This document shows, in pieces, positions 1 through 64,000 of a stretch of DNA of 64,000 nucleotides. A model generated the notes under the pieces. That model saw nothing but the letters and a program-made list of their open reading frames with translations, did not search any database and was not told the DNA's origin. This DNA comes from Escherichia coli. Its GTDB lineage: Bacteria > Pseudomonadota > Gammaproteobacteria > Enterobacterales > Enterobacteriaceae. The stretch is taken from assembly GCF_017348835.2 (NCBI RefSeq), contig NZ_CP071375.1; one strand, given 5' to 3'. Position 1 is the first letter of the stretch. Each line of letters begins with the position of its first letter. The position numbers and the translations under genes were made by a program.

Positions 1-9639: not shown

Positions 9640-10311
9640 TCAGGCAATATTTAGATATTTATGTGTTTGCATCGACAAACGCCAATTACGCGCAATGCAG
9701 GTTTCAATGCACAAACGTGTGGCATCATCCTTTTGGCTAATCGGCTGCAGTGCAATGACTCGCGGTTTATCATCGGTCAGCGTCGCCAAAAGTTCATCCA
9801 GTGCTTCAATATCACGTACGCGTCCCACTGGATGCTTGATTTCGTTGGCTCGCTCCAGTGCCTGTGACAACACTTCATAGCCGCCGCGCATGTTCAGCTT
9901 TGGCGATACGGTAACCCAGGTATTCGGTGTACAGCGTACTTCATGAGTACCACTGGTTTCGATCTGGCAGCTAAAACCGTTCTTTTCGAGCAGGTCAGTC
10001 AGTGGCAGCAAATCATGAATGCAAGGCTCACCACCCGTAATCACCACATGCCGCGCGGTATATCCCTGGCGACCAATGACAGCCAGCAAGTCTTCACTGC
10101 TCGCCGCCCCCCACTTATCACTCTCTTTGGTCTTCGCCAGAATGCTGAAAAGGGAGACTTCCCGATCCTCAAGCTTTTCCCAGGTGTGTTTGGTGTCGCA
10201 CCAGGCACAGCCAACCGGGCATCCCTGTAAACGAATAAAAATGGCGGGGACGCCGGTAAAGTAACCCTCACCTTGCAGGGTCTGGAACATCTCGTTAATC
10301 GGGTACTGCAT
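9640..10311 (-). CDS. queE: 7-carboxy-7-deazaguanine synthase (radical SAM, queuosine biosynthesis)
   Basis: 223-aa ORF MQYPINEMFQTLQGEGYFTGVPAIFIRLQGCPVGCAWCDTKHTW; CxxxCxxC-type radical SAM cluster motif. Confidence 0.95.
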   Translation of the reverse strand: MQYPINEMFQTLQGEGYFTGVPAIFIRLQGCPVGCAWCDTKHTWEKLEDREVSLFSILAKTKESDKWGAASSEDLLAVIGRQGYTARHVVITGGEPCIHDLLPLTDLLEKNGFSCQIETSGTHEVRCTPNTWVTVSPKLNMRGGYEVLSQALERANEIKHPVGRVRDIEALDELLATLTDDKPRVIALQPISQKDDATRLCIETCIARNWRLSMQTHKYLNIA

Positions 10312-10449
10312 AGCATTCTCTGTGAAGTGGATAATTGTTAATTATTGCAGATCCTGCCGCAACAATCATGTCTTATTAACATTCTGTTACATGCAGATTT
10401 AAAGAAAAATGCGAAACATATCGTTAATAATTAAAGGGAGTAACGTATT

Positions 10450-10590
10450 ATGTCAGAAGAAAATAAAGAAAATGGATTTAATCATGTCAAAATATTCACC
10501 AGAATTATATTTATTTTTTCTGTATTAGTTTTTAATGATAACGAATCTAAAATTACCTATGCCGCCGTCAATTTATTTATCCAGATTTAA
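10450..10590 (+). CDS. yqcG: Small protein, 46 aa ([46 protein letters not shown])
   Basis: Not in ORF track (below length cutoff); ATG at 10450 preceded by AAAGGGAG about 7 nt upstream; length and position between queE and ygcG match my recollection of yqcG (symbol assignment uncertain). Confidence 0.5.
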
Positions 10591-10603
10591 TGAGAAATTT
10601 ATA

Positions 10604-11473
10604 ATGCGCTATTTCATACTAATGTTCACTTTCGTGTGTTCCTTTGTTGCAGCCCAACCAACTATTTTCCCACAATTACAGCAACAAGTTACGGATCTTA
10701 CGAGTAACTTAAACTCACAAGAAAAGAAAGAACTGACGCACAAGTTAGAATCTATTTTCAATAATACCCAAGTGCAAATTGCTGTATTAATTGTTCCCAC
10801 AACCAAAGACGAGACAATTGAACAATATGCTACAAGAGTTTTTGACAATTGGCGTTTAGGAGATGCCAAACGTAATGATGGGATACTGATCATTGTTGCC
10901 TGGTCGGATCGTACTGTCCGCATCCAGGTAGGTTATGGGCTGGAAGAAAAGGTAACCGATGCTCTGGCTGGAGATATCATCCGTAGCAACATGATACCCG
11001 CATTTAAACAACAAAAATTAGCTCAGGGATTAGAGCTAGCTATAAACGCTTTGAATAACCAACTCACTTCACAACACCAATATCCGGCTAATCCTTCAGA
11101 AAGTGAATCAGCGTCTTCCAGTGATCATTATTACTTTGCTATTTTTTGGGTATTTGCAGTGATGTTCTTCCCTTTCTGTTTTTTTCATCAAGGCAGTAAT
11201 TTTTGTCGCGCATGTAAAAGTGGAGTCTGTATTTCAGCAATCTATCTTTTAGATTTATTCCTGTTCTCCGATAAAACTTTTTCCATTGCTGTATTTTCCT
11301 TCTTTTTTACTTTCACCATATTTATGGTCTTTACCTGTTTATGTGTACTTCAGAAAAGAGCATCTGGTAGAAGTTATCATTCAGACAACAGCGGTTCCGC
11401 TGGAGGCTCAGGCGGCGGGTTTAGCGGCGGTGGCGGTTCTTCTGGCGGTGGCGGCGCATCCGGCCGCTGGTAA
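10604..11473 (+). CDS. ygcG: TPM-domain membrane protein with Phe-rich hydrophobic segment and Gly-rich C-terminal tail
   Basis: ORF 10535..11473; start placed at [11 protein letters not shown]... (signal-peptide-like N-terminus). AT-rich relative to neighbours. Confidence 0.8.
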
Positions 11474-11482
11474 CTCAACCAT

Positions 11483-11512
11483 AAAAAATGCCAGCCCGAA
11501 GGCTGGCATTAT
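11483..11512. terminator. Bidirectional rho-independent terminator between ygcG (+) and eno (-)
   Basis: Perfect hairpin TGCCAGCC-cgaa-GGCTGGCA (11489-11508) flanked by A6 upstream and TTAT downstream, giving a U-tract on the eno strand. Confidence 0.7.
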
Positions 11513-11532
11513 CAAATCAAATAAAGTCAGAC

Positions 11533-12846
<1,314 letters not shown>

Positions 12847-12918
12847 TCACTAGTTAAACTGAAACTCCAGACAAACAACGCGTACCCAGGGTACGCGTTG
12901 CCGTTCTAACTTTTTTAC

Positions 12919-14571
<1,653 letters not shown>

Positions 14572-14783
14572 TTAGGTTGAAAAGACGATGGAATAACCAG
14601 GACGGGAAAGCAGTATACCCGAACATGACCTGTGCCACAAACTTTCATTATCCCTCCTCTTCGCCAGCGCACTATTGAAATCAGGAGTGAGAAAATAGCC
14701 CCTTTGGGGTAAATGTTTTTGACGCAAATCAAGCGCTTGTCATTTAAAAAATGACACAAATGGCGCTTGACCGCGTAATTCCC

Positions 14784-15575
14784 TTAGAGATCAATTTCCT
14801 GCCGTTTTACCTGTTGCCAGACTTCTTCCATTGTTTCGAGGTCAACACCTGTCATTTCCAGTCCACGCGCGGCAACAATACGCTCCACTTCGCGAAAACG
14901 ACGCTCGAATTTTTCGTTCGCTTTTTGCAATGCGATTTCCGCTTTTGTCCCTAAATGACGAGCCAGATTGACCGTGGCAAACAGCAGATCCCCCATTTCC
15001 TCCTCCAGTTTAGCCTGGTCGACAACAGCCTGCCGCGCTTCGTACATCACCTCGTCGATCTCTTCGTAGACTTTATCGACTACCGGACCAAGCGTCGTCC
15101 AATCGAAGCCAACGTTGGCGCAACGTTTCTGGATTTTTTGCGCACGCATTAAAGCCGGTAAACTACGAGGAATATCGTCCAGCGCCGAATGCTGCGCTTT
15201 CTGCGCGCGCTCTTCGGTTTTGATTTGCTCCCAACGGGCAAGCACTTCACTACTGTTTTCGGCAGAACTGTCAGCAAAAACATGCGGATGGCGACGCTCT
15301 AATTTATCGCTAATCGCAGCGCAAATATCATTAAAGTCAAAGCGCCCTTCTTCCTGAGCCATTTGGGCGTAAAACACCACCTGGAACAGCAGATCGCCGA
15401 GTTCACCGCGCAGATCGTCAAAATCTTCACGGGCGATGGCGTCCAGCACTTCGTAGGTTTCTTCAAGGGTGTAAGGCGCAATGGTGGCAAATGTCTGCTC
15501 TTTATCCCACGGGCAGCCGTTTTCCGGGTCGCGCAGGCGCTGCATAATAGTGAGCAAACGGTCGATTTGATTCAT
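14784..15575 (-). CDS. mazG: Nucleoside triphosphate pyrophosphohydrolase MazG
   Basis: 263-aa ORF MNQIDRLLTIMQRLRDPENGCPWDKEQTF... Confidence 0.95.
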   Translation of the reverse strand: MNQIDRLLTIMQRLRDPENGCPWDKEQTFATIAPYTLEETYEVLDAIAREDFDDLRGELGDLLFQVVFYAQMAQEEGRFDFNDICAAISDKLERRHPHVFADSSAENSSEVLARWEQIKTEERAQKAQHSALDDIPRSLPALMRAQKIQKRCANVGFDWTTLGPVVDKVYEEIDEVMYEARQAVVDQAKLEEEMGDLLFATVNLARHLGTKAEIALQKANEKFERRFREVERIVAARGLEMTGVDLETMEEVWQQVKRQEIDL

Positions 15576-15645
15576 TAGAATGTCCTGAAAATTGCGGGTC
15601 CGTCAGGTGGAAACCTGTGACCAGAATAGAAGTGAGTGAGTAACA

Positions 15646-15981
15646 CTACCCAATCAGTACGTTAATTTTGGCTTTAATGAGTTGTAATTCCTCTGGGGCA
15701 ACCGTTCCTTTCTTCGTTGCTCCTCTTGCCCGCCAGGCGATACTTTTTACCTGATCAGCTAACGCTACGCCATCACGTTCCTGACCGGATAAAACAACTT
15801 CGAACGGATATCCTTTTGATTGCGTTGTACAAGGAACACACAGACACATACCTGTTTTGTTGTTGTACATGAAAGGACTCAGGACAACAGCTGGACGATG
15901 TCCAGCTTGCTCGCTACCTTTTGTCGGGTCAAAATCAACCCAAATCAGATCGCCCATATCGGGTACGTATCGGCTTACCAT
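15646..15981 (-). CDS. mazF: Type II toxin MazF (mRNA interferase, ACA-specific endoribonuclease)
   Basis: 111-aa [39 protein letters not shown]... Confidence 0.95.
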   Translation of the reverse strand: MVSRYVPDMGDLIWVDFDPTKGSEQAGHRPAVVLSPFMYNNKTGMCLCVPCTTQSKGYPFEVVLSGQERDGVALADQVKSIAWRARGATKKGTVAPEELQLIKAKINVLIG

Positions 15982-16229
15982 TACCAGACTTCCTTATCTT
16001 TCGGCTCTCCCCAGTCGATATTCTCGTGGAGGTTTTCCGGCGTGATGTCGTTGACCAGTTCAGCAAGCGTAAATACGGGCTCTTTACGCACTGGCTCAAT
16101 AATTAATTTGCCATCCACCAGGTCAATCTTCACTTCATCATCAATATTCAGATTGAGCGCCTGCATTAACGTAGCCGGGATCCGCACCGCCGGTGAATTT
16201 CCCCAACGCTTTACGCTACTGTGGATCAT
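15981..16229 (-). CDS. mazE: Type II antitoxin MazE
   Basis: 82-aa [34 protein letters not shown]...; stop overlaps mazF start by 1 nt. Confidence 0.95.
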
Positions 16230-16255
16230 AACCCTTTCCTCAAACCGCTATCATA

Positions 16256-16292
16256 TGTAGATACAGTATATATCAATCTACATTGTAGATAC
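16256..16292 (-). promoter_or_regulatory. mazEF promoter-operator region (palindrome TGTAGAT-N13-ATCTACA plus second TGTAGATAC copy)
   Basis: Inverted repeat at 16256-16282 and direct repeat of TGTAGATAC at 16284-16292, immediately upstream of mazE; matches the described autoregulated mazEF operator. Confidence 0.5.
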
Positions 16293-16306
16293 GAGCAAAT
16301 TTCGGC

Positions 16307-18541
16307 CTAACTCCCGTGCAACCGACGCGCGTCGATAACATCCGGCACCTGGTTGAGTTTACCCAGCACGCGACCCAGCACCTGCAGGTTGTAAATCTCA
16401 ATGGTCATGTCGATGGTCGCCAGTTGCTGTTTGGTGTCGCTACGGCTGGCAACGCCAAGCACGTTCACTTTCTCATTGGCGAGAATGGTCGTGATATCAC
16501 GTAACAACCCACTACGATCATTAGCCACCACGCGGACCACCAGCGAATATCCGGCGGAGTAGCTCTCGCCCCATACCGCGTCAACAATGCGTTCTGGCGC
16601 ATGGGAGCGCAGTTCCGCCAGTTGTTCGCAATCGGCGCGGTGTACTGAAATACCGCGCCCCTGGGTAATGAAGCCGACAATCTCATCTCCAGGAATCGGC
16701 TGGCAGCAACGCGCGATGTGGTGCATCAGGTTACCGACACCTTCAACCACCACACGACCGTTATCTTTACTGCGGTTTTGCGGCGTGTAACTTTTTTGCT
16801 GAAGTTGCTTCAGCGCGGCGGCGTCCTGCTCTTCGGCACTCGGCTTATTAAATTGCGATTGCAGGAAGTTCACCATCTGATTGAGACGGATATCCCCGCC
16901 ACCAATCGCCGCCAGCAACTCGTCGACATCATTGAAGTTGTAACGCGGCAGCAGATGTTTTTCTGCTTCTTTCAGGCTGATCCCCAGATGTTCCAGCTCG
17001 TCGTCAAGGATTTGCCGCCCAGCCAGAATGTTTTTGTCACGGTCCTGTTTACGGAACCAGGCGTGAATTTTCGAACGCCCACGGCTGGTTGTGACGTAAC
17101 CGAGGTTTGGGTTTAACCAGTCACGGCTGGGGTTCGGCTGTTTCTGGGTGATAATTTCAATCTGGTCGCCCATCTGCAGCTGGTAGGTGAACGGCACAAT
17201 GCGCCCGCCAATTTTTGCCCCGATGCAGCGGTGTCCGACATCACTGTGGATGTGGTAAGCGAAGTCCAGCGGCGTTGATCCCGCAGGCAAATCAACGACA
17301 TCACCTTTCGGCGTAAAGACATACACCCGGTCGTCAAACACCTGACTACGTACTTCGTCGAGCATTTCGCCGGAATCAGCCATCTCTTCCTGCCACGCAA
17401 TCAGTTTACGCAGCCAGGCAATCCGGTCTTCATGTCCCGAACGTGCGCCGCCAGCAGCCGCGCCCTCTTTATATTTCCAGTGCGCAGCAACACCCAACTC
17501 TGCATCTTCATGCATCTGTTTGGTGCGGATTTGGATCTCAACGGTTTTTCCACCCGGCCCCAGAACCACGGTATGAATAGACTGATAACCGTTTGGTTTC
17601 GGGTTAGCGACGTAATCGTCAAACTCATCCGGCAGGTGGCGATAGTGAGTGTGCACTATCCCCAGTGCGGCATAACAATCCTGTAAACGCTCGGCGACAA
17701 TACGTACCGCACGCACATCAAACAGCTCATCGAAGGCGAGGTTCTTTTTCTGCATTTTGCGCCAGATGCTGTAGATGTGTTTCGGACGACCATACACTTC
17801 AGCTTTAACGCCTTCAGCTTTCATCTCAGCGCGCAGATGACCGACAAACTCTTCGATATAGTGTTCGCGGTCGAGACGGCGTTCATGCAACAGTTTTGCG
17901 ATGCGTTTGTATTCGGTCGGGTGGAGATAACGGAAGCAGTAATCTTCCAGCTCCCATTTCAGTTGCCCAATCCCAAGACGGTTTGCCAACGGCGCGTAGA
18001 TATTGGTGCACTCTTTTGCCGCCAGTACGCGTTCATCTTCCGGCGCATCTTTTACTTCACGCAGATGAGCAATACGCTCCGCCAGTTTGATGACCACGCA
18101 GCGAAAATCATCGACCATCGCCAATAACATCCGGCGAACGTTATCGACCTGTTCGGAGGAAACAGAATCAGTGTGCGTCGCTTTCAGTTGGCGGATCGCC
18201 GCCATATCACGCACGCCGTGAATAAGGTTAACGACCGACTTACCGACGCTCTCACGCAGCACATCTTCGCTGACTACGTTGGCATCCGCCAGAGGGAAAA
18301 GCAGCGCCGCCCGCAGCGTGTCAATGTCCATACTTAATGTCGAGAGGATCTCCACCATCTCAACACCACGCCACAATAACAGACTGGCATCCGGATGCCC
18401 CTGCGTCTGTTGCAGACAATACGCCCAGGTTTCGGCTAAGCACTCACACGACTTCTGGCTGGTAATACCCAGACTTGCGATCCATTTTTCCGGATCAAAT
18501 TCACCAGCCTTATTGATATGTGCACTTCTTACCGCAACCAT
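16307..18541 (-). CDS. relA: GTP pyrophosphokinase / (p)ppGpp synthetase I
   Basis: 744-aa ORF MVAVRSAHINKAGEFDPEKWIASLGITSQKSCE... Confidence 0.97.
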   Translation of the reverse strand: MVAVRSAHINKAGEFDPEKWIASLGITSQKSCECLAETWAYCLQQTQGHPDASLLLWRGVEMVEILSTLSMDIDTLRAALLFPLADANVVSEDVLRESVGKSVVNLIHGVRDMAAIRQLKATHTDSVSSEQVDNVRRMLLAMVDDFRCVVIKLAERIAHLREVKDAPEDERVLAAKECTNIYAPLANRLGIGQLKWELEDYCFRYLHPTEYKRIAKLLHERRLDREHYIEEFVGHLRAEMKAEGVKAEVYGRPKHIYSIWRKMQKKNLAFDELFDVRAVRIVAERLQDCYAALGIVHTHYRHLPDEFDDYVANPKPNGYQSIHTVVLGPGGKTVEIQIRTKQMHEDAELGVAAHWKYKEGAAAGGARSGHEDRIAWLRKLIAWQEEMADSGEMLDEVRSQVFDDRVYVFTPKGDVVDLPAGSTPLDFAYHIHSDVGHRCIGAKIGGRIVPFTYQLQMGDQIEIITQKQPNPSRDWLNPNLGYVTTSRGRSKIHAWFRKQDRDKNILAGRQILDDELEHLGISLKEAEKHLLPRYNFNDVDELLAAIGGGDIRLNQMVNFLQSQFNKPSAEEQDAAALKQLQQKSYTPQNRSKDNGRVVVEGVGNLMHHIARCCQPIPGDEIVGFITQGRGISVHRADCEQLAELRSHAPERIVDAVWGESYSAGYSLVVRVVANDRSGLLRDITTILANEKVNVLGVASRSDTKQQLATIDMTIEIYNLQVLGRVLGKLNQVPDVIDARRLHGS

Positions 18542-18588
18542 CGTCCTCTCCTTTAGGGACCAGACCTGCCGAAATCGGCAAATCGCAA

Positions 18589-19890
18589 CTATTTAACGCG
18601 CGAGAAAAGTACCATCGATTCCAGATGTCCCGTGTGTGGGAACATATCCAGCATCGCCAGTCGCGCAATGGTATATCCTGCTTTTAATAACGCTTCGCTA
18701 TCCCGAGCCAGCGTTGCAGGGTTACAGGATACATAAACTATACGAATAGGTTCCAGTTTTATAATTTGCTGCATAACACCTGCGGCACCTGCTCGCGCGG
18801 GGTCCAGCAACACTTTATCGAAGCCGTTTTTCGCCCACGGCTGCTTTGTGACATCTTCTTCAAGATTTTCGTGATAAAACGTTACATTCTGTAAGCCGTT
18901 AAGACGCGCATTCTGCTGGCCTTTTTCCACCAGCGCCGGAACACCTTCTACACCCACCACACTGGCAGCTTGTGTCGCCAATGGCAGTGTAAAGTTGCCC
19001 ATACCGCAGAACAGATCCAGTACGCGATCTTCAGGTTCCACATCCAGCCATTCCAACGCACGCGCTACCATTTTTTGGTTCACACCCGCATTAACCTGAA
19101 TAAAATCGCGCGGGCTAAAAGTTAAGCGCAACCCGTTTGAGTCATACCATGGCATCTCACCAGAGACGGTTTCGAGTATCTCACTATCGGGGGCAAGATA
19201 CAGATCCAGGCCTTCAGAATGCGAAAAGCGTTCCAGTTTTTCGCGATCTGCCGAACTTAGCGGTGCGGTATGGCGCAAAATCATCAGCGTGCCGCTGGTT
19301 GCCTGTACCAGTTCAACATGACCAAGATGGCGCATAGCTTGTAAGCTGCCCAGGCATGCCCTGACTTTGGGCAGCAATGCTTCAAGTTGGGGCACTAAAA
19401 TGGGGCATTGTTTAACGTCGACAATGTCACTGGAGCCCGCTTTGCGAAACCCCATCTGAAGTTGCTGTGTTTTCGGTAAGTAGTTCAGACTTAAACGCGC
19501 GCGACGGCGATAGCCCCAGGGAACATCGGCGATCACTTCAGAGACTTCGTGTTTCATTAATCGGGCAAGTGCCGCACTTTTGCTTCGCTGCTGTAAATCC
19601 ACGCTGGCGTGTTGTTGCTGACAGCCGCCGCATACGCCAAAATGAGGACAGCGTGGCGTTTCGCGTTCCGGGCTATCGCTTAACCGGCGTACGACTTTAG
19701 CGCGGGCATACTGTTTTTTATCTTCAGTAACAGTAACTTCCGCGTTTTCCTGCGGCAATAATCCGGGGATAAATAGCGTTTTGCCGTTATGTCGCGCCAC
19801 GCCCTGACCAAAAGAGTCGAGGTCGTTGACTGAAACGGTTATGATCTGACGCGTCGTCGTGCGTCGTTTTGCAGAGTAGAATTGCGCCAT
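18589..19890 (-). CDS. rlmD: 23S rRNA (uracil1939-C5)-methyltransferase
   Basis: 433-aa ORF with TRAM domain and 4-Cys cluster ([14 protein letters not shown]) and SAM-MTase fold. Confidence 0.95.
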
Positions 19891-19946
19891 TGGCGAGACT
19901 TTCTCAATTTAACAGTGTGACCTTAATTGTCCCATAACGGAACTCC

Positions 19947-22703
19947 ATGACCAACTACAGCCTGCGCGCACGCATGATGATTCTGATCCTGGCACCGACC
20001 GTCCTTATTGGTTTATTGCTGAGTATCTTTTTCGTCGTGCATCGCTATAACGACTTGCAGCGTCAACTGGAAGATGCCGGTGCCAGCATTATTGAGCCGC
20101 TTGCAGTTTCTACTGAATATGGCATGAGCCTGCAAAATCGCGAATCTATCGGTCAGTTAATAAGCGTACTGCATCGTCGCCATTCCGATATTGTTCGCGC
20201 GATTTCGGTTTATGATGAAAATAACCGACTCTTTGTCACCTCCAATTTTCATCTTGATCCCTCATCAATGCAGCTCGGCAGCAACGTGCCGTTTCCTCGC
20301 CAGCTCACTGTCACTCGTGACGGCGATATTATGATCCTCCGCACGCCGATTATTTCTGAGAGTTACTCCCCCGACGAATCGCCCAGTAGCGATGCCAAAA
20401 ATAGTCAAAATATGTTGGGATATATTGCGCTTGAGCTGGATCTTAAATCGGTTCGCTTGCAGCAATATAAAGAGATCTTTATTTCCAGCGTGATGATGCT
20501 GTTTTGTATCGGTATTGCGCTTATTTTTGGCTGGCGCTTAATGCGCGATGTAACCGGTCCGATTCGCAACATGGTGAATACCGTCGACCGCATCCGTCGC
20601 GGGCAACTCGACAGCCGGGTGGAAGGATTTATGCTCGGCGAGCTGGATATGCTGAAAAACGGTATCAACTCGATGGCAATGTCGCTGGCTGCTTATCACG
20701 AAGAGATGCAGCACAATATCGACCAGGCGACGTCCGATCTGCGTGAAACGCTGGAGCAGATGGAAATTCAGAACGTTGAGTTGGATCTGGCGAAAAAGCG
20801 CGCCCAGGAAGCGGCGCGTATTAAATCCGAGTTTCTGGCAAATATGTCACACGAGCTGCGTACACCACTGAATGGTGTTATTGGCTTTACCCGCCTGACG
20901 CTGAAAACAGAATTAACACCAACGCAGCGCGATCACCTGAATACGATTGAACGTTCGGCAAATAATTTGCTGGCAATTATTAATGATGTTCTCGACTTCT
21001 CGAAACTGGAAGCAGGTAAGCTGATTCTGGAAAGTATTCCATTCCCACTACGCAGCACGCTGGATGAAGTCGTTACTCTGCTGGCACATTCTTCTCACGA
21101 TAAAGGGTTGGAACTGACGCTCAATATTAAAAGCGACGTGCCTGATAACGTGATCGGCGACCCACTGCGATTACAGCAAATCATCACTAACCTGGTGGGG
21201 AATGCAATTAAATTCACCGAGAATGGCAACATTGATATTCTGGTAGAAAAACGTGCGCTGAGTAATACCAAAGTGCAGATTGAAGTGCAGATTCGGGATA
21301 CCGGCATTGGTATTCCTGAACGTGATCAATCGCGCTTATTCCAGGCCTTCCGACAGGCTGATGCCAGTATTTCCCGCCGTCATGGTGGCACCGGGCTGGG
21401 GCTGGTGATTACACAAAAACTGGTTAATGAAATGGGCGGCGATATTTCGTTCCATAGCCAGCCGAATCGCGGTTCAACTTTCTGGTTCCACATTAATCTC
21501 GATCTGAACCCGAACATTATTATTGAAGGGCCATCCACCCAGTGCCTCGCCGGTAAACGCCTGGCCTATGTCGAACCAAACTCCGCAGCAGCACAATGCA
21601 CGCTGGATATTTTAAGTGAAACGCCGCTGGAAGTGGTTTATAGCCCAACGTTCTCCGCGCTGCCTCCCGCGCATTACGACATGATGTTGTTAGGCATCGC
21701 GGTGACCTTCCGCGAGCCGTTAACAATGCAACATGAGCGATTAGCGAAAGCGGTATCGATGACCGATTTCCTGATGCTGGCACTTCCTTGCCATGCACAA
21801 GTCAATGCTGAAAAACTCAAGCAAGATGGTATCGGCGCGTGTCTGCTGAAACCATTAACACCTACGCGCCTGTTGCCTGCCCTGACGGAATTTTGTCATC
21901 ACAAACAAAACACGCTTTTGCCTGTAACCGATGAAAGTAAGCTGGCAATGACAGTCATGGCGGTTGATGACAACCCCGCTAACCTGAAACTTATCGGCGC
22001 ATTGCTGGAAGATATGGTGCAACATGTGGAACTTTGCGATAGCGGGCATCAGGCGGTTGAACGGGCGAAACAGATGCCGTTCGATTTGATCTTAATGGAT
22101 ATTCAAATGCCGGACATGGATGGCATTCGGGCCTGCGAACTCATCCACCAACTCCCCCATCAGCAACAAACGCCGGTTATCGCGGTAACGGCGCATGCAA
22201 TGGCCGGGCAAAAAGAGAAGCTGCTTGGCGCAGGGATGAGCGATTATCTGGCGAAACCGATTGAAGAAGAGCGATTGCATAATTTGTTGTTGCGCTACAA
22301 GCCTGGCAGCGGTATTTCGTCTCGCGTCGTGACGCCCGAAGTCAACGAAATTGTGGTGAACCCGAATGCGACCCTCGACTGGCAACTGGCACTACGCCAG
22401 GCAGCAGGAAAAACCGATTTAGCGCGCGATATGCTGCAAATGTTACTCGATTTCCTGCCTGAAGTTCGCAACAAAGTTGAGGAACAGCTGGTTGGAGAAA
22501 ACCCGGAAGGCCTGGTTGATTTGATTCATAAACTGCATGGCAGTTGCGGCTATAGCGGTGTGCCGCGTATGAAGAATCTCTGCCAACTGATCGAACAACA
22601 GCTACGTAGCGGTACTAAAGAAGAAGATTTGGAGCCGGAGCTGCTGGAACTGTTGGACGAGATGGATAATGTCGCGCGCGAAGCCAGCAAAATTCTCGGG
22701 TAA
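19947..22703 (+). CDS. barA: Hybrid sensor histidine kinase BarA (HAMP, HisKA, HATPase, receiver, HPt)
   Basis: 918-aa ORF; H-box [11 protein letters not shown], receiver [14 protein letters not shown]-terminal HPt. Confidence 0.97.
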
Positions 22704-22777
22704 CGGACGTCTTGTCGAGTAGCAATCGGCTTTTTATGACGCTGGTTTCAGATTGGTGACAAAGTGCCTGTGTTTAT

Positions 22778-22812
22778 GCCGGATGCGGCGTTAACGCCTT
22801 ATCCGGCCTACA
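22778..22812. repeat. REP (repetitive extragenic palindrome) between barA and gudD
   Basis: GCCGGATGCGGCG...CGCCTTATCCGGCCTAC palindromic unit typical of E. coli REP. Confidence 0.7.
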
Positions 22813-22934
22813 AAACCAATTAAATTCAATGAATTAAAAAATGATGTAGACTTGATACATAGCACAACAGGCTATTTTGCGTTTAGCATCAGTCTCAAAC
22901 CGGCTCCAGATAGAGCCGGTTTTGGTTTTCTGTC

Positions 22935-24275
22935 TTAACGCACCATGCACGGGCGCTTGTTATCGAACGTCCAGCCAGGAATCAGATACTGCATTCCCAT
23001 CGCATCGTCACGCGCGCCAAGCCCGTGTTTCTGATACAGCTCATGGGCTTTCATCACTTGATCCATATCGATTTCTACACCCAGCCCCGGTTTTTCTGGC
23101 ACCTGTACCAGCCCGCCTTTGATCTCAAACGGTTCTTTGGTCAGGCGCTGATTGCCTTCCTGCCAAATCCAGTGCGTATCAATAGCAGTAATTTTACCCG
23201 GTGCAGCGGCGGCAACATGGGTAAACATCGCCAGGGAAATATCGAAGTGGTTGTTAGAGTGTGAACCCCAGGTCAGGCCAAATTCATGGCACATTTGCGC
23301 CACACGTACCGAACCTTGCATCGTCCAGAAATGCGGATCCGCCAGCGGGATATCAACGGATTGTAACGAGAGCGTATGGCCCATCTGCCGCCAGTCGGTG
23401 GCGATCATATTGGTTGCTGTCGGCAGGCCAGTCGCGCGACGGAACTCTGCCATCACTTCACGCCCGGAGAAACCTTGCTCCGCACCACACGGATCTTCTG
23501 CATAAGCCAGCGAACCTTTCAGGTATTTACCAATTTTAATCGCTTCGTTCAGCGACCAGGCACCGTTAGGATCGAGCGTAATACGCGCCTGCGGGAAGCG
23601 TTGCGCCAGTGCCACAATAGACTCGGCCTCTTCTTCCCCGGCCAGTACACCGCCTTTCAGTTTGAAATCGTTGAAGCCATATTTTTCATACGCCGCTTCC
23701 GCCAGGCGCACCACCGCATCCGGCGTCATCGCTTCTTCATGACGCAGGCGATACCAGTCGCATGAGTCATCCGGCTGGCTTTGATACGGCAGAGGTGTGG
23801 CTTTGCGATTACCGACGAAGAACAGATAACCGAGCATTTCGACTTCGCTACGCTGTTGACCATCGCCCAGCAGGGATGCCACGTTAACCCCCAGATGCTG
23901 CCCCAGCAGATCCAGCATTGCCGCTTCTATCCCGGTAACTACATGAATAGTGGTACGCAAATCAAATGTCTGCAAACCGCGCCCGCCGGCATCACGATCG
24001 GCAAAAGTATTACGCACCAGCGTCAGAACGTTTTTGTATTCACCCAGCGTTTTACCCACTACCAGCGGAATCGCATCTTCCAGCGTTTTACGGATTTTCT
24101 CGCCGCCGGGAATTTCCCCTACGCCAGTGTGACCAGAATTATCTTTGATAATCACAATATTACGCGTGAAGAACGGTGCGTGTGCACCACTCAGATTCAT
24201 CAGCATACTGTCATGGCCCGCCACCGGGATGACCTGCATTTCAGTAACAACAGGCGTCGTAAATTGAGAACTCAT
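22935..24275 (-). CDS. gudD: Glucarate dehydratase
   Basis: ORF 22935..24299; start trimmed to [25 protein letters not shown] (446 aa); enolase-superfamily. Confidence 0.95.
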
Positions 24276-24295
24276 ATTTATGTCTTTTTTCAGAA

Positions 24296-25636
24296 TCAAT
24301 GACGGCCGAAAACGGGACGTTTACGGTCAAAGGTCCAGCCGGGGATCAGGTACTGCATCGGGCCTGCGTCGTTACGCGCACCGCCAGGCAGACGTTCATA
24401 GGCCTCATGTGCCTTTTGTACCTGTTCCCAGTCCAGTTCCACGCCCAGACCGGGCGCATCAGGAACGGCAATTTTTCCGTTTTTAATCTCCAGCGGATTT
24501 TTGGTCAGGCGACAGTCGCCCTCCTGCCAAATCCAGTGGGTATCGATAGCGGTAGGATTACCCGGTGCCGCCGCGCCCACATGGGTAAACATCGCCAGAG
24601 AGATATCGAAATGGTTATTAGAATGGCAGCCCCAGGTCAGCCCCCAGTCGTCGCAAAGCTGCGCCACACGGACTGCACCGGAAAGCGTCCAGAAGTGCGG
24701 ATCGGCAAGTGGAATATCTACCGCATTGAGCATCACCGCATGACCCATTTCGCGCCAGTTGGTGGCGATCATGTTAGTCGCGACGGGCAAGCCGGTCGCC
24801 CGCCGAAACTCCGCCATCACTTCACGTCCGGAGAAGCCCTGTTCTGCGCCGCATGGATCTTCGGCATAGGTAAGAACATCATTCAGCCCTTTGCACAGAG
24901 AAATGGCTTCATCAAGCAGCCATGCACCGTTGGGATCAACGGTAATCCGCGCATCCGGGAAGCGTTTCTTCAATGCACGAACAGTGTCGATTTCTTGCTC
25001 GCCAGGTAACACGCCGCCCTTAAGTTTGAAATCTTTAAAGCCGTAGCGATCCTGTGAGGCTTCCGCCAGACGCACAACGGCTTCGCTGTTCATCGCTTTC
25101 TGATGGCGCAACTGATACCACTCATGGTTGCCCGGCGTATTTTCCAGATAAGGAAGATCGGTTTTGGTCCGATCACCGATATAAAACAGATAACCGAGGA
25201 CGGTAATAGCATCGCGTTGTTTGCCTGGTCCTAATAGTTCGCAGACCGGAACATTCAGCGCCTTACCTAGCAGGTCAAGCAAGGCGGCTTCCAACGCCGC
25301 CACGGCATTAACGCGCAATTCAAAAGTCCAGGCTCCTTTACCGAAGGTATCAAAATCGGCGGCCTGATTACCTTTATGCACCTGCTGAACCACTTTATTC
25401 AGGCGCGCAACTTCCTGGCCCAGCACCATCGGAATAGCTTCGACCAGTGTTTGATAAATCACCTCTCCGCCCGGCGCTTCACCAATGCCGGTATGCCCGG
25501 CATTATCGGTGAGTACCACGATATTGCGGGTGAAGTATGCGTTATGCGCACCACCAATATTGAGCAACATGCTGTCATGTCCGGCGACCGGAATGACTTT
25601 CATATCAGTAATAACAGGACTGGATTGTGTCGTCAT
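24296..25636 (-). CDS. gudX: Glucarate dehydratase-related protein (enolase superfamily paralog)
   Basis: 446-aa [29 protein letters not shown]...; clear paralog of the downstream gudD. Confidence 0.95.
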
Positions 25637-26502
25637 CTTATTGCCCCGCGACAGGTTTCAGCTCGATACGCTTGATATCGCCCACCAGCACCAGGTAGCT
25701 CAGTACCGCGATTAAGGCATGAACACCAACATAAATCAGCGCCCCATTAAACGAGCCAGTCGTGCCAACGATATAACCAATTGCGATTGGCGTGACGATG
25801 CCAGAAATGTTACCGAACATGTTGAACAGGCCACCGGAAAGACCGCTGATCTCTTTTGGCGCGGTATCTGCCATTACTGCCCAACCCAGCGCCCCAATGC
25901 CCTTACCGAAGAAGGCCAGCGCCATAAAGCCGATGATCATCCACTCAACGTTGACGTAGTTGCAGAACACCATCACCATCGACAGCAACATGCCCATTAC
26001 GATCGGTGTTTTACGCGCAATGTTCAGCGATCCCGTGCGGCGCATCAGCCAGTCGGAAATAATCCCACCCAGCACACCACCGATAAAACCACAAACCGCC
26101 GGAACGGAAGCCACAAAGCCCGCTTTCAGAATCGACATCCCACGCGCCTGCACCAGATAAACCGGAAACCAGGTAATGAAAAAGTAAGTCAGGGCGTTGA
26201 TACAGTACTGACCGATATAAACGCCGATCATCATCCGTGACCCGAGCAGCTGTTTGATCTGCCCCCACTTCACGCTGAACGGCACTTTAACTTTGGTGTT
26301 TTGCTGATCCATATTGATCAGCGCGCCACCCGCGGCGATGTACTCCAGCTCTTTCTGATTTACCCCCGGATGTTGATTTGGCTCGTGGATGACTTTCAAC
26401 CAGATAAAGCTGATGACAATCCCCAGACCGCCCATAAAGAAGAAGACGTGAACCGCCCCGGAAATCCTGGAGACTAAACTCCCTGAGAAAGAGGTAAACA
26501 GG

Positions 26503-26829
26503 ATGACTAAAAATACTCGTTTTTCCCCCGAAGTCCGTCAGCGGGCGATTCGTATGGTTCTGGAAAGTCAGGATGAATATGACTCACAGTGGGCGGCAAT
26601 TTGTTCCATTGCCCCAAAGATTGGCTGTACGCCGGAGACTCTGCGTGTCTGGGTTCGCCAGCATGAGCGGGATACCGGGAGTGGTGATGGTGGACTCACC
26701 ACCGCTGAACGTCAGCGTCTGAAAGAGCTGGAACGTGAAAATCGTGAACTGCGCCGCAGTAACGATATCCTTCGCCAGGCTTCCGCTTATTTTGCGAAGG
26801 CGGAGTTCGACCGCCTCTGGAAAAAATAA
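26503..26829 (+). CDS. IS3-family transposase OrfA (HTH DNA-binding, leucine-zipper-like C-terminus)
   Basis: 108-aa [29 protein letters not shown]...; ends at an A6 run (26821-26826), the presumed -1 frameshift site. Confidence 0.9.
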
Positions 26830-27716
26830 TGCCACTGCTGGATAAGCTGCGTGAGCAGTACGGGGTCGGACCGGTATGCAGCGAACTGCATATTGCCCCG
26901 TCAACGTATTACCATTGTCAGCAACAGCGACATCATCCGGATAAACGCAGTGCCCGTGCGCAGCACGATGACTGGCTGAAGAAAGAGATACAGCGCGTAT
27001 ACGATGAAAATCACCAGGTATACGGTGTGCGTAAAGTCTGGCGTCAGTTGTTACGGGAAGGTATCAGAGTGGCCAGATGCACTGTGGCACGTCTCATGGC
27101 AGTTATGGGACTTGCCGGTGTTCTCCGGGGTAAAAAGGTCCGCACTACCGTCAGCCGGAAAGCCGTTGCCGCATGCGACCGCGTAAACCGTCAGTTCGTG
27201 GCAGAACGTCCAGACCAGTTGTGGGTGGCTGATTTTACCTGGGTAAGCACATGGCAGGGCTTCGTTTATGTGGCGTTCATCATTGATGTGTTCGCCGGAT
27301 ACATCGTGGGATGGCAGGTCTCATCATCCATGGAAACAACATTCGTGCTGGATGCACTGGAGCAGGCGTTGTGGGCCCGTCGGCCGTCCGGCACAATCCA
27401 TCACAGTGATAAAGGTTCTCAGTATGTATCGCTGGCCTACACGCAGCGGCTTAAGGAAGCCGGATTACTGGCATCAACAGGGAGTACTGGCGACTCGTAT
27501 GACAACGCGATGGCTGAGAGCATCAATGGTCTTTACAAAGCGGAGGTAATACACCGTAAGAGCTGGAAAAACCGTGCAGAAGTGGAACTGGCCACACTCA
27601 CGTGGGTGGACTGGTATAACAATCGACGATTGCTGGAAAGGCTGGGCCATATTCCTCCGGCAGAAGCAGAAAAAGCTTATTATGCTTCCATCGGAAATAA
27701 TGATCTGGCAGCCTGA
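26829..27716 (+). CDS. IS3-family transposase OrfB (DDE integrase-core / rve domain)
   Basis: 295-aa ORF in -1 frame relative to orfA; ...YGVRKVWRQLLREGIRVARCTVARLM...HSDKGSQYVS...YDNAMAESINGLYKAE. Confidence 0.9.
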   Translation: MPLLDKLREQYGVGPVCSELHIAPSTYYHCQQQRHHPDKRSARAQHDDWLKKEIQRVYDENHQVYGVRKVWRQLLREGIRVARCTVARLMAVMGLAGVLRGKKVRTTVSRKAVAACDRVNRQFVAERPDQLWVADFTWVSTWQGFVYVAFIIDVFAGYIVGWQVSSSMETTFVLDALEQALWARRPSGTIHHSDKGSQYVSLAYTQRLKEAGLLASTGSTGDSYDNAMAESINGLYKAEVIHRKSWKNRAEVELATLTWVDWYNNRRLLERLGHIPPAEAEKAYYASIGNNDLAA

Positions 27717-28629
27717 GTTCACAGATAAAACACTCTCCAGGAAACCCGGGGCGGTTCAGACGTGTGACCAGCCCACTTCATGCGTCAGCCAGCCCATAAT
27801 CGGCGCGAAGATCACCGTTGCGAAGTATTGAGCGGAGTTAAAAATCGACACCGCCGTTCCCCTTTCCTGCGCCGGAAACCAGGCCGCAACAATGCGACTG
27901 TTGCCGGGGAAAGATGGCGCTTCAGCAAGCCCGACCAGGAAGCGCAGAGTAAACAGGGCAACGATAATGCCGAATCCACTAAAGATATCGACGAAGCCTT
28001 GCAGCAAGGTAAACATCGACCAGATAAAGATCGACCAGAAGTAGACGCGTTTTGAACCAAAACGATCCAGCAACCAACCACCAGGGATCTGCCCGATAAC
28101 ATAAGCCCATGAGAAGGCAGAGAACACATAGCCCATTCCCACGGGATCAAGGCCGATATCTTTGGCCATTTCCGAACCGGCAATAGAAAGCGTAGCGCGG
28201 TCGCCGTAGTTGAAGGATGTGACGATAAACAACATCACCACTATCCAGTAACGAGCATTCGTGCGTTTTTCCACACTGCTCGCAGCCTGACTTAAAGAAC
28301 TCATTGTTGCACTCCTGAAAATTCGCGTTAGCCACGCTCACTCTGGACTGCGACATCGCCAGGAAATCAGAGGTGACGTAGGGTGTTTTTTGCCGTTTTT
28401 ATAGGTCGTTCGCCGAATACGGCGCGTGTTTATATCTGGCAATAGCAGTATAAAAAGCGCGCCATAGCGGCTCACCGTGCAACAACACAACATTAATGCG
28501 TTCAATGAGGCCCGATTTTGGCATTAGCCCTGGACGGTGGAATCCACTTCACGGAAATGAAAACAAGAACAAGAAAGGAAGGGTTAAAACGAAGAAATAA
28601 AGAAGAGTATGAAATGGATCGCTTGACTC

Positions 28630-28686
28630 CAGGCAAACGCCAGTAAAAATCCGCGCTATGAAGCAGTTTTTACTGGCATTTGCCTG
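28630..28686. other. Long imperfect palindrome (20-nt arms, 17-nt loop) in the yqcA-gudP intergenic region
   Basis: CAGGCAAACGCCAGTAAAAA (28630-28649) pairs with TTTTTACTGGCATTTGCCTG (28667-28686), 19/20 complementary. Confidence 0.6.
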
Positions 28687-28738
28687 AAAAGATTCGATTC
28701 AGCACCGCTAAAACGACATTTACCGCTCGCTGAACATA

Positions 28739-29188
28739 TCAGGACAACAGCGTGCCCCACTGTTCGACCCACGGATTTGATTCCGTTTCCGGTTCCGGGT
28801 TCTCACTGGCGTCAATCAACAGCATTTCGCCAACCCGCTGAGCGCTCTGTTCCTGCAACAAGGCATCGAACTGTTTGCCGCCATTGCAGAAATTTACATA
28901 ACTGCTGTCGCCGAGCGCAATCACGCCATAACGCAGATTCGGCTGGAAGCCCAGACTATCTTTGATTCCCTGAAAGAGCGGCACAATGCTATCAGGAAGG
29001 TCGCCCTGCCCGGTCGTGGACGTAACCACCAGAACATACTTATCCTGATAGGGCAGCCAGTCGCTTAATTCAGGATCTTCAAATACCGTTGCTTTGTGGC
29101 CCTGTGCGGTCAGAATTGCTTCTGCTTCTTCCGCCACTAACAGCGAATTTCCGTACATGGTGCCGACAAAAATACCAATTTCCGCCAT
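28739..29188 (-). CDS. yqcA: Flavodoxin-like protein
   Basis: 149-aa [29 protein letters not shown]...; flavodoxin FMN-binding N-terminus. Confidence 0.9.
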
Positions 29189-29205
29189 ACCGTTTTCTCC
29201 CTGGA

Positions 29206-29988
29206 TTAGGAACTTATCTCTCCATCCTGACCCGATGGCGCACTGAACTCAACCCTTTCATTTTCAGGAAGCAGACCCCGCCAGCCAAATTGTGATAACG
29301 CCTGCATCCAGGTGTCGTCCAGGCCCGCGTGAATAGTCAGCGGCTCGCCAGTAAAAGGATGCGTCAATGACAACTGACTGGCATGCAGCATTAAGCGCTG
29401 AAGGCCAAAATGCTCAGCACCGCTGCGATTCTGGCGTAAATCGCCATGTTTGCTATCGCCAATAATCGGATGACGCAAATGGGCAAGATGGCGACGGAGC
29501 TGGTGCTTGCGTCCGGTTTTCGGCTCCAGTTCCACCAGGCCGTAGCGCGTGGTCGGGTAACGTCCGGTCGCGACCGGCATTTCTACGGTCGCCAGACCGC
29601 GATAATGCGTCACTGCTGGCTGCGGGCCTTTATCTTCGCGGGCAAATTTATCAGCGATTTTGTCCAGTTCTTCCACCAGTGGATAATCCAGCACCGCTTC
29701 TTCCATCAACCAGCCGCGCACAATCGCATGGTAACGTTTCTGGATTTGGTGCTGTTCAAACTGTTGTGCCAGCAGCCGTCCGGCCTCGCTGGATAATCCC
29801 ATCAACAACACACCAGAAGTTGGTCGGTCCAGACGATGAGCAGTAAAAACATGCTGTCCTATCTGGTCACGCACGGTTTGCATGACCACTACTTTCTCGT
29901 CGCGATCCAGCCAGCTGCGGTGAACCAGCCAGCCGGAGGGTTTATTTACCGCAACCAGCCATTCATCCTGATAGAGTATTTCCAGCAT
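29206..29988 (-). CDS. truC: tRNA pseudouridine(65) synthase
   Basis: 260-aa ORF, RluA-family catalytic motif ([13 protein letters not shown]). Confidence 0.93.
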
Positions 29989-30317
29989 TAGCTCGCATCA
30001 TCCGCAAAAAGAGCATCCAGTTTTTCCAACTCAGTCAGAATAAGCGCGCGTTGCGGATGGTCCGTCGCCAGCGCCATTTCATAATAGGGTGCAACGGCAA
30101 AAGCGCCCGGTAACGGCTGGTTGTTATCTAACAAATCGTGCATTCGTGGGATCAGCACCCACTGCAACCACTCCAGTGGTTCCATGGTGTCCATAAAGAA
30201 CGGTTGGGTACTGTTAAATTGATGCGGCTGGGGTTCATCGTTTCGCCAGTGCTGATGTTCACGCAGTAACGCTTCAAGCGCCTGCAACTGGAGACGAACG
30301 CGGTCATGAGTGGTCAT
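29988..30317 (-). CDS. yqcC: DUF446-family protein
   Basis: 109-aa ORF MTTHDRVRLQLQALEALLREHQHWRNDEPQ...; stop overlaps truC start. Confidence 0.85.
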   Translation of the reverse strand: MTTHDRVRLQLQALEALLREHQHWRNDEPQPHQFNSTQPFFMDTMEPLEWLQWVLIPRMHDLLDNNQPLPGAFAVAPYYEMALATDHPQRALILTELEKLDALFADDAS

Positions 30318-30360
30318 AAAGCAACCTCAATAAGAAAAACTGCCGCGAAGGATAGCAGGA

Positions 30361-30719
30361 ATAAAAAAAGGGAGCACTGTATTCACAGTGCTCCCGGTTC
30401 GTTTCGCAGCATTCCAGCTACTTTTGTTGCTCCCTGCTCATCCTTGACAACTTTTCCTCTGGCCTTGCGGCCAATCGTTCATCCTGAACTATTGCTTCCT
30501 GCTCACACCACCCCGATGTGATACTTCATCCTGAAGTGTCCCTGGCCTTCCTGACCCACCGAATCATCCTGACCGGTTCTCATTCTCCATCCTGGAGGTG
30601 TCCTTTAACGCGTCCTGCGTCATCCTCTTCGCTTCATCCAGAAGCCTTTCCCTGAAACACCATCCTGGTGTGTCCTTCAGAAGTGTCATCATCCTGATGT
30701 TCACTTCGTTGTCTGACTC
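30361..30719 (-). ncRNA. csrB: CsrB small regulatory RNA (CsrA-sequestering)
   Basis: Minus-strand transcript with about 18 GGA-containing motifs (CAGGATG/AGGATG family, seen as CATCCTG on the plus strand), ending in hairpin GGGAGCACTG-loop-CAGTGCTCCC plus U-tract (30363-30395); 5' end approximate. Confidence 0.85.
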
Positions 30720-30938
30720 CCTGTCGACGAAGATAGAATCGTCTTTTTCGCGAAGTCTTACAAGGCGCTTACAGACAATGCCTTAAGGAAAATTTCATAT
30801 GAAAGTTAAGAATTAACAAGCAACATATTGATTTTAAATGAAAATAACGATTCTTATCTTTTTAAGTATTCGCTTATTTCCTGGCGATCTCCTACAGAGT
30901 CTGTAAGAGATCTCTCACAACCAGATGGGGTATTTGGA

Positions 30939-31484
30939 TTACAGAAGAGGCTTAAGTTGATTAAGGAATTCCGCAAGATTTGAGGCTAAATGCGTCCGTT
31001 TACGTGTTCCCAGCGTCTCTTTACACACTTCACCGGAGAGATTACACACCGAGATGACCTCTAACTCTTCTTCCAGCGTCGCGATAAATAGCGTGGGCGG
31101 CAGTTTTAGCCTTTTCTGAGTCACCAGATGACCAATCAGATTTTCCTGCACCCGACGGAAGTCGTCTTCACTCCAGGTTTGCAGCAATGTCAGTTTGATA
31201 TCGCCAAACTGCGCGTGCATATCCCCGGCAAACTGAGTCGTATAAAAGGTATGAATTGTGGGTTGTATCACAATATCAAAAGCGCGTTCAACCGCGTTTA
31301 CATTTTGTTCCCCGGTAAACGGCTGGGGTTGCCAGTATACGGCATCTTCAGTAGTTGAAATAATGCACGGTGAAGGAACGCCGTACAGTTCCTCACTTAA
31401 CGGCCAGCTTTTATGCTCTTCCTGCCACGCATCGCAGTAGCGTGCAGTAAAATCTTTCAGGGCTTGTGCGGTCAAATCGTCCAC
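30939..31484 (-). CDS. syd: SecY-interacting protein Syd
   Basis: 181-aa [42 protein letters not shown]... Confidence 0.93.
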
Positions 31485-31551
31485 TAATTTCTCTCTTCAC
31501 TTAAACCAGATACACTTGTCGTTTAGTTTATCTGGTTTATGACGGTGAAAC

Positions 31552-32400
31552 ATGTCTTCTTATGCAAACCATCAGGCACTTGCGGGCCTGACTCTTGGAA
31601 AATCAACCGATTACCGGGATACCTATGACGCCAGCCTACTGCAAGGCGTTCCACGCAGCCTGAATCGCGACCCGCTGGGTCTGAAAGCGGATAACCTGTC
31701 TTTTCACGGTACGGATATCTGGACGCTGTATGAACTTTCCTGGCTGAATGCGAAAGGGTTGCCGCAGGTCGCTGTCGGTCATGTTGAACTTGATTACACC
31801 AGCGTAAATCTGATTGAGTCGAAGAGTTTTAAGCTCTATCTCAACAGTTTTAACCAGACGCGTTTTAATAACTGGGATGAGGTGCGCCAGACGCTGGAGC
31901 GCGACTTAAGCACTTGCGCTCAGGGTGAGGTTAGCGTGGCGTTATATCGTCTTGATGAACTGGAAGGCCAGCCGATAGGTCATTTCAATGGCACTTGCAT
32001 TGATGACCAGGATATCACTATCGATAACTATGAATTCACTACTGACTATCTGGAGAATGCCACCAGTGGTGAAAAAGTAGTGGAAGAGACGCTTGTCAGC
32101 CACCTGCTGAAATCAAACTGCCTGATCACCCATCAACCAGATTGGGGGTCGATCCAAATTCAGTATCGTGGACGCCAAATTGACAGAGAAAAACTGCTGC
32201 GTTACCTGGTCTCTTTCCGCCATCACAACGAGTTCCACGAACAGTGCGTGGAACGCATCTTTAATGACCTGTTACGCTTCTGCCAGCCAGAGAAATTGAG
32301 CGTTTACGCACGTTATACCCGTCGTGGCGGTCTGGACATTAACCCGTGGCGCAGTAATAGCGATTTTGTCCCATCGACCACAAGACTGGTTCGGCAATAA
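31552..32400 (+). CDS. queF: NADPH-dependent 7-cyano-7-deazaguanine reductase
   Basis: 282-aa [34 protein letters not shown]... Confidence 0.95.
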
Positions 32401-32511
32401 ATTTTTTCTCAATTTTGCGTGCTGGATTCACGCAGAAGGTTGTGAAAGGTCATCAGGCAGGGCTATTGTAATCAAAGGGAATGACGATATTCGTCCCATA
32501 AGGAGTTTTTC

Positions 32512-33876
32512 TTGATTACACATATTAGCCCGCTTGGCTCCATGGATATGTTGTCGCAGCTGGAAGTGGATATGCTTAAACGCACCGCCAGCAGCGACCT
32601 CTATCAACTGTTTCGCAACTGTTCACTTGCCGTACTGAACTCCGGTAGTTTGACCGATAACAGCAAAGAATTGCTGTCTCGTTTTGAAAATTTCGATATT
32701 AACGTCCTGCGCCGTGAACGCGGCGTAAAGCTGGAACTGATTAATCCCCCGGAAGAGGCTTTTGTCGATGGGCGAATTATTCGCGCTTTGCAGGCCAACT
32801 TGTTCGCGGTTCTGCGAGACATTCTCTTCGTTTACGGGCAAATCCATAATACCGTTCGTTTTCCCAACCTGAATCTCGACAACTCCGTCCACATCACTAA
32901 CCTGGTCTTTTCCATCTTGCGTAACGCTCGCGCGCTGCATGTGGGTGAAGCGCCAAATATGGTGGTCTGCTGGGGCGGTCACTCAATTAACGAAAATGAG
33001 TATTTGTATGCCCGTCGCGTTGGAAACCAGCTGGGCCTGCGTGAGCTGAATATCTGCACCGGCTGTGGTCCGGGAGCGATGGAAGCGCCGATGAAAGGTG
33101 CTGCCGTCGGACACGCGCAGCAGCGTTACAAAGACAGTCGTTTTATTGGTATGACAGAGCCGTCGATTATCGCCGCTGAACCGCCTAACCCGCTGGTCAA
33201 CGAATTGATCATCATGCCGGATATCGAAAAACGTCTGGAAGCGTTTGTCCGTATCGCTCACGGCATCATTATCTTCCCTGGCGGTGTGGGTACGGCAGAA
33301 GAGTTGCTGTATTTGCTGGGAATTTTAATGAACCCGGCCAACAAAGATCAGGTTTTACCATTGATCCTCACCGGCCCGAAAGAGAGCGCCGACTACTTCC
33401 GCGTACTGGACGAGTTTGTCGTACATACGCTGGGCGAAAACGCGCGCCGCCATTACCGCATCATCATTGATGACGCCGCTGAAGTCGCTCGTCAGATGAA
33501 AAAATCGATGCCGCTGGTGAAAGAAAATCGCCGCGACACTGGTGACGCTTACAGCTTTAACTGGTCAATGCGCATTGCACCAGATTTGCAAATGCCGTTT
33601 GAGCCGTCTCACGAGAATATGGCTAATCTGAAGCTTTACCCGGATCAACCTGTTGAAGTGCTGGCTGCCGACCTGCGCCGTGCGTTCTCCGGTATTGTGG
33701 CGGGTAACGTAAAAGAAGTCGGTATTCGCGCCATTGAAGAGTTTGGTCCTTACAAAATCAACGGCGATAAAGAGATTATGCGTCGTATGGACGACCTGCT
33801 ACAGGGTTTTGTTGCCCAGCATCGTATGAAGTTGCCAGGCTCAGCCTACATCCCTTGCTACGAAATCTGCACGTAA
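32512..33876 (+). CDS. ppnN: Pyrimidine/purine nucleotide 5'-monophosphate nucleosidase (LOG-family)
   Basis: 454-aa [39 protein letters not shown]... Confidence 0.93.
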
Positions 33877-34432
33877 TCTCCCCTCCCCCGGTGACGTTTG
33901 TTGCCGGGTTTTCTCGTTTTTGGTCACTTACTCATCAACTCATTTCATTTGTTATATGAATGTTTCTTACCACCCTCACGCGACAAATATCATCACAGTT
34001 AATATGTCATACAATTTATATTGCAACGCAAACGTTTCCCTATTTTCATAAACCGTATTTTATCGCTATGAAAAAGAAATTATCGCCATGATTAACTAAA
34101 AGTATTGATTTTTTCAGTTCAACCTACATATATTGCGCGCCCCGGAAGAAGTCAGATGTCGTTTAATGGGCAAATATTGCCTTTAAATTCTCTTTTACTT
34201 TTGATTTACAGAGTAAAGCGTTGGGATAATCTATCTTCCAAGTAGATTATTGTATTTGGGATCAAGATCACTGATAGATACATAACTTGTGTGTATCTTT
34301 CCGCCCTCAAATTATTACGGCGGTAAATGATTAAGCCATCGCCGATAGACAGATTTCATTTTTACGGTCAGGCACCTTCCCGGGCTGAACTGGCTAAAAG
34401 CTGAATTATTTGCATTCCTCCAGGAGAAATAG

Positions 34433-35722
34433 ATGGAAACGACTCAAACCAGCACGATTGCGTCGAAAGACTCTCGTAGTGCCTGGCGCAAGACAGACAC
34501 CATGTGGATGCTGGGCCTTTACGGCACGGCAATCGGCGCGGGCGTGCTGTTCCTGCCAATCAACGCCGGTGTTGGCGGTATGATCCCGCTGATCATCATG
34601 GCTATCCTTGCGTTCCCGATGACGTTTTTTGCTCACCGCGGCCTGACTCGCTTCGTACTGTCTGGTAAAAACCCGGGCGAAGACATCACCGAGGTTGTAG
34701 AAGAACACTTTGGTATTGGCGCAGGTAAACTGATTACCCTGCTCTACTTCTTCGCTATCTACCCGATCCTGCTGGTTTATAGCGTGGCAATCACCAATAC
34801 CGTTGAAAGCTTCATGTCTCACCAGCTGGGTATGACGCCACCGCCGCGTGCGATTCTGTCGCTGATCCTGATCGTGGGTATGATGACCATCGTTCGCTTC
34901 GGTGAGCAGATGATCGTTAAAGCGATGAGTATTCTGGTATTCCCGTTTGTTGGCGTACTGATGCTGCTGGCTCTGTACCTGATCCCGCAGTGGAACGGCG
35001 CAGCACTGGAAACGCTGTCTCTGGACACTGCATCTGCAACCGGAAACGGTCTGTGGATGACCCTGTGGCTGGCAATTCCGGTAATGGTGTTCTCGTTCAA
35101 CCACTCTCCGATCATCTCTTCTTTCGCCGTTGCGAAGCGTGAAGAGTACGGCGATATGGCAGAACAGAAATGCTCGAAGATCCTGGCATTCGCACACATC
35201 ATGATGGTGCTGACCGTAATGTTCTTCGTCTTCAGCTGTGTACTGAGCCTGACTCCGGCAGACCTGGCTGCGGCTAAAGAGCAGAACATCTCGATTCTGT
35301 CTTACCTGGCTAACCACTTTAACGCACCGGTTATCGCGTGGATGGCTCCGATTATCGCGATTATCGCTATCACCAAATCCTTCCTCGGCCACTACCTGGG
35401 CGCACGTGAAGGCTTCAACGGTATGGTGATTAAATCTCTGCGTGGTAAAGGTAAGTCTATCGAAATCAACAAGCTGAACCGTATCACTGCGCTGTTCATG
35501 CTGGTAACGACCTGGATTGTTGCCACCCTGAACCCGAGCATCCTGGGTATGATTGAAACCCTGGGCGGCCCAATCATCGCGATGATCCTGTTCCTGATGC
35601 CGATGTACGCAATTCAGAAAGTACCGGCAATGCGTAAGTACAGCGGTCACATCAGCAACGTATTCGTTGTCGTGATGGGTCTGATTGCAATCTCCGCAAT
35701 CTTCTACTCTCTGTTCAGCTAA
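34433..35722 (+). CDS. sdaC: Serine:H+ symporter (HAAAP family)
   Basis: 429-aa [49 protein letters not shown]...; RBS GGAGAAA upstream. Confidence 0.97.
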
Positions 35723-35779
35723 GTCCTTTCGCGCCGCTTTCGGGCGGCGCTTCCTCCGTTTTAACGCGATGTATTTCCT

Positions 35780-37147
35780 ATGATTAGCGTATTCGATATT
35801 TTCAAAATCGGCATTGGCCCTTCCAGTTCTCATACCGTTGGACCAATGAAAGCGGGTAAACAATTTACCGACGATCTGATTGCCCGTAACCTGCTTAAAG
35901 ACGTGACCCGCGTGGTGGTTGACGTGTACGGCTCGCTCTCTCTGACTGGTAAAGGCCACCACACTGATATCGCCATTATTATGGGCCTGGCGGGTAACCT
36001 GCCGGATACCGTGGATATCGATTCCATCCCTGGTTTTATTCAGGATGTGAATACTCATGGTCGCCTGATGCTGGCAAACGGTCAGCATGAAGTGGAGTTC
36101 CCGGTTGATCAGTGCATGAACTTCCATGCCGACAACCTTTCTCTGCATGAAAACGGTATGCGCATTACCGCGCTGGCGGGTGATAAAGTCGTTTACAGTC
36201 AGACTTACTACTCTATTGGCGGTGGCTTTATCGTTGATGAAGAGCATTTTGGCCAGCAGGATAGCGCACCGGTTGAAGTTCCTTATCCGTACAGTTCAGC
36301 AGCCGATCTGCAAAAACATTGTCAGGAAACCGGGCTGTCACTCTCTGGCCTGATGATGAAAAACGAGCTGGCGCTGCACAGCAAAGAAGAGCTGGAACAG
36401 CACCTGGCGAACGTCTGGGAAGTCATGCGCGGCGGTATTGAGCGCGGTATTTCCACCGAAGGCGTGTTGCCTGGCAAACTGCGCGTTCCACGCCGTGCTG
36501 CGGCACTACGCCGGATGCTGGTCAGCCAGGATAAAACCACCACTGACCCGATGGCGGTTGTTGACTGGATCAACATGTTTGCACTGGCAGTGAACGAAGA
36601 GAACGCCGCTGGCGGTCGCGTGGTGACTGCGCCGACTAACGGTGCGTGCGGGATTATCCCGGCTGTGCTGGCGTACTACGATAAGTTTATCCGCGAAGTG
36701 AACGCTAACTCACTGGCTCGTTACCTGCTGGTAGCCAGCGCCATTGGTTCTCTTTATAAGATGAACGCGTCGATTTCTGGTGCTGAAGTGGGTTGCCAGG
36801 GTGAAGTTGGCGTGGCGTGCTCAATGGCGGCGGCTGGTCTGGCAGAACTATTAGGCGCAAGCCCGGCGCAGGTGTGCATCGCGGCGGAAATCGCCATGGA
36901 GCACAACCTCGGTCTGACGTGTGACCCGGTCGCCGGACAGGTACAGGTGCCATGCATCGAGCGTAACGCCATTGCGGCAGTAAAAGCGGTGAACGCCGCA
37001 CGTATGGCGCTGCGCCGTACCAGCGAGCCGCGCGTCTGCCTCGATAAAGTTATCGAAACCATGTACGAAACAGGTAAAGATATGAACGCCAAGTACCGCG
37101 AAACCTCTCGCGGCGGCCTGGCAATGAAGATCGTTGCCTGCGATTAA
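35780..37147 (+). CDS. sdaB: L-serine dehydratase 2 (Fe-S dependent)
   Basis: 455-aa ORF MISVFDIFKIGIGPSSSHTVGPMKAGKQFTDDL... Confidence 0.97.
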   Translation: MISVFDIFKIGIGPSSSHTVGPMKAGKQFTDDLIARNLLKDVTRVVVDVYGSLSLTGKGHHTDIAIIMGLAGNLPDTVDIDSIPGFIQDVNTHGRLMLANGQHEVEFPVDQCMNFHADNLSLHENGMRITALAGDKVVYSQTYYSIGGGFIVDEEHFGQQDSAPVEVPYPYSSAADLQKHCQETGLSLSGLMMKNELALHSKEELEQHLANVWEVMRGGIERGISTEGVLPGKLRVPRRAAALRRMLVSQDKTTTDPMAVVDWINMFALAVNEENAAGGRVVTAPTNGACGIIPAVLAYYDKFIREVNANSLARYLLVASAIGSLYKMNASISGAEVGCQGEVGVACSMAAAGLAELLGASPAQVCIAAEIAMEHNLGLTCDPVAGQVQVPCIERNAIAAVKAVNAARMALRRTSEPRVCLDKVIETMYETGKDMNAKYRETSRGGLAMKIVACD

Positions 37148-38014
<867 letters not shown>

Positions 38015-38020
38015 CGGCGA

Positions 38021-38050
38021 GCCGGATACGCCGCAAACGTCGTATCCGGC
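38021..38050. repeat. REP-like perfect palindrome between xni and fucO (probable bidirectional terminator)
   Basis: GCCGGATACG-ccgcaaacgt-CGTATCCGGC, 10-bp perfect arms. Confidence 0.7.
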
Positions 38051-38068
38051 ATTATCACATCAGCGCAT

Positions 38069-39217
38069 TTACCAGGCGGTATGGTAAAGCTCTACAATAT
38101 CCTCAAGCGTTGCTTCACGCGGGTTGCCACCGGTACAAACATCATCCAGTGCCGCCTGAGCCAGTGCCGGAATGTCTTCCTTGCGTACACCAACATCACG
38201 CAAATGTGGCGGAATACCGACATCACGGTTGAGAGCAAACACCGCTTCAACAGCGGCATTACGCGCCTCTTCCAGGCTCATACCTTCCACTTTCACGCCC
38301 ATAACGCGCGCGATATCGCGGTACTTCTCACCGGTAAAGTCAGCGTTATAGCGCATGACATGCGGTAACAGGATGGCGTTCGCAACACCGTGTGGAGTGT
38401 TGTAAAACGCGCCCAGTGGATGCGCCATACCATGCACCAACCCTAACCCAACATTCGAGAAGCCCATACCCGCAACATACTGCCCGAGCGCCATTTCTTC
38501 TCCGGCATCCTTATCACCAGCAACCGATCCTCGCAGCGCCCCAGCAATGATTTCAATCGCTTTAATGTGCAGCGCATCAGTTAGCGCCCACGCGCCACGG
38601 GTAATATACCCCTCAATAGCATGAGTGAGCGCATCGACACCCGTCGCAGCTTTCAGCGCTGGAGGCATACCATCCATCATGTCAGCGTCAATAAACGCCA
38701 CCTGCGGGATATCATGCGGATCAACGCAAACAAACTTGCGCCGTTTTTCTTCGTCAGTGATCACGTAGTTAATGGTCACTTCTGCCGCAGTGCCTGCTGT
38801 GGTGGGGATTGCCAGAATCGGTACACTGGGTTTATTGGTCGGGGAAAGTCCTTCCAGGCTACGCACATCGGCAAACTCCGGGTTGTTGCTGATAATGCCA
38901 ATCGCTTTACAAGTATCCTGTGGAGAACCACCACCAATAGCGATCAGATAATCCGCGCCGCTATTCTGGAATACACCGAGCCCTTCTTTGACGACAGTAA
39001 TTGTTGGGTTGGGTACTACGCCGTCATAAATCGCCCATGCCAGCCCTGCAGCATCCATCTTATCGGTCACTTTCGCCACCACGCCGCATTGCACCAGCGT
39101 TTTATCGGTGACGATCAGCGCCTTCTGATAACCACGGCGTTTCACCTCATCGGTTAAAGCCCCAACAGCACCCCGACCAAACCATGCCGTTTCGTTCAGA
39201 ATCATTCTGTTAGCCAT
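38069..39217 (-). CDS. fucO: L-1,2-propanediol oxidoreductase (lactaldehyde reductase, iron-containing ADH)
   Basis: ORF 38069..39220 begins MMANRMILNETAWFGRGAVGAL...; start taken at second Met. Confidence 0.95.
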   Translation of the reverse strand: MANRMILNETAWFGRGAVGALTDEVKRRGYQKALIVTDKTLVQCGVVAKVTDKMDAAGLAWAIYDGVVPNPTITVVKEGLGVFQNSGADYLIAIGGGSPQDTCKAIGIISNNPEFADVRSLEGLSPTNKPSVPILAIPTTAGTAAEVTINYVITDEEKRRKFVCVDPHDIPQVAFIDADMMDGMPPALKAATGVDALTHAIEGYITRGAWALTDALHIKAIEIIAGALRGSVAGDKDAGEEMALGQYVAGMGFSNVGLGLVHGMAHPLGAFYNTPHGVANAILLPHVMRYNADFTGEKYRDIARVMGVKVEGMSLEEARNAAVEAVFALNRDVGIPPHLRDVGVRKEDIPALAQAALDDVCTGGNPREATLEDIVELYHTAW

Positions 39218-39244
39218 CATCCTACTCCTTGTTGCTTTACGAAA

Positions 39245-39892
39245 TTACTCTTCAATCCGTAACCCATAGGTTTTGAATTTCTCCAGCACTACGGCAATTT
39301 CTTCATCGCTCAGCACTGGCACCGGGTCCGTAATCGCCAGGGTCGTCAGGTAAAGTTGCGCCAGCACTTCAACTTCATGCGCCAGCCATAACGCTTTTTC
39401 CAGATTCACCTCACAAGCGATAAGCCCATGATGTTGTAACAAAGTTGCCTTACGATTTTTGAGAGCCAGCGCAACATGTTCAGAAAGTTCGCGTGTTCCA
39501 AAGGTCGCATAAGGCGCGCAAGGAATAGAATTACCGCCAGCCGCCGCAATCATGTAGTGAATAGCGGGGATCGGTCGGTTAAGAATGGAAACTGCTGTGC
39601 AATGAACGGCATGATTGTGAACAACCGCGTTGGCATCCGGTCTGCTTTGATAGGCCGCCATATGGAAACGCCATTCGCTTGAGGGGAGCTTTCCTTCCTC
39701 ATGTTTACCGTTGCCATCAATAAAGACAATATGCGACTCCGTCAGTTTTTCATATGGAATGCCTGTAGGCGTAATCAGCATCCCATCCTGATAACGTACA
39801 CTGACGTTCCCCGCGGTCCCCTGGTTCAGTCCCAGGCGGGTCATTTCCAGGCATGTGTCAATAATCTGACGAGCAAGTTTATTTCGTTCCAT
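39245..39892 (-). CDS. fucA: L-fuculose-phosphate aldolase
   Basis: 215-aa ORF MERNKLARQIIDTCLEMTRLGLNQGTAGNVSVRY... Confidence 0.97.
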   Translation of the reverse strand: MERNKLARQIIDTCLEMTRLGLNQGTAGNVSVRYQDGMLITPTGIPYEKLTESHIVFIDGNGKHEEGKLPSSEWRFHMAAYQSRPDANAVVHNHAVHCTAVSILNRPIPAIHYMIAAAGGNSIPCAPYATFGTRELSEHVALALKNRKATLLQHHGLIACEVNLEKALWLAHEVEVLAQLYLTTLAITDPVPVLSDEEIAVVLEKFKTYGLRIEE

Positions 39893-40080
39893 TAGCTACC
39901 TCTCTCTGATTCAAAACAGGGCAATAATGTTGTTCCTTTCACACTATTGAATTAGCCGTTTAATTACCCAACATCTTCTTCCTGATTAACCAGAAAGAAA
40001 TTCACAAGCTTATATTTTGTGACCTGGTTCAACTAATCACAGTAAATAACTGCAAGTTCTCTTTTTATAACCCCATTAAA

Positions 40081-40176
40081 AATGACCGCTCTTAAAAATA
40101 TTTATCAAAACGGTCATTTTTCTATTCACCTAAGCCAGGAATGACCGTTTTCGGCATAAACAATTAATACGGTCAT
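40081..40176. promoter_or_regulatory. fucAO / fucPIKUR divergent control region: two inverted-repeat pairs of TGACCG / CGGTCA half-sites (candidate FucR operators)
   Basis: AATGACCG at 40081-88 with CGGTCATT at 40111-18; AATGACCG at 40140-47 with CGGTCAT at 40170-76; a fifth TGACCG at 40278-83. Assignment to FucR is inference. Confidence 0.4.
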
Positions 40177-40438
40177 CTGTTTTGTGTTTTTTATGATTTA
40201 TTTTCTGAAACGGGCATGAAATTTCGATTATTAAAGTGATGGTAGTCACATAAAGTCACCTTCCAGCTAATAAGTGTGACCGCCGTCATATTACAGAGCG
40301 TTTTTTATTTGAAAATGAATCCATGAGTTCATTTCAGACAGGCAAATATTCACTGATATGAAGCCCGAACTCGCTGGTTTTGCACTTTTGAAAACATAAC
40401 CGATTACGTGCTTAAGCTTCTGAACCTAAGAGGATGCT

Positions 40439-41755
40439 ATGGGAAACACATCAATACAAACGCAGAGTTACCGTGCGGTAGATAAAGATGCAGGGCAAAG
40501 CAGAAGTTACATTATTCCATTCGCGCTGCTGTGCTCACTGTTTTTTCTTTGGGCGGTAGCCAATAACCTTAACGATATTTTATTACCTCAATTCCAGCAG
40601 GCTTTTACGCTGACAAATTTCCAGGCTGGCCTGATCCAATCGGCCTTTTACTTTGGTTATTTCATTATCCCAATCCCTGCTGGGATATTGATGAAAAAAC
40701 TCAGTTATAAAGCAGGGATTATTACCGGATTATTTTTATATGCCTTGGGCGCTGCATTATTCTGGCCCGCTGCAGAAATAATGAACTACACCTTATTTTT
40801 AGTTGGCCTATTTATTATTGCAGCCGGATTAGGTTGTCTGGAAACTGCCGCAAACCCTTTTGTTACGGTATTAGGGCCGGAAAGCAGTGGTCACTTCCGC
40901 TTAAATCTTGCGCAAACATTTAACTCATTTGGCGCAATTATCGCGGTTGTCTTTGGGCAAAGTCTTATTTTGTCTAACGTGCCACATCAATCGCAAGACG
41001 TTCTCGATAAAATGTCTCCAGAGCAATTGAGTGCGTATAAACACAGCCTGGTATTATCGGTACAGACACCTTATATGATCATCGTGGCTATCGTGTTACT
41101 GGTCGCCCTGCTGATCATGCTGACGAAATTCCCGGCATTGCAGAGTGATAACCACAGTGACGCCAAACAAGGATCGTTCTCCGCATCGCTTTCTCGCCTG
41201 GCGCGTATTCGCCACTGGCGCTGGGCAGTATTAGCGCAATTCTGCTATGTCGGCGCACAAACGGCCTGCTGGAGCTATTTGATTCGCTACGCTGTAGAAG
41301 AAATTCCAGGTATGACTGCAGGCTTTGCCGCTAACTATTTAACCGGAACCATGGTGTGCTTCTTTATTGGTCGTTTCACCGGTACCTGGCTCATCAGTCG
41401 CTTCGCACCACACAAAGTCCTGGCCGCCTACGCATTAATCGCTATGGCACTGTGCCTGATCTCAGCCTTCGCTGGCGGTCATGTGGGCTTAATAGCCCTG
41501 ACTTTATGCAGCGCCTTTATGTCGATTCAGTACCCAACAATCTTCTCGCTGGGCATTAAGAATCTCGGCCAGGACACCAAATACGGTTCGTCCTTCATCG
41601 TTATGACCATTATTGGCGGCGGTATTGTCACTCCGGTCATGGGTTTTGTCAGTGACGCGGCGGGCAACATCCCCACTGCTGAACTGATCCCCGTACTCTG
41701 CTTCGCGGTCATCTTTATCTTTGCCCGTTTCCGTTCTCAAACGGCAACTAACTGA
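40439..41755 (+). CDS. fucP: L-fucose:H+ symporter (MFS)
   Basis: 438-aa ORF MGNTSIQTQSYRAVDKDAGQSRSYIIPFALLCSLFFLWAVANNLNDILLPQFQ... Confidence 0.97.
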   Translation: MGNTSIQTQSYRAVDKDAGQSRSYIIPFALLCSLFFLWAVANNLNDILLPQFQQAFTLTNFQAGLIQSAFYFGYFIIPIPAGILMKKLSYKAGIITGLFLYALGAALFWPAAEIMNYTLFLVGLFIIAAGLGCLETAANPFVTVLGPESSGHFRLNLAQTFNSFGAIIAVVFGQSLILSNVPHQSQDVLDKMSPEQLSAYKHSLVLSVQTPYMIIVAIVLLVALLIMLTKFPALQSDNHSDAKQGSFSASLSRLARIRHWRWAVLAQFCYVGAQTACWSYLIRYAVEEIPGMTAGFAANYLTGTMVCFFIGRFTGTWLISRFAPHKVLAAYALIAMALCLISAFAGGHVGLIALTLCSAFMSIQYPTIFSLGIKNLGQDTKYGSSFIVMTIIGGGIVTPVMGFVSDAAGNIPTAELIPVLCFAVIFIFARFRSQTATN

Positions 41756-41787
41756 ACATATTTTCCGAATAAAGTGAGGAATCTGTA

Positions 41788-43563
41788 ATGAAAAAAATCA
41801 GCTTACCGAAAATTGGTATCCGCCCGGTTATTGACGGTCGTCGCATGGGTGTTCGTGAGTCGCTTGAAGAACAAACAATGAATATGGCGAAAGCCACGGC
41901 CACACTGCTGACCGAGAAACTGCGCCATGCCTGCGGAGCTGCCGTCGAGTGTGTCATTTCCGATACCTGTATCGCGGGTATGGCTGAAGCCGCTGCTTGC
42001 GAAGAAAAATTCAGCAGTCAGAATGTAGGCCTCACCATTACGGTAACGCCTTGCTGGTGCTATGGCAGTGAAACCATCGACATGGATCCAACCCGCCCGA
42101 AGGCCATTTGGGGCTTTAACGGCACTGAACGCCCCGGCGCTGTTTACCTGGCTGCGGCTCTGGCAGCTCACAGCCAGAAAGGCATCCCGGCATTCTCCAT
42201 TTACGGTCATGACGTTCAGGATGCCGATGACACATCGATTCCTGCTGATGTTGAAGAAAAACTGCTGCGCTTTGCCCGCGCCGGTTTGGCCGTCGCCAGC
42301 ATGAAAGGTAAAAGCTATCTGTCGCTGGGCGGCGTTTCGATGGGTATCGCCGGTTCTATTGTTGATCACAACTTCTTTGAATCCTGGCTGGGAATGAAAG
42401 TCCAGGCGGTGGATATGACCGAACTGCGTCGCCGTATCGATCAGAAGATTTACGACGAAGCCGAACTGGAAATGGCACTGGCCTGGGCTGATAAAAACTT
42501 CCGCTATGGCGAAGATGAAAATAACAAACAGTATCAACGTAATGCCGAGCAAAGCCGCGCAGTTCTGCGCGAAAGTTTACTGATGGCGATGTGTATCCGC
42601 GACATGATGCAAGGCAACAGCAAACTGGCCGATATTGGTCGCGTGGAAGAATCACTTGGCTACAACGCCATCGCTGCGGGCTTCCAGGGGCAACGTCACT
42701 GGACCGATCAATATCCCAATGGTGACACCGCCGAAGCGATCCTCAACAGTTCATTTGACTGGAATGGCGTGCGCGAACCCTTTGTCGTGGCGACCGAAAA
42801 CGACAGTCTTAACGGCGTGGCAATGCTAATGGGTCACCAGCTCACCGGCACCGCTCAGGTATTTGCCGATGTGCGTACCTACTGGTCACCAGAAGCAATT
42901 GAGCGTGTAACGGGGCATAAACTGGATGGACTGGCAGAACACGGCATCATCCATTTGATCAACTCCGGTTCTGCTGCGCTGGACGGTTCCTGTAAACAAC
43001 GCGACAGCGAAGGTAACCCGACGATGAAGCCGCACTGGGAAATCTCTCAGCAAGAGGCTGACGCTTGCCTCGCCGCTACCGAATGGTGCCCGGCGATCCA
43101 CGAATACTTCCGTGGCGGCGGTTACTCTTCCCGCTTCCTTACCGAAGGCGGCGTCCCGTTCACCATGACTCGTGTCAACATCATCAAAGGCCTGGGACCG
43201 GTACTGCAAATCGCGGAAGGCTGGAGCGTGGAATTGCCGAAGGATGTGCATGACATCCTCAACAAACGCACCAACTCAACCTGGCCAACCACCTGGTTTG
43301 CACCGCGCCTCACCGGTAAAGGGCCGTTTACGGATGTGTACTCGGTAATGGCGAACTGGGGCGCTAACCATGGGGTTCTGACCATCGGCCACGTTGGCGC
43401 AGACTTTATCACTCTCGCCTCCATGCTGCGTATCCCGGTATGTATGCACAACGTTGAAGAGACCAAAGTGTATCGTCCTTCTGCCTGGGCTGCGCACGGC
43501 ATGGATATTGAAGGCCAGGATTACCGCGCTTGCCAGAACTACGGTCCGTTGTACAAGCGTTAA
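41788..43563 (+). CDS. fucI: L-fucose isomerase
   Basis: 591-aa [38 protein letters not shown]... Confidence 0.97.
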
Positions 43564-43671
43564 TACATTACTCCCTGATGTGATGCCCGGTCGCTCCGGC
43601 TGCCGGGCCTGAACAAGCAAGAGTGGTTAGCCGGATAAGCAATGTTATCCGGCTATATTGCAGGAGCGATC

Positions 43672-45090
43672 ATGAAACAAGAAGTTATCCTGGTACTCGA
43701 CTGTGGCGCGACCAATGTCAGGGCCATCGCGGTTAATCGGCAGGGAAAAATTGTTGCCCGCGCCTCAACGCCTAATGCCAGCGATATCGCGATGGAAAAC
43801 AACACCTGGCACCAGTGGTCTTTAGACGCCATTTTGCAACGCTTTGCTGATTGCTGTCGGCAAATCAATAGTGAACTGACTGAATGCCACATCCGCGGTA
43901 TCGCCGTCACCACCTTTGGTGTGGATGGCGCTCTGGTAGATAAGCAAGGCAATCTGCTCTATCCGATCATTAGCTGGAAATGTCCGCGAACAGCAGCGGT
44001 TATGGACAATATTGAACGGTTAATCTCCGCACAGCGGTTGCAGGCTATTTCTGGCGTCGGAGCCTTTAGTTTCAATACGTTATATAAGTTGGTGTGGTTG
44101 AAAGAAAATCATCCACAACTGCTGGAACGCGCGCACGCCTGGCTCTTTATTTCGTCGCTGATTAACCACCGTTTAACCGGCGAATTCACTACTGATATCA
44201 CGATGGCCGGAACCAGCCAGATGCTGGATATCCAGCAACGCGATTTCAGTCCGCAAATTTTACAAGCCACCGGTATTCCACGCCGACTCTTCCCTCGTCT
44301 GGTGGAAGCAGGTGAACAGATTGGTACGCTACAGAACAGCGCCGCAGCAATGCTCGGCTTACCCGTTGGCATACCGGTGATTTCCGCAGGTCACGATACC
44401 CAGTTCGCCCTTTTTGGCGCTGGTGCTGAACAAAATGAACCCGTGCTCTCTTCCGGTACATGGGAAATTTTAATGGTTCGCAGCGCCCAGGTTGATACTT
44501 CGCTGTTAAGTCAGTACGCCGGTTCCACCTGCGAACTGGATAGCCAGGCAGGGTTGTATAACCCAGGTATGCAATGGCTGGCATCCGGCGTGCTGGAATG
44601 GGTGAGAAAACTGTTCTGGACGGCTGAAACACCCTGGCAAATGTTGATTGAAGAGGCTCGTCTGATCGCGCCTGGCGCGGATGGCGTAAAAATGCAGTGT
44701 GATTTATTGTCGTGTCAGAACGCTGGCTGGCAAGGAGTGACGCTTAATACCACGCGGGGGCATTTCTATCGCGCGGCGCTGGAAGGGTTAACCGCGCAAT
44801 TACAGCGCAATCTACAGATGCTGGAAAAAATCGGGCACTTTAAAGCCTCTGAATTATTGTTAGTCGGTGGAGGAAGTCGCAACACATTGTGGAATCAGAT
44901 TAAAGCCAATATGCTTGATATTCCGGTAAAAGTTCTCGACGATGCCGAAACGACCGTCGCAGGAGCTGCGCTGTTCGGTTGGTATGGCGTAGGGGAATTT
45001 AACAGCCCGGAAGAAGCCCGTGCACAGATTCATTATCAGTACCGTTATTTCTACCCGCAAACTGAACCTGAATTTATAGAGGAAGTGTGA
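43672..45090 (+). CDS. fucK: L-fuculokinase (FGGY family)
   Basis: ORF 43642..45090; start taken at [21 protein letters not shown]... (472 aa), with a 10-codon upstream extension possible. Confidence 0.9.
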
Positions 45091-45091
45091 A

Positions 45092-45514
45092 ATGCTGAAA
45101 ACAATTTCGCCGTTAATTTCTCCCGAACTATTGAAAGTGCTGGCAGAGATGGGACATGGAGATGAAATTATTTTTTCCGATGCTCACTTTCCCGCCCATT
45201 CGATGGGACCGCAGGTGATCCGCGCTGATGGCCTGTTGGTGAGCGACTTGCTCCAGGCGATTATCCCGTTATTTGAGCTGGACAGTTATGCACCGCCGCT
45301 GGTGATGATGGCGGCGGTAGAAGGTGACACTCTCGATCCTGAAGTAGAACGACGTTACCGTAATGCGCTTTCACTACAAGCCCCGTGTCCTGACATCATC
45401 CGCATCAATCGTTTTGCGTTTTATGAACGGGCGCAAAAAGCCTTTGCGATCGTTATCACAGGCGAACGAGCGAAGTACGGGAATATTCTTTTAAAAAAAG
45501 GGGTAACACCGTAA
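45092..45514 (+). CDS. fucU: L-fucose mutarotase
   Basis: 140-aa [38 protein letters not shown]... Confidence 0.95.
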
Positions 45515-45571
45515 TCTCATACCGGTACGCCCGCATGACGCGGGCGGTTATCGAATGATGGGGTGAAAAAT

Positions 45572-46303
45572 ATGAAAGCGGCACGCCAGCAAGCGATAGT
45601 CGACCTGCTGCTGAACCATACCAGCCTGACCACGGAAGCTCTCTCTGAACAGCTAAAGGTCAGTAAAGAAACCATTCGTCGCGATCTCAATGAATTACAG
45701 ACGCAGGGTAAAATTCTGCGCAATCATGGGCGCGCTAAATATATCCACCGTCAAAATCAAGACAGTGGCGATCCCTTTCACATCCGGCTGAAAAGCCATT
45801 ATGCGCATAAAGCAGATATCGCGCGCGAGGCGCTCGCGTGGATTGAAGAAGGGATGGTGATAACCTTAGACGCCAGTTCAACTTGCTGGTATCTGGCACG
45901 CCAGTTGCCTGACATCAACATTCAGGTCTTCACCAATAGCCATCCGATTTGCCATGAACTCGGTAAACGCGAACGCATTCAACTGATCAGTTCCGGCGGC
46001 ACACTTGAGCGCAAATATGGCTGTTACGTCAATCCCTCGCTGATTTCCCAACTTAAATCGCTGGAAATCGATCTGTTTATTTTTTCTTGTGAAGGGATCG
46101 ATAGCAGCGGCGCACTGTGGGACTCCAATGCCATCAACGCTGATTACAAATCGATGCTATTAAAACGTGCCGCGCAATCGTTGTTATTGATTGATAAAAG
46201 TAAATTTAATCGTTCAGGGGAAGCCCGCATCGGGCATCTGGATGAGGTAACGCACATTATTTCTGATGAGCGCCAGGTTGCAACTTCTTTGGTAACAGCC
46301 TGA
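45572..46303 (+). CDS. fucR: DeoR-family transcriptional activator of the fuc regulon
   Basis: ORF 45563..46303; start at MKAARQQAIVDLLLNHTSLTTEALSEQLKVSKETIRRDL (HTH). Confidence 0.93.
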   Translation: MKAARQQAIVDLLLNHTSLTTEALSEQLKVSKETIRRDLNELQTQGKILRNHGRAKYIHRQNQDSGDPFHIRLKSHYAHKADIAREALAWIEEGMVITLDASSTCWYLARQLPDINIQVFTNSHPICHELGKRERIQLISSGGTLERKYGCYVNPSLISQLKSLEIDLFIFSCEGIDSSGALWDSNAINADYKSMLLKRAAQSLLLIDKSKFNRSGEARIGHLDEVTHIISDERQVATSLVTA

Positions 46304-46346
46304 CGGAAAGGGTAGCAGGCCGGAGACGACGCCCCGGCCTTGCCTG

Positions 46347-47447
46347 TTATCGCTCGTCGCGACGACCACCCACCGCAGCCCAGATGCGGCGGACGTGCAC
46401 CGTCACTTCTTCGCGATCGTGATACAACTGCCGCGCCTGAATCTGAGCATTTATGCCATGTTCATCAAGCTGTGCCTGAATATACGCCAGATTGTGTGAT
46501 ACTTCTTCGTAGCGTTTTTTCATCGGCAGTTTGAGGTTGAAAATGGTTTCACGGCACCAGCCATTAACCAGCCACTGCGCCATCAATGCCGCAACTTTCG
46601 CCGGTTTTTCAACCATATCGCATACCATCCAGGAGATATTGCTGCGTGTCGGACGGAATTTGAACCCGTCTTCCCGTAGCCACGTCACCTGCCCGGTATC
46701 CATCAGACTTTGCGCCATCGGGCCGTTGTCGACGGAATAAACCCACATGTTGCGCTTCACCAGTTGGTAGGTCCAGCCGCCTGGGCAAGCGCCCAAATCC
46801 ACCGCCCACATCCCGTTCGCCAGGCGTTCATCCCACTCATCCGCAGGAATAAACACATGAAATGCCTCTTCCAGTTTGAGCGTGGAACGACTCGGCGCAT
46901 CTGCCGGAAATTTCAGGCGCGGAATGCCCATATAGAACGGCGAATTATTGTTGCTGTATGAGTAACCGGTATAGCAGCAGCCTGGTGCAATGAAGAATAC
47001 ATGCACTACCGGACGCTTCGGCGTTTCATAGTTCGCCAGCACCCCAGCATCGCGCAAGGCAGCGCGTAGCGGCACGGTGAATTTACGGCAGAATTTCAGC
47101 AACTCTTTGCTTTCGTTGGTATCGGCAACTTCAACACGCAGTTCACCGCCCTTCTCTACTACACCCTGTAACATGCCGACAATGGGGGTAATACGATCTT
47201 CTGGCGGCAAATGCTGCAAGAGTTCCCCCACCACAAACCACTGGCGGGCAAAAATTAATGAACTGAACGGCAGCTCACGGATTAACTTATCGCCATCATC
47301 AGGTTGATAACATTCATAAATGACATAACCCGCATTCTCTTTCACGCGGGCAAAACCGAAAATTTCCCGCTGGCCGGCTTTATCGGTAATTTCTGCGGCG
47401 CACTCTTTTTCAAAGCCCGGACGGCACAGCAATACAACCTTATTCAT
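46347..47447 (-). CDS. rlmM: 23S rRNA 2'-O-ribose C2498 methyltransferase
   Basis: 366-aa [38 protein letters not shown]... Confidence 0.93.
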
Positions 47448-47835
47448 GACTTACGCCCTTGCGCTTTAAACGGATAGCACCAACTAACATTAACGCCCAG
47501 CCCGCAAGGAAGCTCACGCCGCCAACCGGAGTGACAAACGCCCACAAACGCAGATGGGACAGTGCCAGGCAATAAAGGCTGCCGCTGAACAGCACCGTGC
47601 CTAACGCGAGGAAAACGCTACTCCAGTAAAACCAGATACTGATGCGACGCTGCATTGCCACCGCCAGACCTAAGATCGCCAGCGTATGAAACGCCTGGTA
47701 TTCGAGACCGGTCTGGATCCAGCCCATCTCAACGGCCCCCATGGTTTTACTTAACACATGCGCGCCAAAAGCGCCCAGTGCCACAAAAATGAAGCCGCTA
47801 ATGGCGGCGAAAATCAGCATAAAACGGCTGGTCAT
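47440..47835 (-). CDS. ygdD: DUF423 inner-membrane protein
   Basis: 131-aa hydrophobic [31 protein letters not shown]...; overlaps rlmM start by 8 nt. Confidence 0.85.
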
Positions 47836-47853
47836 GGTCGTACCCTACGTAAA

Positions 47854-48771
47854 TTATTGTTCATAACGAAAGCGGAATTTTTCTTGTTCAGCAGCGGCTT
47901 TCGCCAGGATCCATTGGCGAAAGGCGGCTATTTTACCCAGTTCTGCCTGGCTGTCATGACAAACCAGATAAAAAGCGTTTTTACTGACCAGAACATCATT
48001 AAACGGGCAAACAAGACGTCCAGCTTCAATTTCAGATTGCGCCATCACGTTATTTGCCAGCGCCACTCCCTGCCCGTGGATAGCCGCTTGCAGCACCATG
48101 GCGCTATGGCTAAAAATTGGCCCTTGCTGAACGTTGATATGATTTAACCCCAACTGTCGGGTATATGTCTGCCAGTCACGGCGCGAAGCATCATGTAATA
48201 ACGTATGTTTAGCCAGATCTTCCGGGGTCTTCAAGGGTTTTTCGCCAGTCAGCAGTAGCGGCGAACACACCGGCAATAAATATTCGGCGTACAGTTTTTC
48301 CACCCGTAGCCCCGGCCAGTTGCCCCGACCATAAAATATCGCCACATCAACATCATCCGCCAGCTTATCTTCCTGACGATCAACCGCCTGGATTCGAACG
48401 TCAATTCCCGGATAAGCTGAATTAAAGCTGGAAAGTCGCGGAACCAACCAATGAATGGCGAAACTGGGGAGTAAACTGACCGTCAACGCCCCCTTGGCGC
48501 TACGGGCCTGGAGTTTACGCGTCGCTTCGGTTAATTGCGAAAATATCTCTTTGATATCGAGGAAATAGCTTTGCCCTTCCTCGGTCAGCAGGAGTGAACG
48601 ATTACGGCGGCGGAACAGTTTTAGCCCCAAAAAATCCTCAAGAGACTTGATTTGATGACTTACTGCGGCCTGGGTCACAAAAAGCTCTTCTGCTGCGCGA
48701 GTGAAACTTAAATGGCGTGCTGCGGCATCAAAAACTCGTAAGGCATTTAGCGGTGGTAATCGTTTAGACAT
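47854..48771 (-). CDS. gcvA: LysR-family regulator of the glycine cleavage system
   Basis: 305-aa ORF MSKRLPPLNALRVFDAAARHLSFTRAAEELFVTQAAVSHQIKSLE... Confidence 0.96.
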   Translation of the reverse strand: MSKRLPPLNALRVFDAAARHLSFTRAAEELFVTQAAVSHQIKSLEDFLGLKLFRRRNRSLLLTEEGQSYFLDIKEIFSQLTEATRKLQARSAKGALTVSLLPSFAIHWLVPRLSSFNSAYPGIDVRIQAVDRQEDKLADDVDVAIFYGRGNWPGLRVEKLYAEYLLPVCSPLLLTGEKPLKTPEDLAKHTLLHDASRRDWQTYTRQLGLNHINVQQGPIFSHSAMVLQAAIHGQGVALANNVMAQSEIEAGRLVCPFNDVLVSKNAFYLVCHDSQAELGKIAAFRQWILAKAAAEQEKFRFRYEQ

Positions 48772-48899
48772 GGCTTTTAAACTTTGATGTTAAATGAATT
48801 TAACAATTAGATCACACTGTGTAACCTATTAGTTTTTTTAATCTGAGCCATTATAAATTGTCCGTTGAGCTTCTACCAGCAAATACCTATAGTGGCGGC

Positions 48900-49105
48900 A
48901 CTTCCTGAGCCGGAACGAAAAGTTTTATCGGAATGCGTGTTCTGGTGAACTTTTGGCTTACGGTTGTGATGTTGTGTTGTTGTGTTTGCAATTGGTCTGC
49001 GATTCAGACCATGGTAGCAAAGCTACCTTTTTTCACTTCCTGTACATTTACCCTGTCTGTCCATAGTGATTAATGTAGCACCGCCTAATTGCGGTGCTTT
49101 TTTTT
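48900..49105 (+). ncRNA. gcvB: GcvB small regulatory RNA (Hfq-dependent, GU-rich R1 region)
   Basis: Divergent from gcvA; begins ACTTCCTGAGCCGGAACGAAAAGTTTTATCGG, contains GTTGTGATGTTGTGTTGTTGTGTTTG, ends at hairpin GCACCGC-ctaatt-GCGGTGC plus T8 (49098-49105). Promoter -35 TTGAGC (48865-70), -10 TATAGT (48888-93). Confidence 0.85.
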
Positions 49106-49121
49106 ACCTTGCGATCGCGAA

Positions 49122-49352
49122 TTACTGATCCAGTTCGACCATCTCTTTCACGTCGGTACGGTTGATCTGCTGTTTGTTGCCATTAGCGTCTTTATACGAA
49201 ATCATACCGGTATCGTTATCAGTCTGTGGTTTGCCGTCAGAGACGATGGTACGTCCGTCATTGGTGTGCATCACATAGTTCGAACCGGAACAGGCGCTCA
49301 GGGCAAAAGTCAGCATACAGGCAGAAATAATTGCGGCAGTCTTTTTCATCAT
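49122..49352 (-). CDS. ygdI: DUF903-family lipoprotein
   Basis: 76-aa [30 protein letters not shown]...; lipobox LSAC. Confidence 0.88.
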
Positions 49353-49540
49353 CTTCTCCTTAAAGCGATTAATAAATCTTAATAGTATTGATTAACAGGC
49401 TAAAATTAACGCCTAACACTATTCAGCATATGTTACTGACGCGGCTTCGCCAGGATATCCAGATAATTCTGATGGTTAGCACTCTCCTTGTATCAAAGTG
49501 AATTTTGCGTCACGATCGGTGCATCAAGCCGAGGAGTACC

Positions 49541-50746
49541 ATGAACGTTTTTAATCCCGCGCAGTTTCGCGCCCAGTTTCCCGCACTACAGGATGCGGGC
49601 GTCTATCTCGACAGCGCCGCGACCGCGCTTAAACCTGAAGCCGTGGTTGAAGCCACTCGGCAGTTTTACAGCCTGAGCGCCGGAAACGTCCATCGCAGCC
49701 AGTTTGCCGAAGCCCAACGCCTGACCGCGCGTTATGAAGCTGCGCGGGAAAAAGTGGCACAATTACTGAATGCATCGGATGACAAAAATATCGTCTGGAC
49801 GCGCGGCACCACTGAATCCATCAACATGGTGGCACAATGCTATGCGCGTCCGCGTCTGCAACCGGGCGATGAGATTATTGTCAGCGTGGCAGAACACCAC
49901 GCCAACCTCGTCCCCTGGCTGATGGTCGCCCAACAAACTGGAGCCAAAGTGGTGAAATTGCCGCTTAATGCGCAACGACTGCCGGATGTCGATTTGTTGC
50001 CGGAACTGATTACTCCCCGTAGTCGGATTCTGGCGTTGGGTCAGATGTCGAACGTTACTGGCGGTTGCCCGGATCTGGCGCGAGCGATTACCTTTGCTCA
50101 TTCAGCCGGGATGGTGGTGATGGTTGATGGTGCTCAGGGGGCGGTGCATTTCCCCGCAGATGTTCAACAACTGGATATCGATTTCTATGCTTTCTCTGGT
50201 CACAAACTGTATGGCCCGACGGGTATCGGCGTGCTGTATGGCAAATCAGAACTGCTGGAAGCGATGTCGCCCTGGCTGGGCGGCGGCAAAATGGTTCACG
50301 AAGTGAGTTTTGACGGCTTCACGACTCAATCTGCGCCGTGGAAACTGGAAGCAGGAACGCCAAATGTGGCTGGTGTCATAGGATTAAGCGCGGCGCTGGA
50401 ATGGCTGGCAGATTACGATATCAACCAGGCCGAAAGCTGGAGCCGTAGTTTAGCAACACTGGCGGAAGATGCGCTGGCGAAACGTCCAGGCTTCCGTTCA
50501 TTCCGCTGCCAGGATTCCAGCCTGCTGGCCTTTGATTTTGCTGGCGTTCATCACAGCGATATGGTGACGCTGCTGGCGGAGTATGGTATTGCCTTGCGGG
50601 CCGGGCAACATTGCGCTCAGCCGCTACTGGCAGAATTAGGCGTAACCGGCACACTGCGCGCCTCTTTTGCGCCATATAATACAAAGAGTGATGTGGATGC
50701 GCTGGTGAATGCCGTTGACCGCGCGCTGGAATTATTGGTGGATTAA
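49541..50746 (+). CDS. csdA: Cysteine desulfurase / sulfinate desulfinase (PLP-dependent, class V)
   Basis: ORF 49505..50746; start at [35 protein letters not shown] (401 aa). Confidence 0.93.
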
Positions 50747-51189
50747 TGACGAACCCGCAATTCGCCGGACATCCGTTCGGCACAACCGTAACCGCAGAAA
50801 CGTTACGCAATACCTTCGCACCGTTGACGCAATGGGAAGATAAATATCGCCAGTTGATCATGCTGGGGAAACAGCTTCCGGCTTTGCCAGACGAGTTAAA
50901 AGCGCAGGCTAAAGAGATTGCCGGATGCGAAAACCGCGTCTGGCTGGGATATACCGTGGCTGAAAACGGTAAAATGCACTTCTTTGGCGACAGCGAAGGA
51001 CGTATAGTACGCGGCCTGCTGGCGGTGCTGTTGACTGCCGTTGAGGGGAAAACCGCCGCCGAATTGCAGGCACAGTCGCCGCTGGCATTGTTTGATGAGC
51101 TGGGATTGCGTGCGCAACTTAGCGCCTCACGCAGCCAGGGGTTAAATGCGTTAAGCGAGGCGATTATCGCTGCGACGAAGCAGGTTTAA
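50746..51189 (+). CDS. csdE: Sulfur acceptor protein CsdE (SufE-like)
   Basis: 147-aa [41 protein letters not shown]...; start overlaps csdA stop (TAATG). Confidence 0.93.
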
Positions 51190-51239
51190 GCACAGAACCG
51201 GGTCGGATAAGACGTTCGCGTCTCATCCGACCTGATTGT

Positions 51240-52046
51240 TTACCCCTGACGCGCCGCTTTCGCCATCATCTTCTTCAGCGCATGAGAAACCGCAACAAAC
51301 CCAAAGGTGGCGGTCACCATCGTTGCCGCGCCAAATCCAGATGCACAATCCATCCGCTTTGGTCCTTCCGCCGTGGCTTTCATCGCACACACCGTGCCGT
51401 CTGACTGCGGGTACACCAATGCTTCGGTAGAGAACACGCAATCCACGCCGAGCTTACCTTTACTGTTTTTCACTACGCCAAAATCGCTTTTCAGGCGCTC
51501 ACGCAACTTCGCCGCCAGCGGGTCCTGAATCGTTTTCGCCAGATCGGTAACCTGAATCTGCGTTGGGTCAATCTGCCCACCCGCGCCACCGGTCGTGACC
51601 AGCGGGATTTTATTGCGCCGACAATAAGCAATCAGCGCCGCTTTGGGTCGTACACTATCAATGGCATCAATCACGTACGAATAACCGGCACTCATATATT
51701 GCGCTACGTTATCCGGCGTCACGAAATCATCCACCACCGTTACACGGCACTCCGGGTTAATCTGGCGAATACGCTCCGCCATTACTTCCGCTTTTGCCTG
51801 CCCGACGTTATCGCGCAGAGCGTGAATTTGCCGATTGGTATTGGTGACGCACACATCATCCATATCGATAAGCGTGATTGCGCCAATCCCCGTGCGCGCC
51901 AGCGCTTCCGCCGCCCAGGAACCGACACCGCCAATACCGACCACACAAATATGCGCGTCAGCAAACAGTTGCAGCGCTTTTTCACCATACAGACGCGCTG
52001 TGCCACCAAAACGCTGACGCCATGCATCACTAATTACCACAGACAT
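51240..52046 (-). CDS. tcdA: tRNA threonylcarbamoyladenosine dehydratase (ThiF/MoeB-like E1 fold)
   Basis: 268-aa ORF MSVVISDAWRQRFGGTARLYGEKALQLFADAHICVVGIGGVGSWAAEALARTG... Confidence 0.93.
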   Translation of the reverse strand: MSVVISDAWRQRFGGTARLYGEKALQLFADAHICVVGIGGVGSWAAEALARTGIGAITLIDMDDVCVTNTNRQIHALRDNVGQAKAEVMAERIRQINPECRVTVVDDFVTPDNVAQYMSAGYSYVIDAIDSVRPKAALIAYCRRNKIPLVTTGGAGGQIDPTQIQVTDLAKTIQDPLAAKLRERLKSDFGVVKNSKGKLGVDCVFSTEALVYPQSDGTVCAMKATAEGPKRMDCASGFGAATMVTATFGFVAVSHALKKMMAKAARQG

Positions 52047-52064
52047 AGCACCTCAGAATAAAAA

Positions 52065-52247
52065 GGGCGAGGTTATCCCTCACCCTAAACGCATAAATGC
52101 CTGATGCGCTACGCTTATCAGGCCTACATAACTCCTGCAATATTTTGGATTTGCATGATTTGTAGGCCGGATAAGGCGTTCACGCCGCATCCGGCATGAA
52201 CAACGCGCACTTAGTCAATAATCAGGATGTGAGGTTACCCCTCACCC
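52065..52247. repeat. Composite REP cluster (BIME-like): two REP units bracketed by two small GC hairpins with near-identical sequence
   Basis: Hairpin GGGCGAGGTTATCCCTCACCC (52065-85); REP GCCTGATGCGCTACGCTTATCAGGC (52099-123); REP GCCGGATAAGGCGTTCACGCCGCATCCGGC (52166-95); hairpin GTGAGGTTACCCCTCACCC (52229-47). Confidence 0.7.
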
Positions 52248-52283
52248 TGTCATATCCGTAAAAACGGCATACAGAATATCACA

Positions 52284-53381
52284 TCAGCCACTAAAGACGT
52301 TACCTGCGCCCGGAGCCGTTTTCAGCACCCAAACCCGTCCATAGTGGTTGTACCAACCTGCGCGGTGTCCGGCTTCCGGCCCGATCCCTTGATAGATATC
52401 GAAGTGTTGGCCTTTGATTGCGCCACCGACATCCAGCGCCACCATCAGACGCAATTCGTACTGACCATTAAATTTGCCGTTATTATCCAGCAGCGGCACT
52501 TCTGCCAGCAAGGTTGTACCTGGCGGAATAATGGAACGATCAGAGGCAACAGAAGCACGGCCAACCAGCGGCACCGCACTTGCCCCTTTCACCGGTGCAA
52601 AAGATTGAGGTTTAAAGAAGACGAAAGACGGGTTCTGTTCCAGCAGCTCGCGAACCTCGGCTTCACTGTGTGTTTCGCCCCAGTGACGAATCGCCTGCAT
52701 CGACATGTCTTCTTTTTTCACTTCGCCACGGTCGATCAGCACCTTACCAATGCTGCGATAGGCATGACCGTTTTTCCCTGCATAGCTGAAAAAGTTAAGC
52801 GGACTGCCATCACCAAAGTCGATATACCCACTACCCTGCACATCCATAATGAAGTTATCCATCAGAGAGTTGCTGTAAGCGAGGATGTATTTATCGCCCA
52901 ATGCCCCTGCGTAGATCTCCGCACGAGACGGCAGACGACCACGTTTTGGCGGCATACGGTAAATAGGATACTGGAACTCGCCCTGGCGGGTATGGCGCGC
53001 CTGAATTACCGGCGTGTAATAGCCTGTAAACTGCACGTTACCATAGTTGTCGGCACCTTCCATCTGCCAGGCATCAATGCCGAACTGGCGCATATTGCGG
53101 GTATCACCGCCTGCGCGCAGCCACTCTTGCACCGCGTTATAAACATTACTCTGGTTGCCATACAGACGCGGTGACGAATTACGGATATGGTTAATTTGCT
53201 CGGCAAAATCACCGGCGTTAATCGGCGCGCCAACGGCATCTGGCTGGTTCACCAGAGAGAAAGGCTGGGTAAATTTCCCGTCTTTATATTGCTGTCCGCG
53301 ATCGGTTGGTTTGGAAGAGCAGGCGGCAAGCATTGCCACAACCGTGCCCATAAGAAGGTACTTTACCCAACGTCCTTTCAT
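52284..53381 (-). CDS. mltA: Membrane-bound lytic murein transglycosylase A
   Basis: ORF 52284..53480; start at MKGRWVKYLLMGTVVAMLAACSS (lipobox LAAC; 365 aa). Confidence 0.93.
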   Translation of the reverse strand: MKGRWVKYLLMGTVVAMLAACSSKPTDRGQQYKDGKFTQPFSLVNQPDAVGAPINAGDFAEQINHIRNSSPRLYGNQSNVYNAVQEWLRAGGDTRNMRQFGIDAWQMEGADNYGNVQFTGYYTPVIQARHTRQGEFQYPIYRMPPKRGRLPSRAEIYAGALGDKYILAYSNSLMDNFIMDVQGSGYIDFGDGSPLNFFSYAGKNGHAYRSIGKVLIDRGEVKKEDMSMQAIRHWGETHSEAEVRELLEQNPSFVFFKPQSFAPVKGASAVPLVGRASVASDRSIIPPGTTLLAEVPLLDNNGKFNGQYELRLMVALDVGGAIKGQHFDIYQGIGPEAGHRAGWYNHYGRVWVLKTAPGAGNVFSG

Positions 53382-53548
53382 TGTTCTCTTCTTCAGGTTA
53401 AAAAATAAGGCGCAACGAAGATAACAAACCGCCGCGTTTAATGAAATGAGCAGCCTCTCCCTGACGCAAATTTTGCACAAAAAATAGCCTTTAGTGATTT
53501 GTTTTTGTTCAAAATCATGCTAAATCCGTGATCGGGGTAAAAAAAAGG

Positions 53549-53576
53549 TTGCATGAAAACGCGAGCGGAGTATAGT
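53549..53576 (+). promoter_or_regulatory. Putative sigma70 promoter of the tRNA-fMet cluster (-35 TTGCAT, 16-bp spacer, -10 TATAGT, GC-rich discriminator)
   Basis: TTGCAT at 53549-54 and TATAGT at 53571-76, followed by GCGC; first tRNA starts at 53590. Confidence 0.6.
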
Positions 53577-53589
53577 GCGCTTCCACGGA

Positions 53590-53666
<77 letters not shown>

Positions 53667-53699
53667 ATTAAAATTTGATGAAGTAAAGCAGTACGGTGA

Positions 53700-53776
<77 letters not shown>

Positions 53777-53809
53777 ATCAAATTTGATGAAGTAAAAGCA
53801 GTACGGTGA

Positions 53810-53886
<77 letters not shown>

Positions 53887-53895
53887 ATTATTGAA

Positions 53896-53916
53896 CGCCC
53901 TAACGGGTGTTTTTTT
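53896..53916 (+). terminator. Rho-independent terminator after the tRNA cluster
   Basis: CGCCC-taac-GGGTG hairpin followed by T7 (53910-53916). Confidence 0.6.
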
Positions 53917-53961
53917 GTTTCTGGTCTCCCATAAAAAAAAGCGCCATTCAGCGCCTTTTTA

Positions 53962-55215
53962 TCATCCCCTTCTCGCCAGCGTCGCCCCATCGGCAAAATA
54001 CGCTTTAATCCCCGCAAGAATAGACTCCGCAACTTCCTGCTGGAAAGTCGCCGTTTTCAGTTTACGCTCTTCCTCAACGTTACTGATAAACGCCGTTTCG
54101 ACCAGAATGGAGGGAATATCTGGTGCCTTTAGTACGGCAAACCCGGCCTGTTCAACTTGATTTTTATGCAGCTTGTTGATTTTACCGAGCTTATTCAGTA
54201 CCGCTTTACCAAACTTCAGGCTGTCGGCAATGGTCAGCGACTGCACCATATCGAACATGGTGTGGTCGACATAGCGGTCACCGCTTTTGCTCACGCCACC
54301 AATCAAGTCCGAGGCGTTCTGGGTTTGTGCCAGATATTTTGCCGCAGTACTGGTTGCGCCTTTGGTTGAGAGCGCAAACACCGAGGAACCGCTCGGCTGG
54401 CGACTGGTAAAGGCGTCGGCATGGATAGAGACAAACAGGTCAGCACGCTGTTTCTGGGCTTTTGCTACGCGCACTTGCAACGGAATGAAGATGTCTTCAT
54501 TGCGCGTCATGTACACCTTCATATTGCCCTCTTTCTCGATCAGAGAGCGCAAACGGCGAGCTATTTGCAATACCACATCTTTTTCGCGCGTTTTGTATTT
54601 CCCCACCGCACCGGAGTCTTCGCCACCGTGGCCAGGGTCAAGCATAATGACAATCGGACGATCGCGCCCTGCTTTACCCGGTTGTGGACCACTTTGCGCT
54701 GGCGGCACCTGCTTTTCGAGGTCGCCTTTGTTGTAATCCTCCAGCAGCGCCAGCAGCGGATCCTGCATATCCTGTGCATTGGCCGGATAGAGGTCCATCA
54801 CCAGACGCTCTTTAAACCCGGCGACCGGCGCAAGGGCAAACAGCTGCGGTTTTACGTTTTGCTTTAATTCAAAAACCATCCGTACGGTTTGCGGGTCAAA
54901 TTGCCCGACGCGCGCCGACTTGATGAACGGGTCGTCTGCACGAATTTGTGCCGCCATCCCCTTGAGTACCGAGTTCAGGTTTACATCTTCGATATCCACC
55001 ACCACGCGTTCAGGGTTACTCAACGCGAACTGCTTATATTTCAGCTGACGATTTGATTCTACCGTCACGCGGGTGTAGCTGGACGCAGGCCAGACGCGCA
55101 CCGCCACGACCTGGCTGACCGCAGCCAGGCTGACCTGACTTACGCTCAATAGCCACATGGCGCCCGCGCCTTGCAGTAAACGACGACGGCTGATTGCAGT
55201 GTTGGATCCTGACAT
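53962..55215 (-). CDS. amiC: N-acetylmuramoyl-L-alanine amidase AmiC (Tat-exported)
   Basis: ORF 53962..55305; start at [23 protein letters not shown] (twin-arginine signal; 417 aa). Confidence 0.93.
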
Positions 55216-55446
55216 GCCTCTCCCGAGCAAAAGAAATCTAAGCTGTGTAACAAGTAAACGACTAATTTGACCGGAAACTTTAGCGAAAGACGCATAATCT
55301 GTCATCTAATAAACGGTAAACATTCTTTTTATATTCACGGCATTACTGATAAAAAAGTCGCTCTCGCATAAAATTTGCACTTGCGCACGGCGAAAAAACA
55401 GAATAAAAATACAATAATTTCGAATAATCATGCAAAGAGGTGTGCC

Positions 55447-56778
55447 GTGGTAAAGGAACGTAAAACCGAGCTGGTCGAGGGATTCCGCCATTCGGTTCCC
55501 TATATCAATACCCACCGGGGAAAAACGTTTGTCATCATGCTCGGCGGTGAAGCCATTGAGCATGAGAATTTCTCCAGTATCGTTAATGATATCGGGTTGT
55601 TGCACAGCCTCGGCATCCGTCTGGTGGTGGTCTATGGCGCACGTCCGCAGATCGACGCAAATCTGGCTGCGCATCACCACGAACCGCTGTATCACAAGAA
55701 TATACGTGTGACCGACGCCAAAACACTGGAACTGGTGAAGCAGGCTGCGGGAACATTGCAACTGGATATTACTGCTCGCCTGTCGATGAGTCTCAATAAC
55801 ACGCCGCTGCAGGGCGCGCATATCAACGTCGTCAGTGGCAATTTTATTATTGCCCAGCCGCTGGGCGTCGATGACGGCGTGGATTACTGCCATAGCGGGC
55901 GTATCCGGCGGATTGATGAAGACGCGATCCATCGTCAACTGGACAGCGGTGCAATAGTGCTAATGGGGCCGGTCGCTGTTTCAGTCACTGGCGAGAGCTT
56001 TAATCTGACCTCGGAAGAGATTGCCACTCAACTGGCCATCAAACTGAAAGCTGAAAAGATGATTGGTTTTTGCTCTTCCCAGGGCGTCACTAATGACGAC
56101 GGTGATATTGTCTCAGAACTTTTCCCTAACGAAGCGCAAGCGCGGGTAGAAGCCCAGGAAGAGAAAGGTGATTACAACTCCGGTACGGTGCGCTTTTTGC
56201 GTGGCGCAGTGAAAGCCTGCCGCAGCGGCGTGCGTCGCTGTCATTTAATCAGTTATCAGGAAGATGGCGCGCTGTTGCAAGAGTTGTTCTCACGCGACGG
56301 TATCGGTACGCAGATTGTGATGGAAAGCGCCGAGCAGATTCGTCGCGCAACAATCAACGATATTGGCGGTATTCTGGAGTTGATTCGCCCGCTGGAGCAG
56401 CAAGGTATTCTGGTACGCCGTTCTCGCGAGCAGCTGGAGATGGAAATCGATAAATTCACCATTATTCAGCGCGATAACACGACTATTGCCTGCGCCGCGC
56501 TCTATCCGTTCCCGGAAGAAAAGATTGGGGAAATGGCCTGTGTGGCAGTTCACCCGGATTACCGCAGTTCATCACGGGGCGAGGTTCTGCTGGAACGCAT
56601 TGCCGCTCAGGCGAAGCAGAGCGGCTTAAGCAAATTGTTTGTGCTGACCACGCGCAGTATTCACTGGTTCCAGGAACGTGGATTTACCCCAGTGGATATT
56701 GATTTACTGCCCGAGAGCAAAAAGCAGTTGTACAACTACCAGCGTAAATCCAAAGTGTTGATGGCGGATTTAGGGTAA
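55447..56778 (+). CDS. argA: N-acetylglutamate synthase
   Basis: ORF 55375..56778; GTG start placed at 55447 ([36 protein letters not shown]..., 443 aa). Confidence 0.9.
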
Positions 56779-56790
56779 GCGATGAAAATC

Positions 56791-56832
56791 GCCGGATGCG
56801 GCAGGCGTAACACTCGTGCGTCGCATCCGGCA
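56791..56832. repeat. REP element between argA and recD
   Basis: GCCGGATGCG...CGCATCCGGC imperfect palindrome. Confidence 0.65.
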
Positions 56833-56839
56833 ATTACGT

Positions 56840-58666
56840 TTATTCCCGCGAACTAAACAACGCCGCCAGACCACTGCGCCGCTCAGTACGAGTGGCGATT
56901 GCCGCACTTAATATACGCTCATCGGCATACAGCGACAGACGGCGACGCGCGCGGGTCACCGCGGTGTATACCAGCTCTCGCGTTACTACCGGCGTGCGTT
57001 GGCTCGGTAAAATCAACGCCGCATGGTCGAACTCCGATCCCTGCGATTTATGTACCGTCATCGCCCACGTAGTTTCGTGCTCTGGCAAGCGACTCGGTTG
57101 CACAGACTTAATATTGCCGTCCGGCATCGCAAACCAGACGCGCGTCCCCTGCCCGCGATCCAGCGCAATACCGATATCGCCATTAAACAACCCAAGCGCG
57201 CTGTCATTACGGGCAATCATCACCGGTCGGCCTTCGTACCAACGAGAGTGCAGATGACGATGAATTTTGCGCTTCTGTTGCATAAACTGCTCAATTCGTT
57301 CATTCAGTCCAGCTACGCCAAACGGCCCTTCCCGCAGGGCGCACAAAAGCTGGTACTCATTGAACGCCTGAATGATTAAATCCGGCTCGGCACGCGCTTG
57401 CAGCAGATCCAGATAACGTCCGTAACCCGCAAGAGCTTCCTCAAGCATCGCAATATAATCTTCGCCGCTCTGTAAAAGTCGTTTTTCGATATCAGTAAAA
57501 TCCTGCTGAAAAACGGTTTTCACTGCCGTTTTATCACCACGGTTGATCGCCGCAGCTAACTGACCAATGCCAGAATCGTTGCCGAAACGATAGCTTTTTT
57601 GCAGCAGGCAGAGACTGTCGCGCAAAGATGCCGCTTCTGTGCCAGTTCCTGCCGGAACGTGAGTCCCCGTCAGGCGGCTTAGCTGCCTGGCACGCTCGGC
57701 GGTAAAGCCCGCGTTGGCATAAGCGCAGATATCGCCCAGCACAGCCCCAGCCTCAACCGAGGCCAGTTGATCACGATCGCCGAGAAAGATCACTCGCGCA
57801 TGATCTGGCAAGGCGTCGATCAGTCTCGACATCATAGGCAGATCGATCATTGACGCTTCATCTACCACCAGCACATCAAGATGCAGCGGGTTACCGGCAT
57901 GATGACGTAAACGCTGGCTACCCGGCTGCGCGCCCAGCAATCGGTGCAAAGTGCTGGCATCTTCCGGAATGCGTTTCTTTTGTTCATCGGTCAGCGGTAA
58001 CTGTCGCAAAGCCTTGCCGAGAGATTCGGTTAAGCGCGCGGCAGCTTTACCCGTTGGTGCAGCCAGACGGATACGGCAGCGTTCGCCGTCGGCCATTTGA
58101 ATTAACGCTGCCAGCAACTTCGCCACGGTGGTCGTTTTACCGGTGCCTGGGCCGCCGGAAATCACCGAGATCCGCCGCGTCAGCGCCACTGCCGCTGCAA
58201 CTTTTTGCCAGTTAATTTCATCGCTTACTGGAAAAAGTTTGTCCAGGGTTTGCGCCAGTAGAGCTTCATCAACCTCGATGGCATGATTCACCTCATTGAA
58301 GAAGCGCGCTACCGTCCGCTCGTTACACCACATGCGATTCAAATAAAGACGATCGCCACAGAGGATCATCGGCGTGGGTTCATCTCCCCTGCTGACCGCT
58401 TGAGAAGCCAACAAGCATTCTTCCCAATTTTGTAGCTCACCGATTTCACTGACACAGGTCGCCAACAGCGGATGCGACGCCTCGTTATTTTCCAGTCGTG
58501 AAAGCGGCAAACAAACGTGTCCCTCTCCGGCATCATGACTTAACAGTGCCGCCGCGAGGGTGACGGCAGGATGTTCATCTCCCGCCACGGTCAGGGCAAA
58601 TTGCACATCCAGCGGGCGTAGCTGTTTGTGCTCCACAGCTTCCAGTAATTGCTTTTGCAATTTCAT
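56840..58666 (-). CDS. recD: Exodeoxyribonuclease V alpha subunit (RecD helicase)
   Basis: 608-aa [30 protein letters not shown]...; Walker [10 protein letters not shown]. Confidence 0.97.
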
Positions 58667-61600
58667 TACGCCTCCTCCAGGGTCATACCGGCAAACATCT
58701 CATCCATCAAGGCAATCAACCCGGCGTTGGGTCGGGTTGTGTAAATCCCCTGTTGCGGATGTTCTTTATCAACGCCACGCAGGAACAGATAAATAACGCC
58801 GCCAAAGTGGTGCTCATAGTCGTAATCAGCAATGCGATGGCGCAGATAACGATGCAGCGCCAGGGTATAAAGCTGATATTGCAGATCATAGCGGTGTGCC
58901 TGCATTGCCGCTGCCATAGCCTGTTGGGTGTAAGCCGAACTGTCTTCACCCAACCAGTTGGATTTATAGTCGAGCAGGTAATAACGCCCTTCGTGGCGGA
59001 ACACCAGGTCGATAAAGCCTTTTAACATGCCACGTACCTGCATGAACTCCAGCGGCGGGCAGCCTGCGGATAGCGGGTCAAACTGGCGGATTAACGTATC
59101 AAGCTGACTGGCGATAAGCGGTTCACTAATCGGCAGATAAAACTCCATCTCCACCTGTTTATTGCGGGCGGAAAGTTGACTCAGGCTTACGCCGGTTTCA
59201 TTGAGAGGTGCCTGGAGGACAGCCGTGATCCACTCGGTCAATACCGGTTCCCACTGCGATTCAAAGCCGCCGAGTTCCAGTTTTTCCCGCACCCAGTTCG
59301 GGTCAACCGGCTGGGTAAAATCCAGGTCTTCAAACAAACTGTGCAAGAACGTCCCCGGTGACGCACCGCGCGGAAACTGATGTGGTGTTAACGTCGGTTC
59401 TTCAACGACGCTGGCAACGCCTGCAGCATCGACATCCAGCCGAGGCATCAAATCCTGGGCGATACCGTGACCACGCTGTTGCAAACCAGAGTAGCTGGTG
59501 ACGCGCCAGTTATCGCCGGGCAATCGTTGTAACGTCTTCGCATTCAGCTCTGCTGTAGAAACATCATTAACCTGCCAGGGTTGGTTATCACCAGTTTGTG
59601 CCGTTTGCCAGGCAATATCATCATCGCATAACGCTTCAATACAGGTGCGAAGCCCTGCCGCATCTTGCGGTTCCCCTTTTTGCAGCAAACGCCCGAGCGC
59701 ACTTTGGTGGACGTCGGTGTCACCTTTTTTATCGCCACGACGGCGCACCAGCGGTGCAACGCCGAGACTACAATGCCAAACCGAACGCGTCAGCGCCACG
59801 TAAAGCAAACGCAGATCTTCCGCCAGACGTTCGGCCTCCGCGAGATCGACACTTTCTGGCGCAGCGTTAAGATCCAGAACAGCCTCAAACGAGTGGCGAT
59901 CGTGATAAAACGCCTGTTCCTGGACGCGGAAATTGGTAATAAATGGCAACCAGACAAGCGAATATTCCAGCCCTTTTGATTTATGGATCGTGACAATCTG
60001 CACCAGATGTTTATCACTTTCGAGGCGCATTTGTTGGCTGGAGGCATTACTGTCTGGCTCGAGGATATGTTGCGATAACCAGCGTACCAGCGCATGTTCA
60101 CTTTCCAGCTGCGTTCCGGCTTCTTGTAGCAGTTCGCTGATATGCAAGATATCGGTAAGACGCCGCTCACCGCCTGCCGTTGCCAGCAAGTTTTCTGCAA
60201 TGTTACGCGCCGACATCAGCGCCCGCAGCATCGGCATAACGCCACGTTTGCGCCAGATTTGCCGATAACCATCGAACTCTTCGACCACCGCGTCCCACGC
60301 ATGTTCGTCATTATTCAGCGTTTCGATATCCAGCGCGTTCAGCCCCATCATTGACGTTGCCAGCGCACTACGCAGGGTGTTCTCACGTTCGGGCGTCATC
60401 ACCGCCTGCAACAACCAAAGCATTTCCTGCGCTTCCAGAGTTTCAAAAACACTGTCGCGGTTCGAAAGGTAAACGGAAGGGATTTCCAGCAACGTTAAGG
60501 CATCGCGCACCTGGGCAGCCTCCTGGCGGCTGCGCACCAGCACACTGATGTCCGAAGCACGCACCGGACGCGCTTCGTCGCCGTTCATCAGCAACGCTTC
60601 GCCCCGCTGTCCGGCTTGTAGCCAGTCGCGGATTTGCGCAGCACATACCTGCGCCATGGTACTTTGATAGTCGCCAACGCCGCAGCTTTCGCCTTCCATC
60701 AGCCACATTTTCATCGCAGGCTGCGTTTCACCTTTAAATACAAAACGTAACGCCTGATTTTTCCCGGCTGATTTCACTGGAATAAACGGTATTTCGCGAA
60801 ACATGAACGCGTCATCAGTCTGGCTGAAAAGCTTGTTCACGCTGTTCACCATTCCTGGTGCGGAACGCCAGTTGGTGTCTAAAGTGTAGTGGGCGTGAAC
60901 TTCGCTACGCGCCTTCATATAAGTGAAGATATCCGCACCCCGGAATGCATATATGGCCTGCTTCGGGTCGCCAATTAGCAACAATGCGGTTTCCGGCTGA
61001 TGGTGCCAGATACGGCGAAAAATTCGGTACTGCTGGGGGTCGGTATCCTGAAATTCATCGATCATTGCCACCGGGAATCGCGTACGGATCGCCGCTGCCA
61101 ACACCTCACCGCTTTCGCTACGCAGCGCGGAATCGAGCCGACTTAACATGTCATCAAAACCCAATTCGCCACGGCGGCGTTTTTCACGCGCTACTGTTTC
61201 GCGGATCTCAGCCAATGCGCGGGTGATCACCAGATCGCGGATCGACAATGGTTCTGCAAGCAGTTGATCGATCGCCTCAAACAGTGGATGTCGCGGGGTT
61301 TCCCCCCCGGCCTTCGTGCGATCTTCTAAGAAACGCTGGGAGAATTTTTCCAGCGACTCCGGCAACTGATAACTGTTTGTCTCTTCTTCTGCCCAGGCGC
61401 TGATCTTGTCGATCCATTTAGCCTGATTGCTACGGTTAAACTTGCGTCGATCAATACCAGAAGATTCGATCAGCGCATCCAGTTCACCCACTGCGTCGCG
61501 CCACTGCTGTTTTACCGTATCAATACGCGCCACAATTTGCGCGTGACGGGAAGCCAGCGTTTCATCATCGGGCGGCGGTGCTTTGATAACCGGCGCTTCG

Positions 61601-62208
61601 CCTTGCAGATAACGATTAATATCGCGCAGCAACGCCTGCGGCCCTTTCCAGGTTTCAAAGACGACCTGGGCTATTTCACGCGGCAGCGGGTAGCAGTGGC
61701 GACGCCAGAAATCGGCGCAGGCCTGGTAGCGTAGCAGAGACTCATCTTCAATCAGCTGCTGCTCAAACAGCATGCCGGATTCAAAGGCATTCAGGTTGAG
61801 CATGCGCTGGCAAAAGCCGTGAATAGTAAAGACTGCCGCTTCATCCATCTGCCGTTCGGCTAACAACAACCACTGCGCGGCTTGCGCTTTATCGTCGATC
61901 TCTTCCAGCAGGCGTTCGTACAGTGGATTGTCGGTGGTTTCACGCAGACAGGCGATGCGCAACTCGTGGATATTGCTACGGATACGACCGCGCAATTCTG
62001 CCGTGGCAGCCTCGGTAAAGGTGACCACCAGCAGTTCTTCAACGGTCAGCGGGCGGGGAAAGGCGGCGGAACCGCCTAGTCCAAGTAACAGGCGCAAATA
62101 GAGCGCCGCAATCGTAAAGGTTTTGCCTGTGCCGGCAGAGGCTTCAATCAGGCGCTCGCCCTGTAAGGGCAAGCGCAAAGGATCTAGTGTCTCGGCGACA
62201 TCACTCAT
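58666..62208 (-). CDS. recB: Exodeoxyribonuclease V beta subunit (RecB helicase-nuclease)
   Basis: ORF 58666..62217; start at [41 protein letters not shown] (1180 aa); stop overlaps recD start (TAATG). Confidence 0.97.
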
Positions 62209-64000
62209 TCTTTTCACTCATCAGGGGCATTGTTTGCTGCAACGCGCTGACGTTCTCCCACACTTTCCAGCCTTCAGGATGCACATATTCGGCTTTCCCG
62301 TTCTGGCTGCCGGAAATCTGCGACAGAATAGCCATGCCTTGCGGCTCGACCACCGCCTGATGGAAGAAATCAGCAAGTTTTTGCGGCGTCAGCAGTTTTA
62401 TCTGGGCCACGATTTTATCACGCGAATCGAAGCGCATATTGCCGCGATCGAAATCTTTACTTAACTTCGATGCTTCTTCGCCGAGCGTTTGCGGTGCCTG
62501 CAGCATCTGGGTAATTACCGCCTGCTGGATTTGCGCAAACTCATCTGGCTTCATCGCCCGCAATTTTGCCTCTGCGGTTGGGAAAAACGCCTTGTAACGC
62601 TCCCACAAGAATGAAGGCTGTTTATCATTGCTTTGCAAAAGGAAGCCCATGCCCCACTGACGCCCCACGCTCATTGGAAACGCAAACACGGCATAGCCCA
62701 ATTGTTCTTCGGTACGCAACTGATTGTAGAACCACGGCTGTACGATCTGCCCCAACAGAGAGCTATAGGCTGAGCTGGTGTATTCATCGTAGCCAGTCGG
62801 TACAAATACCGCTGCCAGTGCGGAGTCGGTGCTGTTACCGGCTTTTTCAAAGATGACGGATTGTTTTTTATCGACCACTACATCTTTGTTTCGACACCAC
62901 TCTGAACCATCAGCGCCCAACTGTTTTTGCACATCGCGTGCCAGCGTTGTTGCCTGGGCCTCGGTCATGTTGCCGATAACCATAAACTCTGGTCGAGCCC
63001 CTGATTTTAAGGCGTCGCGATAGGCCAGCACCTCTTTCAACGTAATGGAGGGCAAAATTTTACGCCGTTCATCTCGCGAGAAGTACGGCACTTGCGAGAG
63101 CATCTGCGCGGGCATAATCGCCTGCTCAAACGCTTTACCCTTTTCTGCGGAATCCATCATCTGGTTATACCAGGACTTCGCCTGCTCAAGCTGATCTTCC
63201 GTAGCGGTATAGCTAAAGTACCCCTCGAGCAATGCCTGGAACAGCTGCGGCAGACGCTGGGTGTAACCATTAGCATTAACCATAAGGCCGTTGTTAGCGT
63301 TGGTGGAAAAACTTATGCCACCAACCGACGCCTGGTTGCTTAACTGACCAAGCGCCAGCCCTGCGAGATAATCATTGAGCGCAAACATCACCTGATTGCG
63401 GGCGCTGTCCATGGCTTTCGGATTACGCAAAATCAGGCTGACATCAGCTTTGGGTTCGCTGGAAAAATAACGGCTTGGCGCATACACCACGCGCAGATTC
63501 GACTCATCAACAATCAGCTCTGGATGGTCATATTTCTTCTCTGACTTAATCAGCGAGAAATCGTCAGGAATATAGGGGTTAAGCTCCGGTAAGGAGAGCG
63601 CAATATTGGCAGCTTTTTGCTGCCAGTCAGCGAAAGTTTGTGCGCTAATTTTATCGACCTGATACGGCGCATCGACAAAATAAGCCGTTTTATTGTGCGG
63701 CTCTTTCGGGCTGATATACCAGATACGCGCATTCTGCGGCGTCATCATCGCCAGACGTTCCTTTACTGCTTTAGCATCGTACCGATCGGCAATATTGACT
63801 GCATCCAGCGTATGCTCAACAGGAACGCGAATCATAGTATCTGCCAGCCATTCGACGTAATCCATATCACGGGTGATTGACGGATAACGGAAGTCGATAT
63901 CCAGCACATTCGCCAGTTCATCGAAGTATTGTTTATCGATCCCTTTTTCACGCAACAGATTGAGGTAGCTAAAAATGGCCGCCACAACCTGATCACGATT
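62201..64000 (-). CDS. ptrA: Protease III (pitrilysin, M16 family); 5' end lies beyond the window
   Basis: Minus-strand frame open to the window end; the track ORF 62201..63985 is only the portion from an internal Met; stop at 62201-62203 overlaps recB start by 8 nt. Confidence 0.9.
   Translation of the reverse strand, partial: NRDQVVAAIFSYLNLLREKGIDKQYFDELANVLDIDFRYPSITRDMDYVEWLADTMIRVPVEHTLDAVNIADRYDAKAVKERLAMMTPQNARIWYISPKEPHNKTAYFVDAPYQVDKISAQTFADWQQKAANIALSLPELNPYIPDDFSLIKSEKKYDHPELIVDESNLRVVYAPSRYFSSEPKADVSLILRNPKAMDSARNQVMFALNDYLAGLALGQLSNQASVGGISFSTNANNGLMVNANGYTQRLPQLFQALLEGYFSYTATEDQLEQAKSWYNQMMDSAEKGKAFEQAIMPAQMLSQVPYFSRDERRKILPSITLKEVLAYRDALKSGARPEFMVIGNMTEAQATTLARDVQKQLGADGSEWCRNKDVVVDKKQSVIFEKAGNSTDSALAAVFVPTGYDEYTSSAYSSLLGQIVQPWFYNQLRTEEQLGYAVFAFPMSVGRQWGMGFLLQSNDKQPSFLWERYKAFFPTAEAKLRAMKPDEFAQIQQAVITQMLQAPQTLGEEASKLSKDFDRGNMRFDSRDKIVAQIKLLTPQKLADFFHQAVVEPQGMAILSQISGSQNGKAEYVHPEGWKVWENVSALQQTMPLMSEKNE

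Follow-up and report, generated by a model that had tools for sequence, protein, structure and literature searches.

The gap studied here lies in an Escherichia coli window of 64,000 nucleotides (the whole stretch of DNA analysed) and separates mltA, whose stop is at 52284, from tcdA, which starts at 52046, by 237 bp. The minus strand encodes both genes, mltA upstream, and the 601-base stretch 51850-52450 is 100% identical to E. coli strain PE164. The following features were assigned:

51240-52046, minus strand: tcdA (tRNA cyclic t6A synthase), from the ORF list and the annotation of identical DNA in PE164 and K-12
52064-52086, minus strand: tcdA-side stem-loop copy, 23 nt, AGGGCGAGGTTATCCCTCACCCT; the minus strand reads AGGGTGAGGGATAACCTCGCCCT
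52087-52225, plus strand: BIME-1 element, 139 bp inserted; absent, together with one hairpin copy, from empty genomes
52087-52099: left-end remnant AAACGCATAAATG, in which ~12 nt of the consensus left end GAGACTGATGAC are missing
52098-52127: Y REP TGCCTGATGCGCTACGCTTATCAGGCCTAC, inverted arm paired with Z1
52128-52161: L linker, 34 nt, which aligns with L of other copies
52162-52196: Z1 REP GTAGGCCGGATAAGGCGTTCACGCCGCATCCGGCA, inverted arm paired with Y
52197-52225: right end with the terminal inverted repeat TGAACAACGCGCACTTAGTCAATAATCAG
52226-52248, minus strand: mltA-side stem-loop copy, 23 nt, GATGTGAGGTTACCCCTCACCCT; the minus strand reads AGGGTGAGGGGTAACCTCACATC, without a U-tract
52284-53381, minus strand: mltA (murein transglycosylase A), within the ORF 52284-53480; the end at 53381 follows from the 1,098-nt K-12 CDS length in the annotation

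The terminator lies upstream of tcdA, and the mltA 3' UTR now holds hairpin, BIME-1 and hairpin. The Shine-Dalgarno sequence and ATG start of tcdA are placed 8 nt past the U-tract of the mltA terminator (52035-52090, minus strand), and this arrangement of terminator followed by the tcdA Shine-Dalgarno sequence is kept across genera. Because no sigma70-like promoter for tcdA was found in 51700-52600, its expression may rely on terminator read-through or on a promoter within mltA. The K-12 RefSeq annotation lists no repeat features in the mltA-tcdA gap. A second small stem-loop, GCCGTTTTTACGGAT, is located between the mltA stop and the hairpin (52250-52283); it is conserved in Escherichia and partly in Citrobacter.

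The duplicated stem-loop and the BIME-1 element

The first-pass annotation had described a REP pair bracketed by two near-identical GC hairpins. Both hairpins are present and are direct repeats of each other: the repeat search aligned GAGGTTATCCCTCACCCT (52069-52086) with GAGGTTACCCCTCACCCT (52231-52248) at 17/18 identical positions and a spacing of 162. A 19-mer hairpin pattern allowing up to three mismatches matched twice in the 64 kb, both times here, with 0.01 matches expected, and none of 100 shuffles yielded two or more matches (0/100). Once compared with relatives, each copy measures 23 nt, and the two are 18/23 identical in direct orientation, the last 3 nt of the mltA-side copy having diverged at this locus. 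An inverted rather than direct duplication was ruled out by the asymmetric loops, which are in direct orientation (TTATC/TTACC; CTAAATGTC in both copies).

Folded as minus-strand RNA, the tcdA-side copy reached -17.2 kcal/mol (z -5.25) and is followed by UUUUUAUU, and the mltA-side copy reached -14.7 kcal/mol (z -2.6). The terminator scan of the tcdA-side copy returned 9 pairs, 6 of them GC, a loop of 5 and the tail TTTTATTCTG; directly after this copy on the minus strand, TTTTTATT (52056-52063) forms the U-tract. The predicted tcdA-side hairpin thus combines the two hallmarks of an intrinsic terminator, a GC-rich stem-loop and a U-tract, and this copy is predicted to be the retained intrinsic terminator of mltA. 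The mltA-side copy, which adjoins the right end of the BIME-1 element exactly, is the second copy of the duplicated target.

The two REP units between the hairpins are real, one of Y type (52098-52127) and one of Z1 type (52162-52196); the type calls combine the description in PMC3333891 with what we take to be the consensus sequences. When compared with catalogued BIME architectures, the order Y, 34-nt linker, Z1 corresponds to BIME-1 as described in PMC3333891. The whole length of the element aligns with BIME-1 copies at other loci, where its Y and Z1 units are also found, and a single, non-tandem, extragenic unit stands between the mltA stop and the tcdA start. The earlier proposal of a bounded BIME-type unit therefore holds in part: Y-L-Z1 form one BIME-1 and the bracketing is not due to chance, but the hairpins do not belong to the module. 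With the REP query, E. coli genomes gave a median of at least 39 places each; the insert's non-REP right flank found 1-9 places per genome (8 in K-12), and one sampled 50-kb block of K-12 yielded one BIME-1.

The L linker matched the Rfam family RF02751 ES036/CssrF with 46.5 bits, against a gathering score of 37.6 (52120-52162, minus strand). No other Rfam family scored above threshold at the element, naRNA4 on the Z1 REP being sub-threshold. The catalogued 'sRNA' family RF02751 ES036 (CssrF) appears to be the BIME-1 linker. The IHF-like core of L is degenerate in the E. coli copy, which reads CAATATTTTGGAT, versus CAATATATTGAAT in the lineage E1V33 (L007).

The ends of the element are the inverted repeats GAGACTGATGACAAA / TTTGTCAACAATCTG, 15-16 nt long, with the consensus (G/C)AGAyTGnTGACAAA. 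They agree at 12-13/15 positions when GAGACTGATGACAAA is set against the reverse complement of the right end, CAGATTGyTGACAAA. Over ~152 bp, the family alignment reads GAGACTGATGACAAAsG.AAAAyTG, Y, L, Z1, TrAACAACGCGCACTTTGTCAAyAATCTG. At tcdA-mltA only one of the two ends, the right, is complete, the left being truncated.

Filled and empty alleles and the ancestral gap

Among 5,426 complete E. coli genomes, 2,754 carried the filled arrangement, and a further 2,670 had a junction exactly 162 bp shorter with a single hairpin. Alignment showed that the short alleles lack the BIME together with one repeat copy, so that one hairpin is left. These alleles form several sequence classes, which resemble either the mltA-side or the tcdA-side copy.

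A 41-nt query laid over the one-hairpin site found 8,201 places in 5,425 genomes, effectively none of them outside this gap, with one place in each empty and two in each filled genome. The hairpin was thus ruled out as a dispersed repeat. The suggestion that it might be a REP-associated motif likewise failed, as it occurs only in this gap in the 5,425 E. coli genomes searched and stands as a single copy, with no REP at all, in other genera.

Flank distances do not separate filled from empty E. coli alleles: the filled K-12 allele differs at 3/497 sites from the empty allele of CM2 and at 18 from the filled allele of the window strain, and all E. coli alleles are 30-50 differences, over ~480 sites, from the filled alleles of non-coli Escherichia. 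Since filled and empty flanks are intermixed and the filled non-coli lineages lie this far away, the empty E. coli alleles appear to be derived, most likely by secondary deletion between the repeats. Direct repeats of 20 nt with a 139-bp quasi-palindrome between them are a classic substrate for slippage deletion.

For the state of the gap outside E. coli, 80 orthologous loci from other species were retrieved with TcdA. Within Escherichia, the sample at this locus comprised E. coli, the divergent lineages L006 and L007, and E. albertii (L008), E. fergusonii being among the species left out. The single-copy state in relatives is a gap of 70-110 bp that holds a single AGGGTGAGG..CCTCACCCT hairpin, a T-tract and the Shine-Dalgarno sequence of tcdA. 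It was seen in Citrobacter amalonaticus, C. sedlakii, Phytobacter, Leclercia, Salmonella enterica arizonae, Enterobacter mori, E. asburiae and E. quasihormaechei. Because the one-hairpin gap recurs in Citrobacter, Phytobacter, Enterobacter, Leclercia and Salmonella, the single terminator is the ancestral state. The duplicated sequence comes from the target.

The insertion is common to E. coli, L006, L007 and E. albertii, with identical junctions and an identically truncated left end in all four, and it is absent from all non-Escherichia relatives. The mltA-side copy of E. albertii has diverged at six positions; the changes include two paired double substitutions (G-C to A-T) and a U-G wobble in the mltA-sense RNA, and the stem is kept. 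These data are explained most economically by a single insertion at the root of Escherichia and, later, at least one precise deletion in E. coli.

Related arrangements were found at the orthologous terminator in two other groups. In Kosakonia sp. S29, a REP-type pair of the genus's own, bounded by CAGATTTTTGACAAAG and GTTGTCAGCAATATC, sits between two copies of a GGGTGAGG..CTCAC hairpin. The Cedecea-like terminator, ACGGGCTGTATAATCAGCCCGT, differs in sequence and is single in C. davisae; in three Cedecea-like genomes it is duplicated around elements of 127-138 bp, which have ends such as GAGGTTGCTGACAAAG and TTTGTCAGTGGTCTG and non-REP interiors that matched no Rfam family. The Kosakonia and Cedecea-like insertions are independent events at the orthologous terminator, with related ends. 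Judged by these comparisons, the outer motifs would behave as terminal inverted repeats that belong to a wider, MITE-like family, with BIME-1 as its form in Escherichia. Within the 80 outgroup loci, no further such elements were found beyond those in the tcdA-mltA gap.

Other repeats also occupy the mltA-tcdA gap. REP pairs replace the hairpin in three Citrobacter genomes (L011, L013, L030), inverted CCCTCTCCCTSAGGGAGAGGG units lie beside GGGTGAGGG in Pseudocitrobacter (L053, L058), and UBA5654 (L023) carries a 663-bp array of ~120-bp tandem units. The gap appears to be a hotspot for repeat insertion.

Duplicated stem-loops at other element-bearing loci

Other copies of the element were gathered by BLAST, by a metagenome scan with the flank motif (112 usable segments, giving 7 loci) and from the window itself, which holds one in the gudD-barA gap. 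This sample was seeded with the right-end motif of the element and is not an unbiased census. At 6 of the 12 element-bearing Escherichia loci, a different local terminator stem-loop of 18-26 nt is duplicated flush against the element ends, and two more, gudD-barA and L145_1434, carry decayed duplications. Three of the duplicated pairs and the gudD-barA element are:

artJ-rlmC: left copy AAGCCGCAACCGCGGCTT, right copy AAGCCGCACATGCGGCTT, stem AAGCCGC....GCGGCTT
Gap between a prohibitin-family gene and tkt: left copy AAGGGCCGCTTTCGCGGCCCTT, right copy the same 22 nt
yqjG-yqjF: left copy AAACGAGGAGCGTTTCTCCTCGTTTT, right copy AAACGAGGAGCTTCCCCCTCGTTTT, stem AAACGAGGAG...CCTCGTTTT
22723-22922, minus strand: element of the gudD-barA gap with its flanks, the 148-bp element at 22749-22896
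22897-22922: gudD-barA flank AAACCGGCTCTATCTGGAGCCGGTTT
22723-22748: its decayed copy AAACCAGCGTCATAAAAAGCCGATTG

The two copies of the hairpin beside tkt, AAGGGCCGC....GCGGCCCTT, are identical at 22/22 positions in L089, and the prohibitin-family gene next to it is tentatively yqiK. A local hairpin is likewise duplicated at rsmS-mscK and L145_777. The gudD-barA assignment was made from sequence, BLAST to the element consensus and gene annotation. This element has a degenerate Y REP and a decayed 26-nt duplication of a terminator-like hairpin, and has the appearance of an older insertion.

Local alignment of the 35-nt left and right flanks scored 12-19 at six loci and 8 at two more, whereas non-cognate flank pairs, used as the null, had a mean of 5.7 and a maximum of 8 (n=108). 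The gudD-barA flanks are among those scoring 8, and their alignment starts exactly at the junction; in every positive locus the repeat adjoins the element ends exactly. One-copy empty sites were verified at three loci, namely tcdA-mltA, artJ-rlmC (3,192 genomes filled) and yqjG-yqjF (78 filled). The duplicated stretches (18-26 nt) agree within 1-2 nt per side with the predicted DNA stem-loops (20-28 nt) and are symmetric about the dyad. The hairpin duplication thus recurs at other loci, and it is best read as a target-site duplication whose length is set by the hairpin.

Four of the 12 loci showed no clear duplication. The entD-fepA copy, present in 5,345/5,426 genomes, has complete ends and no repeat; cysM-yfeS has its right end truncated at a gene-content breakpoint; L175 is a short-linker variant; and no more than a partial repeat of 12 nt is seen downstream of uvrB. 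These copies may be old or rearranged, but they could also mean that the duplication need not occur every time. The BIME-1 at yaaX-yaaA has neither these ends nor a duplication.

Several single arrangements were also recorded. In a 396-bp variant at artJ-rlmC (L211, E. coli EC2641), the BIME-1 is kept and the left hairpin copy is lost with ~24 nt, which shows that one copy of the duplication can be lost secondarily. At cysM (L217), the BIME-1 lies exactly at the breakpoint, with yfeS in 1,383 genomes and yfeK adjacent in others, as would fit BIMEs that mark where strain-specific segments begin or end. Comparison with L218 and L086 shows that in a metagenome contig, L141, BIME-1 has the left flank of entD-fepA on one side and the right flank of mscK on the other. 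This L141-type rsmS-mscK configuration is probably a metagenome assembly chimera across the repeat, the alternative being real recombination between two BIME-1 copies. Another contig, L145 (JFBN01300879.1, 777-2794), contains three family elements within ~2 kb, an unusually dense cluster; it is ~95% identical to E. coli at yqjG-yqjF and represents a divergent Escherichia-like genome.

Probable insertion at the mltA terminator and comparison with known systems

We consider it quite probable that BIME-1 was inserted at the mltA terminator, that the whole hairpin was duplicated as its target and that a deletion followed later in E. coli. The ancestral gap would have held one GC-rich stem-loop with a T-tract, the mltA terminator, directly before the tcdA ribosome-binding site. 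In the ancestor of Escherichia, a BIME-1 of ~150 bp (Y, an IHF-type L and Z1) would have integrated at this hairpin, with strands joined at both feet of the stem-loop, so that the whole 23-nt palindrome was copied to both sides and the hairpin, not a fixed stagger, set the length of the duplication. The target may have been attacked in an extruded form, as a cruciform or single-strand hairpin, with gap filling afterwards. The feet of an extruded hairpin are adjacent, and the distance between the joining points would therefore be independent of arm length.

In the order of mltA transcription, the first copy would then have lost the U-tract and the second kept it, which would preserve termination and make the BIME part of the mltA 3' UTR. 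The same holds for either direction of transcription: the outermost hairpin copy keeps the U-tract, so that termination should be retained and the BIME would join the 3' UTR. Later, at least one deletion between the direct copies would have removed exactly 162 bp and restored the single terminator, leaving a presence/absence polymorphism of ~50:50. Such deletions, possibly by slippage, should be favoured by the position of a 139-bp quasi-palindrome between direct repeats of 20 nt.

Four other accounts were weighed. That the element arrived without any transposase-like integration seems to us unlikely, if still worth serious thought. It would have entered by template switching, or by breakage of the hairpin and capture of a BIME-1 DNA copy, the cruciform being cut by a junction resolvase or SbcCD and the hairpin-capped ends opened and filled. 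In E. coli, replication does stall at hairpins, which are also cleaved (background cited in PMC3733652), and cruciform resolution leaves the whole palindrome on both ends, so that this route would give a hairpin-length duplication too. It also accords with the search for a cognate transposase: no inverted end pair enclosing an ORF, and so no autonomous partner, was found in 1.5 Mb of collected loci, and the K-12 rayT flanks (L216 2440-2640 and 3120-3360) lack GAGACTGATGACAAA-type ends. The ends of the element, however, are sharply defined and are conserved as inverted repeats across genera even where the interior differs, which points to sequence-specific end recognition rather than random capture. 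Moreover, no microhomology or template-switch signature was seen between the element ends and the target flanks.

The sole wide-spaced end pair in the collected loci, ~1,340 bp apart, most likely belongs to neighbouring L145 elements, judging from their positions. In K-12, rayT is flanked by short-linker, BIME-2-like Y/Z REP pairs. RAYT is not supported as the agent of insertion, because Y1 transposition is not known to duplicate its target (PMC3333891, PMC2817692) and the rayT flanks are without these ends.

The direction of change within E. coli is the second point on which an alternative was considered. The one-hairpin alleles might be the ancestral side of an old polymorphism, the filled allele having spread by recombination with no secondary deletion. 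E. coli recombines freely, the element is rare at some loci (78 genomes at yqjG-yqjF), so that insertions can be young, and the mltA-side loop variant G also occurs in one class of empty alleles, which fits either direction. This account nevertheless predicts that filled and empty alleles would be deeply diverged in their flanks. No such divergence was seen, the two differing at as few as 3 sites. The identical junctions in E. albertii and in two divergent lineages, whose flanks are 30-50 of ~480 sites away, also argue against it, as does the E. albertii mltA-side copy, whose divergence at 6 positions shows the allele to be old there. We regard it as improbable.

It is very doubtful that a tandem duplication of the terminator hairpin, such as slippage might produce, came first and that BIME-1 landed between the copies later, the bracket being incidental. 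Short tandem duplications of hairpins do occur, but two hairpins with no element between them were found in no sampled genome, the copies adjoin the element ends to the nucleotide, and the recurrence at 6-8 other loci and in at least two other genera would need the same coincidence each time. Hardly credible is the remaining account, in which the hairpins, as REP-associated motifs, would delimit a composite BIME and move together with the repeat: the REP pair is symmetrically bracketed, conserved non-REP motifs are known in BIMEs (PMC3333891) and the element does have conserved outer motifs, but these sit inside the hairpins, the hairpin is found nowhere else in 5,425 genomes and stands alone in other genera, and the bracket at other BIME-1 copies is a different, locus-specific sequence.

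Insertion at the terminator with duplication of its hairpin can be extended beyond this locus, with more reserve. We tentatively propose, as a possibility somewhat short of even, that a family of ~150-bp elements with (G/C)AGAyTGnTGACAAA ends targets extruded terminator stem-loops in Enterobacteriaceae and duplicates the whole stem-loop, with BIME-1 as its Escherichia form and with other REPs, or none, in other genera.

In E. coli, REP and BIME repeats were recognised about 40 years ago, and they account for a sizeable part of the intergenic DNA. Earlier work already covers BIME-1 as such, the linker, the location at 3' ends and the variable presence among isolates (PMC3333891, PMC1187871), and a survey describes REP dimers 'inserted within' conserved palindromes in other phyla (PMC3733652). 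According to a 2026 preprint, the mechanism of REP insertion in vivo is not established (10.64898/2026.03.23.713779). Local hairpin duplication at BIMEs is not mentioned in PMC3333891, PMC2817692, PMC3116915, PMC3337134, PMC3184786, PMC1187871, PMC3733652 or PMC8049555, a set of papers that leaves the primary BIME literature of the 1990s outside its scope. The tcdA-mltA case is thus an ordinary BIME-1 at a known kind of location, with an informative and apparently general insertion footprint.

This footprint constrains the mechanism through its defined inverted ends, the whole-hairpin target duplication and the precise empty sites, and a plasmid-borne terminator would make an assayable target. 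If the reading is correct, this would be the first insertion footprint for a repeat of the REP/BIME class; it would place the integration chemistry where a hairpin or cruciform has its base, in analogy to the duplication of CRISPR repeats, and would explain how repeats come to lie at gene 3' ends with no loss of termination. Should the BIME literature of the 1990s already contain the footprint, the case reduces to an ordinary, well-documented polymorphism for a BIME-1 insertion. At this locus, a 162-bp difference in the mltA 3' UTR and tcdA leader sets about half of E. coli strains apart, and this difference could alter mltA mRNA stability and read-through into tcdA.

Among known systems, the closest description is that of BIME-1 (RIP/RIB) itself. 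The element shares with it one Y and one Z1 REP inverted around a long L linker, and it is likewise a single extragenic unit of ~140 bp, 3'-terminal in its transcription unit and found in some isolates but not in others (PMC3333891, PMC1187871). In contrast to our observations, these descriptions include no flanking duplication of a terminator hairpin, and the outer motifs are not treated as cross-genus terminal inverted repeats (PMC3333891, PMC1187871). With REPIN/RAYT systems, in which the mobilisation of REP doublets is attributed to a Y1 HUH transposase, the element shares two inverted REPs in one long hairpin, several copies, presence/absence polymorphism and a rayT in the genome. In IS200/IS605-type (Y1) transposition, however, target duplication is not known and terminal inverted repeats are not used (PMC3333891, PMC2817692), so that the hairpin duplication and terminal inverted repeats at tcdA-mltA are unexpected for Y1; in addition, the elements with related ends in Cedecea-like genomes contain no REPs.

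The likeness to MITEs lies in the size of ~150 bp, the lack of an ORF, the terminal inverted repeats, the flanking direct repeats, the 1-9 copies per genome and the filled and empty sites. REPs 'do not display MITE signatures' according to one review (PMC3184786). In typical MITEs the duplication has a fixed length of 2-10 bp, whereas here it is variable, 18-26 nt long and comprises a whole stem-loop, and no autonomous partner with the same ends was found in the 1.5 Mb of loci and the rayT flanks.

Precise excision of the Tn10/Tn5 type proceeds by slippage between target duplications that flank inverted repeats and restores the site. The 162-bp loss at tcdA-mltA, as read from the population data, would similarly restore one terminator, but the direct repeats here are 20-23 nt long and are themselves hairpins. 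In spacer integration by Cas1-Cas2, strand transfers at both borders of the palindromic CRISPR repeat are followed by gap filling, and the repeat is duplicated. Our locus has no array or cas context, the insert is 150 bp long with inverted ends of its own, and the targets are unrelated terminators of variable length; the analogy, the nearest we know of, would be a mechanistic one, with an entire palindrome copied to both sides of the insert.

Follow-up and report, generated by a model that had tools for sequence, protein, structure and literature searches.

Short stop/start overlaps and likely translational coupling in an Escherichia coli chromosomal segment containing ptrA-recB-recD

Background

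Genome-wide, 707 out of 2,987 Escherichia coli gene pairs (24%) are spaced at -8 to +6 nt, and overlapping pairs are 4.5-fold enriched in subunits of heteromeric complexes (PMC10666635). Spacings of -4, -1 and -8 are enriched, and the efficiency of translational coupling is highest between -4 and +3 nt and drops with overlaps longer than 4 nt (PMC12548453). Four out of five native E. coli pairs tested at -4 were coupled. A Shine-Dalgarno (SD) sequence inside the upstream gene was helpful in four of five tested pairs but is not universal. In the same tests, bioBF initiated de novo despite its 4-nt overlap (Huber et al., PMC6728339). An overlap therefore does not prove coupling.

The genes ptrA, recB and recD form one polycistronic operon, in which deletion of an Hfq site in the ptrA 5′UTR led to a higher translational efficiency of RecB (PMC12342828). 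An eLife 2025 paper hints that RecB synthesis depends on ribosomes terminating on ptrA. The stop/start overlaps described here, including those of this operon, were found in a 64,000-nt stretch of the E. coli chromosome, which we call the window and in whose coordinates all positions are given.

Overlaps in the window

The window runs from ygcQ to ptrA (K-12 b2769-b2821). Two annotations were compared with it: the PGAP annotation of the near-identical strain PE164 and the K-12 MG1655 reference record NC_000913.3. Across the 64 kb, PE164 and the window showed 7 mismatches and a single 1-nt indel, the latter near position 27,100 within an IS3 element. In window coordinates, every annotated CDS was an uninterrupted frame from start codon to stop codon, annotated pseudogenes excepted.

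An earlier note on this DNA had listed seven stop/start overlaps, and all seven were read directly in the sequence where it had placed them. Comparison with reference annotation, the check that the note had set, returned the same seven boundaries in both records. On the minus strand these were the 8-nt overlap of ptrA and recB (62201-62208), the TAATG junction of recB and recD (58664-58668), the 8-nt overlap of ygdD and rlmM (47440-47447), the TAATG junctions of yqcC and truC (29986-29990, common base 29988) and of mazE and mazF (15979-15983, common base 15981), and the 4-nt ATGA overlap of ygcR and ygcQ (804-807), which encode electron-transfer-flavoprotein beta-like and alpha-like subunits. 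The TAATG junction of csdA and csdE (50744-50748, common base 50746) was on the plus strand. The list had overlooked an eighth pair, ygcS and ygcR, which overlap by 23 nt on the minus strand (1561-1583) in both annotations, with a strong SD, AGGAGG, before the ygcR ATG.

All eight pairs were co-directional. Of the seven listed ones, four were spaced at -1, one at -4 and two at -8, all inside the range of about -8 to +10 nt that we drew for reinitiation from PMC10666635 and PMC12548453; ygcS/ygcR, at -23, was outside it. Nine of the 35 co-directional pairs in the window (26%) lay at -8 to +6 nt, close to the published genome-wide 24%. The reading of these overlaps as ordinary operon organisation was borne out: bacterial operons are normally laid out in this way, as has been well described, and nothing in it is new. 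The pairs share several traits with known coupled pairs. Both genes point the same way and, outside ptrA-recB-recD, presumably belong to one operon, the stop codon of the first overlaps the start codon of the second by 1, 4 or 8 nt, and the second gene has its ribosome-binding region within the coding sequence of the first.

The TAATG or ATGA motif by itself is no evidence of a gene start. A start codon overlapped the stop codon at -1 or -4 at 12 of the 46 annotated stops, and a gene started in only five of these 12 cases, leaving seven unused copies at other stops in the window; its frequency is therefore roughly that expected from composition. Real gene pairs, by contrast, are spaced far from uniformly. 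Among the 17 pairs at -25 to +30 nt, five were spaced at -1 or -4 (binomial P = 2.5e-4, uniform null) and seven at -1, -4 or -8 (P = 1.5e-5).

The mazEF pair has the layout of type II toxin-antitoxin systems, with the antitoxin first and a 1-nt overlap between its stop and the toxin start. Such systems usually have this order, which presumably makes production of the toxin dependent on that of the antitoxin. By their annotated accessions the products are standard E. coli MazE and MazF, with no difference.

The recB/recD junction

The recB gene (58666-62208, minus strand; 1180 aa) encodes the beta subunit of RecBCD and recD (56840-58666, minus strand; 608 aa) the alpha subunit, both as annotated. 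RecB residues 1-1180 matched residues 1-1180 of PDB 1w36_B and RecD residues 1-608 matched residues 1-608 of 1w36_D, each at E = 0; since each query matched a chain of 1w36, the two are subunits in one solved complex. Gene order, both protein lengths and both overlaps were identical to those of the K-12 ptrA-recB-recD operon (PMC12342828), with strain-level substitutions as the only difference between the two operons.

At the junction, the recB TAA (58668-58666) and the recD ATG (58666-58664) have base 58666 in common. A strong SD, GGAGGAGG (58671-58678, minus strand), is embedded in the last recB codons, 4 nt 5′ of the ATG, with an anti-SD duplex of -12.1 kcal/mol. In a comparison of 80 Enterobacteriaceae species, recB and recD overlapped in all 80 (65 at -4 and 15 at -1), and an SD core was found upstream of recD in every one of them (median duplex -9.8 kcal/mol). 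The overlap was kept even where RecD identity to the query fell to 61%. This SD would let recD start either through reinitiation that it assists or through a newly bound 30S subunit, and either route would tie RecD output to that of RecB, with which RecD is joined in RecBCD.

The ptrA/recB junction

The 3′ part of ptrA (pitrilysin, or protease III; 62201-64000, minus strand) ends in a TGA at 62203-62201, and the gene runs past the window end. Its 8-nt overlap with recB, ATGAGTGA, begins with the recB ATG at 62208-62206. No SD core was found upstream of recB in the window, where the anti-SD duplex was -2.8 kcal/mol. Of 77 species compared at this junction, 76 had the overlap and one had an SD core before recB (median duplex -3.0 kcal/mol). 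The single exception to the overlap, Intestinirhabdus alba, was also the sole species with the SD core. Its 413-nt spacer between ptrA and recB matched nothing in Rfam and contained no convincing ORF. Across species, overlap geometry at recB/recD and ptrA/recB changed among -1, -4, -8 and -20, and almost never to a spacer.

Because recB is essentially devoid of an SD wherever it overlaps ptrA, its low translation probably depends on termination-reinitiation, in which a ribosome restarts at recB right after finishing ptrA. The junction differs from tested coupled pairs, most of which needed an SD for efficient reinitiation, and from known coupled pairs in that its products, the periplasmic protease PtrA and the cytoplasmic nuclease RecB, are functionally unrelated. 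Inside ptrA-recB-recD, a weak test found no promoter-like site on the coding strand, where nothing exceeded shuffle expectation, and terminator-like sites at shuffle level.

SD strength and RNA structure

Anti-SD duplexes at the eight junctions were strong for recD (-12.1 kcal/mol) and ygcR (-13.8), moderate for mazF (-7.0) and csdE (-6.8), and weak for ygcQ (-5.4), rlmM (-5.3), truC (-3.3) and recB (-2.8). Folding of the region from -99 to +30 revealed no RNA structure occluding the start at any of the eight junctions (z -1.85 to +1.44 against shuffles). As no junction folded significantly better than its shuffles, structure-enforced coupling is supported neither way.

Discussion

These are genuine short overlaps of co-directional genes in known or probable operons, of the standard -1 (TAATG), -4 (ATGA) and -8 classes. 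We consider it likely that they let a ribosome terminating on the first gene reach the start of the second, whose translation would thereby be coupled, in whole or in part, to that of the first. Our literature search turned up no direct measurement of coupling in these eight pairs, and a dependence of downstream on upstream translation is plausible from the junctions themselves. Since coupling falls off beyond an overlap of 4 nt, the 8-nt and 23-nt cases may couple weakly at most. Four of the eight pairs presumably encode interacting partners, judging from their products (RecB-RecD, MazE-MazF, CsdA-CsdE and the ETF-like YgcR-YgcQ). We take ptrA/recB, ygdD/rlmM and ygcS/ygcR not to encode known partners, and an argument from stoichiometry is thus inapplicable to them.

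It is very improbable that some of the overlaps are annotation artefacts, with the true downstream start lying further 3′ and the genes not overlapping. Most annotated starts are computer predictions, in-frame alternatives do exist (for instance recD TTG +2, rlmM TTG +5 and mazF ATG +8), and the ygcS start is disputed between PGAP and K-12 (469 and 445 aa, respectively). However, all eight downstream starts were the same in two separate annotations, and the alternatives were either non-ATG or without an SD. The annotated downstream start was the first ATG of its ORF in every case but one: in ygcQ an ATG without an SD precedes it in frame by 11 codons. Starts that abolish the overlap would shorten the gene by 2 to 38 codons, the nearest being TTG or GTG, and later in-frame ATGs were weak in SD pairing (mazF +8, ygcR +14, truC +35, csdE +38). 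The recB and recD starts aligned at residue 1 in most of the 80 species, as ATG or GTG, and the alternative TTG was not conserved. Chains in solved structures also have the predicted lengths: besides RecB and RecD, MazF (111 aa) matched PDB chains 3nfc_A and 1ub4_A, of the same length, and CsdE (147 aa) gave full-length matches to 4lw4_C, 5ft8_Q and 1ni7_A. The suggestion that the overlaps back the chosen gene starts was therefore sustained by the two annotations, the chain lengths and the cross-species start alignment.

The overlaps could also be real but neutral, produced by genome compaction and stop/start drift, with free 30S subunits starting each downstream gene independently. The strong SDs that recD (-12.1 kcal/mol; SD core in 80/80 species) and ygcR (-13.8 kcal/mol) have of their own would allow this, as would the absence of predicted inhibitory local structure at every junction, and bioBF is a published 4-nt overlap without coupling. 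Geometry moreover drifts freely between genera among -1, -4 and -8. We nevertheless regard neutrality as unlikely. The recB gene is expressed though an SD core is lacking in 76 of 77 species, and the sole lineage without the ptrA/recB overlap has one. Overlap was maintained in 80/80 species at recB/recD and 76/77 at ptrA/recB despite RecD identity as low as 61%, and four of the five native overlapping pairs tested in E. coli were coupled.

Coupling being the preferred reading, the two junctions of the ptrA-recB-recD interval probably work differently, recD by SD-assisted initiation and recB by termination-reinitiation. A further proposal, which we put forward tentatively as possible rather than probable, is that in the sampled Enterobacteriaceae recB lacks its own ribosome-binding site and is made only by ribosomes terminating on the unrelated ptrA, 8 or 4 nt 3′ of the recB start. 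The overlap would hold RecB at few molecules per cell and pass on the effect of Hfq binding at the ptrA 5′UTR, and the lineage with the 413-nt spacer would have compensated by gaining an SD. The contrast between the SD-rich recD and SD-free recB junctions, constant in the sampled Enterobacteriaceae, would offer a concrete mechanism for the very low copy number of RecB and a possible route from Hfq control at the ptrA leader to RecB. It refines known biology and is not a discovery. The overlaps otherwise serve mainly as quality control, confirming that the gene boundaries first chosen were right and that the window has ordinary E. coli operon architecture.

Strain context

Identity to K-12 was about 99% over a 36-kb block holding the ptrA-recB-recD operon. 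An unusual divergence of the recB region was considered and rejected, the 500-nt identity profile against K-12 being the usual 96-100% mosaic. Both recB and recD were annotated under these names in 5,425 E. coli genomes, only 17 of which were at least 99% identical in the recB region.

Stop/start overlaps in the window

The gene overlaps in the window follow a textbook arrangement that is already known. Seven had been listed in the earlier note, and reading the junctions directly showed each position to be correct to the base: ptrA/recB (62201-62208, ATGAGTGA, 8 nt), recB/recD (58668-58664, TAATG, base 58666 in common), csdA/csdE (TAATG, base 50746 in common), ygdD/rlmM (47440-47447, 8 nt), yqcC/truC (TAATG, base 29988 in common), mazE/mazF (TAATG, base 15981 in common) and ygcR/ygcQ (804-807, ATGA). 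The list was incomplete, since a 23-nt overlap of ygcS and ygcR (1561-1583) had been overlooked. The K-12 annotation shows the identical seven overlaps, so none is removed by the reference start sites.

A TAATG or ATGA alone proves nothing, as a start codon overlaps the annotated stop (-1 or -4 form) at 12 of 46 stops and serves as a gene start in just 5. Seven annotated stops with an unused overlapping start codon (TAATG, TAGTG, TGATG or NTGA) were found, those of ygcU (2992-2994), yqcG (10588-10590), mazF (15646-15648), gudX (24296-24298), fucK (45088-45090), mltA (52284-52286) and amiC (53962-53964); the motif by itself is therefore uninformative. Gene-pair spacing in the window is strongly non-uniform. 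Spacings from -25 to +30 nt occur in 17 co-directional pairs, of which five lie at exactly -1 or -4 (P = 2.5e-4, uniform null) and seven at -1, -4 or -8 (P = 1.5e-5, uniform null). Genome-wide, three spacing classes are enriched, -4, -1 and -8 (PMC12548453; PMC10666635). Spacings within -8 to +6 occur in 9 of 35 window pairs (26%) and in 707 of 2,987 pairs (24%) in E. coli overall (PMC10666635). The overlaps are real and non-random, yet their frequency is ordinary and they match the known genome-wide pattern. The earlier reading of them as ordinary operon organisation is supported.

We know of no partnership between the products of ptrA-recB, ygdD-rlmM, yqcC-truC or ygcS-ygcR. By reading of gene products, physical partners are encoded by four of the eight pairs (RecB-RecD, MazE-MazF, CsdA-CsdE and the ETF-like YgcR-YgcQ), in line with published data in which heteromeric complexes are enriched 4.5-fold among overlapping pairs (PMC10666635).

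The annotated downstream start was the first ATG of the ORF in seven of the eight pairs. The exception was ygcQ, with an in-frame ATG 11 codons upstream that has no Shine-Dalgarno (SD) sequence (anti-SD duplex energy -0.1 kcal/mol). Starts removing the overlaps would cost 2 to 38 codons, with TTG or GTG as the nearest options, and SD pairing was weak at the later ATGs (mazF +8, ygcR +14, truC +35, csdE +38). By ORF listing, recB would start at a GTG three codons upstream of its ATG; this GTG has no SD pairing (+0.6 kcal/mol) and is missing from junction sequences of, for example, Klebsiella, Raoultella and Kluyvera. Solved-structure chains equalled the predicted lengths and matched from residue 1 for RecB (1180), RecD (608), MazF (111) and CsdE (147). 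The start of ygcS (1561-2970) differs between PGAP (469 aa) and K-12 (445 aa), which alters the ygcU-ygcS spacing and leaves the overlaps discussed here unaffected.

Conservation of the recB and recD junctions

We compared 80 Enterobacteriaceae loci from one RecD scan of species-representative genomes (RecD identity 61-98%), placing the RecB and PtrA C-termini and the RecD and RecB N-termini by tblastn and extending each upstream gene to its stop. The recB/recD overlap was present in all 80 species, as 4 nt (ATGA or GTGA) in 65 and 1 nt in 15, so that the TAATG of E. coli is the minority form. For ptrA/recB, 76 of 77 species had an overlap (4 nt in 41, 8 nt in 31, 1 nt in 2 and 20 nt in 2). 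Overlap geometry shifts repeatedly between and within genera, while a spacer arises only once.

Ribosome-binding potential is sharply different at the two junctions. An SD core (GGAG, GAGG or AGGA) precedes recD in 80/80 species (median anti-SD duplex -9.8 kcal/mol) and recB in only 1/77 (median -3.0 kcal/mol). The species in question is Intestinirhabdus alba, which alone among the 77 has a ptrA-recB spacer. Its SD core is GAGGA, and the spacer (1546-1958 of its locus, L070) measures 413 nt to the homologous recB start, or 392 nt if recB instead begins at an upstream ATG at 1938. This GC-rich spacer matches no Rfam family and contains no convincing ORF. The overlaps are of low interest overall, and only the recB start, where an SD-free overlap is conserved, merits further experiment.

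Probable translational coupling

Translational coupling is the best-supported reading of the overlaps, though an inferred one. The ptrA-recB-recD genes form a single operon in which the recB ribosome-binding site lies within ptrA, and RecB is translated more efficiently once an Hfq site is removed from the ptrA 5'UTR (PMC12342828), as coupling predicts. In reporter tests of native E. coli pairs with 4-nt overlaps, four of five were coupled, the exception being bioBF (PMC6728339). A spacer of 20-40 nt makes coupling collapse (PMC10666635), and longer overlaps weaken it (PMC12548453). A literature search found no coupling measurement for these eight pairs. The junctions showed unremarkable local folding (z from -1.85 to +1.44), giving no sign that structure blocks independent initiation.

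Under coupling, most recB translation would rely on ribosomes that have just reached the ptrA stop, and this would agree with the very low output of recB. The recD start may be used by SD-assisted reinitiation or by fresh initiation, close-coupled to recB, and this fits RecB and RecD being subunits of one complex. No coding-strand promoter was detected in a scan within ptrA-recB-recD, and terminator-like sites there were at chance level, which is weakly consistent with co-transcription. A GC-rich hairpin, TGCCGCATCCGGCG (56790-56803, minus strand), lies about 37 nt past the recD stop. REP-like in appearance, it may mark where the transcript ends; it was scored terminator-like, in a region where the count of such sites equals shuffle expectation.

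Identity of the window and strain comparison

The window extends from ygcQ to ptrA (K-12 b2769-b2821) and is about 98-99% identical to K-12 MG1655. Out of 5,426 complete genomes of E. coli, 5,425 were matched by a 9-kb query around the ptrA-recB-recD junctions, with amiC, argA, recD, recB and ptrA annotated under the match. Compared with strain PE164 (NZ_CP114128.1), there were 2 mismatches over 21 kb, and 5 mismatches and one 1-nt indel over 44 kb. Gene coordinates are those of the PE164 PGAP annotation carried over to the window; after transfer, all intact CDSs began with a start codon, ended with a stop codon and were otherwise free of stops.

The sole indel against PE164, near 27,100, falls in an IS3-family element (26451-27757) inside gudP. 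The element carries a frameshifted transposase CDS (26503-27716, + strand) and a PGAP-annotated AL1L pseudoknot, is flanked by gudP fragments (25638-26459 and 27759-28304) and is absent from K-12. The yqcE gene (5620-6824), intact in K-12, is a pseudogene here: 73 nt of the K-12 sequence are missing at 6235/6236, which disrupts the frame. Similarity to K-12 was lowest (94%, many gaps) between ygcE and queE (about 8967-9301), where a CRISPR repeat array is annotated in the near-identical PE164. The K-12 annotation places the antisense RNA aMEF over the mazE/mazF junction (about 15580-16020) and the small RNAs CsrB (csrB, about 30360-30730) and GcvB (gcvB, about 48900-49105), all positions being estimated from K-12; the three have no PGAP annotation in PE164. 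Three initiator tRNA-Met genes, metZ, metW and metV, lie in tandem between mltA and amiC (53590-53886, + strand) and account for the internal repeat matches in the self-comparison with K-12.
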